Assembly: GCA_050008715.1 (NCBI GenBank)
Contig: JBEKMC010000012.1
Coordinates: 5,834-69,833, forward strand
Direction of reading: 5' to 3'
Length of the DNA stretch: 64,000 nt
Source: Acidimicrobiales bacterium
Lineage (GTDB): Bacteria; Actinomycetota; Acidimicrobiia; Acidimicrobiales; Bog-793
Numbering within the stretch: the first letter of the stretch is position 1; every line of letters begins with the position of its first letter. Shown here one piece after another: positions 1 to 64,000 of the stretch. The translations under genes and the position numbers were made by a program. The notes below the pieces were generated by a model. It saw only the letters and a list, made by a program, of their open reading frames with translations, was not told where the DNA came from and made no database searches.

Positions 1-107
1 ATCTCTGGTGGTCCCAACCTGCGTTCTGTGACGGTTACGACCAAGGACCATCCACGCAGCGCGGGCCGAGGGTCTGCGGGTCAGGTGGCGTCCAGGGGCG
101 CCGTGGG

Positions 108-494
108 TCAGCTGAGTTCGCGAACCCTGAGGGTGTCGACGTGCTGCTGGAAGGCCACAGCTTTGCCACCATCCAGAGTCCACACGTGGACCATCTTCAC
201 GACGGCCGGCTCACCGGAGCTCTTGTGCTTCCACGTGTAATTCCCGAGAGCCACGACTGTGTCACCGTCGGCGACGAACTGCTCGGGCACCACCGCAAAG
301 TCATCGCCGATTTCCCCGAGCCGCATGAACACCCCTTCGAGCACTGCCTGAGGACCGACGTACGTGCCAGCGAGTGGAAAGCCGTCGGCCTCGGTCCACT
401 GGATATCGTCGGCCATGGCGCCGAGGGCGGCAGGTACGTCGCCCGTCGCGAAGCTCGCATAGGCGTTTTCGACGACTTCCTTGTTTGTGGCCAT
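108..494 (-). CDS. SnoaL-like / NTF2-fold protein
   Basis: 128-aa ORF with ATG start. The N-terminus 'NKEVVENAYASFATGDVPAALGAMADDIQWTEADGFP' and the size are typical of the SnoaL_2/ketosteroid-isomerase-like family. Confidence 0.7.
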   Translation of the reverse strand: MATNKEVVENAYASFATGDVPAALGAMADDIQWTEADGFPLAGTYVGPQAVLEGVFMRLGEIGDDFAVVPEQFVADGDTVVALGNYTWKHKSSGEPAVVKMVHVWTLDGGKAVAFQQHVDTLRVRELS

Positions 495-611
495 CTGGTG
501 CCCTCTTTCCTGTCGGCACAGGTGGCCGCCTCATCACCGTAGTGCACCCGCTTGAAATCGACTCTGGCCGGTGGCCCGGCGCTCCTGCTGGCTGTCAAGC
601 CGGAGGCTGGA

Positions 612-1091
612 TCACGCCGTCAAAGGCCCGCCGGCCTCGTAGCTCTCGATGACACGCACCTTTTCAGCCGATGGCGACGTCTCGTCGAAGTGGTAGGCGA
701 GCCATTCGCGGACCAGCCGGCTGGCGGCGACGGGCGCGATCACGCGAGAACCGAGAGTCATGATCTGGCAATTGTTGGAGAGGACAGAGCGCTCGGCCGA
801 ATAGCAGTCGTGAACCACTGCGGCACGCACGCCTCCGACCTTGTTGGCGGCGATGCTCATGCCGATTCCTGTACCGCAGACAAGGATGCCACGGTCGATT
901 TCGCCGGCCGCGACGGCCTCAGCGATACGGATGGCCACGTACGGATACGGGCTCTCGGGTTCGAATTCGTCGCTGTAGTCGCGCAGGGATCCAACTCGGG
1001 GATCGCCGGCGAGATCGGCTACCACGTGATCCTTCAGAGGCTTGCCGATGGCATCAGAACCTATTCCGAGCCGGACAGGCCGAGGGCTCAC
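612..1091 (-). CDS. rpiB: RpiB/LacA/LacB-family sugar-phosphate isomerase
   Basis: ORF 612..1292 trimmed to the GTG at 1091 (GTGA overlap with the dhaL stop). Motifs: 'RLGIGSDAIG', 'GILVCGTGIGMSIAANK', 'NNCQIMTLG'. Confidence 0.85.
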   Translation of the reverse strand: MSPRPVRLGIGSDAIGKPLKDHVVADLAGDPRVGSLRDYSDEFEPESPYPYVAIRIAEAVAAGEIDRGILVCGTGIGMSIAANKVGGVRAAVVHDCYSAERSVLSNNCQIMTLGSRVIAPVAASRLVREWLAYHFDETSPSAEKVRVIESYEAGGPLTA

Positions 1092-1741
1092 GATGCCTCC
1101 GATTTCGGCGTCTGGGCCTCGAAGCCCGGAATCAGGGGAGCCACCGCCTCGAGCACGAGCAGGAGCGACCGCGCTCCGGGATCGACCGTGCCGAGAGAAC
1201 GTTCGCCGAGCACTGCCGACCGGCCGCGTCTCGCGATCATGCTGGCGGTCGCTGCGGTTGCTTCCCGCGCGATCTCTAGTGCCGCGACCCACGCCACAGA
1301 GAGCATCTCACCACCGGACACGTGAGTCTCGAGTGCGTCGAGAAACGGAATCAGCGTGTCGAGCAGAGTCTTGTCACCCCGTTGGCTCTTACCGAGGCGT
1401 TCGAGCCTTGCCTCCCCCTTGCCGAGTGCAGCTGCAACGAGAGCGGGCGTGACGACCTCTGCCGCAAGGGCTCGTCCGACAGTCTGGAGGAACACCCCCC
1501 AGAGGGCACCAGAGGCTCCGCCGGCGGCGTCGGCGAACGCCTCGCCGGCAACCGTCACGCAGCTACCCACGCTTTCCTGGGGTCCGGCTGCCGCAACGCA
1601 GGCAGCCCTGAAGCCACGGACCATTCCCGATCCGTGGTCCCCGTCGCCTGCCGCCGCGTCGAGCCGGCCGAGCTCCTCCTCATGGACCTCGCAGGTCGTC
1701 AGGCACGCACCAAAGGCATTCCGCACCATCTCGACGCTCAT
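1088..1741 (-). CDS. dhaL: Dihydroxyacetone-kinase family, ADP-binding subunit DhaL
   Basis: 217 aa. 'DAAAGDGDHGSGMVRGF' and 'GGASGALWG' are Dak2-domain hallmarks. 4-nt overlaps with both neighbours. Confidence 0.85.
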   Translation of the reverse strand: MSVEMVRNAFGACLTTCEVHEEELGRLDAAAGDGDHGSGMVRGFRAACVAAAGPQESVGSCVTVAGEAFADAAGGASGALWGVFLQTVGRALAAEVVTPALVAAALGKGEARLERLGKSQRGDKTLLDTLIPFLDALETHVSGGEMLSVAWVAALEIAREATAATASMIARRGRSAVLGERSLGTVDPGARSLLLVLEAVAPLIPGFEAQTPKSEAS

Positions 1742-2742
1742 GGAAGAAGGCTCCTGAATCCGGCGCTAGCGGCCGGAGCCGAGTAGAGCTTTTCGAGCTC
1801 GTCATCCAGCCAGAACAGGCTGAGGGAGCAACCGGCCATGTCGAGAGACGTAACCAGCTGGCCCACCTCACAGTGCTCGACGCTCAGGCCGGCGTCGACG
1901 AGGAAGCGGCCCACCGACGCATAGAGGACGAACAGCTCTTCGCTCGACGTCGAGCCCAAGCCGTTCATGAGGGCCACGACCCGGCCGTCGTTACCACTCG
2001 GGGCCTCCGGCAGTAGCTGCTCGACCAACAGCTCGGCCAGGGACTTGGCGTCGAGGCGGGAGACGGTCCGCACGCCGGGTTCGCCGTGCACCCCGAGCCC
2101 CAGCTCCATCTTGTCGGCAGCGACGGTGAACATCGGCTCCTTGCCACCGGGGAGCGTGCAGCCGGCAAAGGCGACCCCGATGGACCGGGTGCGCTCGTTC
2201 GCCCGCAGGCCGAGCTCGGTGACCTCGTCCAACGGAGCGCCGGCGGCAGCGGCGGCGCCGAGAACCTTGAAGACGCAGAAACCACCGGCGATACCTCGAC
2301 GCTCCAGGAAACGCTCCGGAGGGCCTGAGGCGACGTCGTCGGTCACGAGAACGGTGGTGACCGCGATGTCCTCCTCGGTCAGACGGTCGACGCTCATGTC
2401 GAAGTTCATGACGTCCCCGCTGTAGTTGCCGTAGGAGAAGACGATGCCCGCGCCGCCGTCCACCCCCTTTGCACACCGGTAGACCTGCTCGGAAGACGGG
2501 CTCGTGAACACGTCCCCCATGGCGGCACCTGTGGCCAAGCCCGGGCCGACCAAGCCGGCAAAAGCCGGGTAGTGACCAGAACCGCCCCCGATGAGAACCG
2601 AAACCCGACCCCGGAACGGCGAGCCGACGGTCCTGATGCCCGAGGACTCCGGGATGCGTTCTATGAGGGTGGGATAGGCGCACGTGAGCCCGACTATGAC
2701 ATCGTCTTTGAACGATTGCGGGGTATTGAGCACGTGCGTCAT
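1738..2742 (-). CDS. dhaK: Dihydroxyacetone-kinase family, substrate-binding subunit DhaK
   Basis: ORF 1738..3060 trimmed to the ATG at 2742 ('MTHVLNTPQSFKDD'). Dak1 motif 'GGGSGHYPAFAGLVGPG'. Confidence 0.85.
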   Translation of the reverse strand: MTHVLNTPQSFKDDVIVGLTCAYPTLIERIPESSGIRTVGSPFRGRVSVLIGGGSGHYPAFAGLVGPGLATGAAMGDVFTSPSSEQVYRCAKGVDGGAGIVFSYGNYSGDVMNFDMSVDRLTEEDIAVTTVLVTDDVASGPPERFLERRGIAGGFCVFKVLGAAAAAGAPLDEVTELGLRANERTRSIGVAFAGCTLPGGKEPMFTVAADKMELGLGVHGEPGVRTVSRLDAKSLAELLVEQLLPEAPSGNDGRVVALMNGLGSTSSEELFVLYASVGRFLVDAGLSVEHCEVGQLVTSLDMAGCSLSLFWLDDELEKLYSAPAASAGFRSLLP

Positions 2743-2964
2743 CGCTCTCTCCTGATCGGAAGGCCCGCCGACGGCAGGCACCGTGGCGCCGACGCGACAC
2801 CTTCTCCGAAAATTACCAGTCGCCGGGTTTGGGCTCCATTCGAGCGAGCGTGGCTCGTGCCGCCTGACGGAACAGTCCGTATTGCCGGCCTCTCTCCTCG
2901 ATGTGCTAGAAGGCAACGCATGTGCACGTGGGCCGGCGATCAGCAGGTACCTGAGCGACCCTCC

Positions 2965-3717
2965 GTGACCATCGGCGTCGGGCTGAAGATGTACCTCGGT
3001 TACCGGCGAACGATGACATGGTGCGAAAGAGTCGCCGACGTCGCCGCATCTCATAGGCAATTGTTCAAGGCCGGCCTGGAGCTCTTCGTTCTTCCCTCAT
3101 TTCCGGCATTGACAGCTGCGATTGAGATCTTCGCCGGTACAGGAATCCTCGTGGGATCCCAGGATCTTTGCTCGGAAGATTCGGGACCTTTCACCGGTGA
3201 GGTCAGCGGTTCGATGCTGGCCGAGATCGGGTGCCGTTACGCCGAAGTCGGGCACGCCGAGCGCAGGCGCATCTTCCACGAGGACGACACCGTCGTCGCG
3301 CTGAAGACGAAGGCTGCTCTGCGAAACGGGCTCGTACCGATCCTCTGCGTGGGAGAAGAGGAACGCCTCGACAAGGACGGCGCGCTGGCTTTCTGCGCCG
3401 CCCAGCTCGGGTCCGCCTTGAGCGCGTTGAACGGCGACGCTGGAGGGCGGGTGATCGTCGCCTATGAGCCCGTCTGGGCAATCGGGGCCACGGCACCGGC
3501 GCCGCCGTCTCACATCCGGACGGTGTGTGACGGGATACGGAGAGCGCTCGAGACGATGCCCATCTCCAGTTCCTCGATCCTGTACGGAGGCACAGCTGGA
3601 CCGGGGCTCCTGGTCGAGTTGGCGGACTCGGTCGACGGACTGTTCTTGGGCCGTTCCGCCCACGACCCGACGGCTCTCGGCTCGGTGCTGAACGAAGCAG
3701 CCCAGCTCCTAGCCTGA
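2965..3717 (+). CDS. Triosephosphate-isomerase family protein (TIM paralogue)
   Basis: C-terminal ~250 aa of ORF 2572..3717. Motifs: 'GHAERR', 'CVGE', 'VIVAYEPVWAIGA', 'ILYGGT'. Start set at GTG 2965; ATG 2920 is an alternative. Confidence 0.8.
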   Translation: MTIGVGLKMYLGYRRTMTWCERVADVAASHRQLFKAGLELFVLPSFPALTAAIEIFAGTGILVGSQDLCSEDSGPFTGEVSGSMLAEIGCRYAEVGHAERRRIFHEDDTVVALKTKAALRNGLVPILCVGEEERLDKDGALAFCAAQLGSALSALNGDAGGRVIVAYEPVWAIGATAPAPPSHIRTVCDGIRRALETMPISSSSILYGGTAGPGLLVELADSVDGLFLGRSAHDPTALGSVLNEAAQLLA

Positions 3718-3732
3718 GCCGGCACAGCGGTG

Positions 3733-4155
3733 TCAGCTCTCGCGGGATCCTTTGATGATCACGACAGGACATGCAGCGTGCTGCACGCACTCCTGGCTGA
3801 CCGAGCCCAACTTCAGCCCGGCGAAACCACCTCGGCCGCGGGAGCCGAGCACGAGCATGTCGGCTCCCCTGGCAGCCTCGATCAGCGCTGCAGTGACGTC
3901 TCCCTCGGCCACGTACCTGCTGATCGGCACGTCGGGCGTCGGCAAGACCATGTCGACCGTCGCCTCCAGGAAGGCCTTGCACTTCCTCTCCATCTCGCTG
4001 CGGTCGAACGCTCCGGGCATGCCGACGAAGGGCAGCTGCCACGCGAAGACCGCGACGATCTCACCCCCGTGGACCTTCGCCTCCTCGCTGGCCCAGCGAA
4101 GAGCAGTGTTGCCGTGCTCGGACCCGTCAACCCCGACCACGATCCGATGGGTCAT
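3733..4155 (-). CDS. Universal stress protein (UspA family)
   Basis: 140 aa. 'RIVVGVDGSEHG' and 'LVLGSRGRGGFAGLKLGSVSQECVQHAACPVVII'. ATGA overlap with the upstream MFS gene. Confidence 0.85.
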   Translation of the reverse strand: MTHRIVVGVDGSEHGNTALRWASEEAKVHGGEIVAVFAWQLPFVGMPGAFDRSEMERKCKAFLEATVDMVLPTPDVPISRYVAEGDVTAALIEAARGADMLVLGSRGRGGFAGLKLGSVSQECVQHAACPVVIIKGSRES

Positions 4156-5576
4156 GACGCAGCTGGCCTGAACTTCGGGCGGGATGGGGCGGCACGAGCC
4201 GTCTGCTCGAGTTGCTCGAGGCTCATGCCCTTCGGCTCAGGGAGGAGCCACACCGAGAGCCCGAGTCCCAGCAGGCACACGATGCCGGCAACGACTTCGG
4301 CCCCTCGCAAACCTATGGAGGACGCAAGCATGTCAGGGAAGAGGTACGCCCCGGCGAAGGCACCCAACTTTCCTGCGGCCGCCGATATCCCGTGCGCGGT
4401 CGTCCGCACCTCCACTGGGAAGATCTCGGCTGGGTAGACGAAAGTTGTCATGTTCGGTCCGAACTCCGTGAAGAAGTAGCTTGCCCCAAACAAGACGACG
4501 AACGGCGCCACCGTGGTCGTCACCCCGGGCACGAGGCCGATGAGCAGGAACACGAGTGCCATCAGGGCAAAGCCCTGACATTGGATTCGTTTGCGCCCCG
4601 ACCTGTCCAGCAGTCGGATGGCTAATGCGTACCCCGGCAGGGCGAACACGGCGAAGATGAGCAACTGCAGCACCGTGTTGTGCAGGAGCGATCCCGTGGG
4701 GTTGATCACCTTCAACACTTCGGGACTCGAAATGGTATTGCCGTAGTAAGCGAAGTCGAGCATTGCCCATGTGCCAGCCGTACCGATGAGCCAGAACAGC
4801 ATGCGCCGGCTTCTCGCCAGGGTCCTGAAGCCCTCGAGAACACCTTGCTGCTGCCGGGCTTTGGATGGAGGCCGCGGGCCGCGGACCACCGCTTGGCCGG
4901 TGGCGGCGGCGATGGCTGCCCTCGCTTCGACGAGGTCACCGCCCGCTTGAGCAAACCGTGGCGTCTCGTTGATCTGCCGCCGCAGGTAGAAGACGGCCAG
5001 CCCGGGGATCGCCCCCAACCCCAGCAAGATGCGCCAGGTGTCGCCGTCCGGGACATGGGAGGCCAGGAGTATGGCCGCGAGCAACGGTCCGATCGTCAAG
5101 CCGGCCCCCTGCATGGCGAAGACCAGCCCGACCATCTTCCCCCGTGATCGCTTGGCCGAGTACTCGCTCATGATGGTGGCGCTCACGGGATAGTCGCCGC
5201 CGATTCCGATGCCGAGCACGATGCGGGAGACGAGCAAGAAGGTGAAATTCGGCGACAGGGCGGAGGCGATCGCCCCGATCGCGAGGATGAGTACCTCGTA
5301 GCCGTAGATCCTCTTGCGTCCGAGTATGTCGGCGATCCGTCCGAAGATGATGGCGCCGACAGCCGAGGCTGCCAGCGTGGCGGAGTTGAGGAGTGAGACT
5401 TGCGTCGTCGACAGGCTCCACTGCGTCTTGAGGATGTCCACCACGATCCCGATGATGAACAGGTCATAGGCGTCGGTGAAGAAACCCATGCCGGAGATGA
5501 ACATGATCTTGTATTGGAATCTCGTGATGCTGCTGTCATCGAGTGCGACGAAAGTCCCGGATCCACTCACAGCCAT
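4152..5576 (-). CDS. MFS transporter, PHS (Pho84/PHT1-like phosphate:H+ symporter) type
   Basis: 474 aa with a ~12-TM hydrophobic pattern. 'GMGFFTDAYDLFIIG' and 'GRIADILGRKR' resemble inorganic-phosphate MFS symporters. Confidence 0.7.
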   Translation of the reverse strand: MAVSGSGTFVALDDSSITRFQYKIMFISGMGFFTDAYDLFIIGIVVDILKTQWSLSTTQVSLLNSATLAASAVGAIIFGRIADILGRKRIYGYEVLILAIGAIASALSPNFTFLLVSRIVLGIGIGGDYPVSATIMSEYSAKRSRGKMVGLVFAMQGAGLTIGPLLAAILLASHVPDGDTWRILLGLGAIPGLAVFYLRRQINETPRFAQAGGDLVEARAAIAAATGQAVVRGPRPPSKARQQQGVLEGFRTLARSRRMLFWLIGTAGTWAMLDFAYYGNTISSPEVLKVINPTGSLLHNTVLQLLIFAVFALPGYALAIRLLDRSGRKRIQCQGFALMALVFLLIGLVPGVTTTVAPFVVLFGASYFFTEFGPNMTTFVYPAEIFPVEVRTTAHGISAAAGKLGAFAGAYLFPDMLASSIGLRGAEVVAGIVCLLGLGLSVWLLPEPKGMSLEQLEQTARAAPSRPKFRPAAS

Positions 5577-5617
5577 GCAATCAGTCTCAACCCCACGCCG
5601 GCGCCATCATGCGCAGC

Positions 5618-5633
5618 CCGAGTGAACACTCGG
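5618..5633. promoter_or_regulatory. 16-bp palindrome CCGAGTG-AA-CACTCGG between EamA stop and MFS start
   Basis: Perfect 7+2+7 inverted repeat read directly. It is followed by a second GTGAAC copy. There is no U-tract, so it is an operator or RNA-hairpin candidate rather than a canonical terminator. Confidence 0.25.
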
Positions 5634-5656
5634 TGAACTCTTGGGTTGTCTCCGAG

Positions 5657-6592
5657 TCAATCCGAGCGCGCGAGCGCTTCCGCAGGGGGCGTCTCCGCGC
5701 TCTGGCGGTGCCGCGTGGCGACGACGGCGATCGCGACGAGCCCTACGAGACCGCCGGAGACCTGAACTGCCGTGAGCGGCTGCCCGAGGATGACAAGAGC
5801 CGCCACAGCAGCCACGATCGGGTTGCTCGATCCGATCACTGAGGAGATGGACGCGTCGACGTAGCGGTGGGCCCAGTTCATCATGAGATGGGCACTTCCC
5901 GGCACGATCGCCAGCAGGCTGATCCACAACCAGTCGCTCGCCTTCACGCGAGCGAGGCTCTGGCCGGACAACAGCACGATGGGCACCATGACCACTGCCG
6001 CCACGAGCGTGACGCCAACGGTGTACTCGACGGCATCCGACACCGCCCGTGCATGCTTGGAGGCGAGCCAGTAGGCGGACCACGACAACATGGCTCCCAC
6101 CGCCAGCAGGTCACCGACGACCTCGTGGTGACTCGTCACGCCGGGACCGACGACGGCCGCCACGACGCCGCCGAGCGCGAGCGCGATCCAACAGAGGTCC
6201 CACCGGCCGATGCGCTCACCGAACAGCGGACGCGCTGCGACAATCACGAGCACGGGTTGGGCGGCGCCGATGACGGTGGCGTCCACGACGCTCGTGAGCT
6301 TGACCGCACTGAAGAACAGGGACATGTCGCCGGCCAACAGCACACCCCCGAGCCAGGTGGCCCGCAGCATGGGCCAGTTCAGCCGGCGGCCGGACGCGTA
6401 GAGGATCACGACGAGAAGGCAGGCGCCGAGCCACACCCTGTAGAACGTCAACACGAGCCCGGGGGCGAAGGTCAGCGTGGCGAAGACGCCGCCGAAGCCC
6501 CAACCGATGGCTGCGAGCACGGAGGCAGCGAGCCCTGCCGACCGGCTCCTGCGTCCGATGGCGTGAGATGACGCGGTCGTCGAGTCGGGCAT
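5657..6592 (-). CDS. EamA/DMT-family transporter
   Basis: ORF 5657..6796 trimmed to the ATG at 6592. ~10 hydrophobic helices in two EamA-like halves. Confidence 0.7.
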   Translation of the reverse strand: MPDSTTASSHAIGRRSRSAGLAASVLAAIGWGFGGVFATLTFAPGLVLTFYRVWLGACLLVVILYASGRRLNWPMLRATWLGGVLLAGDMSLFFSAVKLTSVVDATVIGAAQPVLVIVAARPLFGERIGRWDLCWIALALGGVVAAVVGPGVTSHHEVVGDLLAVGAMLSWSAYWLASKHARAVSDAVEYTVGVTLVAAVVMVPIVLLSGQSLARVKASDWLWISLLAIVPGSAHLMMNWAHRYVDASISSVIGSSNPIVAAVAALVILGQPLTAVQVSGGLVGLVAIAVVATRHRQSAETPPAEALARSD

Positions 6593-6850
6593 TTCCAAGG
6601 GAGCGTAACGGGACGGCCGCACTCGACGCGGCGGCTCGGACGGCAGTTTCTCGCGCGATCCCCCGATATCCCCTCGGGATGCATGACCTTGTGGTTCGCT
6701 GGAGGCACGGGCAACGAGGGGGTGATTCTTTACCGACCGCGTGATATAAGTACCGGAGCCGTTCCTCCGGAGGATCGCGACCTCCCCGGGCGGCACGGAG
6801 TGAAATTTCCCGTTGCAAACGAGACGGATGGCTGGCTACAATCCGCAAAA

Positions 6851-6882
6851 CCACTTAAATCTACATATATTTAGCTGTATTG
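6851..6882. promoter_or_regulatory. AT-rich island (CCACTTAAATCTACATATATTTAGCTGTATTG), probable promoter for the SDR-ALDH operon
   Basis: Sharp AT-rich patch in a GC-rich background directly abutting the first start codons (TTG 6880 / ATG 6883). The TATATT -10-like hexamer at 6866-6871 would give a leaderless or very short-leader mRNA. Confidence 0.35.
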
Positions 6883-7740
6883 ATGCGTTGGCGCTGCTCG
6901 CCTGGGATGCCAGACGAGCCGGCCGTTTCATTCCGCTCTGACTTGGGGGTCTTCTCAGTGGGAAAGCTTGACGGGCTGGTCGCGATCATCACCGGAGCCG
7001 GCAGCGGCCAGGGGGCGGCAGCCGCTCGTTTGTTCACTTCCGAGGGTGCCGCCGTCGTCGTGGCGGACGTCAACGCGGAGACTGGCGAGGAGGTCACCGC
7101 CGAGCTCACCGCGACCGGTGCGCATGCGGTGTTCTCGCCGTGTGACGTCTCGGACTCGAAGCAGGTACAAGCAACCGTACAGACGGCGGTCACGGAGTTC
7201 GGGCGCCTCGACATTCTCTACAACAACGCCGGCCTGTGGTTCTCCGCCCAAGGCAATTACCGGCCGGGCATCACCGACGCACCCTCGCCTCTGCTGGAGG
7301 AGAACATCTGGGATCGCACGCTCGACGTGAACCTGAAGGGCACCTACCTCGGCTGCAAATACGCCATCCCGGAGATGCAGAAAGTCGGCAAGGGCGCCAT
7401 CATCAACGTGTCGAGCATCGCAGCGCTTCGTGTCGGCTCGGGCGCGTCCGACGCCTACACGGCGGCCAAGGGGGGCGTCGTGGCGATAACGCGCACGCTC
7501 GCCGTGGAGCACGCCAAATACCAGATTCGCTGCAATTGCATCTTTCCCGGTGCGATCAAGACGCCACTGGCAGGGCCGTTCACACCCGAGTACGAGCGCG
7601 CCGTCGAGTCCCACGTGCCCCTCGGCCGATGGGGCCAGCCGGAGGACATCGCCAAGATGGCCCTCTTCCTCGCCTCGGACGATTCGAGTTGGATCACCGG
7701 AGCCTTCTTCGTCGTGGACGGGGGGTACACCGCCGTATGA
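6883..7740 (+). CDS. SDR-family oxidoreductase
   Basis: 'TGAGSGQG' (TGxxxGxG), 'NNAG', 'YTAAKGG' (YxxxK). Start uncertain (ATG 6883, ATG 6907 or GTG 6958). Confidence 0.85.
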   Translation: MRWRCSPGMPDEPAVSFRSDLGVFSVGKLDGLVAIITGAGSGQGAAAARLFTSEGAAVVVADVNAETGEEVTAELTATGAHAVFSPCDVSDSKQVQATVQTAVTEFGRLDILYNNAGLWFSAQGNYRPGITDAPSPLLEENIWDRTLDVNLKGTYLGCKYAIPEMQKVGKGAIINVSSIAALRVGSGASDAYTAAKGGVVAITRTLAVEHAKYQIRCNCIFPGAIKTPLAGPFTPEYERAVESHVPLGRWGQPEDIAKMALFLASDDSSWITGAFFVVDGGYTAV

Positions 7741-9215
7741 GCGGCGTCACGGCGGCCCCGCCGCGCCCCATCGTGCACGGCCGGCTGTGGATCGGTGGCG
7801 ACGAAGTCGCCGCCGGCAGCGGCGACACGTACCCCATCTATAACCCGGCAACAGGCGCCCTCGTCGCCGAAGTCGCGGACGCCGCCGGCTCGGACGTGTC
7901 CGCTGCGGTCGCCAGCGCCAAGCAGGCGTTCGTGGACGGCCGCTGGCGCCGCCTGCCGGCACCGCGTCGCGGCGAGATACTGCTCGAGGTGGCGGCCGCC
8001 ATCGAGGCGGGCCTCGACGACCTCGCCCTCACAGAGTCGCTCTGCTCGGGCAAACCCATCAGCGACTGCCGAGCCGAAGTGGGTGCGGCCGCTCGCTATT
8101 TCCGCTTCTACGGTGCTGCGGTCAACCACATGACCGGACAGACCATCCCGGTCAACGCGACGGGCCTCGACTTCACCCTTCGCGAGCCCATCGGCGTCTG
8201 CGCCCTCATCGTTCCGTGGAACGGGCCAATCGCTATCGCTGCCAAGAAGACGGCGCCGGCGCTCGCCGCCGGCAACTCGGTCGTGCTCAAGCCGGCACCC
8301 CCAACACCGCTCACAGCCCTGGCGCTCGCCCGCATCTGCGCCGAAGCCGGCGTGCCCGAAGGCGTCGTCAACGTGGTCACCGGTTCGACCCGGCAGCTCG
8401 GGCAGGAGCTCGTATCGCACGAGGACGTCGCCAAGATCAGTTTCACGGGAAGCACCGCCACGGGACGGGACATCCTCTCGAGAGCGGCATCCGGAATCAA
8501 GCGCGTCAGCCTCGAGCTCGGGGGCAAGTCGCCGAACGTCGTCTTCTCCGACGCCCCCGTCGCCGAGGTGGCCAAGTCCGCTGTGGCGGCCGTCTTCGCG
8601 AACTCCGGACAAGACTGCTGCTCCCGCAGCCGGATGATCGTGCAGCGCCCCATTTTCGAGGAGTTCGTCGACCTGCTCGCCAAGGAGGCGGCGGCAGTGC
8701 CGCAGGGGGATCCGCTCGACCCGGCCATCAGGCTCGGGAGCCTGATCTCGTCCGAGCAGCGGGACCGCGTGCTCGGGTATCTCGAGAGGGCGACGACTGA
8801 CGGGGCCGAGCTCGTCTGCGGTGGCGACGTCGTGCGCACGACGGGGCTGGATGCTGGAAACGCCATCTCACCGACGGTCGTCGTCGACGCGAAGCCGGAC
8901 AGCGAGATCGCCACCGAGGAGGTCTTCGGGCCGGTTGCCACGGTGCTGTGCTTCGACGACGAAGCCGAGGCCGTCGCCCTCGCCAACGGCACTCGTTACG
9001 GGCTGAGCGGATCGTTGTGGACACGCGACATCGGGCGGGCGATCCGAGTCGCACGCGAGATCCGATCGGGGTTGTTGAGCGTCAACTCGGACTCCAGCTC
9101 CTACATCCAGGCTCCCTTCGGGGGATATGGGCAGAGCGGTCTCGGCAAGGAGCAGGGCCTGGAGGGGCTCTACGACTTCACCGAGGTCAAGAACGTCTAC
9201 GTGAGCGACCGATAG
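7737..9215 (+). CDS. NAD(P)-dependent aldehyde dehydrogenase
   Basis: ATG 7737 overlaps the SDR stop (ATGA). Motifs: 'LELGGKSP', 'FANSGQDCCSRSR' (catalytic Cys region), 'EEVFGPV'. Confidence 0.9.
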   Translation: MSGVTAAPPRPIVHGRLWIGGDEVAAGSGDTYPIYNPATGALVAEVADAAGSDVSAAVASAKQAFVDGRWRRLPAPRRGEILLEVAAAIEAGLDDLALTESLCSGKPISDCRAEVGAAARYFRFYGAAVNHMTGQTIPVNATGLDFTLREPIGVCALIVPWNGPIAIAAKKTAPALAAGNSVVLKPAPPTPLTALALARICAEAGVPEGVVNVVTGSTRQLGQELVSHEDVAKISFTGSTATGRDILSRAASGIKRVSLELGGKSPNVVFSDAPVAEVAKSAVAAVFANSGQDCCSRSRMIVQRPIFEEFVDLLAKEAAAVPQGDPLDPAIRLGSLISSEQRDRVLGYLERATTDGAELVCGGDVVRTTGLDAGNAISPTVVVDAKPDSEIATEEVFGPVATVLCFDDEAEAVALANGTRYGLSGSLWTRDIGRAIRVAREIRSGLLSVNSDSSSYIQAPFGGYGQSGLGKEQGLEGLYDFTEVKNVYVSDR

Positions 9216-9236
9216 AGACGAGAGGGAAAGCCAACC

Positions 9237-9911
9237 GTGTGCGAGATCCTGGTCGTGACGAGCGCAGATCCGACACCCTTCTCGGCGGTCGTGGACGCGG
9301 CGCGCGCCATGGAGTACTACGGCTCCGCGAACTTCGGCTGGGGTGTCGCCTGGCTCGCGGGTGGCCGAATCGAGCGCTATCGCTCTATCGGCAGGCTCAG
9401 CGATGAGCCGGAGGCGGCCGAACGCCTCGCCGATATCCGCTCGACGCACTTCCTCTTGCACGTCCGCCGGCCGAGCAAGCTTTCGACGATACAGATCGCC
9501 GACACGCAACCGTTCCTCAACGACGACGAGAACATTGCTTTCGCTCACAACGGTCGCTTCGTCGCGGAGGACGAGTTCCGCCCGACCTACGCGGATCGGC
9601 TGTCAGGCGCCGCCGACAGCGAGGTCGGCTTCGTGATGTTCCAGGACCTCGTTGCCGCCGGAGCGCCGATGGTGGAGGCGCTCGAGACGGTGCACTCCAA
9701 GCTCGGGGGGCGCGCCAACCTCGCCACCTTGGACACCAACGGGCAGGTCGCTCTCTACAGCAGCTACGACGGAAATCGGATGTGGACGTTCCGTAACGGC
9801 GACACGACGGTGGCCGCGACGGAGCTCCACTCGGCCGACAACTCGTTGTTCGAGCTCGTCTTTCCGCAGGCGACCGAGCGACGTCAGATCGAGGGGCCGG
9901 GCACGTTATGA
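9237..9911 (+). CDS. Class-II (Ntn) glutamine-amidotransferase-like hydrolase
   Basis: GTG start followed by Cys2 ('CEILVV'). Motifs 'HVRRPS', 'TQPF', 'FAHNG'. RBS GAGAGGGAAAG upstream. Confidence 0.75.
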   Translation: MCEILVVTSADPTPFSAVVDAARAMEYYGSANFGWGVAWLAGGRIERYRSIGRLSDEPEAAERLADIRSTHFLLHVRRPSKLSTIQIADTQPFLNDDENIAFAHNGRFVAEDEFRPTYADRLSGAADSEVGFVMFQDLVAAGAPMVEALETVHSKLGGRANLATLDTNGQVALYSSYDGNRMWTFRNGDTTVAATELHSADNSLFELVFPQATERRQIEGPGTL

Positions 9912-9948
9912 GGCGCGTCGCCGGCATGGCGCGTCGGGCGGTGACGAG

Positions 9949-10785
9949 ATGAGGGAGATGGCGACCGATCGCACCGTCGCCGGAGCCCAACCCACTCGCC
10001 AACGGCTCGGCGATCAGGTCGCCTCATTGCTGCTGCAAGCCATCAGGCTGCACGAGTACCTGCCGGACGAGCGGCTGCCCTCGGAAGCCGAGTTGTGCGA
10101 GCAGCTCGGAGTCAACCGCATGGCGGTGCGCGAGGGCCTGCGTTGGCTCGAGGACCACAAGTACGTCCGCATGCAGCGCGGTCGCTATGGCGGTGCCCTC
10201 GTGCTCGATCCTGGCCTGGATCTCGCAACAGACAGACTGCGGGGGCGGGCGGAGGATCTGCGGCAGCTCTTCGAGTTTCGCTCGGCCGTCGAACCGCTCG
10301 TGGCCGCCCTGGCGGCGGAGCGGATCGAACCCGTCGAGCTGGCGATGCTCGACCGGCTGCACGAGGAGGAGCGCCACTGGCCGTCGGTTCCGCGCGGGCG
10401 ATTCCGTGCCATCGACGTCGCCATCCACAAGGCGATCGCCGCCGCCTGCCGCAACCAGTACCTCATCGACGCCGTACGGGACATCCGGGTCTGGCTGGCG
10501 CCCGGCCTGGACCTGCTCGACCCTTCGGTCGATCGACGCAACGACTCCGTCGAATGCCACGGACGGCTGATCGCCTGCTTGCACGCCGGCGACGGCACCG
10601 GGGCGGAAGCTGCCATGCGAGAACACATCGGCGTCACGGCGCATGCCGTCGACGCCGCACTCGAGAGCAGGACCTCAGTGGACGCGGGCCAGGTGACGAG
10701 ATCGTCCCGGGCGCCGGGCAAAGCCCCGAGGCGACCGACGAAGGCTACGGCAAAGGCGAAGGCAGGCCCTCGAGCAGCAACGTGA
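9949..10785 (+). CDS. GntR-family (FadR/FCD-type) transcriptional regulator
   Basis: ORF 9652..10785 trimmed to ATG 9949. wHTH 'LPSEAELCEQLGVNRMAVREGLRWLE' plus a helical FCD-like C-terminal domain. Basic Ala/Lys tail. Confidence 0.8.
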   Translation: MREMATDRTVAGAQPTRQRLGDQVASLLLQAIRLHEYLPDERLPSEAELCEQLGVNRMAVREGLRWLEDHKYVRMQRGRYGGALVLDPGLDLATDRLRGRAEDLRQLFEFRSAVEPLVAALAAERIEPVELAMLDRLHEEERHWPSVPRGRFRAIDVAIHKAIAAACRNQYLIDAVRDIRVWLAPGLDLLDPSVDRRNDSVECHGRLIACLHAGDGTGAEAAMREHIGVTAHAVDAALESRTSVDAGQVTRSSRAPGKAPRRPTKATAKAKAGPRAAT

Positions 10786-10849
10786 TCAGCCCGCTCCGTC
10801 AATGGGCGGAGCGAGTCCAGCAGTGCCCGGAGTGACAGGAAGGGGGGAT

Positions 10850-12223
10850 ATGGAGCTCAAGACGGAGATCTCCGAGGACGACGATCTCACGGCGCGAGCA
10901 GAGCTCCTGAAACGCGTGAGGGACGAGTCCATCCGCAACGTCCGCCTCGTCGTGACCGACCTGTACGGCGTGCCGCGAGGCAAGGTGGTCCCCGTCGAGC
11001 GTTTCGAGCGGGCACTGACAGACGGCCATCCCTTCGCCATCCCCTTGCTGGCGTGCAACCTCTGGGAGCGCCACTCGCCTGGCGAACGCGCCTACAGCGA
11101 GGACATCGGCTACCGCAACGGTGTCCTGCGACTCGACCCGGCGACGTTCGCCGTGCTCCCGTGGACGCCGGCGACGGCCCATGTGCTCACCGACCTGTAC
11201 GACGAGGAGGGCAACATCGTCGCGACGCCGCGATCGGTCTTCCGCCGAGTCCTGGATGACGCTCGCGCCCTCCAGATCGAGCCGGTGTTCGGAAATGAGC
11301 TGGAGTTCTACGTGTTCCGCCCACACGCCGGGGGGGACGGCTTCGGCACGATCTTCGGCGAGCAGTCATGGTTCTCCATCAACGCCCTCGGCCTCGCGCA
11401 GGTGTTCGTCGACACGTTGCAGAGCACTGCCACGACCATGGGGATCCGCCTCTACGAGATCTTCAGCGAGCACGGTGCGGGGCAGTTCGAGGTCAACCTC
11501 GAACCCGCTACCGGAGTCGCCGCCATCGACCAGGTCGTCGCCCTGAAGATCGCCATCAAGGAGGTCGCTCGATCGCTCGGGCTGGAGGCGACCTTCCTGG
11601 CGAAGCCGACGAACCGGGCTGAGACGCCGCCGAGCGGATACCACATGCACCAGTCGCTCCTCGGCGCCGACGGCGGCAACCTGTTCTGCGACCCGGACGC
11701 GCCGGAGCTGCCCGCCGAGAAGGGACGGCACTACATCGGCGGGCAGCTGGCTCATGCGGCCGCCATGACCGCGCTCGCCGCACCTACCGTCACGGCGTAC
11801 AAGCGCTACCAACCGGGTACCTGGGCGCCCATCCAGATCTGCTGGGGCGTACAGAACCGGACTGCGCTCGTGCGGTACCTGCCGGCAGCTGCGGACTCTC
11901 GCATCGAGAACCGGCTCGGGAGCTCGGACGCAAACCCGTACCTGCTCGCCTCCGCCATGGTTGCCGCCGGCGCCGACGGTGTTCGCCGCCGGCTCGAACC
12001 AGGTGAGCCGGCCGTCGGGAACCTCTTCGACGACATCCGGTACGAGCGCCTGCCCACCTGCCTCCTCGAAGCACTCGACGCCCTGTCGCGTGACGCGGTG
12101 CTCTCGGGGGCGCTCGGCGAGAACTTCGCGCGGACCTACACCGAGCTGTTGCGTTTCGACTGGGGGCGGTACCTCAACCACGTGAGCGACTGGGAAGTCG
12201 CCGAGTACCGGGAGATGCTGTGA
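10850..12223 (+). CDS. Glutamine-synthetase-family gamma-glutamyl ligase (GlnA3/GlnA4-like)
   Basis: ATG 10850 after the RBS AGGAAGGGGGGA. Motifs: 'NELEFYVF', 'EHGAGQFEVNL', 'FLAKP', 'SGYHMHQSL', 'NRTALVR', 'ENRLGSSDANPYL'. Confidence 0.85.
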   Translation: MELKTEISEDDDLTARAELLKRVRDESIRNVRLVVTDLYGVPRGKVVPVERFERALTDGHPFAIPLLACNLWERHSPGERAYSEDIGYRNGVLRLDPATFAVLPWTPATAHVLTDLYDEEGNIVATPRSVFRRVLDDARALQIEPVFGNELEFYVFRPHAGGDGFGTIFGEQSWFSINALGLAQVFVDTLQSTATTMGIRLYEIFSEHGAGQFEVNLEPATGVAAIDQVVALKIAIKEVARSLGLEATFLAKPTNRAETPPSGYHMHQSLLGADGGNLFCDPDAPELPAEKGRHYIGGQLAHAAAMTALAAPTVTAYKRYQPGTWAPIQICWGVQNRTALVRYLPAAADSRIENRLGSSDANPYLLASAMVAAGADGVRRRLEPGEPAVGNLFDDIRYERLPTCLLEALDALSRDAVLSGALGENFARTYTELLRFDWGRYLNHVSDWEVAEYREML

Positions 12224-13428
12224 TGTCGGTGGCAACGACATCTCCGAGCGTCGAGCCAGAACGTTCAGGCGCGGTCCGCCTCGATCGCCTGCGTGAGCTG
12301 GAGGCGCCGATTCGCCTCGAGCGGGCCGACGTCTTCATGGTGTCGCTGTCGCTTCGGCGCAGCTTCCGGTCCGCCTACGGCGCGTCGGCGCCCGTGAAGC
12401 GCGTGATCGTCGTCCGCCTCGAGGACGCTGACGGCGTCACCGGATGGGGGGAGGCGCCAGTGTTCGAGCGGCCCTTCTTCGGCGTCGACACCGCCGAGAG
12501 CACCTGGTCGGCGCTCGTCGACCTCATCTTGCCGGCTGTCGTCGGAATCCAGTTCGGGAGCCCGGCCGAGGTTGCTGCCGCCTCGGCGGGCTTCCTCGGC
12601 CAGAACTACGCGAAATGCGCCGTCGAATCCGCCGCCTGGGCCATCGCCTCCGAGCGCTTGGTGGCTCCCCTTGCTGGCCTCTGGGGCGGCGTGCGGGACA
12701 GAATTCCAGTGGGCGAGAGCTTGCCCATCCACGACACGGTCGACCTGCTGTTGGACGAGGTGGCCCAGCGGGTGGAGGAGGGTTTCGGCAGGATCAAGTT
12801 GAAGATTGCCCCCGGGTGGGACGTGTCTCCGGCTGCCGCCGTCAAGGCGGCCTTTCCGGCCCTCCCCCTTTCGGTCGACGGCAACTGCGGCTATCGCCTC
12901 GACACGGGTCCGTGGGACGAGCTCGACGAGCTCGGGCTGCTCATGATCGAGCAGCCGCTGCCGGGAGACGACCTCGTCGACATGGCGGCCCTGCAGGAGG
13001 GCCTCCGGACGGCGCTGTGCCTCGACGAGAGTGCCTCCAGCCTGAACGTCACGCGCACTGCGCTCCACCTGAAGGCCGGCCGGATCGTCAACATCAAGGC
13101 ACCGCGGCTCGGCGGCCTCATCCCGAGCGTGGCCGTGCACGACCTCTGCGTGCGCAGCAACGTGCCCACCTGGTGCGGCGGCATGCTCGAGACCGGCATC
13201 GGACGCGGATTCAATCTCGCCCTGGCGTCGCTCCCGGGTTTCACGCTGCATGCCGACATGTCGCCGACGCGGATCTTCTACGCGGAGGATCTCGTCGAGC
13301 CGACCTTCGACGTCGAAGGCGACGGCTGCATCGAGGTGCCGACCAGGCCCGGCAACGGTTTCCCGGTCGTGAGCGAGCGGGTGGAGCGTTCGGCGACGAG
13401 GAGGTGGAGCACCCGGTCGACCGCATAG
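12220..13428 (+). CDS. Enolase-superfamily enzyme, OSBS / N-acylamino-acid racemase (MLE subgroup) type
   Basis: 'RIKLKIAPGWD' (KxK), 'SVDGNCGY', 'MIEQPL', 'LCLDES', 'VNIKAPRLGG', 'CGGMLETGIG'. Overlaps the GS-like stop. Confidence 0.8.
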   Translation: MMSVATTSPSVEPERSGAVRLDRLRELEAPIRLERADVFMVSLSLRRSFRSAYGASAPVKRVIVVRLEDADGVTGWGEAPVFERPFFGVDTAESTWSALVDLILPAVVGIQFGSPAEVAAASAGFLGQNYAKCAVESAAWAIASERLVAPLAGLWGGVRDRIPVGESLPIHDTVDLLLDEVAQRVEEGFGRIKLKIAPGWDVSPAAAVKAAFPALPLSVDGNCGYRLDTGPWDELDELGLLMIEQPLPGDDLVDMAALQEGLRTALCLDESASSLNVTRTALHLKAGRIVNIKAPRLGGLIPSVAVHDLCVRSNVPTWCGGMLETGIGRGFNLALASLPGFTLHADMSPTRIFYAEDLVEPTFDVEGDGCIEVPTRPGNGFPVVSERVERSATRRWSTRSTA

Positions 13429-13535
13429 AACCGGCGGCTGCCGGAACTTGGTGCGATCCAGGGGGAAACGGGTCACACCTCGCAATCTCGAGCATTCGGA
13501 CACAAAGAGATCAGTCGAGACAAGGAGGGGAACTG

Positions 13536-15083
13536 ATGGGCATCAGAGACAAGACGCAGAGTTCGACGACGGGCGACGAGGAGCTGCTGAGCAACTTCGG
13601 CTACAAACAGGAGCTGCATCGCTCCTTGAAGATGTTCTCCATGTTCGCCATCTCCTTTTCCGTCATCTCCCTGACGACGGGCATCTTCACGAACTTCCAG
13701 TTCGCCATCTCCCATTACGGTGCGGCCTCGATCTGGCTGTGGCCGGTTGCCTTCGGTGGCGCCATGATCCTCGCCTTCGTGCTCGCAGAGCTCGCCTCGA
13801 GGATCCCGCTGGCGGGCTACTCCTACCAGTGGGGCGGCCGGCTCGTCGGGCCCGGCTTCGGCTGGTTCGTCGCTTTCAACCTGCTGGCATGTTTCACCCT
13901 TGCCAGCGGCGGCGAGACGCTCTTCCTCCTCTCCCCGATGATCGGCACCGTGCTCGGCCTGAACACCGGGAGCCTGTCGCTCATGATCACGATCTCGGTG
14001 ATCGTCCTCGTGCTGGCGGGCCTCGTCAACATCATCGGCGTCGTGCTCGCGTCGAAGATCAACAACCTCTCGGTGATCACGGAGATCCTCGGGACGTTCG
14101 TGCTCGGCGTCCTCGTCGTCGTCGCCTTCCTCGTGAAGACGCCCCACATCCACGCCGCCAACTTCATCTTCAGCCACGGTCCGCTGCATGGGCAAGCACC
14201 GTGGTACGCCGCCGGGCTGGCCCTGTTGATGGGGGCATTCACGATCGGCGGCTTCGAGGCCTGCGCCGACCTCGGGGAGGAGGCCATCGGAGTGCAGCGC
14301 ACCGTCGCGAAGGCGATCGTCTGGGCGGTGGCCATCTCCGGCATCCTCGGCATGATCACGCTGATCTGCTTCGCCTACGGGATCCCGAACCTGCAGGCGG
14401 CGGCCGCCAGCGGCACTCCCATCGCCTATATCGCCACGTACTGGTTCGGCTCGGTCTTCTCTCGCATCTTCCTCGTGACGGTCGTGTACTCGGTCTTCGC
14501 CCTCATGGTCGTGCAGATCGCCGCCATCGGCCGCCTGATCTTCTCGCTCTCGAGGGACAACATGTTCCCCGGCTCGAGACTGTTCGGGGGCGTGCACAAG
14601 AAGACGCGCACGCCGATCGCCGCCCTCGTGCTCACGACGGCGCTGTACATCGCCGTGATGGTCTTCGCAGCCAAGAACGGCAACGCCTACATCAACCTCA
14701 TCGGTGCCACGCCGATCTTCGCCAGCTTCGTCTACCTGGCAATCGTCGGTGCCTACGGTGTACGGCGGAACAAGATCCCGGCCTCGAAGGGCTTCGACCT
14801 CGGGCGCTGGGCGATACCGCTCATCGTCGTGTCGATGGCTTGGGAGATCTTCCTCATCTGCGACTTCACACTGCCGCAGATCTTCCACTCCGCCGCCGAG
14901 ATCGCCTTCGGAGCCCAGATCGTTCCCATCGTCTGGTACTTCGGTGGTCTTCGATCACGCCTCAAGCGGGGCGTTGCCGGTGCCGCCCTCGCCCACGGGC
15001 AGCTGGCAGGAAAGGGCGTCATCGACCAGACGATCGCCACGGAGCGCTCCGTCGGCGAGGTCGGCATCGGGGCCGGCGAGTGA
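13536..15083 (+). CDS. APC-superfamily amino-acid/amine permease
   Basis: ATG 13536 after the RBS AAGGAGGGG. ~12 TM. 'AELASRIPLAGYSYQW'. Confidence 0.8.
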   Translation: MGIRDKTQSSTTGDEELLSNFGYKQELHRSLKMFSMFAISFSVISLTTGIFTNFQFAISHYGAASIWLWPVAFGGAMILAFVLAELASRIPLAGYSYQWGGRLVGPGFGWFVAFNLLACFTLASGGETLFLLSPMIGTVLGLNTGSLSLMITISVIVLVLAGLVNIIGVVLASKINNLSVITEILGTFVLGVLVVVAFLVKTPHIHAANFIFSHGPLHGQAPWYAAGLALLMGAFTIGGFEACADLGEEAIGVQRTVAKAIVWAVAISGILGMITLICFAYGIPNLQAAAASGTPIAYIATYWFGSVFSRIFLVTVVYSVFALMVVQIAAIGRLIFSLSRDNMFPGSRLFGGVHKKTRTPIAALVLTTALYIAVMVFAAKNGNAYINLIGATPIFASFVYLAIVGAYGVRRNKIPASKGFDLGRWAIPLIVVSMAWEIFLICDFTLPQIFHSAAEIAFGAQIVPIVWYFGGLRSRLKRGVAGAALAHGQLAGKGVIDQTIATERSVGEVGIGAGE

Positions 15084-16249
15084 GCTCACTCGTGCGCCCG
15101 AACGATGCCTTGGCGTCGCTGCGCCGGGACGAATTCCCCGTCACCCGGAACAAGGTGTGGCTCAACACGGCCACCTACGGCCCCCTCCCCGCCTCCAACG
15201 TGCGGGCGCAGTCCGCCCTTCTCGATGAGATGACCATCGGCGGCGGGGCGAAGGGTGTCGGGCACTGGTGGGAAGGGGCGGCCCAGGTCCGTGCCAAAGT
15301 GGGAGCACTGATCGGGTGCGAGGCGGCCGACGTCGCCCTGCTCCACAGCACGGGCGAGGGGCTCAGCCTCGTGTCGCTCGGACTCGACTGGCGACCGGGG
15401 GACGAGGTCGTCCTCTACGACCAGGAGTTCCCAAGCGGCGTCTACCCGTGGCTGGCGCTCGAGGAGCGCGGGGTCAGGACGCGGTTCGTGCACGACGGCG
15501 GGCGTTACCGCTTCGAGGTTGGCGACGTCGAAGCGGTGCTGTCCGAGCGCACGCGGGTCGTGTGCGTCAGCCTTGTCAACTGCTACCACGGCTTTCGCGC
15601 CCCCGTCGAGGAAATCTCGAAGCTCTGTCGTGCGCGTGGGATCTGGCTCGTCGTTGACGCCGTGCAGGCAGCCGGGGCCCTCCGGGTCGACGTCGCCTCG
15701 CTCGGCGCCGACCTCGTGGCCGCTCACGGATACAAGAGCCTGTGCTCGGGTTACGGCGTCGGCTTCTGCTATGTGTCCCCAGCCTTGCGGGAGGCGCTTC
15801 ACGTCTCCGCTCCCGGCTGGAAGAGCATCGAAGACGCCCCCTTCCTGGACAAGCAGCTTCAGTACAACCTGCGGTATCCGGCCGAGGCGCGACGCTATGA
15901 GGCGAGCGTCCCGAACCTTGCCGGCATGTACGGGCTCGGCGCCAGCATCGACCTGTTCCTCGGTGCCGGCGTCGAGCTCATCAACGACTGGGTCCTGCAA
16001 CTGAGCGCCGAGGCGGTCGACGCCCTCGACGAGAAGGGTTACCCCGTCGTGAGCTCGAGAAGGGACGGAGAGAGGTCCGGGATCATCTCGGCCCGGGTGC
16101 CCGACGGGGACGCCGCCCGGGTCGCCAGCGCGCTGGCGGAGCAACAGGTGTCATGCGCCGTGCGCGACGGGCGCATACGTGTTTCCTGCCACCTGTTCAA
16201 CGACCGCAGCGACATCGATCGCCTCGTTGCGGCGCTCCCCCCGCCGTGA
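15080..16249 (+). CDS. Class-V aminotransferase-fold PLP enzyme
   Basis: GTG 15080 (GTGA overlap with the permease stop). 'VVDAVQAAG' and 'AAHGYKSLCSGYGVGF' (PLP-Lys region). Confidence 0.7.
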   Translation: MSSLVRPNDALASLRRDEFPVTRNKVWLNTATYGPLPASNVRAQSALLDEMTIGGGAKGVGHWWEGAAQVRAKVGALIGCEAADVALLHSTGEGLSLVSLGLDWRPGDEVVLYDQEFPSGVYPWLALEERGVRTRFVHDGGRYRFEVGDVEAVLSERTRVVCVSLVNCYHGFRAPVEEISKLCRARGIWLVVDAVQAAGALRVDVASLGADLVAAHGYKSLCSGYGVGFCYVSPALREALHVSAPGWKSIEDAPFLDKQLQYNLRYPAEARRYEASVPNLAGMYGLGASIDLFLGAGVELINDWVLQLSAEAVDALDEKGYPVVSSRRDGERSGIISARVPDGDAARVASALAEQQVSCAVRDGRIRVSCHLFNDRSDIDRLVAALPPP

Positions 16250-16653
16250 CGGCGAACGACGACATCGAGCGGCGACTCGTAGGGACCTTGCCGGTCCCGA
16301 AGGGTGCCTACGTGCACGCCGTCGTCCACGGCGGCATCGTCTACTGCTCGGGACAGCTCGGCGTGGATCCGGGGACCGGTGAGCTCGCAGATGGGGTCGC
16401 CGCCCAGACGAGGCGGGCGTTGCAGAACCTCGCCCTCGTGCTGGAAGGTGTCGGCAGCGACCTCGCCCGCGTCTTGCAGTGTCACGTGTACCTGCGCGAC
16501 TCCGCCGCCTTCGCCGAAATGGATGCCGTCTACGCCGAGGCGTTCGGGGACCATCGGCCGGCCCGGACGACGCTGCCCGGCATCGGCTTCAGACCGGGCA
16601 CCGAGGTCGAGATCGACCTCACGGCCGCCATCGGCGGCATCCGCCGGCCCTGA
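16246..16653 (+). CDS. RidA/YjgF-family reactive-intermediate deaminase
   Basis: GTG 16246 (GTGA overlap). 'YVHAVVHGGIVYCSGQLG' and 'ARTTLPG...EVEIDL'. Confidence 0.85.
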   Translation: MTANDDIERRLVGTLPVPKGAYVHAVVHGGIVYCSGQLGVDPGTGELADGVAAQTRRALQNLALVLEGVGSDLARVLQCHVYLRDSAAFAEMDAVYAEAFGDHRPARTTLPGIGFRPGTEVEIDLTAAIGGIRRP

Positions 16654-16672
16654 GCCGTCCGCCTCCGCCGGG

Positions 16673-17671
16673 TTACCGGGCGTGCCACGCGCACGTGGCG
16701 AGGAAGCCCAGGGTGCTGTCGAGGTCGACGATGCCGGCATCGGAGCCGAGGCCCTGGGCTACGAGGGCGGCAGCTGCGGTGCCGAGCCAGGCCGCCTGCT
16801 CGAGGTCGGCGCCGGCGCCGACCGCACGGATGAAGCCGGCGCTGAAGGCGTCGCCACAGCCCGTCGTGTCGACCACGCTGACGTCGGCGGCAGGCAGGGC
16901 GAAACTCCGCTCGGCATTAAAGACGGCGCACCCTTCGCCGCCGAGCGTCACCGCCAGGGTCTTCACACCGAGATCGAAGACGATGCGTGCCGCCTCGTCG
17001 AGCTGGCGCGTGCCGGTCAGCCCGAAGAGCTGGTCGTCGTTCGGCAGGAAGTAGTCGACGAGGGCAAGAAGGGGCGCCAGGCGCTCCAGTGACTGGACGT
17101 CGCCGGGCCGGAGCAGGTCGAGCGTCGTCGTGACACCAGCCGCCTGCGCCCAGCCGAGCACCGCCGCAGCCGCCTCCCCGCCGAAACCCCCAAGCGCATC
17201 AGGACCTCCGAGGTGGAGCACGTCGGCGCCGCCCATCAAAGCCCTGTCGACGTGGCCGAGCGCCATCTTGCCGGCGGCCCCCCGCACGTGCAACGCCGGC
17301 CGCTCGCCGTTCGATCGGATCGGCAGGATGGTGGCCGCCGTCGGGGAGCCGGCGACAACTGCGACGTGGGAGACGTCGACGCCGTGACCAGCCAGCAGCT
17401 CGACCACGAGCCTTCCTGCGGCGTCGTCGCCGACGCATCCGACGGAGGTCACTCGGGCGCCGAGCTTGGCGAGATCGACTGCCGTACCGGCAGCCGTGCC
17501 GGCGGCCGTGAGCCGGATCTCCTCGATGGGCACGGATCCTTGCCCGGGCGGGAGTGAGTCGACCGGGCGCCCGAGCACGTCGAGGATGTGGATTCCGACC
17601 GTGAGCACCCGCGGGGGCGCCCCGGCCAGCCAGCTCTCGGCCGGGGCCGGCGGGGCGGTCAGCTCGTCCAT
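16673..17671 (-). CDS. PfkB-family carbohydrate kinase
   Basis: ORF trimmed to ATG 17671. 'LTAAGTAAGTAVDLAKLG' and 'DTTGCGDAFSAGF'. Confidence 0.85.
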   Translation of the reverse strand: MDELTAPPAPAESWLAGAPPRVLTVGIHILDVLGRPVDSLPPGQGSVPIEEIRLTAAGTAAGTAVDLAKLGARVTSVGCVGDDAAGRLVVELLAGHGVDVSHVAVVAGSPTAATILPIRSNGERPALHVRGAAGKMALGHVDRALMGGADVLHLGGPDALGGFGGEAAAAVLGWAQAAGVTTTLDLLRPGDVQSLERLAPLLALVDYFLPNDDQLFGLTGTRQLDEAARIVFDLGVKTLAVTLGGEGCAVFNAERSFALPAADVSVVDTTGCGDAFSAGFIRAVGAGADLEQAAWLGTAAAALVAQGLGSDAGIVDLDSTLGFLATCAWHAR

Positions 17672-17685
17672 GGCGGCGTGAGGCC

Positions 17686-18453
17686 TCAACCCATGCGGGA
17701 GGCCGTCGAGGTGCCGAATCGATCCGATACGGCCTCCTTCAGCGCGTGCGGCCACCGGCCGGAGGTCTCGCGCCCTGCGGCGGCCAGCTGCCGCTGCGCG
17801 TCCGCGTCACCCGAGAAGGCCAGCACGGCCAGCTCCGGATGCAGATTGGCGATCGCCAGGATGGCCCCGGCGCAACCGAGGGCGCCCGCGACGAGGACGA
17901 GATTGGCGGAACCCGTGTACAACCAGCCGTCGAAGGTGTCGAGCTCTTCGTAGAGGCGTGCGAGGTCGCCGCTCGAGTCCTTCAGACCGACGACAGGAAG
18001 CTCGGCGAGTGCCGCCACGGGCAGGCCTGGAGCTGAAACAGCCGGAAAGTGGTACGCGAGAAGCGGCGACCCATCCGCTGCCGTTGCCAGGGTCTCGAAG
18101 TACGGCCGGGGGTCCGTGCTTTGCGGAGCGGACAGCGCCAGCACGGCATCGGCTCCGGCGTCGAGCACGGTCCGCGTGAAGACGGCTGCCTGCCGGGCTG
18201 ACGCCGATCCTGCGCCGGCGAGCACCGGGACGCTGGGCGGCAGGGCATCCTTCACGGCCCTCACGAGCCTGCCCCGCTCACCGGAGTCGAGCGCGATGGC
18301 CTCCCCCGTCGTTCCGGCTACGAGGACGGACCGCACGCCGAGCTCGACGAGCCCGCTGGCGAGGTCGGCCGTGGCAGCGGCGTCGATGCCGCCGTCGCCG
18401 TCGAAGATCGTCAGGAGGGCGACGCCGACCCCCGAGAAGATGGGCGTCGTCAC
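17686..18453 (-). CDS. DapA/NAL-family (class I) aldolase-type lyase
   Basis: C-terminal 255 aa of ORF 17686..19176, GTG 18453. 'VAGTTGE', 'YHFP', 'VGLKDSSG' (Schiff-base Lys). Short for the family, so the start is uncertain. Confidence 0.7.
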   Translation of the reverse strand: MTTPIFSGVGVALLTIFDGDGGIDAAATADLASGLVELGVRSVLVAGTTGEAIALDSGERGRLVRAVKDALPPSVPVLAGAGSASARQAAVFTRTVLDAGADAVLALSAPQSTDPRPYFETLATAADGSPLLAYHFPAVSAPGLPVAALAELPVVGLKDSSGDLARLYEELDTFDGWLYTGSANLVLVAGALGCAGAILAIANLHPELAVLAFSGDADAQRQLAAAGRETSGRWPHALKEAVSDRFGTSTASRMG

Positions 18454-18521
18454 GATGGGGTCGTTTCTCTGTTCAGCGGAGGTCTCCTCTGTTGATGGCC
18501 GGCTGTCGATTGGCCGAGGGG

Positions 18522-19511
18522 CTACTTGATGGCGAGGGCGTTGGGCGGCGAGCCGATGCCTCCCCGCGCATGCAGCGGGGCACTCGTGAGGAAGCACTCG
18601 TACACGCCGTCGTCGGCACAGTCTGCCGCCAGGGCGTCGAGCGACCACAGCTCGCCGAGCGCCATCCCGAGCTGACCGATGAGGACGCGGTGGAGGAACC
18701 CGAACGGGACGGCCTCCGCCGAGAAGTCCGGCGGCCAGACCTCGACGGCGAACGTGTCCGCAGCCACCGCCACGATCCGGTTGTCCCAGAGATAACGCGC
18801 CATGTCCTCGGTGTGCTCGACTCCGGGAGCCTCCAACCGGCGGGCCGTGCGACGCCTGGCGGCGTACGGCATCCCCTGGTACCAGCCGAGAAACCCAGTC
18901 CTCATCAACACGACACAGCCCGGCGAGTAGGACACGCCGGCGGCCTCGCGTGCCTGCTCGAGATCGGCCACGGAGAAGGCGGTTGCCCCGGCGGGTGTAT
19001 ACGAGCCACCGTCGGCGCTCAGCGTCCGATCGAGGTCGAGCAGCACCGCCCTGCCGGCGATTCCCCGCGTCGCCCAGTGGTCGATCGTGTTGCGGCCGCC
19101 GGTCAGGACGTCCTCGGCCGAGGCGCCGTTGTAGAAGATCCCGGGCGCGTAGGCGACGTGCGCGAGTGAGTCCCATTGGCTGGACGCCTGCGGGTAGAAG
19201 TTGTCGAAGACGTCGTCGAAGTCCTCCACCGGCCCGGGCCGGTACAGGACTCGATGACGAGGGAGGCCGCGGTCGTCGTCGAGTGCCGGGTCGACGCCGT
19301 CCAGGGCGGCGTCGAGCGGAAAGACCGCTCCGCGCCGCACGAGCCTGCTGGCGGCAAGGATGCGCTCCGGCGTCTGCAGGTTCATGAGCCCGACGCAGTC
19401 AGCCGAGCCGAAAATCCCCCAGCCGCTTCGCCCCCCTCGGTCCGCCAGCGGCAATTCGTCGTAACGGGGCAGCCCGGTCGCGTCCGTAGCGCCACTCAGC
19501 GACTCGTCCAT
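18522..19511 (-). CDS. Cyclase-family (kynurenine-formamidase-fold) metal hydrolase
   Basis: 329 aa. 'QASSQWDSLAHV', the length and the overall pattern match actinobacterial 'cyclase family protein' as I recall it. Confidence 0.6.
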   Translation of the reverse strand: MDESLSGATDATGLPRYDELPLADRGGRSGWGIFGSADCVGLMNLQTPERILAASRLVRRGAVFPLDAALDGVDPALDDDRGLPRHRVLYRPGPVEDFDDVFDNFYPQASSQWDSLAHVAYAPGIFYNGASAEDVLTGGRNTIDHWATRGIAGRAVLLDLDRTLSADGGSYTPAGATAFSVADLEQAREAAGVSYSPGCVVLMRTGFLGWYQGMPYAARRRTARRLEAPGVEHTEDMARYLWDNRIVAVAADTFAVEVWPPDFSAEAVPFGFLHRVLIGQLGMALGELWSLDALAADCADDGVYECFLTSAPLHARGGIGSPPNALAIK

Positions 19512-19553
19512 ACGCCTCCTTTTATATCATCCAGCCGGATTACGACGGCTCCC

Positions 19554-20159
19554 TCAGCCCCGACGGCCCTCTGCGCTGACCTGGGAGAGGAAGCTCTCGA
19601 GGACTTTCTCCTGACGAGCCGGCAGCGCTCGCTCCGGGTACAGCACTGCTTCGATGGAAAGCCCCTCGACGAGGCTGACCAGTTGGTGGGTGATGGCACT
19701 CGTGTCGAGGTCGGCCGAGATCTCACCGAGCTTCTGTGCCTCGCTCACCCGGTAGTGCAGGACGTCCCAGAAGCGCTCGAACTCGTCGTGCTGCAACTCA
19801 CGCAGGCTCTCGTTGCCCAGCGCGAGCGACCAGAAGTTCACCTCGATCTGCGCCTCGAGGAGGCGTTGGTCGTCGAGCGGAAGTGCCTCCAGCATGATCA
19901 CGCGAAGTGCGGCGACCCCCATCAAGCCCTGTGTCCGGACTTGCAGCCGCTCGTACACCTGGCGATGGGAGAGCCGCAGCGTCGTCGCCAGCAATTCCTC
20001 CTTGTCGCCGAAGTAGTGCGCCAGTACGCCAGTCGACACACCGGCTTCCCGGGCGATCTCGCGCGTCGTGACACCGACGATGCCCGTCCGGGCGATGACC
20101 CGCCAGGTCGCCTCGACCAGTTCTTGTCGCCGCTCGTCGTGGTCGACGATCTTCGGCAA
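19554..20159 (-). CDS. TetR/AcrR-family transcriptional regulator
   Basis: 201 aa. HTH 'TTREIAREAGVSTGVLAHYF'. Confidence 0.9.
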   Translation of the reverse strand: MPKIVDHDERRQELVEATWRVIARTGIVGVTTREIAREAGVSTGVLAHYFGDKEELLATTLRLSHRQVYERLQVRTQGLMGVAALRVIMLEALPLDDQRLLEAQIEVNFWSLALGNESLRELQHDEFERFWDVLHYRVSEAQKLGEISADLDTSAITHQLVSLVEGLSIEAVLYPERALPARQEKVLESFLSQVSAEGRRG

Positions 20160-20276
20160 GCTGTCTCCCTTCCCATCCTCGGAGGTACGAGAGGATGTCG
20201 CAGACTACCGGTTGTGTCACTGGCCTCTCGGGCCACAGCCGCCTGAACCGCTCTGCCACGAGTACGGCCCCGTCGC

Positions 20277-20305
20277 TTGATAATCGGGCGTTCGATATGT
20301 ATCGT
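20277..20305 (+). promoter_or_regulatory. Putative promoter TTGATA-N17-TATCGT for the transketolase operon
   Basis: Hexamers and the 17-nt spacer read directly. If real, the TSS (~20312) lies after ATG 20297 and favours GTG 20321 as the tktN start. Confidence 0.3.
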
Positions 20306-21223
20306 GGCACAGTCGAGCACGTGACACAGCCCAGATCACCCCATCCGCCGAGATCGAGCCAGGAACGCCGGGAGCTCGTGGACCGCCTGGCCGAACGCGC
20401 CAAGTTCATCCGCCTCGAGACCGTGCGCCTCACCCGCATCGCCGGCGCCGGCCACTACACCGGCACGTTCTCGGCCGCCGAAATCCTCGCTGCCCTGTAT
20501 TACGCCGAGCTGTGCTACCGGCCCGAGGAGCCTGCGTGGCCTGATCGCGACCGCTTCGTGCTCAGCAAGGGCCATGCCGCCATCGGTCTCTACCCCGTGC
20601 TGGCAGACGTCGGATTCTTCGACGCCTCCGCCCTCGACGACTACACGCGACTGGACAGCCCGTTCGGGGATCACCCGGACATGCGCAAGATCAAGGGCAT
20701 CGACTTCAGCTCCGGCTCGCTCGGCCACGGATTGTCTGTCAGCGTCGGGATGGCCCTTGCCGGGCGCGTGCAACACCGGCCGTACCGCACGTACTGCGTC
20801 ACCGGCGACGGCGAGCTGGCCGAGGGTCAGGTGTGGGAGGCGGCGATGGCGGCAGGTCAGTTCCGTCTCGGCTCGCTCGTGTGCATCGTCGACCGCAACG
20901 GTCTCTCCATCGACGGCAACACCGAGGATCTCATGGGCATCGAACCACTCGAAGACAAGTTCGCCGCCTTCCGGTGGAAGGTCCAACGCGTCGACGGTCA
21001 CGACCTCGATGCCCTTCTCGATGCATTCTCGTCACTCGAGACCAACGAGGTGGGGGCGCCACAGGTCATCATCGCTGACACCGTCAAGGGGCGCGGCGTG
21101 AGCCGGATGGAAGGCGACGTCGCCTGGCACGTCGGCAACCTGAACGGCACCGACTACGACGAGGTGATCGCGGAGCTGCAAGCCGGCTTACGCCCCACCG
21201 CCTCCGGAGCTCGCCATGGCTGA
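20297..21223 (+). CDS. Transketolase, N-terminal (TPP-binding) subunit
   Basis: 'GHYTGTFSAAEILAALYY', 'SKGHAA', 'GSLGHGLS', 'GDGELAEGQVWEA'. Start is ATG 20297 or GTG 20321. Confidence 0.85.
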   Translation: MYRGTVEHVTQPRSPHPPRSSQERRELVDRLAERAKFIRLETVRLTRIAGAGHYTGTFSAAEILAALYYAELCYRPEEPAWPDRDRFVLSKGHAAIGLYPVLADVGFFDASALDDYTRLDSPFGDHPDMRKIKGIDFSSGSLGHGLSVSVGMALAGRVQHRPYRTYCVTGDGELAEGQVWEAAMAAGQFRLGSLVCIVDRNGLSIDGNTEDLMGIEPLEDKFAAFRWKVQRVDGHDLDALLDAFSSLETNEVGAPQVIIADTVKGRGVSRMEGDVAWHVGNLNGTDYDEVIAELQAGLRPTASGARHG

Positions 21224-22337
21224 AGACGCCACACCTCCCCGGCCCGAGACCTCGACTGCGCCAGCAAGCGGCCATCCAGCGGGGGGCCAGCCAGCGAGCG
21301 GCCAAGCGCTGAGCGAGGTCTTCCGCGGGAGCGCCGGCGGCGAGCATGCCCTGAAGGACGCACGGTCCTCGAAGGGCATCGAGCAGAGGACCATCCCGGC
21401 CTTCGTCGCCGGCGACGAGCTGGCCGACCTCGCCGAGCACGACGAACGCATCGTCGTGCTCACGGCGGACCTCGCCAACGCCAACCGGACAGCCGACTTC
21501 GCCACCCGTCACCCGGACCGCTTCTTCAACATGGGCGTGGCGGAACAGAACATGGTGTCGGTCGCCGCCGGCCTGGCATCCGCCGGACAAATCCCGTTCG
21601 TGGCGACGTTCGCCTCCTACCTCGCCCTTCTCGCCTGTGAACAGATCCGTACCGACTGCGCCTACCCGGGCATGCCCGTACGGCTCCTCGGGCACCACTC
21701 AGGGATGAGCCTCGGTTACTACGGGACGAGCCACCACTCCCTCGAGGACATCGGCATCATGCGCACGATCGCCGACATGACCGTCGTCTGTGCCGCCGAC
21801 GCCAACGAGCTGCGTGCGCTCCTGCGCCTGTCGCTCGACTGGCCGGGGGCCATGTACATCCGCCTCGGCCGCGGACGGGATCCGGAGGTGTACCCCGAGC
21901 CGCCGGCCGGCCTCCGGATCGGCCGCGCCGTGCGACTGCGCGACGGCGACGACCTCACCATGATCACGACCGGCTCCGAAGTCCGCGCCTGCCTGGACGC
22001 CGCCGAGCTCCTCGCAATGCAGGGCACCTCTGTGCGCGTGGTCGACATGCACACGATCAAGCCGCTCGATGTCGGCGAGATCCTCTCGGCCGCCGGCGAG
22101 ACCGGTGGCATCCTCACCGTCGAGGAGCACAACCGCACCGGTGGCCTCGGATCGGCGGTTGCCGAGACGCTCGCCGACGCCGGCGCGGCGACGCCGTTGT
22201 TGCGCCACGGTGTTCCCGACGTCCACGTCGTTCTCGGCCCTCCAGCCGGCCTGTATGCCCGTTACGAGCTCGATGCCAACGGCATAGCCTCCAAGGCGCT
22301 CGAGCTTCTCTCGTCCTCGAAAGGAGCCAAGTCGTGA
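21216..22337 (+). CDS. Transketolase, C-terminal (pyrimidine-binding) subunit
   Basis: 'FFNMGVAEQNMVSVAAGLA' and 'TSHHSLEDIGIMR'. Pro/Ala/Gly-rich ~45-aa N-terminal extension. Overlaps the tktN end. Confidence 0.85.
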   Translation: MAEDATPPRPETSTAPASGHPAGGQPASGQALSEVFRGSAGGEHALKDARSSKGIEQRTIPAFVAGDELADLAEHDERIVVLTADLANANRTADFATRHPDRFFNMGVAEQNMVSVAAGLASAGQIPFVATFASYLALLACEQIRTDCAYPGMPVRLLGHHSGMSLGYYGTSHHSLEDIGIMRTIADMTVVCAADANELRALLRLSLDWPGAMYIRLGRGRDPEVYPEPPAGLRIGRAVRLRDGDDLTMITTGSEVRACLDAAELLAMQGTSVRVVDMHTIKPLDVGEILSAAGETGGILTVEEHNRTGGLGSAVAETLADAGAATPLLRHGVPDVHVVLGPPAGLYARYELDANGIASKALELLSSSKGAKS

Positions 22338-23587
22338 CTCGCGTGGCGAACATGAACCGGACTCGGGAGATCGACGCCGCCCTGCGGCAGCGTGCCCGTC
22401 ACGTGATCCCCGGCGGCATGTACGGGCACCTCAGTGCGAACAACCTGTCGGAGGAGTACCCGCAGTTCTACGCGCGCTCGGACGGATCGCGAATCTGGGA
22501 CGTCGACGGCAACGAGTACGTCGACCTCATGTGCAGCTTCGGCCCCGTCATCCTCGGGCACCGTCACCCGGCCGTCGAGGCTGCAGTCTCTGCCCAACTC
22601 GCCAAAGGCGATACCCAAGCGGGTCCGGCCCCCTGCATGGTCGAGCTGGCCGAGCTGCTCGTCGAACGCGTCTCCCACGCCGACTGGGCCATGTTCGCCA
22701 AGAACGGGTCGGACGCCAACACGATCTGCCTCATGATCGCCCGCGCCGCCACCGGCAGGAACAAGGTGCTCGCAGCCCGAGGCGCCTACCACGGCTCGGC
22801 GCCCTGGTCGACCCCGGTCGTGAAGGGCGTCACGCCGGAGGACCGCGCCTCGGTCCACTACTACACGTTCAACGACCTCGCGAGCGTGGAAGCCGCCGCC
22901 GCCGCAGCAGCCGGTGACGTGGCTGCGATCATCGTGTCGCCGTTCAAACACGACGCCGGCTTCGACCAGGAGCTCGTCGACCCGGCCTTCGCCCGCGGTC
23001 TGCGAGCGCTCTGCGACCGCATCGGCGCTCCCCTCGTGCTCGACGAGGTCAGGGCCGGGTTCCGCCTCAACCACGGCGGCAGTTGGGAGACGCTCGGCGT
23101 CGAACCCGACTTGAGCGCATGGAGCAAGGCGATCGCCAACGGCTACGCCTTGGCAGCCGTCCTCGGAGGCGCCGGCCTTGCAGAGGCGGCCTCGTCCATC
23201 TTCGTCACCGGATCCTTCTGGTACCAGGCCGCACCTATGGCCGCCGCGTTGGCGACGATCGCCGCCCTGCGGGAGCAGGACGCCGTCGCCTCGATGTTGC
23301 AACGAGGCATTCGCCTTCGCGAAGGTCTCGAAGAACAGGCACGATCCGCCGGCGTGGCCATCTGCCAGACCGGTCCGCCGCAAATGCCGAACGTGCGCTT
23401 CGTCGGCGACGAGAGCTTCGAGCGATCGGGACTGTTCAGCGGAACCTGCGCTGCCGGCGGGGTCATCGTGCACCCACGCCACAACTGGTTCGTGTCGGCC
23501 GCACTCACCGACGAGGACGTGGACGACGCCCTCGCCACGACTGAGGTCGCCTTTGCTGCCGTGCGCGAACAATTCGGCGAGAGCTGA
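22334..23587 (+). CDS. Class-III aminotransferase (glutamate-1-semialdehyde aminomutase-like)
   Basis: 'DVDGNEYVDL', 'FAKNGSDAN', 'LVLDEVRAGFR', 'WSKAIANGY' (PLP-Lys). Confidence 0.85.
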   Translation: MTRVANMNRTREIDAALRQRARHVIPGGMYGHLSANNLSEEYPQFYARSDGSRIWDVDGNEYVDLMCSFGPVILGHRHPAVEAAVSAQLAKGDTQAGPAPCMVELAELLVERVSHADWAMFAKNGSDANTICLMIARAATGRNKVLAARGAYHGSAPWSTPVVKGVTPEDRASVHYYTFNDLASVEAAAAAAAGDVAAIIVSPFKHDAGFDQELVDPAFARGLRALCDRIGAPLVLDEVRAGFRLNHGGSWETLGVEPDLSAWSKAIANGYALAAVLGGAGLAEAASSIFVTGSFWYQAAPMAAALATIAALREQDAVASMLQRGIRLREGLEEQARSAGVAICQTGPPQMPNVRFVGDESFERSGLFSGTCAAGGVIVHPRHNWFVSAALTDEDVDDALATTEVAFAAVREQFGES

Positions 23588-23621
23588 AGCGGGTCATCTG
23601 GCGGGACGGAGGACAGACACG

Positions 23622-24452
23622 ATGGCGAGGGATCCGCTGAAGGTGCTCGTGGTGACCGGAGGGCACCCGTTCGAACAAGAGCCGTTCCTTGCGATCTTCG
23701 ACGCCGTCGGTGGGATCGCATGGGAGCACGAGGAGCCACCTCGGGCGCGGGAACACTTCCGGCCAGGGCGGGCCGGAGAGTTCGACGCCATCGTGTGCTA
23801 CGACATGCAGGGCATCGTGTTCAACAAGCCGGACCTGCCCCGTCTCCTCACGCCGCCTGCGGAGTACGCCGAGGGTTTCCGCCAGATGCTCGAGGCCGGT
23901 CAGGGGATCGTGTTCCTCCACCACGCCATGTCGGCGTGGCCAACGTGGCCGTTGTGGGCCGAGGTGGTGGGCGGGCGTTGGAACTACGTGCCCGGCGAGC
24001 TCCGCGGCAGGTCCTGGCCGGCGTCCGGCTACACCCGCGAGGTCGAGCACCACATCTCGTGCATCGACCCCGCACATCCGATCTGTGCCGGCTTGGAGGA
24101 GGGTTTCGACATCGTCGACGAGATTTACTTGAACCCGGTGCTGGAGGACAGCGTCGTGCCGCTGCTGCGCACGGACTTCGACATGTCGCCTGAGTCGTTC
24201 TTCTCCGGTCAGCACGCCATCCAGGGCCGGCTGTACGACCGAGAGGGTTGGACCCACCCGCCCGGCCGCGGCCTTGTCGGTTGGGTGAAGACGGCGGGCC
24301 GCAGCCCGATCGCATACCTGCAGTCGGGACACGGCCCGGCCGCATATGGCAACGCGGGGTTCCGTCGCTTGCTCTCCAATGCCATCGCCTGGGTGGCCTC
24401 GGACGAGGCTCACCGTTGGGCGGCCGACCACGAGACAGCTCTGGCCGGATGA
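23622..24452 (+). CDS. ThuA-domain protein (class-I GATase-like fold, function unknown)
   Basis: ATG 23622 after GGACGGAGGA. 'KVLVVTGGH', 'FDAIVCYDM', 'GIVFLHHA', 'DPAHPICAGL', 'DEIY'. Confidence 0.7.
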   Translation: MARDPLKVLVVTGGHPFEQEPFLAIFDAVGGIAWEHEEPPRAREHFRPGRAGEFDAIVCYDMQGIVFNKPDLPRLLTPPAEYAEGFRQMLEAGQGIVFLHHAMSAWPTWPLWAEVVGGRWNYVPGELRGRSWPASGYTREVEHHISCIDPAHPICAGLEEGFDIVDEIYLNPVLEDSVVPLLRTDFDMSPESFFSGQHAIQGRLYDREGWTHPPGRGLVGWVKTAGRSPIAYLQSGHGPAAYGNAGFRRLLSNAIAWVASDEAHRWAADHETALAG

Positions 24453-25123
24453 CAACGGCACAGCTGAGTGAGGCCAAGTCCTCCCTCGCCCTCCTCGGCC
24501 GCTCCCTCGTGCCCGACGACCTCGCCATCGGGTTTGCGGGCAACCTGAGCGTTCGGGTCGGGGATCTCGTGGCCATCACGCCATCGGCGGTCCCCTATGA
24601 CGAGATCACCGCGGGTGACATCTGCGTCGTGGGTCTGGACGGCCAGGCGATCGAGCACAACGGCCGTATGCTCTCCTCCGAGACGCCCATGCACCTGGCC
24701 GTCTACGCCACCACGGCGGCGGCGGCGGTCGTACACACCCACTCCCCCGAAGTCGTGGCCCTGTCCACGGTCGTCACCGAGCTGCCGGCGATCCACTACG
24801 CCATCGTGGGCCTGGGCGGACCCGTTCGCGTCGTCCCCTACGTGCGATTCGGATCGGCCGGCCTCGCCGATGGCGCTGCCGCCGCCCTCGAGGGGCGCTC
24901 CGCCGCCATCCTGCAGAACCATGGGGCGATCACTTACGGCGCAAGCCTCGAGGAGGCATATCACCGCGCCAGGCTGCTCGAGTGGCTGGCGAGGGTCTAC
25001 CGGCTGGCTCAGTCGCACGGTACGCCCCGGATCTTGAGCGCCGAGGAGCTGGCGGAGGTGGCGGCCGAGAGCCGCCGGCGCCGGTACGGGCTGGCAGGCA
25101 CGCCGCCGGCTGAATCCGCTTAG
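24449..25123 (+). CDS. Class-II aldolase/adducin-family protein
   Basis: ATGA overlap with the ThuA stop. 'GNLSVR', 'SSETPMHLAVY', 'VVHTHSP', 'LQNHGAITYG'. Confidence 0.85.
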   Translation: MTTAQLSEAKSSLALLGRSLVPDDLAIGFAGNLSVRVGDLVAITPSAVPYDEITAGDICVVGLDGQAIEHNGRMLSSETPMHLAVYATTAAAAVVHTHSPEVVALSTVVTELPAIHYAIVGLGGPVRVVPYVRFGSAGLADGAAAALEGRSAAILQNHGAITYGASLEEAYHRARLLEWLARVYRLAQSHGTPRILSAEELAEVAAESRRRRYGLAGTPPAESA

Positions 25124-25162
25124 GAACGCCGGCACACATCCCACAGGCGAGCGCCGGCCCGC

Positions 25163-26083
25163 TCAGGACACCGGCGGGGGTACTCCCTCGGCGCTGGCTG
25201 AGAGGGCTGCGTCCCATTCGCAGACCGAGCACGCGTGGCGGACGGCGGACCGGGCAAAACCGAGCGCCGTCCCGTGCGGATCGGCACTGGCACACACGTC
25301 CTCCCAGTCGAGCACGTACTCCCCGAGGGCGGCTTCCCAGCGCGCCGCCGGAGGCGACAACGTGCCGGAGGAATACCCGCCAGGTGCGGGGTAGGCGTAG
25401 GCGTAGAAGGCGGCGTGCGGGTAGCGGTCGTCACCGGGCCACCACCCCACTGCCACCTCCTGAGCGTTCATCGAGTTGCGGGCGATGAACGTCGTCGAGG
25501 GCGGTTCAGCCCCGCGCCCGGAGAAGAGGCTCACGGCGAGGTCGAACGATCCCCACCAGGCGTTCACCGGCGTCGAGCGGCCGCGGTACGGCGCCCGCAG
25601 TTCCCCGAGCACGAAGGCGGCGCGCGTGGCTGCAGCGAAGTACGCGGCCACCTGGGCGGCGTCGTAGCTCGCGTGCTCCTCGTCCTCGTCGAGTGGCGTG
25701 TCCCACGGCGTCTCCTGCGGCCGCAGATCGACGTCGATCGGGCCGCCGAGCTCGCGAGCTGCCCTCAGCACGCCCCGCGTCACGTCGGCGACAGGCCGAT
25801 CGGGCGCGAGGGCCAGTCGCCGCTGCCGCCCGTCGCTGTGCTCGACGACTGCCTCGTGCGACCGGAGGTCCAGGCAGAGGGCGATGGCGCCAGAGCCGTT
25901 GGGTGCCGGCAGCGCCCGGGTCTCCCACCCGCGCGCCGTCAGCTGGAGTGCTGCGTGCTGGAGCTGTGGCTCGGGAGGAGCCAAGGCTGCCGCCAGCTTG
26001 CCGAGCACCTGGGTGTGTGCGTGCAGCGTGTGGCAGGTGGCAGCCCAAGCCTCATAGGAAAGAACAGGCCACTCCGACGGCAC
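25163..26083 (-). CDS. Conserved hypothetical protein (DUF5996-like)
   Basis: 306 aa. The N-terminus 'WPVLSYEAWAATCHTLHAHTQVLGKL' matches my recollection of the DUF5996 family. No catalytic motif recognised. Confidence 0.55.
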   Translation of the reverse strand: MPSEWPVLSYEAWAATCHTLHAHTQVLGKLAAALAPPEPQLQHAALQLTARGWETRALPAPNGSGAIALCLDLRSHEAVVEHSDGRQRRLALAPDRPVADVTRGVLRAARELGGPIDVDLRPQETPWDTPLDEDEEHASYDAAQVAAYFAAATRAAFVLGELRAPYRGRSTPVNAWWGSFDLAVSLFSGRGAEPPSTTFIARNSMNAQEVAVGWWPGDDRYPHAAFYAYAYPAPGGYSSGTLSPPAARWEAALGEYVLDWEDVCASADPHGTALGFARSAVRHACSVCEWDAALSASAEGVPPPVS

Positions 26084-26249
26084 GGACGTACGCTACCGGA
26101 CGCATCCGGAGGGGGCCGGCCGCGGCTCGGGCTCACGCGCTTCAGTTGGCCTGCCATCAGGCCGACACCTCAGAAGGGTGTGCGGTGACATTCGGCCCTA
26201 CACCCGCGGCCCCCGCACTCGTAGCGTAGAAGAAACCAGTGAGGCGTAG

Positions 26250-27320
26250 ATGAAGACCGACACAGCATGCTCCGACCAGCGTCTTCGGAGCGTCGACGGA
26301 AGGCACGGGCGGACGCCTGCACTCCGGTTTGCCAACATCACCCAGCGCTACGGCACCCGTGTCGTGCTCGACGATCTCGGCTTCGAAGTAGCTCGTGGCG
26401 AGACGCTGGCGTTTCTCGGGCCGAACGGCGCCGGCAAGTCCACGACCATCTCATTGCTCCTCGGCTTGCTCCGCCCGGATTCCGGGACCGTCGAGGTGCT
26501 CGGTACGAGCCCGCGTCGCGCCGTCGCTCAGGGCCGGGTGGGCGCAATGCTCCAAACGGGTTCGGGAAGTGGCCTCCCGCCGGGTGTCCGTGTCGAGGAG
26601 GTGCTGCGGCTCGTGCAACGCCTCTACCCGCGCCCGGCCCCGTTCGACCTGACCGTCGAGCGAGCGAGCATCGGGCGGCTCCTCGGTCGCCAGACGCACC
26701 GCTTGTCCGGCGGGGAAGCCCAGCGGGTTCGTTTCGCCATCGCCATTGCGGGTAACCCTGACCTGGTCTTTCTCGACGAGCCGACCGCCGCCATGGACGT
26801 GGACGGGCGCCGCTCCTTCTGGCGCATGATCCGGCAATTCGGTCAAGAAGGACGCACGATCGTCTTTGCCACGCACCACCTGCAGGAGGCGGACGAGATC
26901 GCCGACCGGGTCGTGGTGATCAACCACGGCCGTGTGGTTGCGAACGGCCCGGGAGCGACGCTCAAGGCAGCCGTGTCGGCCAGGCGCGTGCGCTTCGTGT
27001 GCGACCGCCCGAACCAGAGCGTGTTCGACGTGCTGGAAGGCGTGACTGACGTCGTGGTCCGCGGGAACGGCGTCGTGCTGGATTCCCTCGATGCCGACGC
27101 CACCGTGCGGGCGCTCGTACGCCACCGCATCGCCTTCAGTGACCTCGAGGTGACCGGCGCCTGCCTGGAGGAGGCGTTTCTCGCTCTCACCCGGCAAGAC
27201 CGCACGTGCGAGAGTGGGGCCGTCGAGAGTCGGGCCGTCGAGCGCCGGGCCGTCGAGCGCCGGGCCGTCGAGCGCCGGGCCGTCGAGCGCCGGGCCGTCG
27301 AGCGCCGGGCCGCAGGATGA
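26250..27320 (+). CDS. ABC transporter ATP-binding protein with C-terminal (RAVER)n repeat tail
   Basis: 'GPNGAGKST' (Walker A), 'LSGGEAQR' (signature), 'LVFLDEPTAAMD' (Walker B). The tail is 'GAVESRAVERRAVERRAVERRAVERRAVERRAAG'. Confidence 0.85.
   Translation: MKTDTACSDQRLRSVDGRHGRTPALRFANITQRYGTRVVLDDLGFEVARGETLAFLGPNGAGKSTTISLLLGLLRPDSGTVEVLGTSPRRAVAQGRVGAMLQTGSGSGLPPGVRVEEVLRLVQRLYPRPAPFDLTVERASIGRLLGRQTHRLSGGEAQRVRFAIAIAGNPDLVFLDEPTAAMDVDGRRSFWRMIRQFGQEGRTIVFATHHLQEADEIADRVVVINHGRVVANGPGATLKAAVSARRVRFVCDRPNQSVFDVLEGVTDVVVRGNGVVLDSLDADATVRALVRHRIAFSDLEVTGACLEEAFLALTRQDRTCESGAVESRAVERRAVERRAVERRAVERRAVERRAAG
27216..27313. repeat. 15-bp tandem repeat CGGGCCGTCGAGCGC, ~6.5 copies (5 perfect)
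   Basis: Read directly. Copies at 27216, 27231, 27246, 27261, 27276 and 27291, with a partial copy at 27306. In frame with the ABC ATPase and ending at the ATGA junction with the permease. Confidence 0.95.
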
Positions 27321-28069
27321 CTCCTCTCCTCGCGTTCACCCGCTTCGAGGTCGGACGCCTCCTGCGCAGCTGGAAGTTCCTGATCATCACCGTGGGCTTC
27401 CCTGTGATCTTCTACATGCTCTTCCTCGGCGACAACACGGCCGGCAAGGTCGTCGGCGGCACGGTCCCGTGGCGCGTGTACCTCATGGTGTCGATGTGCT
27501 CCTTCGGCTCGCTCGTAGCAGCGCTCACGGCCGGCGGCGGTCGCCTGTCCACCGAGCGAGCCTCGGGCTGGGCCCGCCAGCTACGGGTGACGCCGATCCC
27601 GGCGTGGGCGTACGTCGCCACGAAAGCGACCGCGAGCATGATCGTCATCCTTCCGGTCATCATGCTGGTCGAGATCGTCGGAGCCGCATTCGGTGGCGTC
27701 AGCCTCTCGGTCGCCTCCTGGTGCGGGCTGACCGCCCTGTTGTGGGTGACTGCCCTGCCGTTCGCGGTGCTCGGCATCTTCATCGGTTTCATGGTCAACG
27801 CCGACGCGGCCTTCCCGGTCGTGACGGCCCTGATGTTCGTGCTCGGTTACTTCGGAGGCCTGTTCAACCCGGTGGCGAACATGCCGCACGCCCTGCAGGT
27901 GGCCGCTCGGATCCTTCCGAGCTTCCATCACGCCGCCCTCGGCCTGGCACTGCTGGACGGGCACGGCTTCGGAGTCGAGAATTGGCTGGTCCTGGTTGGT
28001 TACGCAGCCGTGCTGTGCGGAGGCATCGTCGCAAAGTACAGGATCGAAGAAACCCGAGGACTCGCGTAG
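27317..28069 (+). CDS. ABC-2-type transporter permease
   Basis: ATG 27317 overlaps the ATPase stop. ~6 TM segments. Confidence 0.75.
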   Translation: MTPLLAFTRFEVGRLLRSWKFLIITVGFPVIFYMLFLGDNTAGKVVGGTVPWRVYLMVSMCSFGSLVAALTAGGGRLSTERASGWARQLRVTPIPAWAYVATKATASMIVILPVIMLVEIVGAAFGGVSLSVASWCGLTALLWVTALPFAVLGIFIGFMVNADAAFPVVTALMFVLGYFGGLFNPVANMPHALQVAARILPSFHHAALGLALLDGHGFGVENWLVLVGYAAVLCGGIVAKYRIEETRGLA

Positions 28070-28097
28070 ACACCGCCCCCACCCCTAGGGTGGGAGG

Positions 28098-28604
28098 ATG
28101 ACGATTCGCCTCGCCCGCCCGGAGGAATTCGAGGCGGTCGGCGAGATCACCGTGCAGGCCTACCTCTCGGGTCGCGACACCGAGCTCGGTGACTACGAGC
28201 TGACGCTGCGCGACGTCGCGGGGCGGGCTGCTGACTGCAGCGTGCTCGTCGCGCTCGACGACCGCGACGAAGTCGTCGGCGCCGTCACCTACGTTCCCGG
28301 CCCGGACACCGTCATGAGCGGGTTCTCCGACTCTGAAGCGGCCGGCATCCGGGTGCTCGCCGTCCGACCGGACGCTCAGCGTTCAGGCATCGGCCGAACC
28401 CTCACGGAAGCGTGCCTCGACCAGGCGCGAGCCGACGGCCATCCGCGCGTGATCCTCCATTCGACCGAGGCGATGGCGACCGCCCGGCGTCTGTACGAGA
28501 AGATCGGCTTCGAGCGCCGGCCGGAGCTCGACGAATGGGTGACGCAGCCGCCGTACTCGGAGCGTCAGCCGCTCCGGTTGATGGCGTACGTCTTCACGTT
28601 CTGA
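28098..28604 (+). CDS. GNAT-family N-acetyltransferase
   Basis: 168 aa. 'VRPDAQRSGIGRTL' (acetyl-CoA motif A). RBS GGGTGGGAGG. Confidence 0.85.
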   Translation: MTIRLARPEEFEAVGEITVQAYLSGRDTELGDYELTLRDVAGRAADCSVLVALDDRDEVVGAVTYVPGPDTVMSGFSDSEAAGIRVLAVRPDAQRSGIGRTLTEACLDQARADGHPRVILHSTEAMATARRLYEKIGFERRPELDEWVTQPPYSERQPLRLMAYVFTF

Positions 28605-28688
28605 GACAGGCGCCCGACGCGGGGCACCCCTCGGCAGGCATCTCGGCGCCCGGGGCGCGTCCGACCCGAGCGCCTGGCAGGATGAACC

Positions 28689-29564
28689 TTGATGCTTGCC
28701 TCGATCTCCTCGCTGTCGGACTTCGGGACATGGCTCCGCACGAGCGCGCTGATCATCGTCATGCTCATCACCGGGGCACTGCTGGTCGGGCGGGCCGTCA
28801 CCTGGGTCAGCCGTTGGGTCACCGCCCGGATCGACGCCCGGATCGCCGAGACGGACTCCCTCCTCCGCTCGGAGTCCGCCAAGCACCGCCACGCCGTGAC
28901 AGGCGTGCTCACGGGCGGCATCCTGGCCTTGCTGTACTTCATCACGGCGGTGCTGGTCCTCGAGCGTTTCGGTGTGCCGCTCGGGAGCCTGGTGGCGCCA
29001 GCGGCGCTGCTCGGTGTCGCCCTCGGTTTCGGGGCTCAGACGGTGGTGGGGGATCTTCTGGCGGGTTTCTTGATCGTGGCCGAACGGCAATACGGCTATG
29101 GCGACATCGTGAAGATCAACACAGTGTCGGCCAGCGGAATCGTCACCGGCACGGTGGAAGAGGTCACGCTCCGCATCACTCGGCTCCGGACGATCAACGG
29201 CGAGGTGGTGTTCGTTCCCAACGGGCAGATTCTCCTTGCGACGAACTTGTCGCGCGACTGGGCCCGGGCCGTCATCGACGTGCCGCTGCCCGCGACCGCG
29301 GACATCACGGCAGTGACGAACGTCCTGAAGAAGGTCGGCAAGGACGCCTTCGCAGACGAGACGCTCCGGCCGCTACTGCTGGACGCCCCGTCGGTGATGG
29401 GTGTGGAGACGATCTCCGTCGATCAGTTCGAGATCCGAGTCGTTGCGCGAACGCTTCCCGGCAGCCAGTTCGAGGTGAGCCGCACGCTGCGGGGCCGAAT
29501 TTCGACGGCGCTGCGTGAAGCCGGCATCACCGTGCAGAACGTGCTTGCCGAGACGGAATCGTGA
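28689..29564 (+). CDS. Small-conductance mechanosensitive channel (MscS family)
   Basis: 'GFGAQTVVGDLLAGFLIVAERQYGYGDIV' and 'VTLRITRLRTINGEVVFVPNG'. TTG 28689 / ATG 28692. Confidence 0.85.
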   Translation: MMLASISSLSDFGTWLRTSALIIVMLITGALLVGRAVTWVSRWVTARIDARIAETDSLLRSESAKHRHAVTGVLTGGILALLYFITAVLVLERFGVPLGSLVAPAALLGVALGFGAQTVVGDLLAGFLIVAERQYGYGDIVKINTVSASGIVTGTVEEVTLRITRLRTINGEVVFVPNGQILLATNLSRDWARAVIDVPLPATADITAVTNVLKKVGKDAFADETLRPLLLDAPSVMGVETISVDQFEIRVVARTLPGSQFEVSRTLRGRISTALREAGITVQNVLAETES

Positions 29565-29914
29565 CCCGGGTCGGCGAGCGAGCCCATGGGGAGCGCGAAG
29601 GACGCGTGCGCGTCACGACCTGGGTCATGCTGGGCCTGTTCGTCGCCGCCCTCGCCACCTACATCGCCGTACGGCCGGAATACGTGCCCGTGTACGTGCC
29701 GAGCAACGAGGTCGTCACGTCGACGTCGGCGCCCCCGTCGCCGTCGACTTCGACGACAACCCGGGTGAGCACGTCCACCACGACGTCGCCTGGCCCGACG
29801 ACCACTTCCACGTCGGTCGGGGGCTCGACGACGAGCACGCCGTCGACGACCCGCGGGAGCTCCTCGTCCTCGTCGACGTCGTCGACGCTTTCGACGACGA
29901 CTACGGTGCCATAG
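29561..29914 (+). CDS. Membrane-anchored Ser/Thr/Pro-rich low-complexity protein
   Basis: GTGA overlap with the MscS stop. One TM ('WVMLGLFVAALATYIAV') followed by ~75 aa of S/T-rich sequence. Codon periodicity not verified. Confidence 0.4.
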   Translation: MTRVGERAHGEREGRVRVTTWVMLGLFVAALATYIAVRPEYVPVYVPSNEVVTSTSAPPSPSTSTTTRVSTSTTTSPGPTTTSTSVGGSTTSTPSTTRGSSSSSSTSSTLSTTTTVP

Positions 29915-29953
29915 CGCCCGGCTGGGCGACCCCGGTGGAGTCCACCTGGACGA

Positions 29954-30244
29954 TCAGCGGACTTCCTCGCGCACGACGGTCTCACGGCCCTGTCCGTCCG
30001 ATCGCTTGGCGTAGGTCGATCGGCGGTTCCGCGAAGTGCTGAACAGCGTCGTGGCGATCACGAGGCCGGCGGCCCCGGCGATCATGAGGACGATACCGAC
30101 CGTGGCGAGCTTGAAGCCATGTGTCGGTGCCGTGACTGCCCAGTACATGATGGCTCCAGCTGCGATCGCCACGATGCTGAAGGCAATGCCCGTGCCGTAG
30201 TTAGAACTGTTCATCGTTGTGGTCCGCTTTCTCTTTTCCGGCAA
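29954..30244 (-). CDS. Small two-TM membrane protein (DUF6458-like)
   Basis: 'GIAFSIVAIAAGAIMYWAV...KLATVGIVLMIAGAAGLVI'. Start is ATG 30244 (possibly leaderless) or ATG 30214. Confidence 0.5.
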   Translation of the reverse strand: MPEKRKRTTTMNSSNYGTGIAFSIVAIAAGAIMYWAVTAPTHGFKLATVGIVLMIAGAAGLVIATTLFSTSRNRRSTYAKRSDGQGRETVVREEVR

Positions 30245-30304
30245 CCATACTCTAGTAGTGTCTAACTAGCAATTCATTTCTAGTATCGTGCTACAGTCTC
30301 GGCC
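30245..30304. promoter_or_regulatory. AT-rich divergent promoter/operator region with three CTAG-containing repeats
   Basis: TCTAGTA at 30251 and 30279, and TCTAACTAG at 30261. TAGTAT (-10-like, + strand) at 30281. TAGAGT (-10-like, - strand) at 30254..30249. Confidence 0.4.
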
Positions 30305-30712
30305 ATGGAGGAGTGGAGCTTTCTCACGAGACACGCTCGAGCCTTGATCTGTATCGCCCGCGACCCAGGTGTTCGGCTGCGCGACATTGCCGACCAGCTC
30401 GCTGTCACCGAGCGCAGCGCCTACGGGATCGTGAACGACTTGGCTGCGGCGGGTTACGTCGTCAAGAACAAGGACGGTCGGCGAAATCGCTACGAGATCC
30501 AGGGTCACCTCCCGTTCAAAGACGCCCTCTCGCGAGAGCCGACGATCGGCGAGGTGCTCGACATCCTCGTCGACACGCGGGTCCCCGTGCTCGCGCAGGG
30601 CGGTCAGGGCGGCGACGCCGGCGGGGCTCGTTCGCACAGCAAGTCCGCCGTACCGAAGAAGCTCGCGGGCGCCGGTGCCCGCTCGACACGAGCCCGAGGA
30701 ATTCGAACATGA
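30305..30712 (+). CDS. Winged-helix (MarR/ArsR-like) DNA-binding protein
   Basis: 135 aa. 'VRLRDIADQLAVTERSAYGIVNDLAAAGYVVKNKDGRRNRY'. Disordered basic tail. Confidence 0.65.
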   Translation: MEEWSFLTRHARALICIARDPGVRLRDIADQLAVTERSAYGIVNDLAAAGYVVKNKDGRRNRYEIQGHLPFKDALSREPTIGEVLDILVDTRVPVLAQGGQGGDAGGARSHSKSAVPKKLAGAGARSTRARGIRT

Positions 30713-30935
30713 CTGACACTCGAGAGCCGCGCGATGCCGCCGGAACCGTGTCACCCGTCGCCGATGCGGACGGCACACCCGGACCGACGGCTTACCCCCC
30801 GAGTGCGCTACCCGACGCAAGTAGAGCTGACGTACACTCTGCACGCTAGAGCGCCCCGCGACGGGAACTGATGTCCGGGGCGGCGGGTGGGACGAGCCCC
30901 GCCCCGAAGACGACAGAAAGGTTGGCGGAACCCAG

Positions 30936-32012
30936 GTGAACAAGGAGATCGCGCCCCGCGACGCGGCAACTGGTGGCAACGAGGCACACGGACGGCATCG
31001 CTGGATCCCGCTCCTGCTCGTGTTCAGCATGGTCGGGTTCGCTGCTGCGCAGACGACGGCGGCAAGCGCCTCACCGGTACGGGTGGTCACCTCGCTGAAT
31101 GCCGGTTCGGCCCTCGAGCCCGGAGTCTCCGTGGTGTCACCGAACCACGAATACGGTCTCCTGTTGCAACACGACGGCAACCTTGCGTTGTACCAGCACG
31201 GCCGAGTCATCTGGGTCAGCCACACCACCGGGCGCGCCGGCACCGTCGCCGAGCTGGGGCGCGACGGGTTGTTCGGGGTCTTCGAAGGGCGCACCGCTCT
31301 GTGGGAGACGCCGGCCTACAGCGAGCACTCGACGGCTCGCTTCCTCCTCGTGCGCAACGACGGCAACGTCGTGATCTGCAACAAGCGCGGGGCGGGCCTG
31401 TGGTCGATCGATCGTCCGCCGACCCTCCAGTACGGAGACCAGGGCGCGGCCGTACTCGCGCTCCAACGTCGCCTCAGTTCCCTCGGCTACTGGCTGGGGA
31501 CGCCGGACGGCCAGTTCCAAGACGCAACGCAGCAAGCCGTGTGGGCCCTCCAGAAGGCCGCCGGACAGTCGCGCGACGGCGTGGTCGGCGCCGCAGCCTG
31601 GAGCGCCCTCGATCTCGGCGTCGTTCCGAAGATACGGGCAGCCGCCGGGAACCTCATCGAAGTGAACCTCAACTCCGACCTCCTCATGATCATCCGCCAT
31701 GGCATGCTCCGGATCACCCTGAACACCTCGACTGGCGGCGGTTACACCTACACGAGCGGCGGTGTCACCTCCGTCGCGATCACCCCGCAAGGGGTGTTCC
31801 ACATCTACGCCGCCATCGACGGCGTGGACGTCGACTCGCTCGGAACCCTGTGGCGTCCGCGGTTCTTCGTCGGCGGCTTCGCGATCCACGGAGACAGTTC
31901 CGTCCCGCCCGAGCCGGTCTCCCACGGTTGCGTCCGAGTCAGCGACGAGGCCATCAACTGGATTTGGGCGACCAACGTGGCGCCGTTCGGCTCCGAAGTC
32001 TGGGTCTACTGA
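30936..32012 (+). CDS. Secreted bulb-type (B-)lectin / PG-binding / YkuD L,D-transpeptidase fusion
   Basis: GTG start. Signal/TM segment 'WIPLLLVFSMVGFAAAQTTAASA'. 'LQHDGNLALY' fits QxDxNxVxY, with a second degenerate copy 'VRNDGNVVI'. 'GDQGAAVLALQRRLSSLGYW' is PG_binding_1-like. The catalytic motif is 'HGDSSVPPEPVSHGCVRV'. Confidence 0.8.
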   Translation: MNKEIAPRDAATGGNEAHGRHRWIPLLLVFSMVGFAAAQTTAASASPVRVVTSLNAGSALEPGVSVVSPNHEYGLLLQHDGNLALYQHGRVIWVSHTTGRAGTVAELGRDGLFGVFEGRTALWETPAYSEHSTARFLLVRNDGNVVICNKRGAGLWSIDRPPTLQYGDQGAAVLALQRRLSSLGYWLGTPDGQFQDATQQAVWALQKAAGQSRDGVVGAAAWSALDLGVVPKIRAAAGNLIEVNLNSDLLMIIRHGMLRITLNTSTGGGYTYTSGGVTSVAITPQGVFHIYAAIDGVDVDSLGTLWRPRFFVGGFAIHGDSSVPPEPVSHGCVRVSDEAINWIWATNVAPFGSEVWVY

Positions 32013-32076
32013 CCCCAGCGTTGCCGGCGTGGCGGCCAGACCCCCTCATGCCGTCCCGATGCAGCAGGATGGCGGT

Positions 32077-32889
32077 ATGAACAACGAGACGTACGAACGG
32101 GAGCTGCTTCGGCTCCAGACCGAGCTCGTGAAGATGCAGGAGTGGGTGCGCCAGGAGCACCGGCGTGTCGTCGTGCTGTTCGAGGGCCGAGACGCTGCCG
32201 GCAAGGGTGGCGTCATCAAGCGCATCACCGAGTACCTGAACCCCCGCTGGTGTCGCGTGGCCGCGCTGCCGGCCCCGACCGAGCGCGAGCAAACGCAGTG
32301 GTACTTCCAGCGGTACGTGGAACACCTCCCGGCTGGCGGCGAGATCGTCCTGTACGACCGCAGCTGGTACAACCGGGCGGGGGTGGAGCGTGTGATGGGT
32401 TTCTGCTCCGGCGGCGACGTCGTGCGCTTCTTCCAGCAGTGTCCCGCCTTCGAGCGGATGCTCATCGACGACGGCGTCATCCTCGTCAAGTACTGGTTCT
32501 CCGTGTCCGACGATGAGCAGGAGAAGCGATTCAAGGGTCGCATGAAGGATCCGCTCCGCCGCTGGAAGTTGAGCGACATGGATCTCGAAGGGCGCAATCG
32601 CTCAGTGGAGTACTCGAAGGCCAAGGACGAGATGTTCGCCTACTGCGACACGCCGGACTCACCCTGGTGGGACGTAGAAGCCGACGACAAGCAACGAGCA
32701 CGGATCAATTGCATCGCCCATCTCCTCTCCGTGGTGCCGTATGAGCCGCGCAAGATCCCGAAGCCGAAGTGGACACCACGGCCCAAGCTCGACGACTACA
32801 AGCGACCTCCGCGCGAACGGTACCGGTACGTACCGGACCATGCAGCCACACTCGGTCCGGCCGCTCGACGGCGCCCGACGCAGCCCTAG
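32077..32889 (+). CDS. ppk2: Polyphosphate kinase 2 (PPK2) family
   Basis: 'FEGRDAAGKGG' (Walker A), 'DRSWYNR', 'WFSVSDDEQEKRF'. Start is ATG 32077 or 32059. Confidence 0.9.
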   Translation: MNNETYERELLRLQTELVKMQEWVRQEHRRVVVLFEGRDAAGKGGVIKRITEYLNPRWCRVAALPAPTEREQTQWYFQRYVEHLPAGGEIVLYDRSWYNRAGVERVMGFCSGGDVVRFFQQCPAFERMLIDDGVILVKYWFSVSDDEQEKRFKGRMKDPLRRWKLSDMDLEGRNRSVEYSKAKDEMFAYCDTPDSPWWDVEADDKQRARINCIAHLLSVVPYEPRKIPKPKWTPRPKLDDYKRPPRERYRYVPDHAATLGPAARRRPTQP

Positions 32890-32927
32890 GATCCTTGTCT
32901 GCGAACAGCTCCTCAGAAGGGAGGCAG

Positions 32928-33395
32928 ATGACGCTCACGGGGGAGTACGAGCCGAGCCCCTCAGCATGGGTGCGCGAGCAGGTCGAGGCATACGAGCGTT
33001 CAGGCGGCCAGGAGGCCAACACGCTTCGCGACACAGGGCTGCCGATCATCGTGATGACGACGCGAGGGCGCCGCAGCGGCAAGCTCCGCAAGTCGCCGGT
33101 CATGCGCGTCGAGCACGGGGGCGAGTACGCCCTCGTGGCCTCCAAGGGAGGCGCTCCGGAGCATCCGGTCTGGTATCACAACCTCATGGAGGAGCCCGGT
33201 GCGGTGACGTTGCAGGACGGGCCCGCTCCGTTCGACGTCCGGGTCCGCCTGCTCGAGGGAAGCGAGCGGGAGGAGTGGTGGAAGCGCGCAGTGGAGGCGT
33301 ATCCGCCCTACGCGGAGTATCAGCTGAACACGACCCGCCAAATCCCGGTGTTGCTCGCCACAGCGACGGACCGAGAAGGTCAGGACCCGACGTAG
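32928..33395 (+). CDS. Deazaflavin (F420)-dependent nitroreductase-family (DDN) protein
   Basis: ATG 32928 after GAAGGGAGG. 'TTRGRRSGKLRKSPVM' and 'GGAPEHPVWYHNL'. Confidence 0.8.
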   Translation: MTLTGEYEPSPSAWVREQVEAYERSGGQEANTLRDTGLPIIVMTTRGRRSGKLRKSPVMRVEHGGEYALVASKGGAPEHPVWYHNLMEEPGAVTLQDGPAPFDVRVRLLEGSEREEWWKRAVEAYPPYAEYQLNTTRQIPVLLATATDREGQDPT

Positions 33396-34423
33396 TAGCG
33401 GTAGACGTCCTCGTCCAGGGTCCGCACGATCCGTTGCTGGGCGACGAGGAGAGCGAGGTGGGCGCCGGTCTCGGCGACGGCGAGCATCTGGTTGAACAGG
33501 TCCAGCTCGTCGATGTGGCGATCGCGGCGCGTCCATCGCAGCAGGCCGGCGACCTCGAAGGCGGTGTCCGCTCCCCCGACCACGGCGGCCTCGGTCTCGT
33601 CGAGCCGCCGGCCGTGGTGCTCGACGAGCTCGTCGATACGAGCATGCACGCTGGCGGTGACCGGACCATGAGCAGGGAGAAGGCGGGCGTCGCTCATCTC
33701 GCGCACTCGGGCCAGTGAGCCGAGGAAGTCCCCGAGCGGATCCGGGGACAGCACGGGCTCGAAGCCGATCGAGGGCGTGATGGTCGGCAGCACGTGGTCA
33801 CCGGCGAAGAGCAGCCCTCCGGCAGCGTCATGGAAGACGACGTGGCCCCGGGTGTGGCCGGGCGTCTCGACGACGTGCAGCCGGCGATCGGTCGTTGCCA
33901 CGACGACGTCGTCTTCGAGCCAGTCGTCGGGGAGCTCCCACTCGGAACGGTCGAGCGGTGGGTGCCCCGCCATGCTGGCGACCACCCGATCGACGAGGTG
34001 GGCTGCGCCGTAGCGGAGCAGCTGGTCGAGCTGTGGCTCGAGCCGCCCCCGGTCGGGATCATGAAGGGTCTCGAGTGACGCTCGTTCGCCGACGCCCAGG
34101 CTGACGGCCGTCCCGAACTCACGCCGAACCGTGATCGCCTGCGTGAAGTGGTCACGATGGACATGGGTGATGAGGAAGCGATGAATGTCGGCGGCCGAGC
34201 AGTCGAGGGACGAGAGCGCCTCGTCGAGCCGCGCCCGCGAGTCCGGTACCGACCATCCCGAGTCGATGAGGACGAGCCCGTTCCCGTCGACGATCGCATA
34301 GACGTTGACGGCTCGGAGAAGGTCGTTCGGCAACGGCAACGGGATTCGATGCACGCCGGGGGCGACTTCCTCGACCGCCGGTGTTGTCCAGTCCGTGGCG
34401 TTCGATGGCGTGTCGCTCATCAT
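33380..34423 (-). CDS. MBL-fold metallo-hydrolase
   Basis: ORF trimmed to ATG 34423 (RBS AAGGAGG). 'ITHVHRDH' (HxHxDH), 'TPGHTRGH', 'FAGDHV'. Confidence 0.85.
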   Translation of the reverse strand: MMSDTPSNATDWTTPAVEEVAPGVHRIPLPLPNDLLRAVNVYAIVDGNGLVLIDSGWSVPDSRARLDEALSSLDCSAADIHRFLITHVHRDHFTQAITVRREFGTAVSLGVGERASLETLHDPDRGRLEPQLDQLLRYGAAHLVDRVVASMAGHPPLDRSEWELPDDWLEDDVVVATTDRRLHVVETPGHTRGHVVFHDAAGGLLFAGDHVLPTITPSIGFEPVLSPDPLGDFLGSLARVREMSDARLLPAHGPVTASVHARIDELVEHHGRRLDETEAAVVGGADTAFEVAGLLRWTRRDRHIDELDLFNQMLAVAETGAHLALLVAQQRIVRTLDEDVYRYYVGS

Positions 34424-34846
34424 CGGACCTCCTTGTCGTCCGGAGCGTACGGAGCGGCGGCGCCGCCGTACGGATTGGCGCCACCGGAGACAGTCTGGCT
34501 GCCATAACTCTGCCGCCAGCGCGGGGGCTGCTGCACCGGCCGGTCGGAGAACGCGAGGACGGCTGCCATCACGGCTGCTTGCACATGATCCATCGGTTCT
34601 CCATTTCCCGGCCGCGCCCACTGGGGCCGCCCCTGGCATCAAGGGCCTACGGCGTCAGTTATCGGACTGAGCGTACCGGCGACCGCTGACCGTGGAGGAG
34701 GCTTGCCACCGCAAGACGGGACTTTCGGCCCTGCCCTGGCGCAGGCGAACGGCGCAGTATGGGAGCCGAAGAGGATCCCACATACGAGGGAACTGGCTCG
34801 GCCGTGTCTTAATCTCCGTGGCTGGGCCGCCCGGAGAGGGGTGCCC

Positions 34847-36025
34847 ATGAGGCGCACCGGCATGATCTTGATCGTCTGCGGAGTGTTGCTGGCCGCCGGC
34901 GCCGTCGGGTGGAGCACGACCGCCGTGTCGAAGCTGGTGAAGTTCCCGCTCAGCACGAACACCACGCTGCACTACAGCGGTCACTTCGTCACATACCTCG
35001 ACGCCAAGACGGGAGCGACACTGGCGACGCCGAGCTCGGCGGCGCTCACCATCGACCGTACGGTCAAGGTGGTCTCGTCGCTGAGCACCGGGAGCACCGC
35101 CGTGGTGGACGAAACACTCGTCCTTCACTACGGCAGCACCGTCCTGACCGAGAAGAACGCCTACGCCTTCAACCGCACGACCATGGACGAGGTCGCGAGC
35201 TCGGACGCGTACACATTCGTGCCGGGCAACACCGCGCCGCTCGCCGGCAGCAACTACATCACGCTGCCCATGAACATCAAGCCGGGTGTCACGCCGCTCA
35301 ACATCTGGAAGCCGGAGACCGGCACCACCTACGCCCTCCAGCCGGTCCCAGCTGGCTCGCAGCCCGCCAGCCTCGACGGGCTGAAGGTCGACACGTTCGT
35401 CGGCAACCTGAACATGGTCCCGGTGGCACCATACGAACGCACCGCTCTGGCGGCGCGCGGCCTGCCCATGTCCATCTCGCCCGCAAGCGTCCAAGCAGAG
35501 ATGACCCAGGCCGGCATCTCCGTCCCCGCCCTCGAGGGGGCGCTGACGCCGACGCTCACACACACGCAGCTGACCGAGGTCCTCGCCGTCCTCAAGACGG
35601 CGATCCCGCTTCACTACTACGTCTTCGGGTCAGGGTTCCTCGCCGCTGAGCCGCGCACGGGTGCCATCATCGACTTGAAGAACGTCATCGACGGCATCGC
35701 CGTCGCGCCGAGCACGACGGGGCTGAACACCCTCATCGCCGTCATGGCGGATCATCCGACGGTGAAGGGCGTGCCGGCCGCTCTCGTGGTGCTCCGCCAC
35801 CTTGCGGCCGCACCACCGCAGAAGGTCTACGAACTGCAGTACAGCCAGACGCCGGCATCGGTCGCCGCCATGGTGAACACGGCACAATCCCAGCTGAAGC
35901 AGATCCGGGAGGTCACCTACTACATACCGATCGGGATGGCCGTCATCGGCCTCCTACTGCTCCTCGGCGGGGTTGTCATGTTCCGTCGCCTTGCCGCGAC
36001 GAGCGACACGCCGGTCGTGCCGTGA
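34847..36025 (+). CDS. DUF3068 / PorA-family membrane protein
   Basis: ATG 34847. N-terminal TM 'MILIVCGVLLAAGAVGW' and C-terminal TM 'IGMAVIGLLLLLGGVVMF'. The architecture and size match actinobacterial DUF3068. Confidence 0.6.
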   Translation: MRRTGMILIVCGVLLAAGAVGWSTTAVSKLVKFPLSTNTTLHYSGHFVTYLDAKTGATLATPSSAALTIDRTVKVVSSLSTGSTAVVDETLVLHYGSTVLTEKNAYAFNRTTMDEVASSDAYTFVPGNTAPLAGSNYITLPMNIKPGVTPLNIWKPETGTTYALQPVPAGSQPASLDGLKVDTFVGNLNMVPVAPYERTALAARGLPMSISPASVQAEMTQAGISVPALEGALTPTLTHTQLTEVLAVLKTAIPLHYYVFGSGFLAAEPRTGAIIDLKNVIDGIAVAPSTTGLNTLIAVMADHPTVKGVPAALVVLRHLAAAPPQKVYELQYSQTPASVAAMVNTAQSQLKQIREVTYYIPIGMAVIGLLLLLGGVVMFRRLAATSDTPVVP

Positions 36026-37596
36026 AGGAGCTCGTAGGCGGGCAGATACTGCTGCCCGCCTGGGAGCGCTTCGCCACGACGGTCGGCTTCCACGACGGCG
36101 ACTACCACGCCGACTACGCCCGTCACGCCAGTCGCGTGCTGCGTCTCACCGATGCCATGCGGGGCGAGCTCGGGCTCTCCCGCTCCGACTCGTTCTCCGT
36201 CTTGGCCGTCAACAGCCACGAGTACCTCGAGCTGTACCACGCCGCCTTTCTCGGGGCGGGCATCATCAACCCTCTCAATCTGCGCCTCGCCCCGCGCGAG
36301 CTGCAGCTGATCCTCGCCGATTCCGAGTCGGAGGTCATCTTCGTCGACGAGTTCTTCGCCGACCACCTGCTGCGCGCGATCGCTCCGGTCCGCAAGAACC
36401 TCCCGTTGCGCAAGATCGTCCTCATCGGTGACGGCGAGCACGAATGCGACCTGCATTACGCCGACCTGATCGAGCTCGGTCATCCCAACGTCCCGGAAGA
36501 GCCCGACGAGCACGACGGCGTCGTGCTCATGTACACCGGCGGCACGACCGGCCTGCCGAAGGGCGCCTTGCTCGACCAGCGCGCCGAGATGCTGAACCTC
36601 TACCACATCGCCATGACGGTCGACCTCGCCCCGGGCAGGGTGTATCTGCACCAGATCCCGATGTTCCATGCGGCCTCCATGGGAGGGATACTCGGCATCC
36701 CGGCCATCGGCGGCGTGTCGGTCTTCCAGTCGCTCTTCGAGCCGGAAGCCGTCATGAAGCTCACCGAGCAGTACCAGGTCGACTGGACCACAGTCGTCCC
36801 CACGATGATCGCAATGATCCTCGACCACCCGGACTTCCGGCCTGAGCGGTTCGCCTCGATGCGCGACCTCGTCTACGGCGCCTCACCCATGCCGCCGGCC
36901 CTCCTCGACCGATTGCAGGACGTGCTGCCGCACGTCGCCCTCTGGCAGGGGTACGGCATGACAGAGTGTTCGTCGGTGCTCACGATGCTGACCAGCGCCG
37001 ATCACCGCGCCGGCGGTGCGCGCCTCCATTCGGCGGGGCGGCCCGTCCTCGGTGTGAAGCTCGCCATCCGCGATCGCGGCGGCAACGTGCTGCCACCACA
37101 CGAGGAGGGAGAGGTCTGCGCCCGAGCGGGTAACTTCCTCGGCGAGTACTGGCACCGCCCGAAAGAGACCGAGGCGGCACTCCACGACGGCTGGTACCAC
37201 ACCGGCGACATCGGGCACGTGGACGAGGACGGGTTCTTGTACCTCGTCGACCGGTCGAACGACATGATCGTGTCCGGCGGGGAGAACGTCTACTCCATCG
37301 AGGTCGAGAACGCCCTCAGCACACACCCCGCCGTCGCCGAGGTCGCCGTCATCGGCGTACCGCACGAGACATGGGGTGAACAGGTGCACGCCGTCGTCGT
37401 CCTGCACCCGGGCACCGAGGTCACGACGGAGGACTTGCAGGAGCACGCTCGCTCGACGATCGCCGGCTACAAGGTTCCGAAGACGATCGAGTTCCGATCC
37501 GAGCCGATGCCGTTGTCCGGTGCGCTCAAGCCGCTCAAACGGGAGCTGCGCCAGCAGTACCTCGACAGGACGGAGACCACCGCCGCGGCGGGTTGA
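36022..37596 (+). CDS. AMP-dependent acyl-CoA synthetase/ligase (FadD-like)
   Basis: GTGA overlap with the DUF3068 stop. 'LMYTGGTTGLPKG', 'GYGMTE', 'GWYHTGD', 'SGGENVYS'. Confidence 0.9.
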   Translation: MKELVGGQILLPAWERFATTVGFHDGDYHADYARHASRVLRLTDAMRGELGLSRSDSFSVLAVNSHEYLELYHAAFLGAGIINPLNLRLAPRELQLILADSESEVIFVDEFFADHLLRAIAPVRKNLPLRKIVLIGDGEHECDLHYADLIELGHPNVPEEPDEHDGVVLMYTGGTTGLPKGALLDQRAEMLNLYHIAMTVDLAPGRVYLHQIPMFHAASMGGILGIPAIGGVSVFQSLFEPEAVMKLTEQYQVDWTTVVPTMIAMILDHPDFRPERFASMRDLVYGASPMPPALLDRLQDVLPHVALWQGYGMTECSSVLTMLTSADHRAGGARLHSAGRPVLGVKLAIRDRGGNVLPPHEEGEVCARAGNFLGEYWHRPKETEAALHDGWYHTGDIGHVDEDGFLYLVDRSNDMIVSGGENVYSIEVENALSTHPAVAEVAVIGVPHETWGEQVHAVVVLHPGTEVTTEDLQEHARSTIAGYKVPKTIEFRSEPMPLSGALKPLKRELRQQYLDRTETTAAAG

Positions 37597-37617
37597 TCAA
37601 CGCCCGGGTATCGCTGC

Positions 37618-38427
37618 TCAGCCGGTTGGCCCTGCCACTACAGGCCCGGGACCGTTGGCGATCGCCAACTGTCGTGTCGTCTGCTCGCGCAGTGCTGCCA
37701 CTTGCTCGGTCGTCAGCACGTCGCACACCCAGTCCCAGTGCATGGCGACCAACTGGCCCGGCCGGGGCGCGTCGATGAACGAGCGGCCGTCCCGTCGCCA
37801 TGGCACCGTCTCGAACCGCGGCATCCCAAGCTGCAACGACGATCCCGTCCAGGCAAGTGGCTCCCCGCTCGCGGTCACGGCGTCGCCCACGACGTCCTCC
37901 ACCTGCCCCCAGCGGACGCGGCATTGCTCGAGGACGCGGAGCGGTTCGGCCACGCGACCGCGCTTCAGGAGACCCACCCATGGATACACCGAGAAGACGT
38001 GGAAGTTGTGATGGGGGCAGGCACCCGGCTCGAGAGCGGCAGCGGGCTGGCGCCCGCCGACGGCGGACTGAAGGCGAAACGCCTCCGACACCAGCTCGCC
38101 CAACTTCGCCTGTGGGACCTTGTCGAGAAGAGGGCTGCCGATCCAGTACGCCTCCACGACCGCCACATCGAGCGGATCGGCGATGCCGGAAGCTGCGGCG
38201 ATCAACTGGAGGTAGGGCCACGCACCCTCGAAGCGGCGAGCCAGCCGGCGCAGATCCTCCGCCGCTGCGGCCTGGCCAGACGAATCGTGGCCAGACGAAT
38301 CGTGGCCGGCCGCAAGGAGGAGCGCCTCCGAGTCCGGTGGCCCGCAGTAGCCGAGCGAGTTCGGCGGGAAAGCGAACCGAGCGAAGAGCGACGCGCCGTC
38401 GGACGAGCGCGTCGGAAGGCCTCCCAT
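37618..38427 (-). CDS. Conserved unknown protein, last gene of the hydrogenase operon (DUF6390-like as far as I recall)
   Basis: 269 aa. The start overlaps the hypC stop by 1 nt (TGATG). Motifs 'FPPNSLGYCGPP', 'HHNFHVFSVYPW', 'HWDWVCD'. No catalytic family recognised. Confidence 0.5.
   Translation of the reverse strand: MGGLPTRSSDGASLFARFAFPPNSLGYCGPPDSEALLLAAGHDSSGHDSSGQAAAAEDLRRLARRFEGAWPYLQLIAAASGIADPLDVAVVEAYWIGSPLLDKVPQAKLGELVSEAFRLQSAVGGRQPAAALEPGACPHHNFHVFSVYPWVGLLKRGRVAEPLRVLEQCRVRWGQVEDVVGDAVTASGEPLAWTGSSLQLGMPRFETVPWRRDGRSFIDAPRPGQLVAMHWDWVCDVLTTEQVAALREQTTRQLAIANGPGPVVAGPTG
38274..38307. repeat. 15-bp tandem duplication GGCCAGACGAATCGT x2 (+4 nt)
   Basis: Read directly. In frame, giving 'GHDSSGHDSSG' in the 37618-38427 protein. 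Confidence 0.9.
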
Positions 38428-38678
38428 CAGGTCCGATCGGTGACGGCGGCCTGCATCTCGTCGTAGGCGGCGGCGAGCCGGCGTGCCTCGGCCTCGGGCA
38501 GCACCCGGACGGCAAGTCCGGTGTGTGCCTGCAGCCAGTCACCCGGGAGCACGTCGACACCATCGAACACGAGCAGGGCCGTCGAGACGCGATGTAACGA
38601 GCCGGCGATGTCGACGATCGCCACCCCTTCCTCCTCACTCGGGAGGGACACGACCTGACCGACCCGCTCGACGCACAT
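38427..38678 (-). CDS. hypC: HypC/HybG/HupF-family hydrogenase maturation chaperone
   Basis: 83 aa. N-terminal Met-Cys ('MCVERVGQVV'), OB-fold-size protein. 1-nt overlaps on both sides. Confidence 0.8.
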   Translation of the reverse strand: MCVERVGQVVSLPSEEEGVAIVDIAGSLHRVSTALLVFDGVDVLPGDWLQAHTGLAVRVLPEAEARRLAAAYDEMQAAVTDRT

Positions 38679-39154
38679 CAGCGCGCCTGCTCCGACCCGG
38701 CGCCGGCTGCCGCAACGAGGTCGTCGACCAGCGTCTCGAGCGCCTCCGCGACGGGCGGGGAAAGTCCGACACCGTTACGGACGTCTCCGACCTCGATGCC
38801 GTAGAGAACCAAGTGGGCGGGCAGCCGTTCGAGCACGCGAGCGAGCTCCACCGCTTCGGCCACACCGATCCCGTGGGTGCTGACCGCAGACGCCGGCGGG
38901 GCGGCGTCCCATTGCCCGTCGATGCACTCGAAACGGTGGAGTGCGCCGGGCTCGCCGCCCGAATCGACGGCGTCGATGAGGAACACCTTGGATCGCCCCG
39001 ACCACCGCTGCACGAGCGCTACCGGCTCACCGCTCTCCTCCACGAGGTCCACGCCGCCCATCCCCGCCTGGCGGAGCAGCTCGATGGCGGCGACTCCGAC
39101 ACCGTCGTCGCTCCGGTAGGGATTGCCGACGCCGATGAAGAGGATCCTGCTCAC
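38678..39154 (-). CDS. [NiFe]-hydrogenase maturation endopeptidase (HycI/HybD family)
   Basis: GTG 39154 (GTGA overlap with the large-subunit stop). 'GVGNPYRSDDGVG' and 'STHGIG'. Confidence 0.85.
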   Translation of the reverse strand: MSRILFIGVGNPYRSDDGVGVAAIELLRQAGMGGVDLVEESGEPVALVQRWSGRSKVFLIDAVDSGGEPGALHRFECIDGQWDAAPPASAVSTHGIGVAEAVELARVLERLPAHLVLYGIEVGDVRNGVGLSPPVAEALETLVDDLVAAAGAGSEQAR

Positions 39155-40458
39155 GACTTCAGACGGTCGACCCGCAGGTCGAGGAAGTGCGTGGCGCACG
39201 AGATACAGGGGTCGTAGTTGCGGATGGTGTGCTCGCAACGGGCCGTCAGGGCGGCATCGTCCATGTCGAGGTTGGCCTCGACGACATGGGTCAGGTCGTG
39301 CTCGATCGCCTGTTGGTTCTGCGACGTCGGGGGCACGATCGTCGCCGATGTGATGAGACCGTCGGCTCCGATCTCGTATCGGTGGTACAGGAGCCCGCGG
39401 GGCGCTTCGCTCGCACCGTGCCCGACGCCGGCTCGGGCCACGACCTCGATGGACGGCGCTGCCGGGGGGACATAGCCCTCGATGAGGCGGAGAGCCTCGT
39501 CGCAGGCGGCCACTGTCTCGACGGCGCGGACCACGATGCTCTGGAACGGGTTGCGACACTCGGTCCCGAGGCCGGCGTCAGCCGCCGCCTGGCGCGCCAC
39601 AGCCGGGAGAGCGTGCTGATTGAGGCTGTAGCGGGCGAGCGGGCCGACGATGTACTCGCCCCCGTCCCAGCGGCCGTGGAGCGCGTTGCTGTGCTCGACA
39701 TGCTCCTCGTGGATGTGCTCGGAGAACTCCGAGATCGGGATCTGAAGCCTGCCGCTCGACGAGCCGATACGCCGGCCCATGATCGGGTAGTCGCCTTCGG
39801 CGGCCAACGCCACGAGCTCCCAGTCGCCTTCGTAGGACGGGATCGAGAAACCCGCCACCCATTCCACCGTCTCGAGCGCCGCCTGTCGGGCCCACTCCAA
39901 CTCCGGAACGAGCTCGGCCAGCTGCGACTCGTCCGGCAAGCGGTAGAAACCCCCGACGCGCACGTTGATCGGATGGATCGCCCGCCCGCCGATTACCTCG
40001 AGAATGCGGTTGCCGACCTTCTTCAGGCGGAGCCCGCGCTCGACGATGGCCCTGTGGTCGCGGGCGAGCGAGATGGCGCCGTCGTAGCCGAGGAAATCCG
40101 GGGCGTGCAGCATGTAGATGTGCAGGGCGTGGCTCTCGATCCACTCGCCGCAGTACAGCAGCCGACGAAGGTCGGCCAGCTGGCCGTCGACTGTGACGCC
40201 ACAGGCGTCCTCGATGGCGAGGCAGGCGCTCATCTGATACGCGACCGGGCAGATGCCGCAGATCCGCGCCGTGATGTCCGGCGGTTCGGTGTAAGCCCGG
40301 CCCTCGAGGAACGCCTCGAAGAAACGAGGCGGCTCGTAAATGTTGAGCTGCACCGAGGTGAGCTCACCGTCGGTGATCGTGACGTGCAACGCGCCCTCGC
40401 CCTCGACGCGGGCGAGCGAGTGGACGTCGAGGCTCCTCGCACCGTTCTGATGCGTCAT
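39151..40458 (-). CDS. hyhL: [NiFe]-hydrogenase large (alpha) subunit, group 3b-like
   Basis: ATG 40458 (ATGA overlap). N-terminal site '[10 protein letters not shown]' and C-terminal site 'DPCISCATH' followed by a short cleavable tail. 435 aa, typical of cytosolic group 3. Confidence 0.9.
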
Positions 40459-41240
40459 GACGCTGCCTCCTCGACGGTCGAGCCGACCTCCCGGAAGCCC
40501 GGCGCGCCGGCGTTGAACGTGTGGAACACCCGCCCGATGTCGCCGTCGGAGACCGGTACCGTCCGCAGGAGCTGGACGAACGCCGTCGTGTTGATGGTGT
40601 CCGCCGGCCCGTAACAGCCGAAGCAGCCGCGGTCGAAGGCCGGGCAGATCGCGCCGCAGCCGGCGTGGGTGACGGGGCCGAGGCACGGCGTGCCGTGTGC
40701 CACCATCACGCAGGTCGTGCCGCGTCGCTTGCACTCGACGCAGACCGAGCCCGACTGCAGCCGCGGCGGCTTGCCGAGCAGGTACGACGAGATCACATGC
40801 AGCAGCTGCGACTTGTTGATCGGGCAACCCCGGAGCTCGAAGTCGACAGCCACGTGCTCGGACATCGGCGTCGAGGTTGCCAGCGTCTCGATGTACTCCG
40901 GCTGGGCGTACACGATGGAGGTGTAGGCCTTCACGTCGGCGAAGTTCCGCAACGCCTGCACACCGCCGGCCGTGGCGCACGCGCCGATCGAGATGAGGAT
41001 CGTCGACTGCGCACGGATGTCGACAATGCGGTCGATGTCGTGGGCGGTCGTGATCGACCCCTCCACGATGGACAGGTCGTACGGGCCGTCCACCGAGGTG
41101 CTCGACGCCTCGAGGAAGTAGGCGAAGTCGACCGCCCCCGCCACCGCCAAGAGCTCGTCCTCACAGTCGAGCAACGTCAGCTGGCATCCGTCGCAGGAGG
41201 CGAACTTCCAGACGGCGACTTTGGGAAGGCTCTGCGTCAC
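40455..41240 (-). CDS. hyhS: [NiFe]-hydrogenase small (delta) subunit, group 3b-like
   Basis: GTG 41240 (GTGA overlap). 'FASCDGCQ', 'GACATAGG', 'RGCPI', and distal Cys clusters '[11 protein letters not shown]...[15 protein letters not shown]...GCFGC'. No Tat signal. Confidence 0.85.
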
Positions 41241-42091
41241 AGCTCGCGCACCTCCATGAGCGGGCGCGCCGTCGTCCAGCTGACGACGGGGCCGTCCGTG
41301 CAGACGAAGTACCCGGCGAGCTGGCAATGGCCGCAATGTCGGATGGCGCATTGCATGTTGCGCTCGAGCGAGACCTGGATGTCGTCCGGCGATACGCCGC
41401 GCTCGACAAGGTTGAGTGCGACGAAGCGCATCATCACCTCAGGGCCACAGGCGATTGCCACCGTCCGACCCGGTTCGATCGTCAGGCGCGGCAGCTCGTT
41501 CGTGACGATGCCGACGTTGCCCTCCCAGCCGGGCGAGCCGCGGTCGACGATGGTTCGCACGGTGATGGCGCCGTCGTGCCACCAACCGTCGAGCTCGGAA
41601 CGGAAGAGCAGCTCGTCGGCGGTGCGGGCGCCCATGACGAGCGCAACGCTGCCGAACGCAGACCGGTTGGCGAGCACCGCGTGGATCACCGGCCGCACGG
41701 GTGCCAGTCCGATGCCGCCCGCCACGATGATGAGATCCCGCCCCATCGCCGCCTCGACGTCCCAACCCCGACCGAACGGCCCGCGGACCCCGACGACGTC
41801 GCCCTGTTGTTTCGCGCACAAGGCGCTCGTGACGCCGCCCACGTCTCGGATCGTATGCACGAGCACGCCGTCGCTCGTGGTCGCGCTTACGGAGATGGGG
41901 ACCTCGCCAGCGCCCCATGACCACAGCATGTTGAACTGGCCGGGGGCGATCGCCGGCACGCCATCGTCTTCCGGTTCGAGCCTCATCGTGACGGTGGCAT
42001 CCGTCTCACGTCGCGTGCTGGCGACCCGGTACAGCACGGGTCGCATCGGGTCGCGAGCAGTCGCGAGCGCCGCTCCGGCCACTTCAGCCAT
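41237..42091 (-). CDS. hyhG: Hydrogenase gamma subunit: FNR-like FAD/NAD(P)-binding protein with C-terminal 2Fe-2S motif
   Basis: 284 aa. 'GPFG', '[10 protein letters not shown]', and C-terminal '[21 protein letters not shown]'. Confidence 0.85.
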
Positions 42092-42554
42092 GGTCGTCGC
42101 CGAACAGGTCGAGCAGTCGTATACGGGTTGACTCCAGGCGCTCTTCCATGATCTTGGCGACCTCGGTCATCAAGCGGTAGCCGGCCGCAGGGTTCTCCTC
42201 CAGGTACGGGAGCAGGCAGTCGGCGTGCAGTTCTACGGCTCGCACGTGCTCGACGGCGACGGCGTCGAAGTGCCACACATAGGGAGGCACGACCCAGGAC
42301 CAGCCAAGGATGTCTCCGGTCTGCAGCGTCTCGAGTGACACGAGCCCTTTGCTCGGGACGTGCACCCCGACGTTGACGCGGCCGGCCCGGATGGCGAAGA
42401 AGCTCTTCGCCGGGGTTCCCTCCGTGCAGAGCGCAGCACCGGTATCGAACACGACGTTGTTGGCGCACTCGGCCAACCGCCTGCGCAGGTCCTCCGGGAA
42501 CAGTGCGAAGAAACGATGCTCGGCGAGCTCCTCGGCAATCGTGGTGGGCATCAT
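42084..42554 (-). CDS. Stand-alone cyclic-nucleotide-binding (cNMP) domain protein inside the hydrogenase operon
   Basis: 156 aa. '[15 protein letters not shown]...[11 protein letters not shown]...[13 protein letters not shown]' has the CAP/PKA-type beta-roll pattern. No HTH domain. ATGA overlap with the beta stop and an 8-nt overlap with the gamma start. Confidence 0.7.
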
Positions 42555-43738
42555 CGTGTGTCCTCCTTCTGCAATGCGGTCGCCTCAGGCCCGCGTATGG
42601 CGCGCGCCTCTTCGGTGATGTCGATCCCGACGGGGCACCAGGCGATGCAACGCCCGCACCCCACGCAGCCGGATTCGCCGAACTGGTCCCACCACGTCGA
42701 GAGCTTGTGGGTCATCCACTGCCGGTACCGCGCCTTCGTGGAGACTCGCAGAGATCCGCCGTGCAGGTAGGAATGGCTGAGCTGGAAGCATGACGCCCAC
42801 TCACGTACCCGCTCGTCGGTGCCGGTGGCAGCGTTCGGCTCGTCGGCCACGTCCGCGCAGAAGCACGTGGGGCACGCCATCGTGCAGTTGCCGCATGACA
42901 AGCAACGACTTGCGACGTCATCCCATCTCGGGTGGTCCACGGCCGCCAGCAGCAGCGCCGGGAGGCCTTCGGTGTTCATCGACCGCTGCATGCGGGAGAT
43001 TGCAGTCTCCGTGACCTGCGCCGCGCCGGCGAGATCGGCCTCGCCGACCTCCGCCGGGCTCAACCGGGCGGCGACTGCGCTCCCGCGATCGCTCATCGGA
43101 TGGACGAGGAAACGGTGTCGTTGCGGATCGCCGGGGTCGAGCTCGGTGAGGACGAGGTCGGCCCCTTCCCCGACGGCCGGCCCGGTGCCCATCGAGGTGC
43201 AGAAGCACGTCGAGGCGGGATCGCTGCAGTTGACGCCGATGAAGAAGATGCCTTCGCGCCGCCCGGCGTACACCGGCTCGGTGCACTCGCCCTGGAGGAA
43301 GACCCGGTCCTGAACGGCGATGGCGGCGAGATCGCAACCCCGGATCCCGAAGAACGCCCGCTTCGGCGGTGCCGGCTGCGTCTCTTCGAAGATGATCCGG
43401 TCCCCCTCGCGCCGCGACCTCCACAGCACGGTTCTCGGCGGGAACAGATGACGTTTCCAGGTGCCGGCGGGAGCTGCAAAGCCGAAGTACGCCTCGTCGC
43501 TCCGCTCGACCAGCCGGTAGCGGCCCGGCTCCTGGTCGTCGCCCCACCCGCGGGGCAACTGGCTGCTCGTCGTGATCGCTTCGATCACGATCGATCCGTC
43601 GCGCACCGTCGGTCCGAGAACCTCGTAGCCGTCCTCCGCGAGTGCCGCCAACAACTCGTCGAGACCCGAGAGCGGGATCACGGTCGGGACGCGCGACACC
43701 GGGAGGACAGTCACAGAACGAGCCTGCCTGAGGGCCAT
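42551..43738 (-). CDS. hyhB: Hydrogenase beta subunit (4Fe-4S dicluster protein, sulfhydrogenase-beta-like)
   Basis: C-terminal 395 aa of the 948-aa ORF. '[16 protein letters not shown]' and '[12 protein letters not shown]'. Start ATG 43738 is provisional; in-frame GTGs lie just downstream. Confidence 0.8.
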
Positions 43739-43804
43739 GAGTGTGGCAAGGGTCCAATGACCATATTTGGGGTCCGGGGACCAGTAGACAGACACGGTGC
43801 CCAC

Positions 43805-43820
43805 AGTGAAGGTGCTCACA
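43805..43820. promoter_or_regulatory. CRP/FNR-type palindrome AGTGA-N6-TCACA in the hydrogenase / aminotransferase divergent region
   Basis: Read directly. 9/10 match to TGTGA-N6-TCACA, centred ~74 nt upstream of the hyhB ATG. Confidence 0.35.
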
Positions 43821-43834
43821 GTAGGAATGCAGCG

Positions 43835-45232
43835 GTGACGGCGAAGCCACGCCCGGACAGCGCCCTTCGTTCGCTCGTCGGCGACGGAAGGCTCGTGCCC
43901 TGCGTCGACGGGAAGGATCGCCCGTACCTCTCGTGCGACACCGCCGCCTCCACTGGCGCCCTCGAGCCGGTCCTCGCCCGCGTCACCGAGTTCCTGCCCT
44001 GGTACTCGAGCGTGCATCGCGGTGCCGGCTACAAGTCCCAGCAGTCGACGGACGCCTACGAGAGCGCCCGCGAGTCCGCCCTCCGCTTCGCCGGTCGGGA
44101 GGGCAGCAGCGACACGGCCATCTTCTGCCGCAACACGACCGAAGCGCTCAACCACCTCGCCTACCGGCTGAGATTCGCGCCCGACGACGTCGTCCTCACG
44201 ACCGTGGTCGAGCACCACGCCAATCTCCTCCCCTGGTCGCGTGCCGCCAGCTGCCGCCACGTCGAGTGCGGCCGGGACGGGACCTTCGAGCTTTCCGACG
44301 TGACAGCCGGGCTCGACGAGCAGCCGGTCCCACGGATCCTCGCCGTCACGGGCGCCTCCAACATCACCGGCTGGATGCCGCCGCTGGACGAGATCGTGGC
44401 CGCTGCCCATGCCCGCGGCGTACCCGTGGTCGTCGACGCCGCCCAGCTGGCGCCGCACCGGAGGCTGCCCACATCGCCGGACTTCATCGCATGGAGCGGG
44501 CACAAGATGTATGCGCCCTTCGGCGCCGGCGTGCTCGTCGGCCCACGGGAGGCGTTTCGCTACGGGGACCCGTTTCTCGCCGGCGGGGGCGCCGTCGACC
44601 TCGTCGACCTGGACGAGGTCGTCTGGACCGAGCCTCCGGATCGGGAGGAGGCCGGCTCGCCCAACGTGATCGGGGCGGTGGCGCTGGCGGCGGCCATCGA
44701 CGAGCTCGAAGGGATCGGTTGGCCGAGCATCGCCGAGCATGACCGGCACCTCGCTCGCCTGCTCCGCGAGGGCCTGGCGTCCATCCCGGGCGTCCACGTG
44801 CTCGGGCCCGATCCTCGGGTCGAGACGCTCCCGGTGGCGGCCTTCACGATCGACGGGCTTCCGCATGCGCTCGTTGCCGCCCGTTTGTCGGCCGAGGAGG
44901 GTATCGGCGTGCGCCATGGTTGTTTCTGCGCCCACCCATACCTGATGCGACTGCTCGGGCTCGGTCATGCAGAGGTCCTCGAGTACCGGGAACAGGTGCG
45001 CCACGGTGACCGGAGCCGCATGCCGGGCGCCGTGCGGGCAAGCTTCGGCATCAACGGGAGCGCCGGCGACGTCGAACGACTCTGTGCCGCCGTCGCCGTG
45101 CTGGCCGCCGGCGAGCCGGCGCCCATCGACTACGCGCAAGACGGGCGAACGGGTGACTTCCTGCCGGACGCCGATTCGGCCCCCTGGCTCTCCGGCGGCC
45201 GCCGCCACGGCTCGTCCTGCTCGCCCGGCTAG
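43835..45232 (+). CDS. Class-V aminotransferase / cysteine-desulfurase-like PLP enzyme
   Basis: C-terminal part of ORF 42932..45232. 'TTVVEHHANLLPW', 'VVVDAAQLAPH', 'SGHKMYAPFGAGVL'. Start is GTG 43835 or ATG 43757. Confidence 0.8.
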   Translation: MTAKPRPDSALRSLVGDGRLVPCVDGKDRPYLSCDTAASTGALEPVLARVTEFLPWYSSVHRGAGYKSQQSTDAYESARESALRFAGREGSSDTAIFCRNTTEALNHLAYRLRFAPDDVVLTTVVEHHANLLPWSRAASCRHVECGRDGTFELSDVTAGLDEQPVPRILAVTGASNITGWMPPLDEIVAAAHARGVPVVVDAAQLAPHRRLPTSPDFIAWSGHKMYAPFGAGVLVGPREAFRYGDPFLAGGGAVDLVDLDEVVWTEPPDREEAGSPNVIGAVALAAAIDELEGIGWPSIAEHDRHLARLLREGLASIPGVHVLGPDPRVETLPVAAFTIDGLPHALVAARLSAEEGIGVRHGCFCAHPYLMRLLGLGHAEVLEYREQVRHGDRSRMPGAVRASFGINGSAGDVERLCAAVAVLAAGEPAPIDYAQDGRTGDFLPDADSAPWLSGGRRHGSSCSPG

Positions 45233-45272
45233 GCACACCGCGTCGACTCGTCGGGCCGTAGGGTCTCGTGGC

Positions 45273-45683
45273 ATGCAGAGCGCCGAGATCCACCTCCACA
45301 CAGGGCGCCGGTTTGTGACGGACATGACCGAGGCGGTGATGGGTTTCTGCGCGGACAAGGGCGATGGGCTCTGCCACGTCTTCGTGCCGCACGCCACTGC
45401 CGGCGTCGCACTGATGGAGACCGGATCGGGCTCGGAGGCGGACCTGCAGCAGGCCGTCGACGCCCTGTTGCCCCGCGACGGCAGGTACCGGCACCAGCAC
45501 GGTTCCCGCGGTCATGGCGCTGATCACGTCCTTCCGGCCTTCGTCTCCCCCTCCCTCGTTCTCGCCGTGCGGGAGGGGCGCCCTGTGCTCGGCACGTGGC
45601 AGTCCGTCGTGTTCGTCGACCCCAACGTCGACAACCCGGACCGGACGCTCCTGCTGCACTTCCTGGCGGACCGTCCCGGCTAG
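45273..45683 (+). CDS. YjbQ/UPF0047-family protein (secondary thiamine-phosphate synthase fold)
   Basis: 136 aa. 'LCHVFVPHATAGVALME', 'GHGADHV', 'LGTWQSVVFVD'. Confidence 0.8.
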   Translation: MQSAEIHLHTGRRFVTDMTEAVMGFCADKGDGLCHVFVPHATAGVALMETGSGSEADLQQAVDALLPRDGRYRHQHGSRGHGADHVLPAFVSPSLVLAVREGRPVLGTWQSVVFVDPNVDNPDRTLLLHFLADRPG

Positions 45684-46330
45684 GAGGGGCTCGTGAGCGT
45701 CCGCTGCACGTCGGCGAGGGTGTCCCACGGCTCGTAGGCGACGCTGTTACGGGCACACCAGTCAGCGAGGTCGCCTTTGGCGAACACGAGGTCCGCCACG
45801 ACGGCGGCTTTCACGTCGCTGGCGCCGTCGCCGACGAGCACGGTCGTCCGCCCTCGCGACCGGGCGGCCCGGATCGGGGCCCGCTTGCAGGCACCGCACT
45901 CCGCACACTCGCAATCGGTGACCTCGTTCGGGAAGCGCACCTCCCAGGACGCCCAGTCGATGGCGTTCGTGACCACCGGGATGCCGGCGTCGGTGCCCAC
46001 TTCCTCGGCCCGAAACCCAAAGCCGTCCGACAAGATGCTCACCTCGGCTCCCTCGGCTCGGAGGGCGGCGACAAGGGGCAGGAAGCCGTCGTCGAGGGCA
46101 ACCTCGGCCACAACGCGCTCCACACGCGCCCGGTCCGGCGGCAACAGTGCCCACTCCTCGATCATGCACGCCTTGGAGCCGATCTCGCCGGCGATGTACC
46201 GACGTTCGAGATCGTGCCATCGATCGGGTGCCGCCAATCGCTGCAGTAGATACACGCCGGTGTCGTCGCACGTGATCGTGCCGTCGAAATCGAGGAACAC
46301 CGATGCGGCCGACAGATCGATCCGCTCCAT
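45680..46330 (-). CDS. HAD-IB phosphatase (MtnX / PHOSPHO-like)
   Basis: 'FLDFDGTIT' (motif I), 'GDGASD' (motif III), Cys cluster 'CECAECGACK'. Start is ATG 46330 or TTG 46360 (the latter overlaps the PTP stop). Confidence 0.75.
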   Translation of the reverse strand: MERIDLSAASVFLDFDGTITCDDTGVYLLQRLAAPDRWHDLERRYIAGEIGSKACMIEEWALLPPDRARVERVVAEVALDDGFLPLVAALRAEGAEVSILSDGFGFRAEEVGTDAGIPVVTNAIDWASWEVRFPNEVTDCECAECGACKRAPIRAARSRGRTTVLVGDGASDVKAAVVADLVFAKGDLADWCARNSVAYEPWDTLADVQRTLTSPS

Positions 46331-46356
46331 CCGGGCGACGCTACCCGGGCAGTCGG

Positions 46357-47163
46357 TCAATCGAGGAGCAGGTCCCGCAACGCCTGAAGAGATTGCGGCG
46401 CCAGGGCTGCAGGACCGCGCAGGTACGCCTCCACGCCGCCGTACTCGGCGTCGACCGCCTCCAAGGCGGTGGCCATCACCCAGCGTGGCGCCGCCAGGAG
46501 ACCGAGGGCCGCTTCCTGTGACATCCCGGTCGCGATGAAACGAGCCAGTATCTCCTGATGGCGCTCCACTGTCAGCGTCCGGCCCGTTAGCTCGTAATCG
46601 TCGAGAACGGCTGCGCGATCGACGCCGAGCCAGCTGAGCAGGAGAGCGGCAGCCAGGCCGGTGCGGTCCTTGCCGCCGGCACAGTGGAAGACGGCAGGCA
46701 GGCGCGCCTGGTCGGCCAGTCCCGAGTACAGCTCGCCGAACAACGGGCCGGCCGTCGCGAGTATGGCGAGGTAGACGTCGCGCAGGCGGCTCTCGGCGTC
46801 GGCCGCGCTGCGAAGGGCGCTCCCGTCGTTGAACTCGTCCCGCGGGACCTGGCTCTCCAGCGCCACCTGCCTCGACGGCATCGGATTGGGGTGGCGCTCG
46901 CGCTCGTCATTGCTGCGCAGGTCGTACACGGCGACGATGCCGAGCTGGTCGTAGACGACACGATCGCTCGGAGTGAGCCGGTAGAGGGCGTCCGAACGGA
47001 ACACCCTTCCCCATCGAGTCCGGCGTCCCGAGTGAGCCCGGTAGCCACCGAGGTCGCGGAAATTCACGACGCCCGCGAACCGGATGAGTCGCCTTCCGAA
47101 GTCGTCAGTCGTGTCGCCTCGAGATGGTTCTCCGAACGCGACGACTGGCCTCGTGTCGGACAC
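46357..47163 (-). CDS. Protein-tyrosine/dual-specificity phosphatase (Tyr_phosphatase_3-like)
   Basis: P-loop 'FHCAGGKDRTG' (HCxxGxxRT). 'NFRDLGG' near the N-terminus. Confidence 0.85.
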   Translation of the reverse strand: MSDTRPVVAFGEPSRGDTTDDFGRRLIRFAGVVNFRDLGGYRAHSGRRTRWGRVFRSDALYRLTPSDRVVYDQLGIVAVYDLRSNDERERHPNPMPSRQVALESQVPRDEFNDGSALRSAADAESRLRDVYLAILATAGPLFGELYSGLADQARLPAVFHCAGGKDRTGLAAALLLSWLGVDRAAVLDDYELTGRTLTVERHQEILARFIATGMSQEAALGLLAAPRWVMATALEAVDAEYGGVEAYLRGPAALAPQSLQALRDLLLD

Positions 47164-47177
47164 GCCATCGACGGTAG

Positions 47178-47201
47178 GCCGGAGTCCGCCGGAGTCCGGC
47201 C
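47178..47201. repeat. 10-bp tandem repeat GCCGGAGTCC x2.4
   Basis: Read directly, in the PTP/DLH divergent intergenic region. Confidence 0.85.
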
Positions 47202-47251
47202 GCGCCCCCTCCGGCTCGTCTCGCCGATCAGCCGGTCACTAATCTGCCGGC

Positions 47252-48010
47252 ATGGCCAACACGACCCGAACCGAGTCCATCTCGACGCCCGACGGCTCCT
47301 ACGACGCCTTCACCGTCGTGCCGGAAGAGCCGAACGGAGCAGGGATCGTCCTGTTGCAGGAGATTTTCGGCGTCGGCGAGTTCCTGCAGGACCGTGCGCA
47401 GGCGTTGGCGGGCGAGGGCTACGTGGTCCTCTGTCCGGACGTCTTCTGGCGAGTCGAGCGGAACGTCGCCCTGCCGCACGACGAGCAGAGCCTCGCCACG
47501 GCCTTCGGTTTCGCGCAGCGATTCTCAGAGATCGACCCTGCCGTCACGGCCGCCGACCTCACGGCCGCCCTTGACCACCTGAAGCGGCTGCCGGAAGTCA
47601 CCGGCCTCGTCGGCGCCATGGGTTACTGCCTCGGTGGACGGCTCGCCTATGAGCTGGCCGTGGCATCGGATCCCGCCTGCTGCGTGTCCTACTACGGCTC
47701 CGGCGTCGCCGGCCGGCTCGACGTCGCGCAGGAGATCTCCTGCCCGGTGCTATTTCACTTCGGGGGAGCCGACCCGTACATCCCGGCAGAGGACGTGGAG
47801 CAGATCGAGCAGGCCTTCAGTTCCCGTGACGACGTCGAGGTGCACGTGCAAAGCGAGGCGGGGCACGCCTTCGAGAACAGCTTCTCGGCGCAGTTCTCGA
47901 ACCCGACGGCTACGAAGGAATCGTGGCCCATCACCGTGGCATGGCTGGCCCGCTGGCTGACGGGCAGCGCTGCCGGCGGAGCCGGAGCCGGAGCCGGCGA
48001 GCGGGCCTAG
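47252..48010 (+). CDS. Dienelactone-hydrolase-family protein
   Basis: 'GIVLLQEIFGV', nucleophile elbow 'GYCLGG', 'HFGGADPYIP'. Confidence 0.85.
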   Translation: MANTTRTESISTPDGSYDAFTVVPEEPNGAGIVLLQEIFGVGEFLQDRAQALAGEGYVVLCPDVFWRVERNVALPHDEQSLATAFGFAQRFSEIDPAVTAADLTAALDHLKRLPEVTGLVGAMGYCLGGRLAYELAVASDPACCVSYYGSGVAGRLDVAQEISCPVLFHFGGADPYIPAEDVEQIEQAFSSRDDVEVHVQSEAGHAFENSFSAQFSNPTATKESWPITVAWLARWLTGSAAGGAGAGAGERA

Positions 48011-48019
48011 GCCCGCTCG

Positions 48020-48080
48020 GCAACTTCGTGCACAGGGTGACCGGGTAGGGGGTGGCCCGGTGATTCCGTGCACTCGGTTC
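48020..48080 (+). repeat. Copy A of a ~60-nt structured intergenic element (GCAACTTCGTGCAC ... GCACNNGGTTC)
   Basis: Shares an identical 14-mer, an inner ACCGG-TA-GGGG-CCGGT hairpin and a 3' GCAC..GGTTC with 61333-61393. The outer 5'/3' segments are complementary. Confidence 0.6.
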
Positions 48081-48305
48081 AACTGAAACCGGGCTCGGGC
48101 GGCGGCCGGCACCGCCGGCCGACGGGTCCGGGGTCCGGCTACCGCGCGAGGGGGATCGGGGTAGCCGGACTCCCGGCCCAGAGGGTGCCTGAGCACCCGC
48201 CTATTACTACTTAGTTTGTCGCTTTAGTAGCTTATGACGCCCAGCCGGGCAGTGCAAGGCAACACCGTGGTGCGCGGGCCGGTTCAGGCGGTAGAAACAT
48301 CTGGC

Positions 48306-49490
48306 ATGACCGACATCCAGTCGCTCTCCGCCCGAGAGGCCCGGCGAATCGCCTTGCACGCTCAGGGGTTGCTCGGCCCGCGAATCAGCGGCGGTCCGGC
48401 GGAGATGCTCCGGCACCTGCGAGCGGTCCAGATCGACACGATCTCCGTGCTGGCACGCTCCCATGAGCTCGTCGCCTACGCCCGCCTCGGATCGGTCGAT
48501 CGCCGGACGATCGAAGCGGCATATTGGGCGGGTCCACCTTTCGGCGCCTTCGAATACTGGGCTCATGCAGCCTGTGTGCTGCCGATGGAGGATTGGCCCT
48601 ACTACGAGTTCCGCCGGGAAGCTGCGCGCGCCCGGGGGCGGCGGTGGCACCACCTCGAGGATGCGGACCGGTCGCTCAAGGCCGTCCGTGATCGCCTCAC
48701 GGCCGACGGGCCGCTGACGGCGAACGAGCTCGGTGGCGCGAAGAAGGGCGGCCCATGGTGGGACTGGTCCGAGACGAAGATCGCCGTCGAGTGGCTGCTC
48801 GACGTCGGCGACGTCGTGTGCGCGCAGCGGCGCGGTTTCCAACGGGTCTACGACCTGCCCGAGCGAGCCGTCCCCGCCGAGCTCCGAAGCGCTCCCGCGA
48901 CAAGGGACGACCAGATGCGACACCTGCTGACACGAGCGGCCGCCGCCCTCGGCGCCGCCACTGTCCGGGACTTCGCCACCTACTGCGGCCTCAAGAGCCC
49001 GGACGTGGCGCGCCTCGTCGGCGACCTCGGACTCGTGCCCGTCTCGGTGCAGGGTTGGGGACCGCCGGCCTGGGCGAGCACGGCACACCTCGAGGCGGGC
49101 ACCACTGGCCTGCGCTCCCGGCCCACACTCGTGTCGCCGTTCGACTCGCTCGTCTGGGACCGCGACCGCACCGAACGGGTCTTCGGCTTCCGCCACCGCC
49201 TCGAGGCGTACACGCCGAAGCCGAAGCGCGTGCACGGCTACTTCTCCATGCCGCTCATCGTCGGCGACTCGCTCGTCGGACGCGTCGACCCCGGCCGGGA
49301 GGGCACGACCTTCGTCGCCAAGGGAGTTCACCTGGAGCCGGACGCGAAAGCTACGGCTGTCCGCGGTCTGGCCACCGCGCTGCGCGAGGCCGCTTCCTGG
49401 GTCGGTTGCGACGACATCCGGATCGACTGGGTGACACCTGACGACAAGCGCGACGAAGTGCTCGGTGCCGTCGCCGCCGTCACAGCCTGA
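48306..49490 (+). CDS. YcaQ/AlkZ-family winged-helix protein (interstrand-crosslink DNA glycosylase family)
   Basis: ATG 48306. 'ARRIALHAQGL', 'LRAVQIDTISV', 'FEYWAHAAC', 'HGYFSMP'. Confidence 0.75.
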   Translation: MTDIQSLSAREARRIALHAQGLLGPRISGGPAEMLRHLRAVQIDTISVLARSHELVAYARLGSVDRRTIEAAYWAGPPFGAFEYWAHAACVLPMEDWPYYEFRREAARARGRRWHHLEDADRSLKAVRDRLTADGPLTANELGGAKKGGPWWDWSETKIAVEWLLDVGDVVCAQRRGFQRVYDLPERAVPAELRSAPATRDDQMRHLLTRAAAALGAATVRDFATYCGLKSPDVARLVGDLGLVPVSVQGWGPPAWASTAHLEAGTTGLRSRPTLVSPFDSLVWDRDRTERVFGFRHRLEAYTPKPKRVHGYFSMPLIVGDSLVGRVDPGREGTTFVAKGVHLEPDAKATAVRGLATALREAASWVGCDDIRIDWVTPDDKRDEVLGAVAAVTA

Positions 49491-49548
49491 CCCTCGGTCG
49501 ATCCGACGCCCGCCGGAACTGGGAACCGCTCGCCTCAGACCGAGGGCG

Positions 49549-50073
49549 TCACTGCCCCATGCTGAAGGTGAACATCTTGTCGGCCACGACGCGCGCCCCG
49601 ATCGGGTTGGCTCCGTCGAGCCAGATCTCGAACTCCGGCCCTTGCTTGGGTAGGTAGTTGTCGAGCATCGCCTGGCGCAGCTCACCGTGCGCCGGGTCCA
49701 ACACGTCGAAGAGCTCAGCCTGGCCGTGCACGGTGACGGCGAGATCCTCGGAGGGTAGATGCGTGGCGCTCACCGCCGGCCGGGCGGCGAGGTGACGCAT
49801 GCGCACCGAGTCCCGGCTCGAGCTGAAGCAGAAGGATCCGTGCAGCAGATAGGCATCGACCGGGCCGACTAGGGGCCGGCCGTCAGCCGTCACGGTGGCG
49901 ACGACGAGCAGGCACATTCCTTGCAGCCGCTCGGAGAGCTGCTCGGCGGTGAGACGGCGATCGTCGCTGATGATGTCCCGCAGGTGCGGCCCGGCTCCGG
50001 CGGCACTCTCGTCGAGAAGCTGCTGCAGCCGCTGCATCTCCTCGGTTGTCTCGAGCATGCGCCATTCCACCAC
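49549..50073 (-). CDS. Pyridoxamine-5'-phosphate-oxidase-fold (FMN/F420 split-barrel) protein
   Basis: 174 aa. 'CLLVVATVTADGRPLVGPVD' and the strand pattern are typical of the PPOX family. Confidence 0.65.
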   Translation of the reverse strand: MVEWRMLETTEEMQRLQQLLDESAAGAGPHLRDIISDDRRLTAEQLSERLQGMCLLVVATVTADGRPLVGPVDAYLLHGSFCFSSSRDSVRMRHLAARPAVSATHLPSEDLAVTVHGQAELFDVLDPAHGELRQAMLDNYLPKQGPEFEIWLDGANPIGARVVADKMFTFSMGQ

Positions 50074-50181
50074 ATCACGGTCGCCGCGGAGGCCGGCGTC
50101 ATGCCGTCGGCGCGACGGCTCGGCGAGGCCGTGTTCGCCGGCCTGTTCGCCGGCAGCCTGACACCGAGCCGATCGCTCGCC

Positions 50182-50985
50182 TCAGCCGACGAGCTGAGGG
50201 ATGACCTCGCTGATCGATCCGCGCACGACGGCGTCCGCGAGGTCGTCGCAGGCGGTCGGGCTGCCGTTCACGATGACGACGGCCTTGCCAAGGTGACGGG
50301 CGAGCGGCACGACGCCGGCGATGGGCTGAACCTCGAGCGTCGTCCCGACGGCGAGCAACAGGTCGCACTCCGTGGCCGCCAGCTGCGAGCGCTCGAGATC
50401 ATCCCAGTCGAGCGACTGCCCGAAACTCACCGTCGCCGTCTTCAGAACCCCCCCGCACAGCCGGTCTTCACGACGTCCGGAGTCACCCGCCGGGCGCTCG
50501 CAGTGGGGATCCTCGTCGCCGGAGCGAACGCGTGCCAGCACCACACGGGTCGGTAGTCGGTCACCGCAGGACCAGCAGACGCATTCGTGCGCCGTGCCGT
50601 GGATCTCCACGAGCCGCTCCGGCGAGGTCCCGGCCAGGCGGTGGAGACCATCTGTGTTCTGCGTCACGAGCGTGTGCAGGCGCCCCTGCCGCTCGAGGTC
50701 GACGAGGGCAGCGTGAGCCGCAGTGGGCACGGCATCCCACACGGGCGACTCGAGCCGCGAGCGCCAGGCAGCTCGCCGCACCTCGGCATCCTCGAGGTAG
50801 TGGCGCAACGTTGCCATGCGCTCAGCCCCGGGGTTGCGTGTCCAGATGCCGTCCGGCCCGCGGAAGTCCGGGATGCCGGCGTCGGTCGAGATGCCGGCGC
50901 CCGTGAGCACGACGACGGACGAGGCGCCGGCGACAAGGGCTGCGGCACGAGCGACGACATCCGGATCAGGGGCTTCGAGGAGCAC
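50182..50985 (-). CDS. cobB: Sir2-family NAD-dependent protein deacylase
   Basis: 'GAGISTDAGIPDFRG', 'TQNTDGLH', 'EIHG'. Zn site 'CWSC...C-x16-CGG'. Confidence 0.9.
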   Translation of the reverse strand: MLLEAPDPDVVARAAALVAGASSVVVLTGAGISTDAGIPDFRGPDGIWTRNPGAERMATLRHYLEDAEVRRAAWRSRLESPVWDAVPTAAHAALVDLERQGRLHTLVTQNTDGLHRLAGTSPERLVEIHGTAHECVCWSCGDRLPTRVVLARVRSGDEDPHCERPAGDSGRREDRLCGGVLKTATVSFGQSLDWDDLERSQLAATECDLLLAVGTTLEVQPIAGVVPLARHLGKAVVIVNGSPTACDDLADAVVRGSISEVIPQLVG

Positions 50986-51026
50986 CTACCCAGGTTCGCG
51001 CGCCCGAGCCGTTACCGTCGCAGGTC

Positions 51027-51845
51027 GTGGACAGACACGTCACCGAGTACGCGGTCGCCGACCGCATCGCCACGATCACCCTCACGCGCCCGGCGCGGCT
51101 CAACGCCTGGACCGGGCGCATGAGCTTCGAGTACCGGACGGCCCTCGCCGAGGCGTCCGCCGACGAGAACGTACGGGTGATCGTCGTCACAGGGGCGGGG
51201 AGAGCCTTCTGCTCGGGCGCCGACAGCGAGGCGTTGCTGGGTTTCCTCGAGCGGGGTGACTACTCATCGGGGCTGCCGGAGGATCCGCCCTCTCCCGGCT
51301 ACGGGGTGCGAGCCGAGTACGACGCCGATCTCGCCTACCACCTCGCCATCGAGAAACCCATCATCGCCTCCGTGAACGGCCCCGCCGCCGGTCTCGGTTT
51401 TGCGTTGATGTGTTATTGCGACGTCCGTTTTGCTGCGGCGGGCGCCAAGCTCACGACTGCACACGGTCGCCTCGGCCTGCCGGCCGAGTTCGGGCTGTCC
51501 TGGCTGCTTCCTCGCCTCATCGGGCTCGGTCGTGCCACCGACGTCCTGCTGTCCAGCCGGATCTTCCTCGCCGAGGAGGCGCTCGAGATGGGACTCGTGA
51601 GCGCCGTCGTGCCGGCCGACGAGCTGGACGCCCATGTGACGACGTACGCACAGTACCTGGCCAACAACGTCTCGCCATCCTCCATCGCCGTCACGAAACG
51701 CCAGATCTACCGCGACCTCCTCGACACGGGCGGCCCGGCGGCTGCCATCGCCGACGCCGAGACGCTCATGTCCACCATGATGGGTGCTGCGGACTACCGC
51801 GAAGGCGTGGCCGCCCTGCGGGAGAAGCGGCCCGGACGGTTCTGA
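51027..51845 (+). CDS. Enoyl-CoA hydratase/isomerase (crotonase) family protein
   Basis: GTG start. 'VIVVTGAGRAFCSGAD' and 'ASVNGPAAGLGFAL'. Confidence 0.9.
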   Translation: MDRHVTEYAVADRIATITLTRPARLNAWTGRMSFEYRTALAEASADENVRVIVVTGAGRAFCSGADSEALLGFLERGDYSSGLPEDPPSPGYGVRAEYDADLAYHLAIEKPIIASVNGPAAGLGFALMCYCDVRFAAAGAKLTTAHGRLGLPAEFGLSWLLPRLIGLGRATDVLLSSRIFLAEEALEMGLVSAVVPADELDAHVTTYAQYLANNVSPSSIAVTKRQIYRDLLDTGGPAAAIADAETLMSTMMGAADYREGVAALREKRPGRF

Positions 51846-51875
51846 GCCAGGCTGCGGGCCGTCGCCGGCGGCGGC

Positions 51876-51918
51876 GCTGCTGGGCGGCTCGCTGCTGGGC
51901 GGCGGTACCTGCTGGGCG

Positions 51919-51919
<1 letters not shown>
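51876..51919. repeat. Degenerate tandem repeat GCTGCTGGGCGGC (x2 at 15-bp spacing, third partial copy)
   Basis: Read directly, in the convergent intergenic region. The third, partial copy ends at 51919, the first base of the MBL stop codon. Confidence 0.7.
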
Positions 51920-52872
<953 letters not shown>

Positions 52873-52935
52873 GACCGAGACTCTCTCACGAGCCGGTGCC
52901 GGCGCCAAGGGCCGGCGGGCGCCCGAGGCCTTGGG

Positions 52936-53907
52936 TCAGAGAAGGCCGGCCGCCAGCTCCTCGGGGGCGATCGACCCGGCGGGCGTCCGGTCGCGGGCCA
53001 TACGGTTGGCGATGGCCTGCAGGCGCTCGTTCACCGGCGTGGGCACGCCGTGCAGCCGACCGAGCAGCACGATCTCGCCATTCAGCCAGTCGGCCTCGAT
53101 GTTGCCGGTCCCGCGTTCGAGGCTTTGCCACGAAGAACCGCCCTGCCGGCTCGTCCTGCCGACCGGTAGAACGAGACCGCGCATCGCCCGCCGCTCCGCT
53201 TCCACCGTCTCGTCCGCCACCTCGATGCCGGCGGCTGCGTAACAAGCGCGGGCCTCAGCCCTGGCTGCCTTTGCAAGCTGGGTCGTCACCGGATGCTCGG
53301 CAGTGCCACAGGCGGCTTGGATGGAATTGGCCAGGTTGCTGAGCAACTTGAGGTACTTGTTCGCCATGACGTCCTGCGTCGCCCGGGCATCGAAACCGCT
53401 CGCAGACAGGTCGGCCGCGATCTGCTCCGCCAGCATGTCGCTGCCGTGCGGGTAGCGCCCGAGGTCGAGAATCCCCCAGATCGGCGCCGTCGAGATCTCG
53501 ACGACGCCCGGTTCGAGATGGGTGCCGGCGAGGATGACTCGCATCCCGTAGGTGTTGGCAAAGCGTCGCGCAGCCAGGCGCTCGTTCTCGACGCCATTCT
53601 GAGCACACACGACGGCGAGGCCGGCGGGCCCGTTGACGGCGAGGCCGGCGAGGAGGGCCTCGGAGTGCTGGCTCTTCGTGGCGAGGATGACGACGTCGTC
53701 CGGGCGGAGCCCAGCGGCCTCCGCACTCGGGAACGCCTCGATCGGCAGCCTGACGGTCGCCTCGGGATCACGAAGCTCGAGACCCCCGGAACGGATGGCG
53801 TCCAGGTGGGGTCCGCGGGCGATGAGTCCGACGTCGTGCCCTTGTTGGAACAAGCGGCCGCCGATGGCGCCACCGATGGCGCCGGCGCCGAGGATGAGAT
53901 AGCGCAT
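52936..53907 (-). CDS. Ketopantoate-reductase (PanE/ApbA) family oxidoreductase
   Basis: ATG 53907. 'ILGAGAIGGAIGG', 'LATKS', 'NKYLKLLSNL', 'SSWQSLERG'. Confidence 0.8.
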   Translation of the reverse strand: MRYLILGAGAIGGAIGGRLFQQGHDVGLIARGPHLDAIRSGGLELRDPEATVRLPIEAFPSAEAAGLRPDDVVILATKSQHSEALLAGLAVNGPAGLAVVCAQNGVENERLAARRFANTYGMRVILAGTHLEPGVVEISTAPIWGILDLGRYPHGSDMLAEQIAADLSASGFDARATQDVMANKYLKLLSNLANSIQAACGTAEHPVTTQLAKAARAEARACYAAAGIEVADETVEAERRAMRGLVLPVGRTSRQGGSSWQSLERGTGNIEADWLNGEIVLLGRLHGVPTPVNERLQAIANRMARDRTPAGSIAPEELAAGLL

Positions 53908-53924
53908 CACGCCAGTATGGTGCC

Positions 53925-53990
53925 GGCCGCCTGTCGGTCCGGCCGCCTGTCGGTCCGGCCACCTGTCAGTCAGCCGCCTGTCAGTCAGCC
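53925..53990. repeat. 15-16-bp tandem repeat GGCCGCCTGTCGGTCC / GCC(A/G)CCTGTCAGTCA, ~4 copies
   Basis: Read directly. Two identical 16-mers (53925, 53941), then two variant copies (53957, 53973). It fills most of the space between the dtd stop and the panE-like start. Confidence 0.9.
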
Positions 53991-54013
53991 GCACGCACGA
54001 GGGCGAGCGCTTG

Positions 54014-54460
54014 TCACGCCTCGATCTCGAGCAGAACCGTCACGGGGCCGTCGTTGGCGAGCTCGACGAGCATGTCGGCCCCGAATCGCCCCGTCGATAC
54101 GGTGGCGCCAAGGCTGCGCAGTTCGGCCACGACGAGATCGACGAGCGGTTCGGCGACCGGCCCGGGCGCCGCCGCCACCCAGGACGGGCGTCGCCCCTTG
54201 CTCGTGTCGCCGTAGAGGGTGAACTGGCTCACCACGAGCAGCGGTGCGCCCAGCTCCGCGCACGACCGGTTCATCCGGCCGCCTTCGTCGGCGAGGATCC
54301 GCAAGTTCCACAACCGGGACGCAAGGGAACGTGCCGTGGCCGCCGTGTCGGTGTGGGTTGCGCCGACGAGCACACACAGGCCGGGGCGATCGAGAGAGCC
54401 GACCACCTCGCCCGAGACCGTCACCCGAGCCCTCGTGACGCGTTGGACGACAGCCCTCAC
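54014..54460 (-). CDS. dtd: D-aminoacyl-tRNA deacylase
   Basis: GTG 54460 (GTGA overlap). 'RAVVQRV', 'SQFTLYGD', 'GRRPS'. Confidence 0.9.
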
Positions 54461-55149
54461 GCGGTCACGGCCTCCGAACCGGCCCGCAAGAGGCCGCTGC
54501 CGCACGTCTGGCCACTCAGGTAGCTCGGCAGCCGGACGCCTTCTGCCAGATCGTCGGAGTCGATCGGAGTCCCCCAGTGCGCCACGATCGGGCGCACGCC
54601 GGCCCAGACATCGAGCCCGAGGTCGGCCTCGTCGTCGAGCGGGGAGCCAGAGCGCACCTTGGCGGCGACATCAGTCAGCGGCAGCTCCAGCAACGCCGTC
54701 TTGCGGAGCTCGTCGGGGCGGGGACTGCGCGCCTCGTCATTGCGCCCCGGCACGAGCTTGTCCATCAAGGCGGCGAGGACCGCCTCCTTGCGGGCCTCCT
54801 CCGGCACCAGGACGGCCTCGCCGTGAGCGACGACACAGCGGTAGTTGGCGGAATGGCTGAACGCCGAGCGGGCGAGCACGAGGCCGTCGATCAGCGTGAC
54901 CTCGAAGCTCACCGGGAGACGGCGGCCGCCTTTGGCCAAGCGGGCGAAGTGCGCACCCGTCGAGCCGTGCAGGTAGACCGACGTCCCCACGCGCACGAAC
55001 AGCATCGGCAAGACCTGTGGTCGCCCGTCGTCGACGAAGGCGAGATGCCCGATGATCGCCTCGTCGAGGATCGAGTCCACGACGTGGTCGTCCCAGCTCG
55101 CCCGTTCCTTGTGACGAGAGGGCGTCGTGGTGTCGCTGGTCTGGTACAT
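54457..55149 (-). CDS. Pyridoxamine-5'-phosphate-oxidase-family flavoprotein (Pyridox_ox_2-like)
   Basis: 230 aa. '[37 protein letters not shown]'. Confidence 0.7.
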
Positions 55150-55209
55150 GTTCGTCCTCCGGATCGCCGGCTTGTCGTTCCATCTATGTACTGATACAAT
55201 ACCGCGTCT

Positions 55210-56553
55210 GTGACGCTACAATCCTACATCACCGGCCGGACAGCAGCCGAGCTGGCGGAGTCCATCGAACAGTCGATCCGCGATGGCCGGCTCCCGGCCG
55301 GCGACACGCTGCCGCCGATCCGACAGCTGGCCGAGTCCCTCGGGCTGAGCGCCGGCACGGTGGCGTCGGCCTATCGCGTGCTGAACACTCGCGGGCTCAC
55401 GTCCTCGGACCGGCGCCGTGGGACTTGGGTCCGTGAGCTCCGCAAGGGAGAGCTCGCCCCGATACGCCAGGCGATCCAGGTGCCGGACGGCGTCACCGAC
55501 TGCTCGAGCGGCAACCCCGACGCTCGCCTGCTACCCGACCCGATCGCCGTCCTCGCCGGGCTGTCCTACGAGCCGGCGGTCTACGGTTCCACCGTTGCCC
55601 ATCCGGGTTTCCTCGCAGAAGCGAGACGACGGCTCGGCGACGACGGGGTGCCGAGCGAGCATGCCACGGTGAGCTTCGGGGCTCTCGACGCCATCAGCCG
55701 TGCGCTCGTCTCCAACCTTGTCCCCGGGGACCGGGTCGCACTGGAGGATCCGGGCTGGGCGGCGCTCATCGATCTCGTGGAGCGCCTCGGCTACCTGCCC
55801 GTTCCCGTGCCGGTCGATCCCGAGGGCCCAACAGTCGAGGGCGTGTGGCAGGCGCTCGCCGCCGGCGCCCAGGCCGTCGTCGTGACCGCCAGGGCGCAGA
55901 ACCCCACGGGGGCGGCCATCTCGGCGCAGCGAGCGGAGGATCTTCGCGCCGTCTTTGCCCGTTACCCCGGTCGCCTCGTGATCGAGGACGACCACGCCTG
56001 CGGCCTCGTCGAGCTCCCGCTCTCCGTCGTCGCCGGCCCGACCGGCCGCTATGCCTTCGTCCGGTCGCTCGCAAAGGGATACGGTGCGGACCTGCGCCTC
56101 GCCGTCGTGGCCGGAGACGCCACGACGATCGGCCGGCTCGAGTCGTCCATCGTCACCGGCGTGGGCTGGGTCAGTCATCTCGTGCAGCAGATCGCCCTCG
56201 CGCTCTGGTTGGATCCCCGCGTGGCGGTGCAGCTGGAGGAGGCTTCGGCCACCTACCGGGCACGGCGCTCAGGGTTGTGCGCCGAGCTTGCGGATCGCGG
56301 CATCGACGTGACGGCGCCCACCGGCCTCAACGTCTGGGTCCCGGTCGACGACGAAGCGACGGCGGTGAGCGCTCTGCTGGCTCAAGGGTGGTTGGTGGCG
56401 CCCGGCGGGCGATTCCGCATCGTTTCCCCGCCGGCGATCCGGGTCACGACGGCTGCCCTGCCGGCGGAGCGGGCGGCGGCATGCGCCGACGCAGTCGCGC
56501 TTGCTCGTGCGGCGTCGAGGTCGAAGGGCCGGCGCTCCGGCTCGGGGGGCTGA
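55210..56553 (+). CDS. MocR-family regulator (GntR wHTH + class-I aminotransferase-fold domain)
   Basis: GTG start. 'LPPIRQLAESLGLSAGTVASAYRVL' plus a PLP-domain with 'SLAKGYGADLRL'. Confidence 0.85.
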   Translation: MTLQSYITGRTAAELAESIEQSIRDGRLPAGDTLPPIRQLAESLGLSAGTVASAYRVLNTRGLTSSDRRRGTWVRELRKGELAPIRQAIQVPDGVTDCSSGNPDARLLPDPIAVLAGLSYEPAVYGSTVAHPGFLAEARRRLGDDGVPSEHATVSFGALDAISRALVSNLVPGDRVALEDPGWAALIDLVERLGYLPVPVPVDPEGPTVEGVWQALAAGAQAVVVTARAQNPTGAAISAQRAEDLRAVFARYPGRLVIEDDHACGLVELPLSVVAGPTGRYAFVRSLAKGYGADLRLAVVAGDATTIGRLESSIVTGVGWVSHLVQQIALALWLDPRVAVQLEEASATYRARRSGLCAELADRGIDVTAPTGLNVWVPVDDEATAVSALLAQGWLVAPGGRFRIVSPPAIRVTTAALPAERAAACADAVALARAASRSKGRRSGSGG

Positions 56554-56611
56554 GCACCCGAGGCCGTCGGCGCCGCTCCGTGTGCCCTTGCGGACTGCGG
56601 CGGTTTGATCT

Positions 56612-56641
56612 ACCCTTCCACTAACTCATTAGTGGAAGGGT
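56612..56641. promoter_or_regulatory. Perfect 13+4+13 palindrome ACCCTTCCACTAA-CTCA-TTAGTGGAAGGGT
   Basis: Read directly. It ends 5 nt before ATG 56646 and covers GTG 56640 and the purine-rich SD-like GGAAGGG. Confidence 0.6.
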
Positions 56642-56645
56642 GGTT

Positions 56646-57038
56646 ATGATCGAGTTCCAGCTGGACACTGCCTCGGGTGTCGCCACGTACCTGCAACTCG
56701 TCCAACAAGTCCATCAGGCGTTGCGGCTCGGATTGCTCGAGCCCGGCGACCAGCTGCCGACCGCCCAGCAGGTGGTCTCCCGGTTGGCGATCAACCCGAA
56801 CACCGTGCTCAAGGCGTACCGCGATCTCGAGCGCGAGGGCCTCGTGCGCGCCCGACCGGGGCAGGGGACCTTCGTCGTGGGCTCCCTCCCCCGCACCGAT
56901 CCGAAGACCCAGGCTCGGCTGCTCGCCTCGATGAGCACGTGGCTGGAGTCGGCCCGAGCCGCCGGCCTTGGCCCCGACGACATCGAAGCGATCTACCGCA
57001 ACGCCTTCCGCAACGCCTTTGCAGAGGGTGTGGCATGA
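56646..57038 (+). CDS. GntR-family regulator, YtrA subfamily
   Basis: 'LPTAQQVVSRLAINPNTVLKAYRDLEREGLV'. Short C-terminal domain. Followed by an ABC ATPase and permease, as in ytrA-type operons. Confidence 0.85.
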   Translation: MIEFQLDTASGVATYLQLVQQVHQALRLGLLEPGDQLPTAQQVVSRLAINPNTVLKAYRDLEREGLVRARPGQGTFVVGSLPRTDPKTQARLLASMSTWLESARAAGLGPDDIEAIYRNAFRNAFAEGVA

Positions 57039-57931
57039 CCGCCGTTCTCGAGACACAAGCGCTCGGCAAGCAGTACGGCCGGCGCTGGGCGCTGCAGGAC
57101 TGCACCTTGACCGTGCCGGAGGGAAAGGTCGTCGGCCTCGTCGGCCCGAACGGCGCCGGCAAGACCACGCTCCTGCACTTGGCCGTGGGCTTGTTGGCGC
57201 CGACAGCCGGCACCATCGAGGTTCTCGGTGGCCGTGCCGGCGACGACGCGCGGCAGCTCTCACGAGTCGGGTTCGTCGCCCAGGAGACGCCCGTCTACAC
57301 CGGGCTCTCCGTTGCCAAGCACCTCCGCATGGGGGCTTTCCTCAACCCGAGTTGGGACCGCAAGCTGGCCGAGCATCGGGTGGAGCAGCTCGGGCTCGAC
57401 CCACGCCAGAAAGCGGGATCGCTCTCGGGGGGCCAGCGTGCCCAGCTGGCCCTCACCATGGCGACGGCGAAACGTCCCGAGCTCCTCGTACTCGACGAAC
57501 CCGTGGCCAGCTTGGATCCCCTCGCCCGACGAGAGTTCCTGCAAGGGCTCATGGAAGTCGTCGCCAACGACGAGGTCAGTGTCGTGCTGTCGTCGCATCT
57601 GGTCGCCGACCTCGAGCGCGTCTGTGACTACCTCGTCATCCTCGTGTCCTCGCACGTGCAGCTGGCGGGAGACGTCAGCGACTTGCTGGCGACACACCGC
57701 CGCCTCTCCGGCCCGCGCCGCCATCCTGACAGCCTCCCGTCGGGTATGGACGTGATCGAGGAGAGCCACACCGACCGGCAGAGCACGCTCGTCGTCCGCA
57801 CCGACGGGCCGATCTTCGACCCGGCCTGGACCGTCCAACCGCTCACTTTGGAGGATCTCGTGCTCGCCTACATGAGCCGGGCGCGCGACGCCCGACCCAC
57901 CCGACGACAGAAGCTGGGGGTCCTCCGATGA
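57035..57931 (+). CDS. ABC transporter ATP-binding protein
   Basis: ATGA overlap. 'GPNGAGKTT', 'LSGGQRAQ', 'LLVLDEP'. Confidence 0.9.
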   Translation: MTAVLETQALGKQYGRRWALQDCTLTVPEGKVVGLVGPNGAGKTTLLHLAVGLLAPTAGTIEVLGGRAGDDARQLSRVGFVAQETPVYTGLSVAKHLRMGAFLNPSWDRKLAEHRVEQLGLDPRQKAGSLSGGQRAQLALTMATAKRPELLVLDEPVASLDPLARREFLQGLMEVVANDEVSVVLSSHLVADLERVCDYLVILVSSHVQLAGDVSDLLATHRRLSGPRRHPDSLPSGMDVIEESHTDRQSTLVVRTDGPIFDPAWTVQPLTLEDLVLAYMSRARDARPTRRQKLGVLR

Positions 57932-58962
57932 TCCGCTTCGCTTGGATGCAGTCGCGCGCGCAGGCCGCAGTGGCGCTCGGCGCGCTGGTCGTCGTGGCCG
58001 TCGTGTTGGCCGTCACCGGCCCGCATCTGGTTCACCTGTACGACGCGACCGTCGCCAACTGCCAGGCGCGGGGCGACTGCCAGACCGCCACCAACGACTT
58101 CCTCAAGGCGTACGACTCGCCCGCCAACGCCCTCGGCATCATCGTCATCGTCGTGCCCGGCGTCTTGGGGCTCTTCTGGGGTGCCCCCCTCGTCGCCAGA
58201 GAGCTCGAGACCGGTTCCTACCGCCTGGCGTGGACCCAGAGCGTCAGCCGGAAGCGCTGGCTGGCCGTCAAGCTGGGCGTCGTCGGGCTCGCCGCCATGG
58301 CAGTCGCCGGGCTCCTCAGCCTGATGGCGACGTGGTGGTCGAGCCCCATCGACCGGGTCAACCTGAACCTGTTCGGAGTGTTCGACCAGCGCGACCTCGC
58401 CCCCGTCGGGTATGCGGCCTTCGCCTTCGTGCTGGGCGTCACCGCCGGCGTGATCATCCGGCGGACGCTTCCGGCGATGGCAACCACGTTGGTCGTCTTC
58501 GTCGGGTGGAGGCTGGCGTTCAACCACTGGGTGCGGCCACACCTCATCACCCCGGTCGTTCGCAACTACCCCCTCGTCATCGACGGTTACGGGTCGTCGA
58601 ACGGCGGTCCGTTCACGCTGATTCCGAATCCGCCGGCGCTTCCGAATGCATGGACGATCTCCGTCCTGATCCAGAACAAGGCCGGCCAGGGCCTCACCAG
58701 CCAGTACCTCGCGAAAATCTGCCCGAGTCTCGGATCACCAGTCGTCAACGGCGGACCAGGGCCTGCGCCCGCGCCGCCGAGTGCCGTGAACAGCCTGCAG
58801 GTCTGCCAGGCGAAGCTCACCGGAATGTTCCACGAGGTGGCGACGTACCAGCCGGCAAACCGCTACTGGACGTTCCAGTGGTACGAGCTGGCGATCTACG
58901 TGGCCGTCGCGCTCGTGCTGTCGGCGCTGTGCGTGTGGTGGGTGCGCCGCCGGCTCGCCTGA
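57928..58962 (+). CDS. ABC-2-type transporter permease with large extracytoplasmic insert
   Basis: ATGA overlap. N- and C-terminal TM helices. Cys-containing loops ('NCQARGDCQ', 'KICPS', 'LQVCQ'). Confidence 0.7.
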   Translation: MIRFAWMQSRAQAAVALGALVVVAVVLAVTGPHLVHLYDATVANCQARGDCQTATNDFLKAYDSPANALGIIVIVVPGVLGLFWGAPLVARELETGSYRLAWTQSVSRKRWLAVKLGVVGLAAMAVAGLLSLMATWWSSPIDRVNLNLFGVFDQRDLAPVGYAAFAFVLGVTAGVIIRRTLPAMATTLVVFVGWRLAFNHWVRPHLITPVVRNYPLVIDGYGSSNGGPFTLIPNPPALPNAWTISVLIQNKAGQGLTSQYLAKICPSLGSPVVNGGPGPAPAPPSAVNSLQVCQAKLTGMFHEVATYQPANRYWTFQWYELAIYVAVALVLSALCVWWVRRRLA

Positions 58963-59018
58963 CGGCCGGCGGCCGGCGGCCGGCGGTGGGCGGTCGGCGG
59001 TCGGCGGTCGGCGGTCGG
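58963..59018. repeat. Heptamer microsatellite (CGGCCGG)3-(CGGTGGG)-(CGGTCGG)4
   Basis: Read directly. It occupies essentially the whole 62-bp convergent intergenic space. Confidence 0.95.
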
Positions 59019-59024
59019 CGCCGC

Positions 59025-59444
59025 CTAGTTCCCGAGAAGGCGCCCGAGGGCCTCTCGCGCTGAGGCGTTGTCGGCGGCGAGGGCCGCGAGATAGACCGCG
59101 AGCGCCTGCACCCACTCGGAGACGGGGACTTCCTTGCGGCTGATGGTCACCCCGCGGACGTCTTGCGCGATCGTCGCCACGAGCCGGCCGCGGTGAGCTA
59201 CGAGCTCGAGGGTCTTGTCACCGAGGTGAAGCCGGATGGCCGTGGCCGTGCCGGGTCGTCCCGCCACCCGGTCGGACATCGTCCGCTGGCGGTCGACCTC
59301 GACGAGCCCCTCCGGCAGGAGGTCGCCGATGGACGCCGACAGGACACGGTGGTAGGAGTCGAGATCAGACGTTTCGGCGCGAAGGACGGCCGCCAACTGC
59401 TCGACGTCGGGGAGCTGTGGCTCTGGCGACTCGGTCAACGACAT
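59025..59444 (-). CDS. Hypothetical protein, third gene of the YbjQ operon
   Basis: 139-aa ORF 15 nt downstream of the preceding gene. No motif recognised. Confidence 0.45.
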   Translation of the reverse strand: MSLTESPEPQLPDVEQLAAVLRAETSDLDSYHRVLSASIGDLLPEGLVEVDRQRTMSDRVAGRPGTATAIRLHLGDKTLELVAHRGRLVATIAQDVRGVTISRKEVPVSEWVQALAVYLAALAADNASAREALGRLLGN

Positions 59445-59459
59445 ACGTGGCGGCTCGTC

Positions 59460-60278
59460 TCAGTCCGTCAGCGGCAGCACGAGTTGCGGCTTGGCGATGA
59501 TGTGGTCGGCCCGCAACGGCCGTACCGCCGTGCCGACGGCGAAGAACTCGGTCGTGTGGCCGCCCCACTTGTGCGCCAACGACAGCAGTTGGACGCCGAC
59601 GATGCCTTCGGCTTTCAGCGCCTCACCTTCAGCTTGCATGCGGCTCATGGCGAGCTCCCGGGCGTCATAGAGCGCCTCGGTATACGTCGGTATCTCGACG
59701 TTCTTGCCGACGTTGCCCATGGCTCGCAGCGTCCCCTGGTGGGCGATGTGGTACACGCAGCTGCCCATGACCATGCCGAGGGGCGCATAGCCGGCCTGCA
59801 CGAGGGTCCAGAAGTCCTGCCCCGACAAATCCGACGTGAACGGCTGTCCCTGGTTGTTCTTCCAGTTGCCCGGTTCGTCGGCCTTCACCGCCGTGCCGAT
59901 GGCGATGAATTCGGCGAGGTCGTTGCCGAATTCCTTGAACTCGATGTCGAGCCGGACGCCGACGATCCCGTCAGCGCCCAGAGCGGCCGCCTCCGCCTCC
60001 ATTCGTGTCATGGCGAGCTCACGAGCGTGGTACATGGCCTGTGACAGCGTGTCGAGCTCCATGTTCTTCGACCAGCGGCCGATCTGGATGCCGACGTGGT
60101 AGATGCTCGAGCCGAGCACGAGCCCCACCGGTCGGAAACCCGCCTCCCTCACCAACAAGAACTCGTTCACCGTCAGGTCGGACGTGAAGAGCGCCCCGGG
60201 TTGCCCCGGCTTCATCTCCGCCAGGCGCTTCATCGCATCTTCGGGGATGCCCAGGTCGGTCGCTTGGATCTCGGTCAT
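59460..60278 (-). CDS. Tandem double YbjQ/DUF74 ('heavy-metal-binding') domain protein
   Basis: Two internal repeats, each with '...ARELAM(T/S)RM(E/Q)AE..ALGA(D/E)GIVGV.L...F.A(I/V)GTAV'. ATGA overlap with the upstream paralogue. Confidence 0.75.
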   Translation of the reverse strand: MTEIQATDLGIPEDAMKRLAEMKPGQPGALFTSDLTVNEFLLVREAGFRPVGLVLGSSIYHVGIQIGRWSKNMELDTLSQAMYHARELAMTRMEAEAAALGADGIVGVRLDIEFKEFGNDLAEFIAIGTAVKADEPGNWKNNQGQPFTSDLSGQDFWTLVQAGYAPLGMVMGSCVYHIAHQGTLRAMGNVGKNVEIPTYTEALYDARELAMSRMQAEGEALKAEGIVGVQLLSLAHKWGGHTTEFFAVGTAVRPLRADHIIAKPQLVLPLTD

Positions 60279-61222
60279 GTTTTCCTTCCAGGAAGAACGT
60301 GTCGATCGGAGAGAGACAAGATCTTGAGGCTCGACGTCGGTGCTGCCGCCCCTTGATGGAATCGGGCGACGGCCGTCCCTTCCACGAAGGACAGGGCGAC
60401 GTGGTCGCGATGGCCCTCCCCCGGCTCGATCTCCCAGATGTCGAGCTTCATCGCCGACATGATCGCCCCGTCGGCACCGTAGGCCGCCGTCCGGCGGGCG
60501 AACTGCTGGCGGGCATCACTGCGGACGTGGTTGACGAGATCGGTGTAGCCGGACACCTCCGTGTTGCCGCCCCAGGTCCGCGCCTGCTGGATCGTGGTCC
60601 AGTCGTCGTGGCGGATGGCGAGCGAGATGCCGATCGTGATGGCAGCGGGCGCCCAGCCGCCGTGCAGCAACTTGGCGACGTCGTGGGCGGGCAACATCGT
60701 CGAGAACAGGTTGGCGGGACGGGTCTTGCCGTGTGCGCGCACGGCCGTTCCGTAGGCGATGAATTCCCGGTTGTCCTGGCCGAGCCGCCGCTGCTCGAGG
60801 CGGACGCCGACGACGCCGTCACCGTGCAGGTCGCGACACTCCAGCAACATTCGGAGCACGGCAGTGTCGTAGCCGTGGTAGAGGGCGTCGACATACGGTG
60901 CGAAGCCGGCGAGACCGCCGCCGGAGCTCGTACGCACCCCTGGGGTGTTGCCGTACCCGCGGTTGCCGCCGGCGGACCAGGCGGTGCCCCCACCGAAGGC
61001 CATGCCTCCGGCTTGGTAGTAACCGCACCCGCCGTAGCCCGTGAAACCGATGTGCTGGACGATGCAGCCCATCACCTCGCCGACAACCGAGAAACCGCAC
61101 GCCTCGAGCGCCGCCTGCCCCGAGATCCCGAAGAGGCTCGCGGACGGACCACCGGCTCTCTCGCGCTCCATTCTCGCCTGAGCAGCTGGCGGCAGACCCT
61201 GCCCGTTCCATTCCGTGGTCAT
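60275..61222 (-). CDS. Divergent double YbjQ/DUF74 domain protein with Gly/Tyr-rich insert
   Basis: 'GDGVVGVRLEQR...FIAYGTAVR' and 'ADGAIMSAMKLD...FVEGTAVAR'. Insert 'GFTGYGGCGYYQAGGMAFGGGTAWSAGGNRGYGN'. Confidence 0.65.
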   Translation of the reverse strand: MTTEWNGQGLPPAAQARMERERAGGPSASLFGISGQAALEACGFSVVGEVMGCIVQHIGFTGYGGCGYYQAGGMAFGGGTAWSAGGNRGYGNTPGVRTSSGGGLAGFAPYVDALYHGYDTAVLRMLLECRDLHGDGVVGVRLEQRRLGQDNREFIAYGTAVRAHGKTRPANLFSTMLPAHDVAKLLHGGWAPAAITIGISLAIRHDDWTTIQQARTWGGNTEVSGYTDLVNHVRSDARQQFARRTAAYGADGAIMSAMKLDIWEIEPGEGHRDHVALSFVEGTAVARFHQGAAAPTSSLKILSLSDRHVLPGRKT

Positions 61223-61332
61223 CGAGCCTCCGGGTGTGACCTGCTCAGGAACCTAGCACCGGCTCCGCTTCGGCTGTCCGTCGCTGCCGGCCGTCGCAGG
61301 CCGGCCACGTCGGCACGCGGATACTTGCCGCC

Positions 61333-61393
61333 GCAACTTCGTGCACGAGCTCACCGTACAGGGGTCTCTCCGGTCGCTCTCCGCACGAGGTTC
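61333..61393 (+). repeat. Copy B of the ~60-nt structured element, 29 nt upstream of bioB
   Basis: GCAACTTCGTGCAC...ACCGTACAGGGG...CCGGT...GCACGAGGTTC. The outer 10-bp helix AACTTCGTGC/GCACGAGGTT has one G-U pair. Confidence 0.6.
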
Positions 61394-61421
61394 GGGCGCG
61401 GGCGCGCACTAGCGTGACGCC

Positions 61422-62432
61422 GTGACGCCTGCCGAGACACGAACCGTGCTCCAGTCCGCCGCCGCGGCGCTCCTCGACGAGCGCCGGCGACTCCGAGCGG
61501 ACGAGCTGGCGGAGCTGGCGGAGGTGCCGGACCAGGCCGTCCCGAGCCTCGCGGCGCTCGCCCACGAGGTGCGACTCGGGTGGTGTGGGGACGGTGTGGA
61601 GGTCGAGGGCATCCTGTCGGCCAAGACCGGCGGCTGCCCCGAGGACTGCCAGTTCTGCGCCCAATCGTCCCGCTTCGACACGCCGGTGCAGGCGACGCCT
61701 TTCCTCGACACCGAGGAGGTGCTCCAGGCCGCGCGGGAGACGGCACGTTTCGGCGCCACGGAGTTCTGCATCGTGCTCGCGGTCCGTGGACCGGACGAGC
61801 GCACCCTGCGACGCATCCTCGAGCTCGTGCCGCTCGTACGCGCCGAGACGGGCCTCCAGGTGGCGATATCGGCCGGCATCCTCGACGAATCGCAGGCCGA
61901 GCGCCTGGCGTCCGGCGGTGTCCATCGCTACAACCACAACCTCGAGACGGCTCGCAGCTTCTTCCCCTCCATCGTCACGACCCACACCTGGGAGGAACGT
62001 TGGGAGACGTGCCGGCGCGTGCAGCACGCTGGCATGGAGCTGTGCTGCGGCGTGCTGCTCGGCATGGGCGAGACGGTGGCTCAGCGACTCGAGCTGCTCG
62101 GCCAGCTAGCCGATCTGGAGCCGTGCGAGGTGCCGATGAATTTCCTCGATCCTCGACCGGGGACGCCGCTCGCGATCCGAAAGCTCGTGAGCCCGCTCGA
62201 GGCGATCCGATGGATCGCCCTGTTCCGCCTCGGCCTACCGGCCGTGATCCTGCGATACGCCGGCGGCCGGGAGGTCACGCTGAGGGAGCTGCAGGCAATG
62301 GGCATGACGTCGGGCATCAACGCTCTCATCGTCGGGAACTACCTGACGACACTCGGGCGGTCGCCCACCGCCGACCTCGCCATGCTCGCCGACCTCAAGA
62401 TGCCGGTCTCGGCGCTTTCGGCCGCCCTGTGA
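61422..62432 (+). CDS. bioB: Biotin synthase
   Basis: GTG start. Radical-SAM motif 'CPEDCQFC', 'YNHNLET', 'CCGVLLGMGE'. Confidence 0.95.
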   Translation: MTPAETRTVLQSAAAALLDERRRLRADELAELAEVPDQAVPSLAALAHEVRLGWCGDGVEVEGILSAKTGGCPEDCQFCAQSSRFDTPVQATPFLDTEEVLQAARETARFGATEFCIVLAVRGPDERTLRRILELVPLVRAETGLQVAISAGILDESQAERLASGGVHRYNHNLETARSFFPSIVTTHTWEERWETCRRVQHAGMELCCGVLLGMGETVAQRLELLGQLADLEPCEVPMNFLDPRPGTPLAIRKLVSPLEAIRWIALFRLGLPAVILRYAGGREVTLRELQAMGMTSGINALIVGNYLTTLGRSPTADLAMLADLKMPVSALSAAL

Positions 62433-62650
62433 GCCGGCGACCCTGTGAGCCGGCGGCCCATTGCACCGGTTGCGGGCGGCCGTCGGCCGAGTGCCCGACC
62501 GGAGGTGGCTGCACGACGCCGTTCGAGCCGCCTCGTCACTGCCCCGAGTGCGGCCGCCGCCTCGCAGTGAGAGTGGCACCCACGACCTGGGTGGCACGAT
62601 GTCGCCAACACGGTGAGCTCCCGGTGGGGAGCACCGGACCGGCCCGCTGA
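62429..62650 (+). CDS. bsaP: Biotin synthase auxiliary protein (BsaP-like small Cys-rich protein)
   Basis: GTGA overlap with the bioB stop. 73 aa. 'CTGCG...PPRHCPECGRRLAVRVAPTTWVARCRQHG' resembles the small protein encoded after mycobacterial bioB as I recall it. Confidence 0.65.
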   Translation: MSRRPCEPAAHCTGCGRPSAECPTGGGCTTPFEPPRHCPECGRRLAVRVAPTTWVARCRQHGELPVGSTGPAR

Positions 62651-62728
62651 GCCGGCGCCCGACACCACGGCCCGAGGGCCGGAGCCCCGAGCGGACGCCC
62701 GAACCCGACGATCGAGAGGAGCACCGAA

Positions 62729-63412
62729 GTGGAGCTGTCAGAAGTCATGCGAACCACGGCGGCCTGCCGGGAGTTCACCTCCGAGCCCGTTGCCCCCGAG
62801 ACGCTGCAGCGAGTCCTCGACACGGCGCGCTTCGCCCCGAGTGGCGGCAACCGCCAGCCCTGGCGGGTCGTGCGCATCGAGAGCCCGTCCATCCGCCAGG
62901 AGATCGCCCACCTCTACTCGCTCAGCTGGCGGGAGTATTGGGCACACGTGGAGCGTGGGCTCGTCCCCTTCGCTCCCGGCGACGACGGGCGCTGGGACGG
63001 GCCGGCCGTCGATCTCGAAGTCGCCCGGGAGCGACCGGCGCCGGACGCCTTCGGTGACCAGCTGGCGTCGCTACCGGTCATGCTCGTCCTCCTCGCCCAT
63101 CTCGGGTCGCTGGCCGTGACGGACAACGGGCTCGGGCGCCAGAGCATCGTCGGTGGCGCCTCCGTCTACCCCTTCGGGCACAACGTCCTGCTCGCCGCCC
63201 GCGCCGAGGGCCTCGGCGGCGTAATGACCACGGTGCTGTGCCGGCAGGAAGAGGCGGTGAAGGAGCTCCTCGGCGTGCCCACGGCCTTCGCCGTCGCAGC
63301 CCTCATCGTTCTCGGACATCCCGTCAGACAGGTGACACGACTGCGCCGGTGGCCCGTCGAGCGCTTCACGTTCGTGGACCGTTTCGACGAGCCAGCCCTC
63401 GGGGATGCCTGA
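62729..63412 (+). CDS. Nitroreductase-family (FMN) protein
   Basis: GTG start. 'RFAPSGGNRQPW' and 'GGASVYPFGHNVLLAARAEGLGG'. Confidence 0.85.
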   Translation: MELSEVMRTTAACREFTSEPVAPETLQRVLDTARFAPSGGNRQPWRVVRIESPSIRQEIAHLYSLSWREYWAHVERGLVPFAPGDDGRWDGPAVDLEVARERPAPDAFGDQLASLPVMLVLLAHLGSLAVTDNGLGRQSIVGGASVYPFGHNVLLAARAEGLGGVMTTVLCRQEEAVKELLGVPTAFAVAALIVLGHPVRQVTRLRRWPVERFTFVDRFDEPALGDA

Positions 63413-63468
63413 CGCGAGAGGCTCGGGTGTGGACGAACCTGGGGACGAGAGGTGGAAAGTGAACTTTT

Positions 63469-63510
63469 CCTGTCGACAACCCTCGGATTGCTGTCGATAA
63501 CCTCCGAATT
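63469..63510 (+). repeat. 21-bp direct repeat x2 (CCTGTCGACAACCCTCGGATT / GCTGTCGATAACCTCCGAATT)
   Basis: 16/21 identical and exactly adjacent (two helical turns), 14 nt upstream of the -35 hexamer. Confidence 0.7.
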
Positions 63511-63523
63511 AGCCCAAGTCCGG

Positions 63524-63552
63524 TTGACGCCGATGGGGTTCTGCAGCAGAGT
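63524..63552 (+). promoter_or_regulatory. Putative promoter TTGACG-N17-CAGAGT
   Basis: Hexamers and spacer read directly. The -10 keeps the A2/T6 of the actinobacterial TANNNT. The predicted TSS is ~63559. Confidence 0.4.
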
Positions 63553-63589
63553 GTGCCTCGCCAAGGACGGAGACGCCGAAGCGCCGGAA

Positions 63590-64000
63590 CGAAGGTAGAC
63601 CGCAAGGAACACCCGAAGGCCGGGGCTTGGCGCAGAGGGGAGAGCAACCCGCAAGGGGGGTTCGAACGGAAGCGCCGCTCCAAAGTGAAGGTCGCCCGCA
63701 AGGGAGGACCGGATCCGAGGGGCACGGTCCGGAGGAACGGTCACCCGCAAGGGAGGCAGTTCCGAAGGAACGGGAACCGGACGGAGCGCCACCCGCAAGG
63801 GAGGTGCGACTGAAGGAACCGGCTCGTGCTCGAAGGTCGCCCGTAAGGGAGGCCGGAGGGAGGAGCCACGGCTATCCGCCGAGGAAACGGTGACATGGGC
63901 GACCACACCGGGGAGCTGACCTTTCGGGGTCGGAGCACCGGGCGGGCCGGTCGGGCAGCCGCAAGGCACCCGCTGAACCGCAGGAAACCCTCGTCATCTG
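63590..64000 (+). ncRNA. Candidate structured ncRNA: array of GNRA-capped purine-rich hairpin modules (truncated by the window end)
   Basis: GNRA loops at 63602, 63651, 63698, 63747, 63795, 63843 (GTAA) and 63961. Consensus GAAGGTCGCCC-GCAA-GGGAGG. The 47-49-nt spacing is not a multiple of 3. No credible ORF. Confidence 0.45.

Follow-up and report, generated by a model that had tools for sequence, protein, structure and literature searches.

A conserved cyclic-nucleotide-binding-fold protein with a tryptophan-rich cassette, encoded between the beta and gamma genes of a group 3b-type [NiFe]-hydrogenase operon

The hydrogenase operon and its CNB-fold protein

The window, by which we mean the whole 64,000-nt stretch of Acidimicrobiales DNA that was analysed, carries on its reverse strand a [NiFe]-hydrogenase operon in which a gene for a small stand-alone protein lies between two genes of the diaphorase module. 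The operon opens with hyhB (42551..43738), encoding the 395-aa beta (Fe-S) subunit of that module (Pfam Fer4_22, E = 1.6e-31; best NCBIfam model, sulfhydrogenase ShyB/HydB), whose only solved homologue is 9nez_B, the beta subunit of P. furiosus sulfhydrogenase 1. The small gene (42084..42554) comes next and is followed by hyhG (41237..42091), which encodes the 284-aa gamma subunit, an FAD/NAD(P)-binding, 2Fe-2S protein (NAD_binding_1 and DHODB_Fe-S_bind; NCBIfam AsrB, cytochrome-c3 hydrogenase gamma and HydG/ShyC). The small (delta) subunit is encoded by hyhS (40455..41240; Oxidored_q6, NCBIfam ShyD/HydD), whose GTG start at 41240 was placed by homology and by a GTGA overlap, and the 435-aa [NiFe] large (alpha) subunit by hyhL (39151..40458; NiFeSe_Hases, NCBIfam ShyA/HydA). 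Downstream lie genes for a hydrogenase maturation endopeptidase (38678..39154; HycI, TIGR00072), a HypC/HupF-type chaperone (38427..38678; PF01455, TIGR00074) and, as the last gene of the coupled operon, a DUF6390 protein (37618..38427; PF19927, E = 1e-87). The DUF6390 gene is syntenic in loci L001-L003, L006, L054, L055, L057 and L069.

With gene starts chosen by homology, hyhB overlaps the small gene by 4 nt (the hyhB stop and the ATG start forming ATGA), the small gene overlaps hyhG by 8 nt, and the following junctions overlap by 4 nt (hyhG/hyhS), 4 nt (hyhS/hyhL), 4 nt (hyhL/endopeptidase), 1 nt (endopeptidase/chaperone) and 1 nt (chaperone/DUF6390). The initial annotation had described the small gene as lying between hyhB and hyhG within eight genes joined by 1-8-nt overlaps, and this was borne out at every junction. 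A strong Shine-Dalgarno motif, AAGGAGG, can be read on the same strand at 42562..42568, 7 nt 5' of the ATG and within the 3' end of hyhB, and the gene is translationally coupled to its neighbours. HyhL finds its best PDB matches in two group 3b enzymes, 5yxy and 9nez (E of about 1e-68, versus 1e-49 for group 3c), and the best NCBIfam models for all four structural subunits (B, G, S and L) are sulfhydrogenase models, though the scores fall below equivalog cutoffs. Judged by sequence, the host operon is a group 3b (sulfhydrogenase/Hyh-type) [NiFe]-hydrogenase operon.

The small gene encodes a 156-aa protein, which had been described as having a cNMP-type beta-roll and no DNA-binding domain, with two quoted strings that correspond to residues 52-60 (FFAIRAGRV) and 80-89. 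A Pfam search returned PF00027 (cNMP_binding) at 37.5 bits against a gathering score of 27.5 (E = 2.4e-9, profile positions 3-88 of 89), with neither a helix-turn-helix (HTH) nor any other domain among the matches. NCBIfam gave no specific model and only weak matches, to the cyclic-nucleotide-binding (CNB) insert of family 2B encapsulins and to Pat. The AlphaFold2 model (pLDDT 89.6, pTM 0.82, 35-sequence alignment) consists of N-terminal helices, an eight-stranded beta-roll and a 30-residue C-helix (122-151), and it stops five residues past that helix, so that the C-terminal HTH of CRP/FNR-type proteins is absent. The best Foldseek matches to this model are the sensor domains of GlxR (4byy/4cyd) and M. 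tuberculosis CRP (3d0s/4a2u), with E of about 4e-11, TM-scores of 0.72-0.78 over the query and 24-26% identity, together with the stand-alone CNB protein 3mdp; the Foldseek probability is 1.00 against the CNB domains of CRP, PKG and HCN. The 156-aa protein thus has the CNB fold, as first described, and is hereafter called the CNB protein. It shares this fold with the CRP-family regulators, in which the C-helix dimerises, and differs from them in lacking the HTH, in ending just past the C-helix and in being encoded within an enzyme operon.

Conservation, co-inheritance and natural fusions of the CNB gene

Group 3b hydrogenases are widespread among soil Actinomycetota, Chloroflexota, Verrucomicrobiota and other phyla, and in mycobacteria, from work on M. 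smegmatis, they underlie fermentative H2 production during hypoxia. The bacterial enzymes are modelled as four-subunit enzymes after archaeal prototypes. P. furiosus sulfhydrogenase I (9nez/9nf0), the T. kodakarensis enzyme (5yxy) and M. smegmatis Hyd3 (MSMEG_3931-3927) have homologous B, G, S and L subunits in the same gene order and are four-subunit enzymes without a CNB protein, according to the chain names of 9nez and 5yxy and the Hyd3 gene table, where the cluster is given as beta, gamma, delta and alpha genes plus a protease gene (PMC2799521). Unlike these four-subunit enzymes, the window and about half of the actinobacterial operons have a fifth gene between beta and gamma.

Using a back-translated scan with one genome per species, we found 33 loci encoding relatives of the CNB protein. 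The order B-CNB-G-S-L was present in 22 of these loci, which span five or more phyla and come from Acidimicrobiales, Thermoleophilia/Gaiellales, MAGs of Bacteroidota, Zixibacteria and Cellvibrionaceae, and one unclassified bacterium. All 16 further Actinomycetota loci have the same order, and the arrangement also occurs in Streptomyces-like genomes. The gene is therefore kept between B and G across phyla, the outcome that a neighbourhood survey proposed at the outset had been meant to establish. One locus labelled Chloroflexia (L023) was dropped as evidence for that phylum, being nearly identical to Thermoleophilia loci. A second arrangement was seen in a more distant 3b-like operon (G089), where a diverged CNB gene follows hyhL in the order B-G-S-L-CNB.

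Loci found through the CNB protein are selected for its presence by construction, and an unbiased survey was made by searching 401 Actinomycetota genomes with HyhB and the CNB family profile. It gave 34 loci with a close HyhB orthologue, or 35 with the window's own genome. The order B-CNB-G-S-L was present in 17 of the 35, and in the other 18 hyhB is followed directly by hyhG, without a CNB gene. On the HyhL tree, one deep clade (10 rows) is entirely without the CNB gene, while the other clade (40 rows) mostly carries it, with nested losses; one such loss marks a clade of genomes of 5-6 Mb, whose sister group is the Streptomyces-like carriers. Presence and absence require 4 changes on this tree compared with about 14 for shuffled labels, and the tree of the CNB family recovers the same subgroups as the HyhL tree. 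The CNB gene is co-inherited with HyhL, and the pattern indicates that it was ancestral in one large HyhL subclade and was later lost several times.

The CNB protein is nevertheless not an obligate hydrogenase subunit, because half of the related operons are without its gene and catalysis can evidently proceed in its absence. M. smegmatis Hyd3 agrees with secondary loss and shows that the enzyme can work without it. We conclude that the CNB protein is probably a real, conserved accessory or regulatory protein of group 3b operons, sitting in about half of them.

The initial annotation had allowed that the arrangement might already be annotated elsewhere, and this caution was justified: the gene is annotated in public genomes. 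In Frankia casuarinae, a group 3b cluster has Francci3_4499, called a 'small transcriptional regulator', at the same place between its two diaphorase genes (PMC11879354), and WP_013415449.1 of Rhodococcus equi 103S is placed likewise (PMC13332983). These were the only two mentions that a literature search for characterisation of the group 3b-linked CNB protein returned, both made in passing, and the search found no biochemistry; neither paper goes into the cassette, the distribution, the fusions or the function. Against the literature found, four features are apparently new: a distribution of about 50% that points to an ancestral gene lost several times later, the natural fusions that join the CNB protein to HyhB or HyhG, the disappearance of the nucleotide cassette throughout the family, and the link to contexts with universal stress protein (Usp) and CBS-BON genes.

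Searched exhaustively with the family profile, 1.84 billion representatives yielded a CNB family of about 840 clusters at 50% identity (E <= 1e-30), most of them about 155 aa long, and a word search gave 69 CNB homologues. The longer matches of the profile search were inspected for fusions, and fusions to each of the two flanking proteins were found. HyhB::CNB is represented by P0113 and P0219, both of 542 aa, from only two contigs that are near-identical; each of these contigs also carries a second, diverged, free CNB gene ahead of hyhG. CNB::HyhG is represented by the P0164 cluster, to which JGI and ENA samples contribute 10 different sequences of 468 aa, and one member, P0229, sits in B-[CNB::G]-S-L-protease-HypC on a 96-kb contig, which is the same operon position. 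A fragmented hyhL call on that contig raised the question of a frameshift artefact. This was ruled out, because the ten sequences come from different samples and differ by in-frame substitutions that extend into the 25-45-aa linker. An AlphaFold2 model of the CNB::HyhG fusion (L087:7001-8404, unpaired alignment) shows two confident domains (pLDDT 88) joined by a disordered linker (162-183), with a pTM of only 0.67. Taken at the sequence level, the HyhB::CNB and CNB::HyhG fusions argue that the CNB protein is physically associated with the enzyme's diaphorase half. A CRP-like dimer as the working unit is hinted at by the tandem CNB genes of Verrucomicrobia, by the two-domain proteins of 300-350 aa that lead the family search, and by the second free CNB gene beside HyhB::CNB.

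A gene placed exactly between those for two proteins that have to be joined could also encode a transient assembly factor or chaperone of the diaphorase module, acting in FAD or Fe-S insertion or in HyhB-HyhG joining and gone from the mature enzyme. The operon does contain maturation genes (protease, HypC and DUF6390), and many lineages do without the CNB gene. A permanent fusion with either HyhB or HyhG, however, suits a resident domain better than a transient chaperone, and paralogues in Usp/CBS contexts have no B- or G-like partner. We know of no CNB-fold protein that serves as a cofactor-insertion factor, and we regard this role as improbable.

The tryptophan-rich cassette, the C-helix and the question of a ligand

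In the canonical phosphate-binding cassette of CNB domains, a Glu contacts the ribose 2'-OH, and an Arg together with a Thr/Ser contacts the cyclic phosphate. Alignment with GlxR and PKG places a Trp-rich cassette at the corresponding site of the CNB protein (residues 84-98; 42261..42305, reverse strand). The Glu of the CRP family is replaced by W85, the Arg by W94 and the Thr/Ser by H95, and the window protein's cassette contains no Arg at all. The replacement is a family trait: the almost invariant motif GWSWxxPP[YH]xW is the most conserved stretch of the CNB family, with G84 conserved at 99%, W85 at 85%, S86 at 91%, W87 at 95%, P91 at 99% and W94 at 79% over 128 non-redundant single-domain family members. 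The family is a clear case of a nucleotide cassette replaced by a conserved aromatic motif.

Structural genomics has yielded two close stand-alone relatives, 3mdp (Gmet_1532, Geobacter metallireducens) and 3gyd (Mfla_1926), each consisting of a single CNB domain in about 140-180 aa. Among single-domain PDB entries, the former matches the family profile best (E = 2.6e-20, TM-score 0.89 over the target); it shares a G-x-S-x-L-x-x-P-Y pattern and likewise has no cassette Arg, but differs in having GVSSLIKPYHYTSSA, without the three Trp.

The initial annotation had proposed that the protein may be a fifth, nucleotide-sensing regulatory subunit or an assembly factor. The B-G position, the co-inheritance and the fusions support the core of this proposal, an extra non-catalytic component with a functional tie to the hydrogenase, whereas cAMP/cGMP sensing is not supported, as the cassette Glu and Arg are both Trp. 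Canonical binding of cAMP or cGMP appears very unlikely from the cassette residues. A genuine cAMP/cGMP-sensing fifth subunit coupling the hydrogenase to cyclic-nucleotide signalling would have the correct fold, and class III cyclase domains are encoded in the same genome (PF00211, at least 3 matches above cutoff). Against it, the cassette has Trp for both Glu and Arg and His for Thr/Ser, with no Arg anywhere in the window protein's copy, and its loss is family-wide; of the explanations considered here this is the most improbable.

The Trp cassette may form an aromatic pocket for a ligand, or it may be a surface that contacts another protein. CNB folds have been retargeted away from cAMP/cGMP in several proteins, namely the trypanosomatid PKA regulatory subunits, which bind nucleosides (6ftf/6hyq), the haem-binding CooA and DNR, CprK and NtcA. 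While 6ftf, 6hyq and DNR are among the fold matches to the CNB model, none of the retargeted CNB domains has GWSWxxPPYxW, and the comparison is best read as an analogy with no specific similarity. Haem or Fe-S sensing as in CooA/FNR was considered separately and rejected, because H95 is kept in only 30% of members and the family as a whole has no conserved Cys.

The other well-conserved stretch is the end of the C-helix, RLxxxRxRLLDLYG (residues 139-152; 42099..42140, reverse strand), which is a candidate dimerisation or docking surface on the grounds of its conservation. Among the same 128 representatives, R139 is conserved at 91%, L140 at 91%, R144 at 88%, L147 at 80%, D149 at 88% and Y/F151 at 86%. 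A docking role for this helix end may be envisaged. The patch coincides with the site where CRP would run on into its hinge and DNA-binding domain.

Dimerisation through the C-helix would also be the basis of a decoy function, in which an HTH-less protein of CRP/FNR type forms C-helix heterodimers with a full-length CRP/FNR regulator and so tunes transcription of the operon by feedback. The closest solved structures are indeed CRP/GlxR sensor domains with the dimerisation helix included, a TGTGA-N6-TCACT box lies 5' of hyhB at 43805-43820, and the name given to the Frankia homologue implies a transcriptional role. On the other hand, identity to CRPs is only about 25%, the protein has no DNA-binding domain and its cassette is unlike that of any CRP; fusions to redox enzyme subunits and a mid-operon position are likewise hard to square with a transcriptional role. 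We consider a decoy very improbable.

The CNB family beyond hydrogenases and the proposed role of the module

The CNB family extends beyond hydrogenases. In ten Verrucomicrobia loci, a cassette-bearing CNB gene adjoins Usp genes with no hydrogenase nearby. Streptomyces-like genomes carry up to 4-6 CNB copies each, most of which are followed by genes for a CBS-pair+BON protein (6 loci) and a NarL/LuxR-type response regulator (5 loci), with a Zn-ADH gene nearby, and in Streptomyces sodiiphilus the module is part of a CNB::CBS::BON fusion. The family tree nests these non-hydrogenase copies among those linked to hydrogenases.

About half of the strong Actinomycetota family members and all of the Verrucomicrobia members found lie away from a hydrogenase, and the CNB protein could therefore act in trans. 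It might then be a free-standing stress or low-oxygen signalling protein, from a wider family co-regulated with Usp, CBS-BON, ADH and NarL-type regulator genes, that shares no more than its expression with the hydrogenase, works on other targets and forms no stable complex with HyhBG. The paralogues that share its cassette and lie beside Usp, CBS-pair+BON, NarL-type regulator and Zn-ADH genes would fit such a role, as would the Streptomyces sodiiphilus fusion and the nesting of the non-hydrogenase copies. SCO0168, a 'Crp-like' protein whose gene adjoins a USP gene and whose kinship to the CNB family is putative, belongs to the predicted OsdR regulon (PMC5069765). Action in trans leaves unexplained, however, why the gene keeps so strictly to its B-G position across phyla, why it overlaps its neighbours by 4-8 nt and why it has been fused to HyhB and HyhG; we consider it rather unlikely.

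The explanation that we favour, to which we give about an even chance, is that the CNB protein is a portable, non-catalytic CNB-fold module that acts as an accessory or regulatory part of the group 3b hydrogenase, on its HyhB/HyhG diaphorase half. It would probably work as a dimer, and its ligand, if any, would be other than cAMP/cGMP. Under this explanation, the protein would be made together with the group 3b [NiFe]-hydrogenase and would dock at or near the HyhB C-terminus and the HyhG N-terminus, probably dimerised through the C-helix in the manner of CRP-type CNB domains. The docked module may then modulate the flow of electrons from NAD(P)(H) to the Fe-S centres or the oligomeric state of the complex. 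Such modulation could be constitutive, or could depend on a non-cAMP/cGMP ligand held in the aromatic pocket, for which a nucleoside, an NAD(P)H-type molecule or another aromatic metabolite would be our guess. The same module is reused with other low-oxygen or stress-type partners (Usp, CBS-BON), and for this reason it is best seen as a portable regulatory or adaptor domain and not as a core subunit.

A bolder form of the favoured explanation, which we hold only tentatively, counts the CNB dimer as a genuine fifth subunit in many of the bacterial group 3b enzymes. It would bridge HyhB and HyhG, or two BGSL protomers, and act as an allosteric gate on the flow of electrons from NAD(P)H to H2, responding to a metabolite other than a cyclic nucleotide, with the module being reused on dormancy proteins of CBS-BON and Usp type. 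If this is true, the CNB fold would gain a new class of ligand, and the enzyme would be the first [NiFe]-hydrogenase gated by a metabolite. A conserved fifth protein that is fused to the diaphorase in some lineages would mean that a layer of regulation or organisation is missing from the archaeal and mycobacterial models. Its ligand or partner, once found, would widen the known roles of the CNB fold and could also explain the recurring link with Usp/CBS 'dormancy' genes. The Usp and CBS-BON neighbours of the non-hydrogenase copies resemble actinobacterial low-oxygen/dormancy clusters.

Additional CNB-fold genes

In the HyhB::CNB lineage, where the CNB domain is fused to HyhB, the fusion gene is followed by a second, free CNB gene (L088:4649-5110; L089:3464-3925). 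Because the cassette of this free copy is degraded, reading GYCWLIPPYQCRFD, the sequences suggest an asymmetric CNB pair, with one copy conserved and one diverged.

A CNB-fold gene is also found as the last gene of a distant 3b-like operon ordered B-G-S-L (L090:4972-5595, G089:C6). Its cassette, AWSGLVPPFTFTSAA, is closer to the type of 3mdp, the stand-alone CNB protein structure, than to the Trp-rich type. Upstream of this operon is a gene for a Kup K+ transporter.

In Streptomyces-like genomes (family f33, L034-L051), Trp-cassette CNB proteins occur as up to 4-6 paralogues per genome. The neighbours met repeatedly there are a CBS-pair plus BON protein, a NarL/LuxR response regulator and Zn-ADH, with LysE, LysR and MFS genes recurring beside a second subgroup.

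Upstream region and gene boundaries of the hydrogenase operon

Within the 96 nt inspected upstream of hyhB, we located a CRP/FNR-like box, TGTGAGCACCTTCACT, at 43805-43820 and a palindrome, GGTCCCCGGACC, at 43771-43782; the palindrome bears a loose resemblance to the GGGAC/GTCCC half-sites of DevR/OsdR-type boxes.

The mechanical hyhS ORF (40455-41351) starts at ATG 41351, which would give a 115-nt overlap with hyhG. Judged by homology and the GTGA junction, the true start is GTG 41240, not ATG 41351.

The translationally coupled gene series is closed by the DUF6390 protein gene (37618-38427; Pfam E=1e-87). This gene again lies 3' of hypC or the protease gene at L001-L003, L006, L054, L055, L057 and L069, and one of these operons is without a CNB gene.

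hyhL beside the CNB::HyhG fusion

The 96-kb ENA contig carrying the CNB::HyhG fusion has no full-length hyhL call: over L087:9305-10539, gene calling gives a hyhL fragment of 124 aa, and an ORF on the opposite strand covers the remainder. The fragmented call is probably due to an assembly indel or a pseudogene.

Follow-up and report, generated by a model that had tools for sequence, protein, structure and literature searches.

The 64,000-nt stretch of Acidimicrobiales DNA analyzed here (the window) ends within a non-coding RNA gene, located on the plus strand, that belongs to no catalogued family and that we rate as a new RNA family. The gene is about 510 nt long (505 to 512 nt) and extends from position ~63559 to the window-equivalent position ~64062 (L001:8889); its start was estimated from the -10 hexamer, to within 3 nt either way, and its end is visible on L001, an identical contig that runs beyond the end of the window. 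At least 17 distinct full-length homologues are present among the matches listed, along with several that are more distant, and they derive from Acidimicrobiales or Actinomycetota MAGs and from peat and soil metagenomes, the SPRUCE sites being the source of several contigs. The RNA has a conserved, covarying fold on one strand, does not code for protein, and is independent of the genes beside it. The family is defined by a 3' core of about 180 nt and a near-invariant terminal hairpin, both of which were overlooked in the preliminary description of this DNA because they lie at or past the window edge; the hairpin modules noted there make up the variable 5' half only. The reading that we favor, though we would not yet call it probable, is that of a stand-alone, trans-acting, highly structured RNA that may serve as a multivalent scaffold or decoy.

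Extent, strand and fold of the RNA

The preliminary description had an array of modules running off the window. The element does continue past position 64000, but not indefinitely: on L001 it stops about 62 nt farther on. Conservation halts directly after ...GGGGCCUUUCCGCGUCC, and the start of a cytochrome P450 gene follows about 155 nt beyond that point. No U-rich terminator was found downstream of the 3' hairpin. The RNA is 23% A and 40% G, with 63% purine and 8% U. The features that we assigned at the locus are as follows.

63428..63459, plus strand: upstream DNA block TGTGGACGA-ACC-TGGGGACGA-GAG-GTGGAAAG, a candidate regulator-binding site
63470..63501, plus strand: two CTGTCGAYAAC boxes, 21 bp apart, assigned from a direct repeat and conservation in homologues
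63524..63552, plus strand: predicted promoter with -35 TTGACG (63524-63529), a 17-nt spacer and -10 CAGAGT (63547-63552), the hexamers being conserved in homologues
63559..64000, plus strand: non-coding RNA body, assigned from the extension on L001, full-length homologues, a covarying consensus structure and strand preference
63565..63569, plus strand: GGACG, 5' strand of predicted helix P1, with its partner CGUCC at window-equivalent positions 64058-64062
63579..63627, plus strand: module 1, tip CC-GCAA-GG, loop 63602-63605, helices 3-5, compensatory changes at 6 pairs
63628..63676, plus strand: module 2, tip CCC-GCAA-GGG, loop 63651-63654, helices 6-7, 7 pairs changed on both sides
63677..63723, plus strand: module 3, loop 63698-63701, helix 8, outer stem GCUCC/GGGGC 84% paired
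63724..63773, plus strand: module 4, loop 63747-63750, helices 9-11, 8 pairs changed on both sides
63774..63819, plus strand: module 5, loop 63795-63798, helix 12, with a sub-threshold likeness to the Transposase-2 RNA hairpin
63820..63867, plus strand: module 6, GUAA loop 63843-63846, helices 13-14
63868..63881, plus strand: junction strand ACGGCUAUCCGCCG, forming a small hairpin or else pairing as the 3' strand of a junction-closing helix
63882..64000, plus strand: positions 1-118 of the 182-position conserved 3' core, assigned with covariance model R1

Folded as a single sequence, the region reaches -253 kcal/mol (z = -4.5), a value that 0 of 100 shuffles equaled. The consensus fold of the homologues has 113 pairs in 22 helices, and compensatory changes on both sides are seen at 39 of these pairs. 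Pairing is kept in 95.5% of alignment cells, compared to 33-51% when the partners are slid, and 0 of 500 shuffles reach any of five structure measures; because the sequences are related, the shuffle controls overstate the significance, and the slid-partner control is the fairer of the two. The alifold energy is -148.7 on the plus strand against -81.8 on the minus strand, and the many G-U pairs and GNRA loops occur on the plus strand only. The earlier claims of a structured plus-strand RNA, with stems that differ in sequence yet stay complementary, are thus borne out in an alignment of homologues. The earlier impression that the region holds no credible open reading frame also stands: open frames are found on both strands of this U-poor sequence and differ between homologues, the variable columns are distributed over the three codon phases as 123/126/119, and most gaps run for 1-2 nt, so that there is no codon periodicity.

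Helix P1 (alignment columns 13-17 with 524-528) is 98.8% paired and almost invariant, and in the predicted fold it probably closes the molecule, joining the 5' end to the 3' tail. It takes the form AGACG/CGUCU in L143, a short relative, and is not kept in L147 and L156. For the junction strand ACGGCUAUCCGCCG, two competing pairings both fit the alignment and covariation favors neither; an alternative closure of the junction (GCCG with CGGC at 63869-63872, and CGGA with UCCG) is 88% paired and likewise compatible, and is not decided by covariation. Since P1 and the junction-closing helices are near-invariant or ambiguous, the global topology is not proven.

In the predicted fold, the core is a three-way junction that carries two tetraloop hairpins and has the near-invariant hairpin on its 3' side. 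Inside the window it includes, at 63916-63933, a hairpin with a tetraloop and, at 63952-63972, the GGGCAGCC-GCAA-GGCACCC hairpin; the terminal hairpin, of about 50 nt, lies just outside the window at about 64005-64051. Covariance model R1, which describes the core, matches the window at 63883-64000 with 96.2 bits, the match being cut off at its 3' end, and it matches all homologues with 73-176 bits, including L143 with 107.5 bits. The tip of the terminal hairpin is non-GNRA in L147 (AUCU) and L156 (UUAG). We considered mimicry of 16S rRNA helix 27, given that GGGAAGUACGG..GCAAG in the terminal hairpin resembles GGGGAGUACGGCCGCAAGG of Escherichia coli (the E. coli sequence was confirmed), and rejected it because L004 and L036 have AGCAUGG for AGUACGG with compensating changes; conservation thus lies in the helix and not in its sequence.

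A cmscan of the whole window against the 4,227 families of Rfam 15 gave nothing at gathering score, in agreement with the earlier view that no known RNA family is represented. Searches of L001 at E values up to 10 gave nothing relevant, and L143 and L130 gave nothing at E values up to 1. The permissive matches were noise and consisted of sX8, microRNA models, and a partial match to Transposase-2 RNA (RF03015). The last of these, with E about 0.5, reached 18.4 bits where the gathering score is 42.7, and it covered only module 5, which resembles the terminal hairpin of that RNA (gcccucc-GCAA-ggagggc) and part of its purine-rich 5' flank; with a score below gathering and a single module involved, membership was rejected, and the loci examined showed no transposase gene. 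Searches of the literature, including 2026 preprints on intergenic RNA discovery, returned no description of this RNA and no family-specific RNA for Acidimicrobiales, an abundant and poorly studied soil and peat lineage.

The hairpin modules and their variation

Tips of the form CCGYAAGG begin at 63600, 63649, 63696, 63745, 63793, 63841, and 63959, with the G of the loop at +2 (63602, etc.). The tip-to-tip spacings across the six modules are 49, 47, 49, 48, and 48 nt, just as the preliminary description had them, and its single GTAA in place of GCAA is the GUAA loop of module 6. The pattern occurs 16 times on the two strands of the 64-kb window, compared to 3.9 expected (0 of 100 shuffles reach 16), and 7 of the 16 matches fall inside 63600-63966. 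A repeat search reported five copies, with start-to-start distances of 96 (two modules), 49, 48, and 48.

Each module is laid out as an outer stem, a purine-rich internal loop, an inner stem, an A/G loop of 1-2 nt, and a CCC-GCAA-GGG tip. For module 6 there is an alternative outer stem, GGCUC/GAGCC, which is 81% paired. Module length is confined to 45-52 nt across homologues, with almost no linker between modules, and the units are only 58-74% identical to each other, yet positionally orthologous across species. The tips are much more conserved than the stems, with the CCG.AAGG positions at 90% or above, and the loop is GCAA in 104 of 127 tips, all chosen by pattern. The tip design, in which three base pairs carry the GCAA loop and stand on a 1x2 or 2x1 A-containing loop, is common to the modules, the GGGCAGCC-GCAA-GGCACCC hairpin, and the terminal hairpin.

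Not every motif singled out earlier is a property of the family. GGGAGG, which had been taken for part of the module core, is not conserved: its A is A in 83, G in 20, C in 16, and U in 8 of the 127 tips, and the string sits base-paired in the 3' strand of the stem, where GGGGGG, GGGAAG, GGGCGG, and GGGTGG are all seen with the partner strand changing too. Pairing of the inter-module hairpin GGACCG/CGGTCC (63706-63730) is weakly maintained in relatives, at 72% of cells, and this hairpin competes with the module stems. The roughly 20 GGA-type motifs are there in the number reported, but that number is about what the A and G content predicts, and GGA is placed in stems and internal loops, where it is partly, not specifically, conserved.

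Lineages differ in the number of modules, from about 1 to 6, and the related contig L130 has at least 15 (a unit of ~1 kb). There is one module fewer in L133 and L135, there are four in L146, and there is about one in L143, in which the RNA is about 270 nt long. Recent tandem duplications of modules are apparent in L021 and L147, and near-identical neighboring modules (0.84-0.85) in L086, L125, and L021. Since copy number varies among distant lineages, gain and loss of units occurs. The genome scan for homologues demanded two module tips; distant homologues were recovered downstream of nitroreductase orthologues. Matches to the tip-pair pattern in genomes were mostly unrelated CRISPR arrays and perfect G/C palindromes in other phyla, and a scan of viral contigs with the 3' hairpin gave no match.

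The gain and loss of whole hairpin modules around a fixed core is an unusual way for an RNA to evolve. Together with its clean boundaries and conserved promoter, it makes this RNA a tractable case for the evolution of multivalency in RNA.

Promoter and upstream DNA

The promoter proposed earlier, TTGACG-N17-CAGAGT, is present at the position listed above, and TTGAC and CAnnnT are found in all homologues, separated by spacers of 17-19 nt that are unrelated in sequence. An E. coli-type promoter scanner did not call the site at 63524-63552, because just three of the six -10 positions of CAGAGT agree with TATAAT. Judged by its sequence, the promoter appears to be of the housekeeping-sigma type and to be the RNA's own.

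About 110 bp of conserved DNA above the promoter probably bind regulators. The block at 63428..63459, in which 9-mers recur with a 12-bp period, has nearly the same form 5' of every homologue, including L004 and L036, which do not have the nitroreductase gene that lies upstream of the RNA elsewhere (apparently so in the case of L004), and it is also kept in the distant L143, L146, L147, and L156; we suggest it as a site of regulator binding. Inverted repeat I1 would pair GGTGTGGACG of this block with CGACCACACC of the 3' domain; this pairing was rejected because the upstream strand is invariant while its partner varies freely in relatives. The 21-bp direct repeat noted earlier occupies 63467-63487 and 63488-63508, with copies that are 76% identical. 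Of the two CTGTCGAYAAC boxes, the promoter-proximal one stands at a fixed distance from the -35 hexamer and is kept in all homologues, and the distal one is kept in some only. A third TGTCGAYAA site, at 41018, is within a coding region and is probably there by chance.

Function and competing explanations

According to the reading that we favor, the TTGACG-N17-CAGAGT promoter would transcribe the RNA below conserved regulator-binding DNA. The GGACG/CGUCC helix would close the molecule, the 5' two-thirds would form a multi-branch junction from which the six ~48-nt modules radiate, and the 3' third would be the conserved core, acting as an ancestral functional or anchoring unit. The module array would then show equivalent, sequence-specific docking sites, each consisting of a GCAA-capped tip and its closing pairs, to a single partner, most likely a protein, and the RNA would be a multivalent scaffold or decoy with a capacity set by the number of modules. 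No gene for an RNA-binding protein is consistently linked to the RNA in the loci examined, where the neighbors are metabolic. If the RNA does titrate a protein, it would be the first such system defined in Acidimicrobiales, as far as is known, and would involve recognition of GCAA-capped hairpins, where known sponge RNAs use GGA or A-rich motifs.

Among the closest known systems are CsrB, CsrC, RsmX/Y/Z, and the CrcZ-type RNAs, which are also stand-alone RNAs with many similar hairpin units that vary in number by lineage, and the logic of many equivalent sites for one partner is likely shared. The closer analogy to CsrB and RsmZ drawn in the preliminary description is not supported, the loops being GCAA and not GGA. 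Unlike CsrB-type RNAs, with their GGA or A-rich loops, the new RNA has ~48-nt three-tier hairpins in a closed junction, has a large conserved non-repeat core attached, and has an actinobacterial host; the Rfam models for CsrB, CsrC, and RsmX/Y/Z do not match even at E values up to 10. RNAIII of Staphylococcus aureus codes for a peptide, and its hairpins, which are not repeats, have C-rich loops for pairing with mRNAs. The new RNA resembles it in a length of ~510 nt, many hairpins, long-range closure of 5' and 3' ends, and the proposed action in trans, and differs in having no C-rich mRNA-pairing loops and no encoded peptide.

A reading that puts the weight on the core is possible but somewhat less well favored. 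An ancient core of ~180-270 nt, shared with L143, would have a specific biochemical or RNP function, and arrays of 48-nt hairpins (4-6, and at least 15 in L130) would have been grafted onto it repeatedly, giving an RNA-only assembly or a new multivalent RNP in Acidimicrobiales. Few bacterial non-coding RNAs exceed ~400 nt and also have a dense structure supported by covariation, and to our knowledge the large bacterial RNAs of solved function are mostly ribozymes or the cores of RNP machines.

GNRA tetraloops are classic elements of RNA-RNA tertiary contacts, and so the modules could serve folding or self-assembly instead of protein binding. We consider it rather unlikely that the molecule is a self-organizing "ornate" RNA, in which some eight GCAA tetraloops and the A-rich internal loops three pairs below them would be tetraloop and receptor elements that lock a star-shaped 5' domain onto the core or join copies into a higher-order assembly of RNA alone, as reported for ROOL and GOLLD. 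The recurrence of one tip design in the modules, the GGGCAGCC-GCAA-GGCACCC hairpin, and the terminal hairpin speaks for this explanation, as do the unusually fixed identity of the tetraloop among the pattern-selected tips, the narrow range of module lengths that a geometric role would demand, and the presence of a large RNA with many covarying stems in one lineage only. OLE, GOLLD, ROOL, and raiA are alike in their ~500-nt size, many covarying stems, several GNRA tetraloops, narrow phylogenetic range, non-coding nature, and conserved neighborhood among housekeeping or metabolic genes. Against it, no receptor motif was identified, the terminal-hairpin tip is non-GNRA in L147 and L156, and a range from about 1 to at least 15 modules is hard to fit to a single fixed three-dimensional assembly. 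There is also no Rfam match to ROOL, GOLLD, OLE, or raiA, the host is a soil or peat member of the Acidimicrobiales, and we know of no variable-number tandemly duplicated modules, of which the new RNA is largely built, in any of the four.

A nitroreductase gene lies directly upstream on the same strand in most loci (proteins 65-100% identical) and is the one consistent neighbor, and the RNA could be a cis-acting UTR, either the 3' UTR of the nitroreductase mRNA or the 5' leader or riboswitch of a downstream operon. The lack of a U-rich terminator past the 3' hairpin agrees with this, and the purine-rich conserved block above the promoter could in principle be RNA. We nevertheless regard a cis role as highly improbable. 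Between the nitroreductase gene and the RNA, the hexamers are conserved around a spacer that varies, which points to a separate promoter, and L036 and apparently L004, which lack the nitroreductase gene, retain both the RNA and the upstream block, so that the linkage may reflect shared ancestry only. The I1 pairing of upstream block and 3' domain is not maintained in relatives. Downstream, the gene is P450, thiolase, or a convergent gene according to lineage; it differs or converges in L014, L146, L154, L144, L147, and L004, and is convergent in L014, L146, and L154, and the RNA is therefore not a leader. With no constant class of downstream gene on the same strand, a riboswitch was rejected. 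Other neighbors seen are BioB/BsaP, YbjQ-like, and LLM oxidoreductase genes, and the convergent gene encodes a DMFA2_C domain.

The idea that the RNA is a functional analogue of 6S or Ms1, an abundant RNA polymerase-binding RNA filling that niche in Acidimicrobiales, strikes us as very unlikely. It draws on the near-consensus -35 and the heavily conserved promoter region, which suggest strong, regulated expression, and on the absence of Acidimicrobiales from the 14 Actinobacteria orders in which Ms1 homologues are listed (PMC9130861). Ms1 and 6S share with the new RNA a several-hundred-nucleotide size and paired 5' and 3' ends, and in the case of Ms1 an actinobacterial host, and all would be promoter-driven, probably abundant, stand-alone RNAs. 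With Streptomyces coelicolor Ms1 the sequence has nothing in common apart from the 8-mer CCAAGGAC near the 5' end, where Ms1 has ACCAAGGAC; such a match is weak evidence, and a literature search on the 8-mer gave nothing informative. Ms1 and 6S each form an extended rod-like hairpin interrupted by a large central bubble that imitates an open promoter (PMC4191392), whereas the new RNA is multi-branched without such a bubble, in the single-sequence fold as in the consensus fold, exceeds them in length by about 200 nt, and contains repeated modules. The hallmark neighbor of Ms1, a HAD-IB hydrolase gene (PMC9130861), was seen beside none of the loci, and there is no Rfam match at E values up to 10. 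Membership in Ms1/6S was rejected on these grounds.

Titration of C/U-rich RNA, for example the 16S anti-Shine-Dalgarno or a 6C-type small RNA, by a purine-rich base-pairing sponge is no more credible than the 6S/Ms1 analogy, even though the composition is extreme and GAAGG and GGA recur in the internal loops of the modules. The GGGAGG string, which the preliminary description had suggested as a Shine-Dalgarno mimic, belongs to the 3' strand of the stem, is paired there, and covaries with its partner strand, its A varying with compensation. GGA is about as frequent as composition predicts, conservation within the modules is highest at the tips and not in the purine strings, and neither 6C RNA nor another Rfam family was found in the window.

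Slightly less likely again is a precursor cut by an endonuclease into ~48-nt hairpin units in the manner of ToxI or pre-crRNA. The strict period, the near absence of linkers, and the large array in L130 would suit it, but no nuclease or toxin gene is linked to the RNA in the loci examined, no conserved candidate cleavage motif is found between modules, and the positional identity of the modules and the long-range helices enclosing them with the core suggest function as a single molecule. A type III toxin-antitoxin system was rejected, the downstream gene being P450, thiolase, or the convergent DMFA2_C-domain gene and not an endoribonuclease toxin. The earlier exclusion of a CRISPR array is upheld by the divergence of the units and by "spacers" that are themselves conserved and paired; genuine arrays do turn up in other phyla with the tip pattern, and they are unrelated.

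The least credible explanation is a DNA-level repeat without RNA function, be it a MIRU-like VNTR, a REP-like element, or an iteron- or centromere-like protein-binding array: tandem ~48-bp units that each contain an inverted repeat and differ in copy number by lineage would fit, but it is on one strand only that compensatory changes and G-U pairs keep RNA pairing intact, the array is tied to a conserved promoter and a non-repetitive conserved core, and the positional orthology of the divergent modules, with the 39 compensated pairs, agrees with the earlier argument against a plain VNTR. The degenerate MIRU-like repeat that had been offered as an alternative is further contradicted by the array being single-copy in the window. 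Hairpins of the form CCCGCAAGGG, which have a superficial likeness to the modules, recur as scattered repeats in Chloroflexota and other phyla, where they are perfect palindromes of G/C runs, unrelated in sequence to the modules.

Extent and upstream elements of the locus

The locus lies downstream of a nitroreductase gene whose stop codon is at 63412. The preliminary description had reported a direct repeat, TTGACG-N17-CAGAGT and recurring GNRA-tipped hairpins here, and all were seen as described when window 62400-64000 was read. The features are as follows.

62429-62647, + strand: BsaP ORF, 73 aa (NCBIfam "biotin synthase auxiliary protein BsaP," 49.4 bits; cut-off, 39)
63428-63459: 9-mer block, TGTGGACGA-N3-TGGGGACGA-N3-GGGGGAAAG, 12-bp period
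63467-63508: two 21-bp repeats with CTGTCGAYAAC, 76% identity between copies
63524-63529 and 63547-63552: TTGACG and CAGAGT, 17-nt spacer
63600, 63649, 63696, 63745, 63793, 63841 and 63959: CCGYAAGG tips, a hairpin series 3′ of the predicted promoter

Counting both strands, the window contains 16 copies of the tip octamer where 3.9 would be expected, a number that no shuffle reached; 7 of the 16 sites are concentrated in the 370 bases of the array.

An identical nitroreductase protein is encoded on three public contigs, and contig L001 (GCA_964591435.1; window coordinate = L001 coordinate + 55173) extends 498 nt beyond the window end. There the element ends in ...GGCCCCGGGAAGUACGGAGGCGCAAGCCCACCGGCUACCCGGGGCCUUUCCGCGUCC, at window-equivalent ~64062, and is followed by ~155 nt of unconserved sequence and then by a gene for a cytochrome P450, preceded by a good ribosome-binding site. 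The array had been described as running off the window; with the element ending at ~64062, the array is neither indefinite nor the coding 5′ end of a repeat protein. The extended region folds at −253 kcal/mol (z = −4.5 versus shuffled sequence).

TTGAC and CAnnnT are conserved in all family members, separated by 17 to 19 nt of unrelated sequence, a pattern that marks a promoter and not a structured RNA; TTGACG/CAGAGT is the predicted promoter of the RNA. The earlier view of the array as promoter-driven is thus upheld in the conservation of the hexamers. The CTGTCGAYAAC box is also conserved, at a fixed distance, and some members have a second copy 21 bp upstream of it. This box and the 9-mer block are retained in loci L004 and L036 despite a different upstream gene and so are part of the RNA locus. 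Direct repeats spaced by roughly one turn of the helix are typical of response-regulator sites. The boxes are candidate regulator-binding sites, and this upstream sequence suggests that the RNA gene may be regulated.

Homologues and a conserved fold

Homologues were recovered by two routes. A genome scan with two module tips as the query returned mostly unrelated matches; among those listed, at least eight Acidimicrobiales/Actinomycetota MAG loci align over a whole ~560-nt query, including the promoter. Further contigs, from peat and soil, came from scanning metagenomes for the 3′ hairpin; the hairpin was not found in a viral contig collection. Removal of duplicates left 17 distinct full-length sequences, a modest number and related to one another, which form alignment A1 (530 columns; mean column identity, 77%). 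For the second route, contigs of nitroreductase orthologues were fetched and the gap 3′ of the gene was inspected, which gave more distant members (L144, L146, L147, L154 and L156) in a 500- to 740-nt gene-free gap; where relatives of the nitroreductase sit among other genes (L149-L153), there is neither gap nor RNA. The member list is a lower bound.

The scan matches also include an unrelated REP-like family, dispersed pairs of perfect palindromes (CTCCCCCCGCAAGGGGGGGAG or CCCTCCCCCGCAAGGGGGGAGGG) present in dozens per genome in some Dehalococcoidia MAGs; its many loci within L005-L122 include L010, L018 and L027 (Dehalococcoidia OZ253471.1), L012, L047 and L077 (Dormibacterota), and L039 (Planctomycetaceae). 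Several other matches (L059, L040, L030 and L009) have the appearance of repeat arrays with regular spacing, probably CRISPR.

RNAalifold on A1 gave 113 pairs in 22 helices, with both-side changes at 39 pairs. Because the sequences are related, sliding the 3′ partners by 1 to 3 columns is a fairer control than shuffling, and against it the covariation signal is still clear: 95.5% of pairs are standard versus 33-51%, and 39 are compensatory versus 9-17. None of 500 shuffles reached any measure of pairing. The RNA strand is +, with an alifold energy of −148.7 versus −81.8 kcal/mol for the − strand; many positions carry G-U in some sequences and G-C or A-U in others, and GNRA loops occur on + only. 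This is very probably a genuine structured RNA gene, with the following parts.

63565-63569 (GGACG), with CGUCC in the 3′ tail: predicted end-closing helix P1
5′ domain: multi-branch, six ~48-nt modules
Junction strand: conserved, between module domain and 3′ core
3′ core: three-way junction and two tetraloop hairpins
64005-64051, window-equivalent (L001:8832-8878): terminal hairpin, ~50 nt, 12 of 19 pairs never varying

P1 and the helices that close the junction hardly vary or have alternative pairings, so the modelled global topology is provisional. P1 reads AGACG/CGUCU in L143, one compensatory example, and is not kept in L147 and L156. In L147 and L156 the tip of the terminal hairpin, which otherwise does not vary, is AUCU or UUAG in place of GCAA.

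A covariance model of the ~48-nt module had been suggested; ours, R1, was built on the 3′ domain and recovered relatives, scoring every member at 73-176 bits; L143, a short relative, reaches 107.5 bits. On the window it scores 96.2 bits, the match being cut off by the window end, and a search of the 64 kb gave no second copy.

A coding region is ruled out by variable A1 columns spread evenly over the codon phases (123/126/119), gap runs mostly of 1 or 2 nt, and longest open frames that differ in strand and frame among homologues. CRISPR and VNTR are likewise ruled out: the units are 58-74% identical to one another, orthologues resemble each other a little more than paralogues do, and the "spacers" are themselves conserved and base-paired. 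The preliminary description had dismissed the same three readings.

Modules and the constant 3′ core

What stays constant across the family is the 3′ core; whole modules have been gained and lost. The modules are 45-52 nt long in nine diverse members. Conservation of the tip CC-G-C-A-A-GG is at least 90% over 127 pattern-selected sites, 104 of them GCAA, figures informative only for the C and A preference at the middle positions since the pattern forced GNRA; the stems vary and co-vary. L133 and L135 have one module fewer, L146 has four and L143 about one. Fresh tandem neighbours, near-identical ~48-nt units, occur in L021:6596-7113 and L147:5815-6290 (two pairs in L147), and neighbouring modules are homogenised in L086 and L125 (0.84).

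The entire contig L130:1-1151 (Ga0265759_100812) consists of at least 15 GNRA-capped units at 48-50-nt spacing, with a core at 287-466 inside the array (R1, 26.9 bits). Positions 57-135 are ~80% identical to 1047-1122, ~990 nt apart, and the terminal hairpin has its 5′ half only before modules resume. L130 may represent either a far longer relative, of ~1 kb, or gene copies in tandem. L143:2320-2600 (− strand) has ~270 nt, with about one module, a complete 3′ core and terminal hairpin, and the promoter type and upstream 9-mer block of the family; this short form is possibly ancestral.

Proposed role and alternatives

What is established is a conserved gene, independent of its neighbours, whose large RNA product folds stably and combines a fixed core with near-equivalent hairpins that vary in number and have sequence-conserved tips. 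The simplest reading, which we favor tentatively, is that the RNA serves as a multivalent scaffold or decoy: a single partner would recognise the tips, capacity would depend on module copy number, and the 3′ core would serve folding, stability or a second interaction. The strongest rival, though unlikely, is an RNA-only architecture in which tertiary or intermolecular contacts are formed through the GCAA loops.

The usual gene order is divergent YbjQ-like pair, nitroreductase, RNA; the window has bioB-bsaP-nitroreductase-RNA, the bsaP GTG start overlapping the bioB stop codon (GTGA). The 3′ neighbours are P450 and F420-dependent LLM oxidoreductase genes in the window's clade, and thiolase and Lgt elsewhere, whereas in L014, L146 and L154 the neighbour is convergent; the RNA occurs without the nitroreductase in L036 and apparently L004. 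Given these varied or convergent genes and nitroreductase-free loci, the RNA is not the leader of any one operon and does not have to accompany the nitroreductase, and a cis-acting UTR is improbable. Its neighbours give no functional hint. In L001, L144, L146, L147 and L156, a divergent YbjQ_1-domain gene pair and a small gene without a recorded domain adjoin the nitroreductase on its upstream side, an arrangement conserved across the family, and a GntR-aminotransferase fusion regulator is close by in several loci. The bioB/bsaP junction has short tandem repeats at 62425-62459 (16-nt unit CCCTGTGAGCCGGCGA, 2.2 copies, inside the start of the BsaP frame) and 62369-62403 (18-nt unit, 1.9 copies).

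Purines make up 63% of the RNA strand and U only 8%, a composition unlike that of the whole window; a purine-rich sponge acting by pairing is rather improbable, as is an analogue of 6S/Ms1 RNA. The proposed CsrB/RsmZ analogy fails, GGA being absent from the loops, and so does the Shine-Dalgarno mimic, GGGAGG being base-paired and variable. A precursor that is processed is quite improbable, and a repeat acting at the DNA level, set against the strand-specific fold, very unlikely.

As the preliminary description had supposed, none of the known families tested accommodates the RNA: Rfam 15 gave no match at gathering score, and the only thematically related hit, one module resembling the Transposase-2 hairpin, stays far below threshold (18 bits; threshold, 42.7). 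Multi-hairpin sequestering RNAs are our best guess at a parallel in presumed action, from which this RNA differs in its recognition element and added core; the likeness to "ornate" large RNAs is one of look. A categorically new RNA class is a real, if less likely, possibility. In the terminal hairpin, the 5′ arm together with the loop (GGGAAGUACGGAGGCGCAAGCC) recalls E. coli 16S rRNA helix 27 (GGGGAGUACGGCCGCAAGG, sequence confirmed), a resemblance that is probably chance because L004 and L036 alter the stretch with compensating substitutions.
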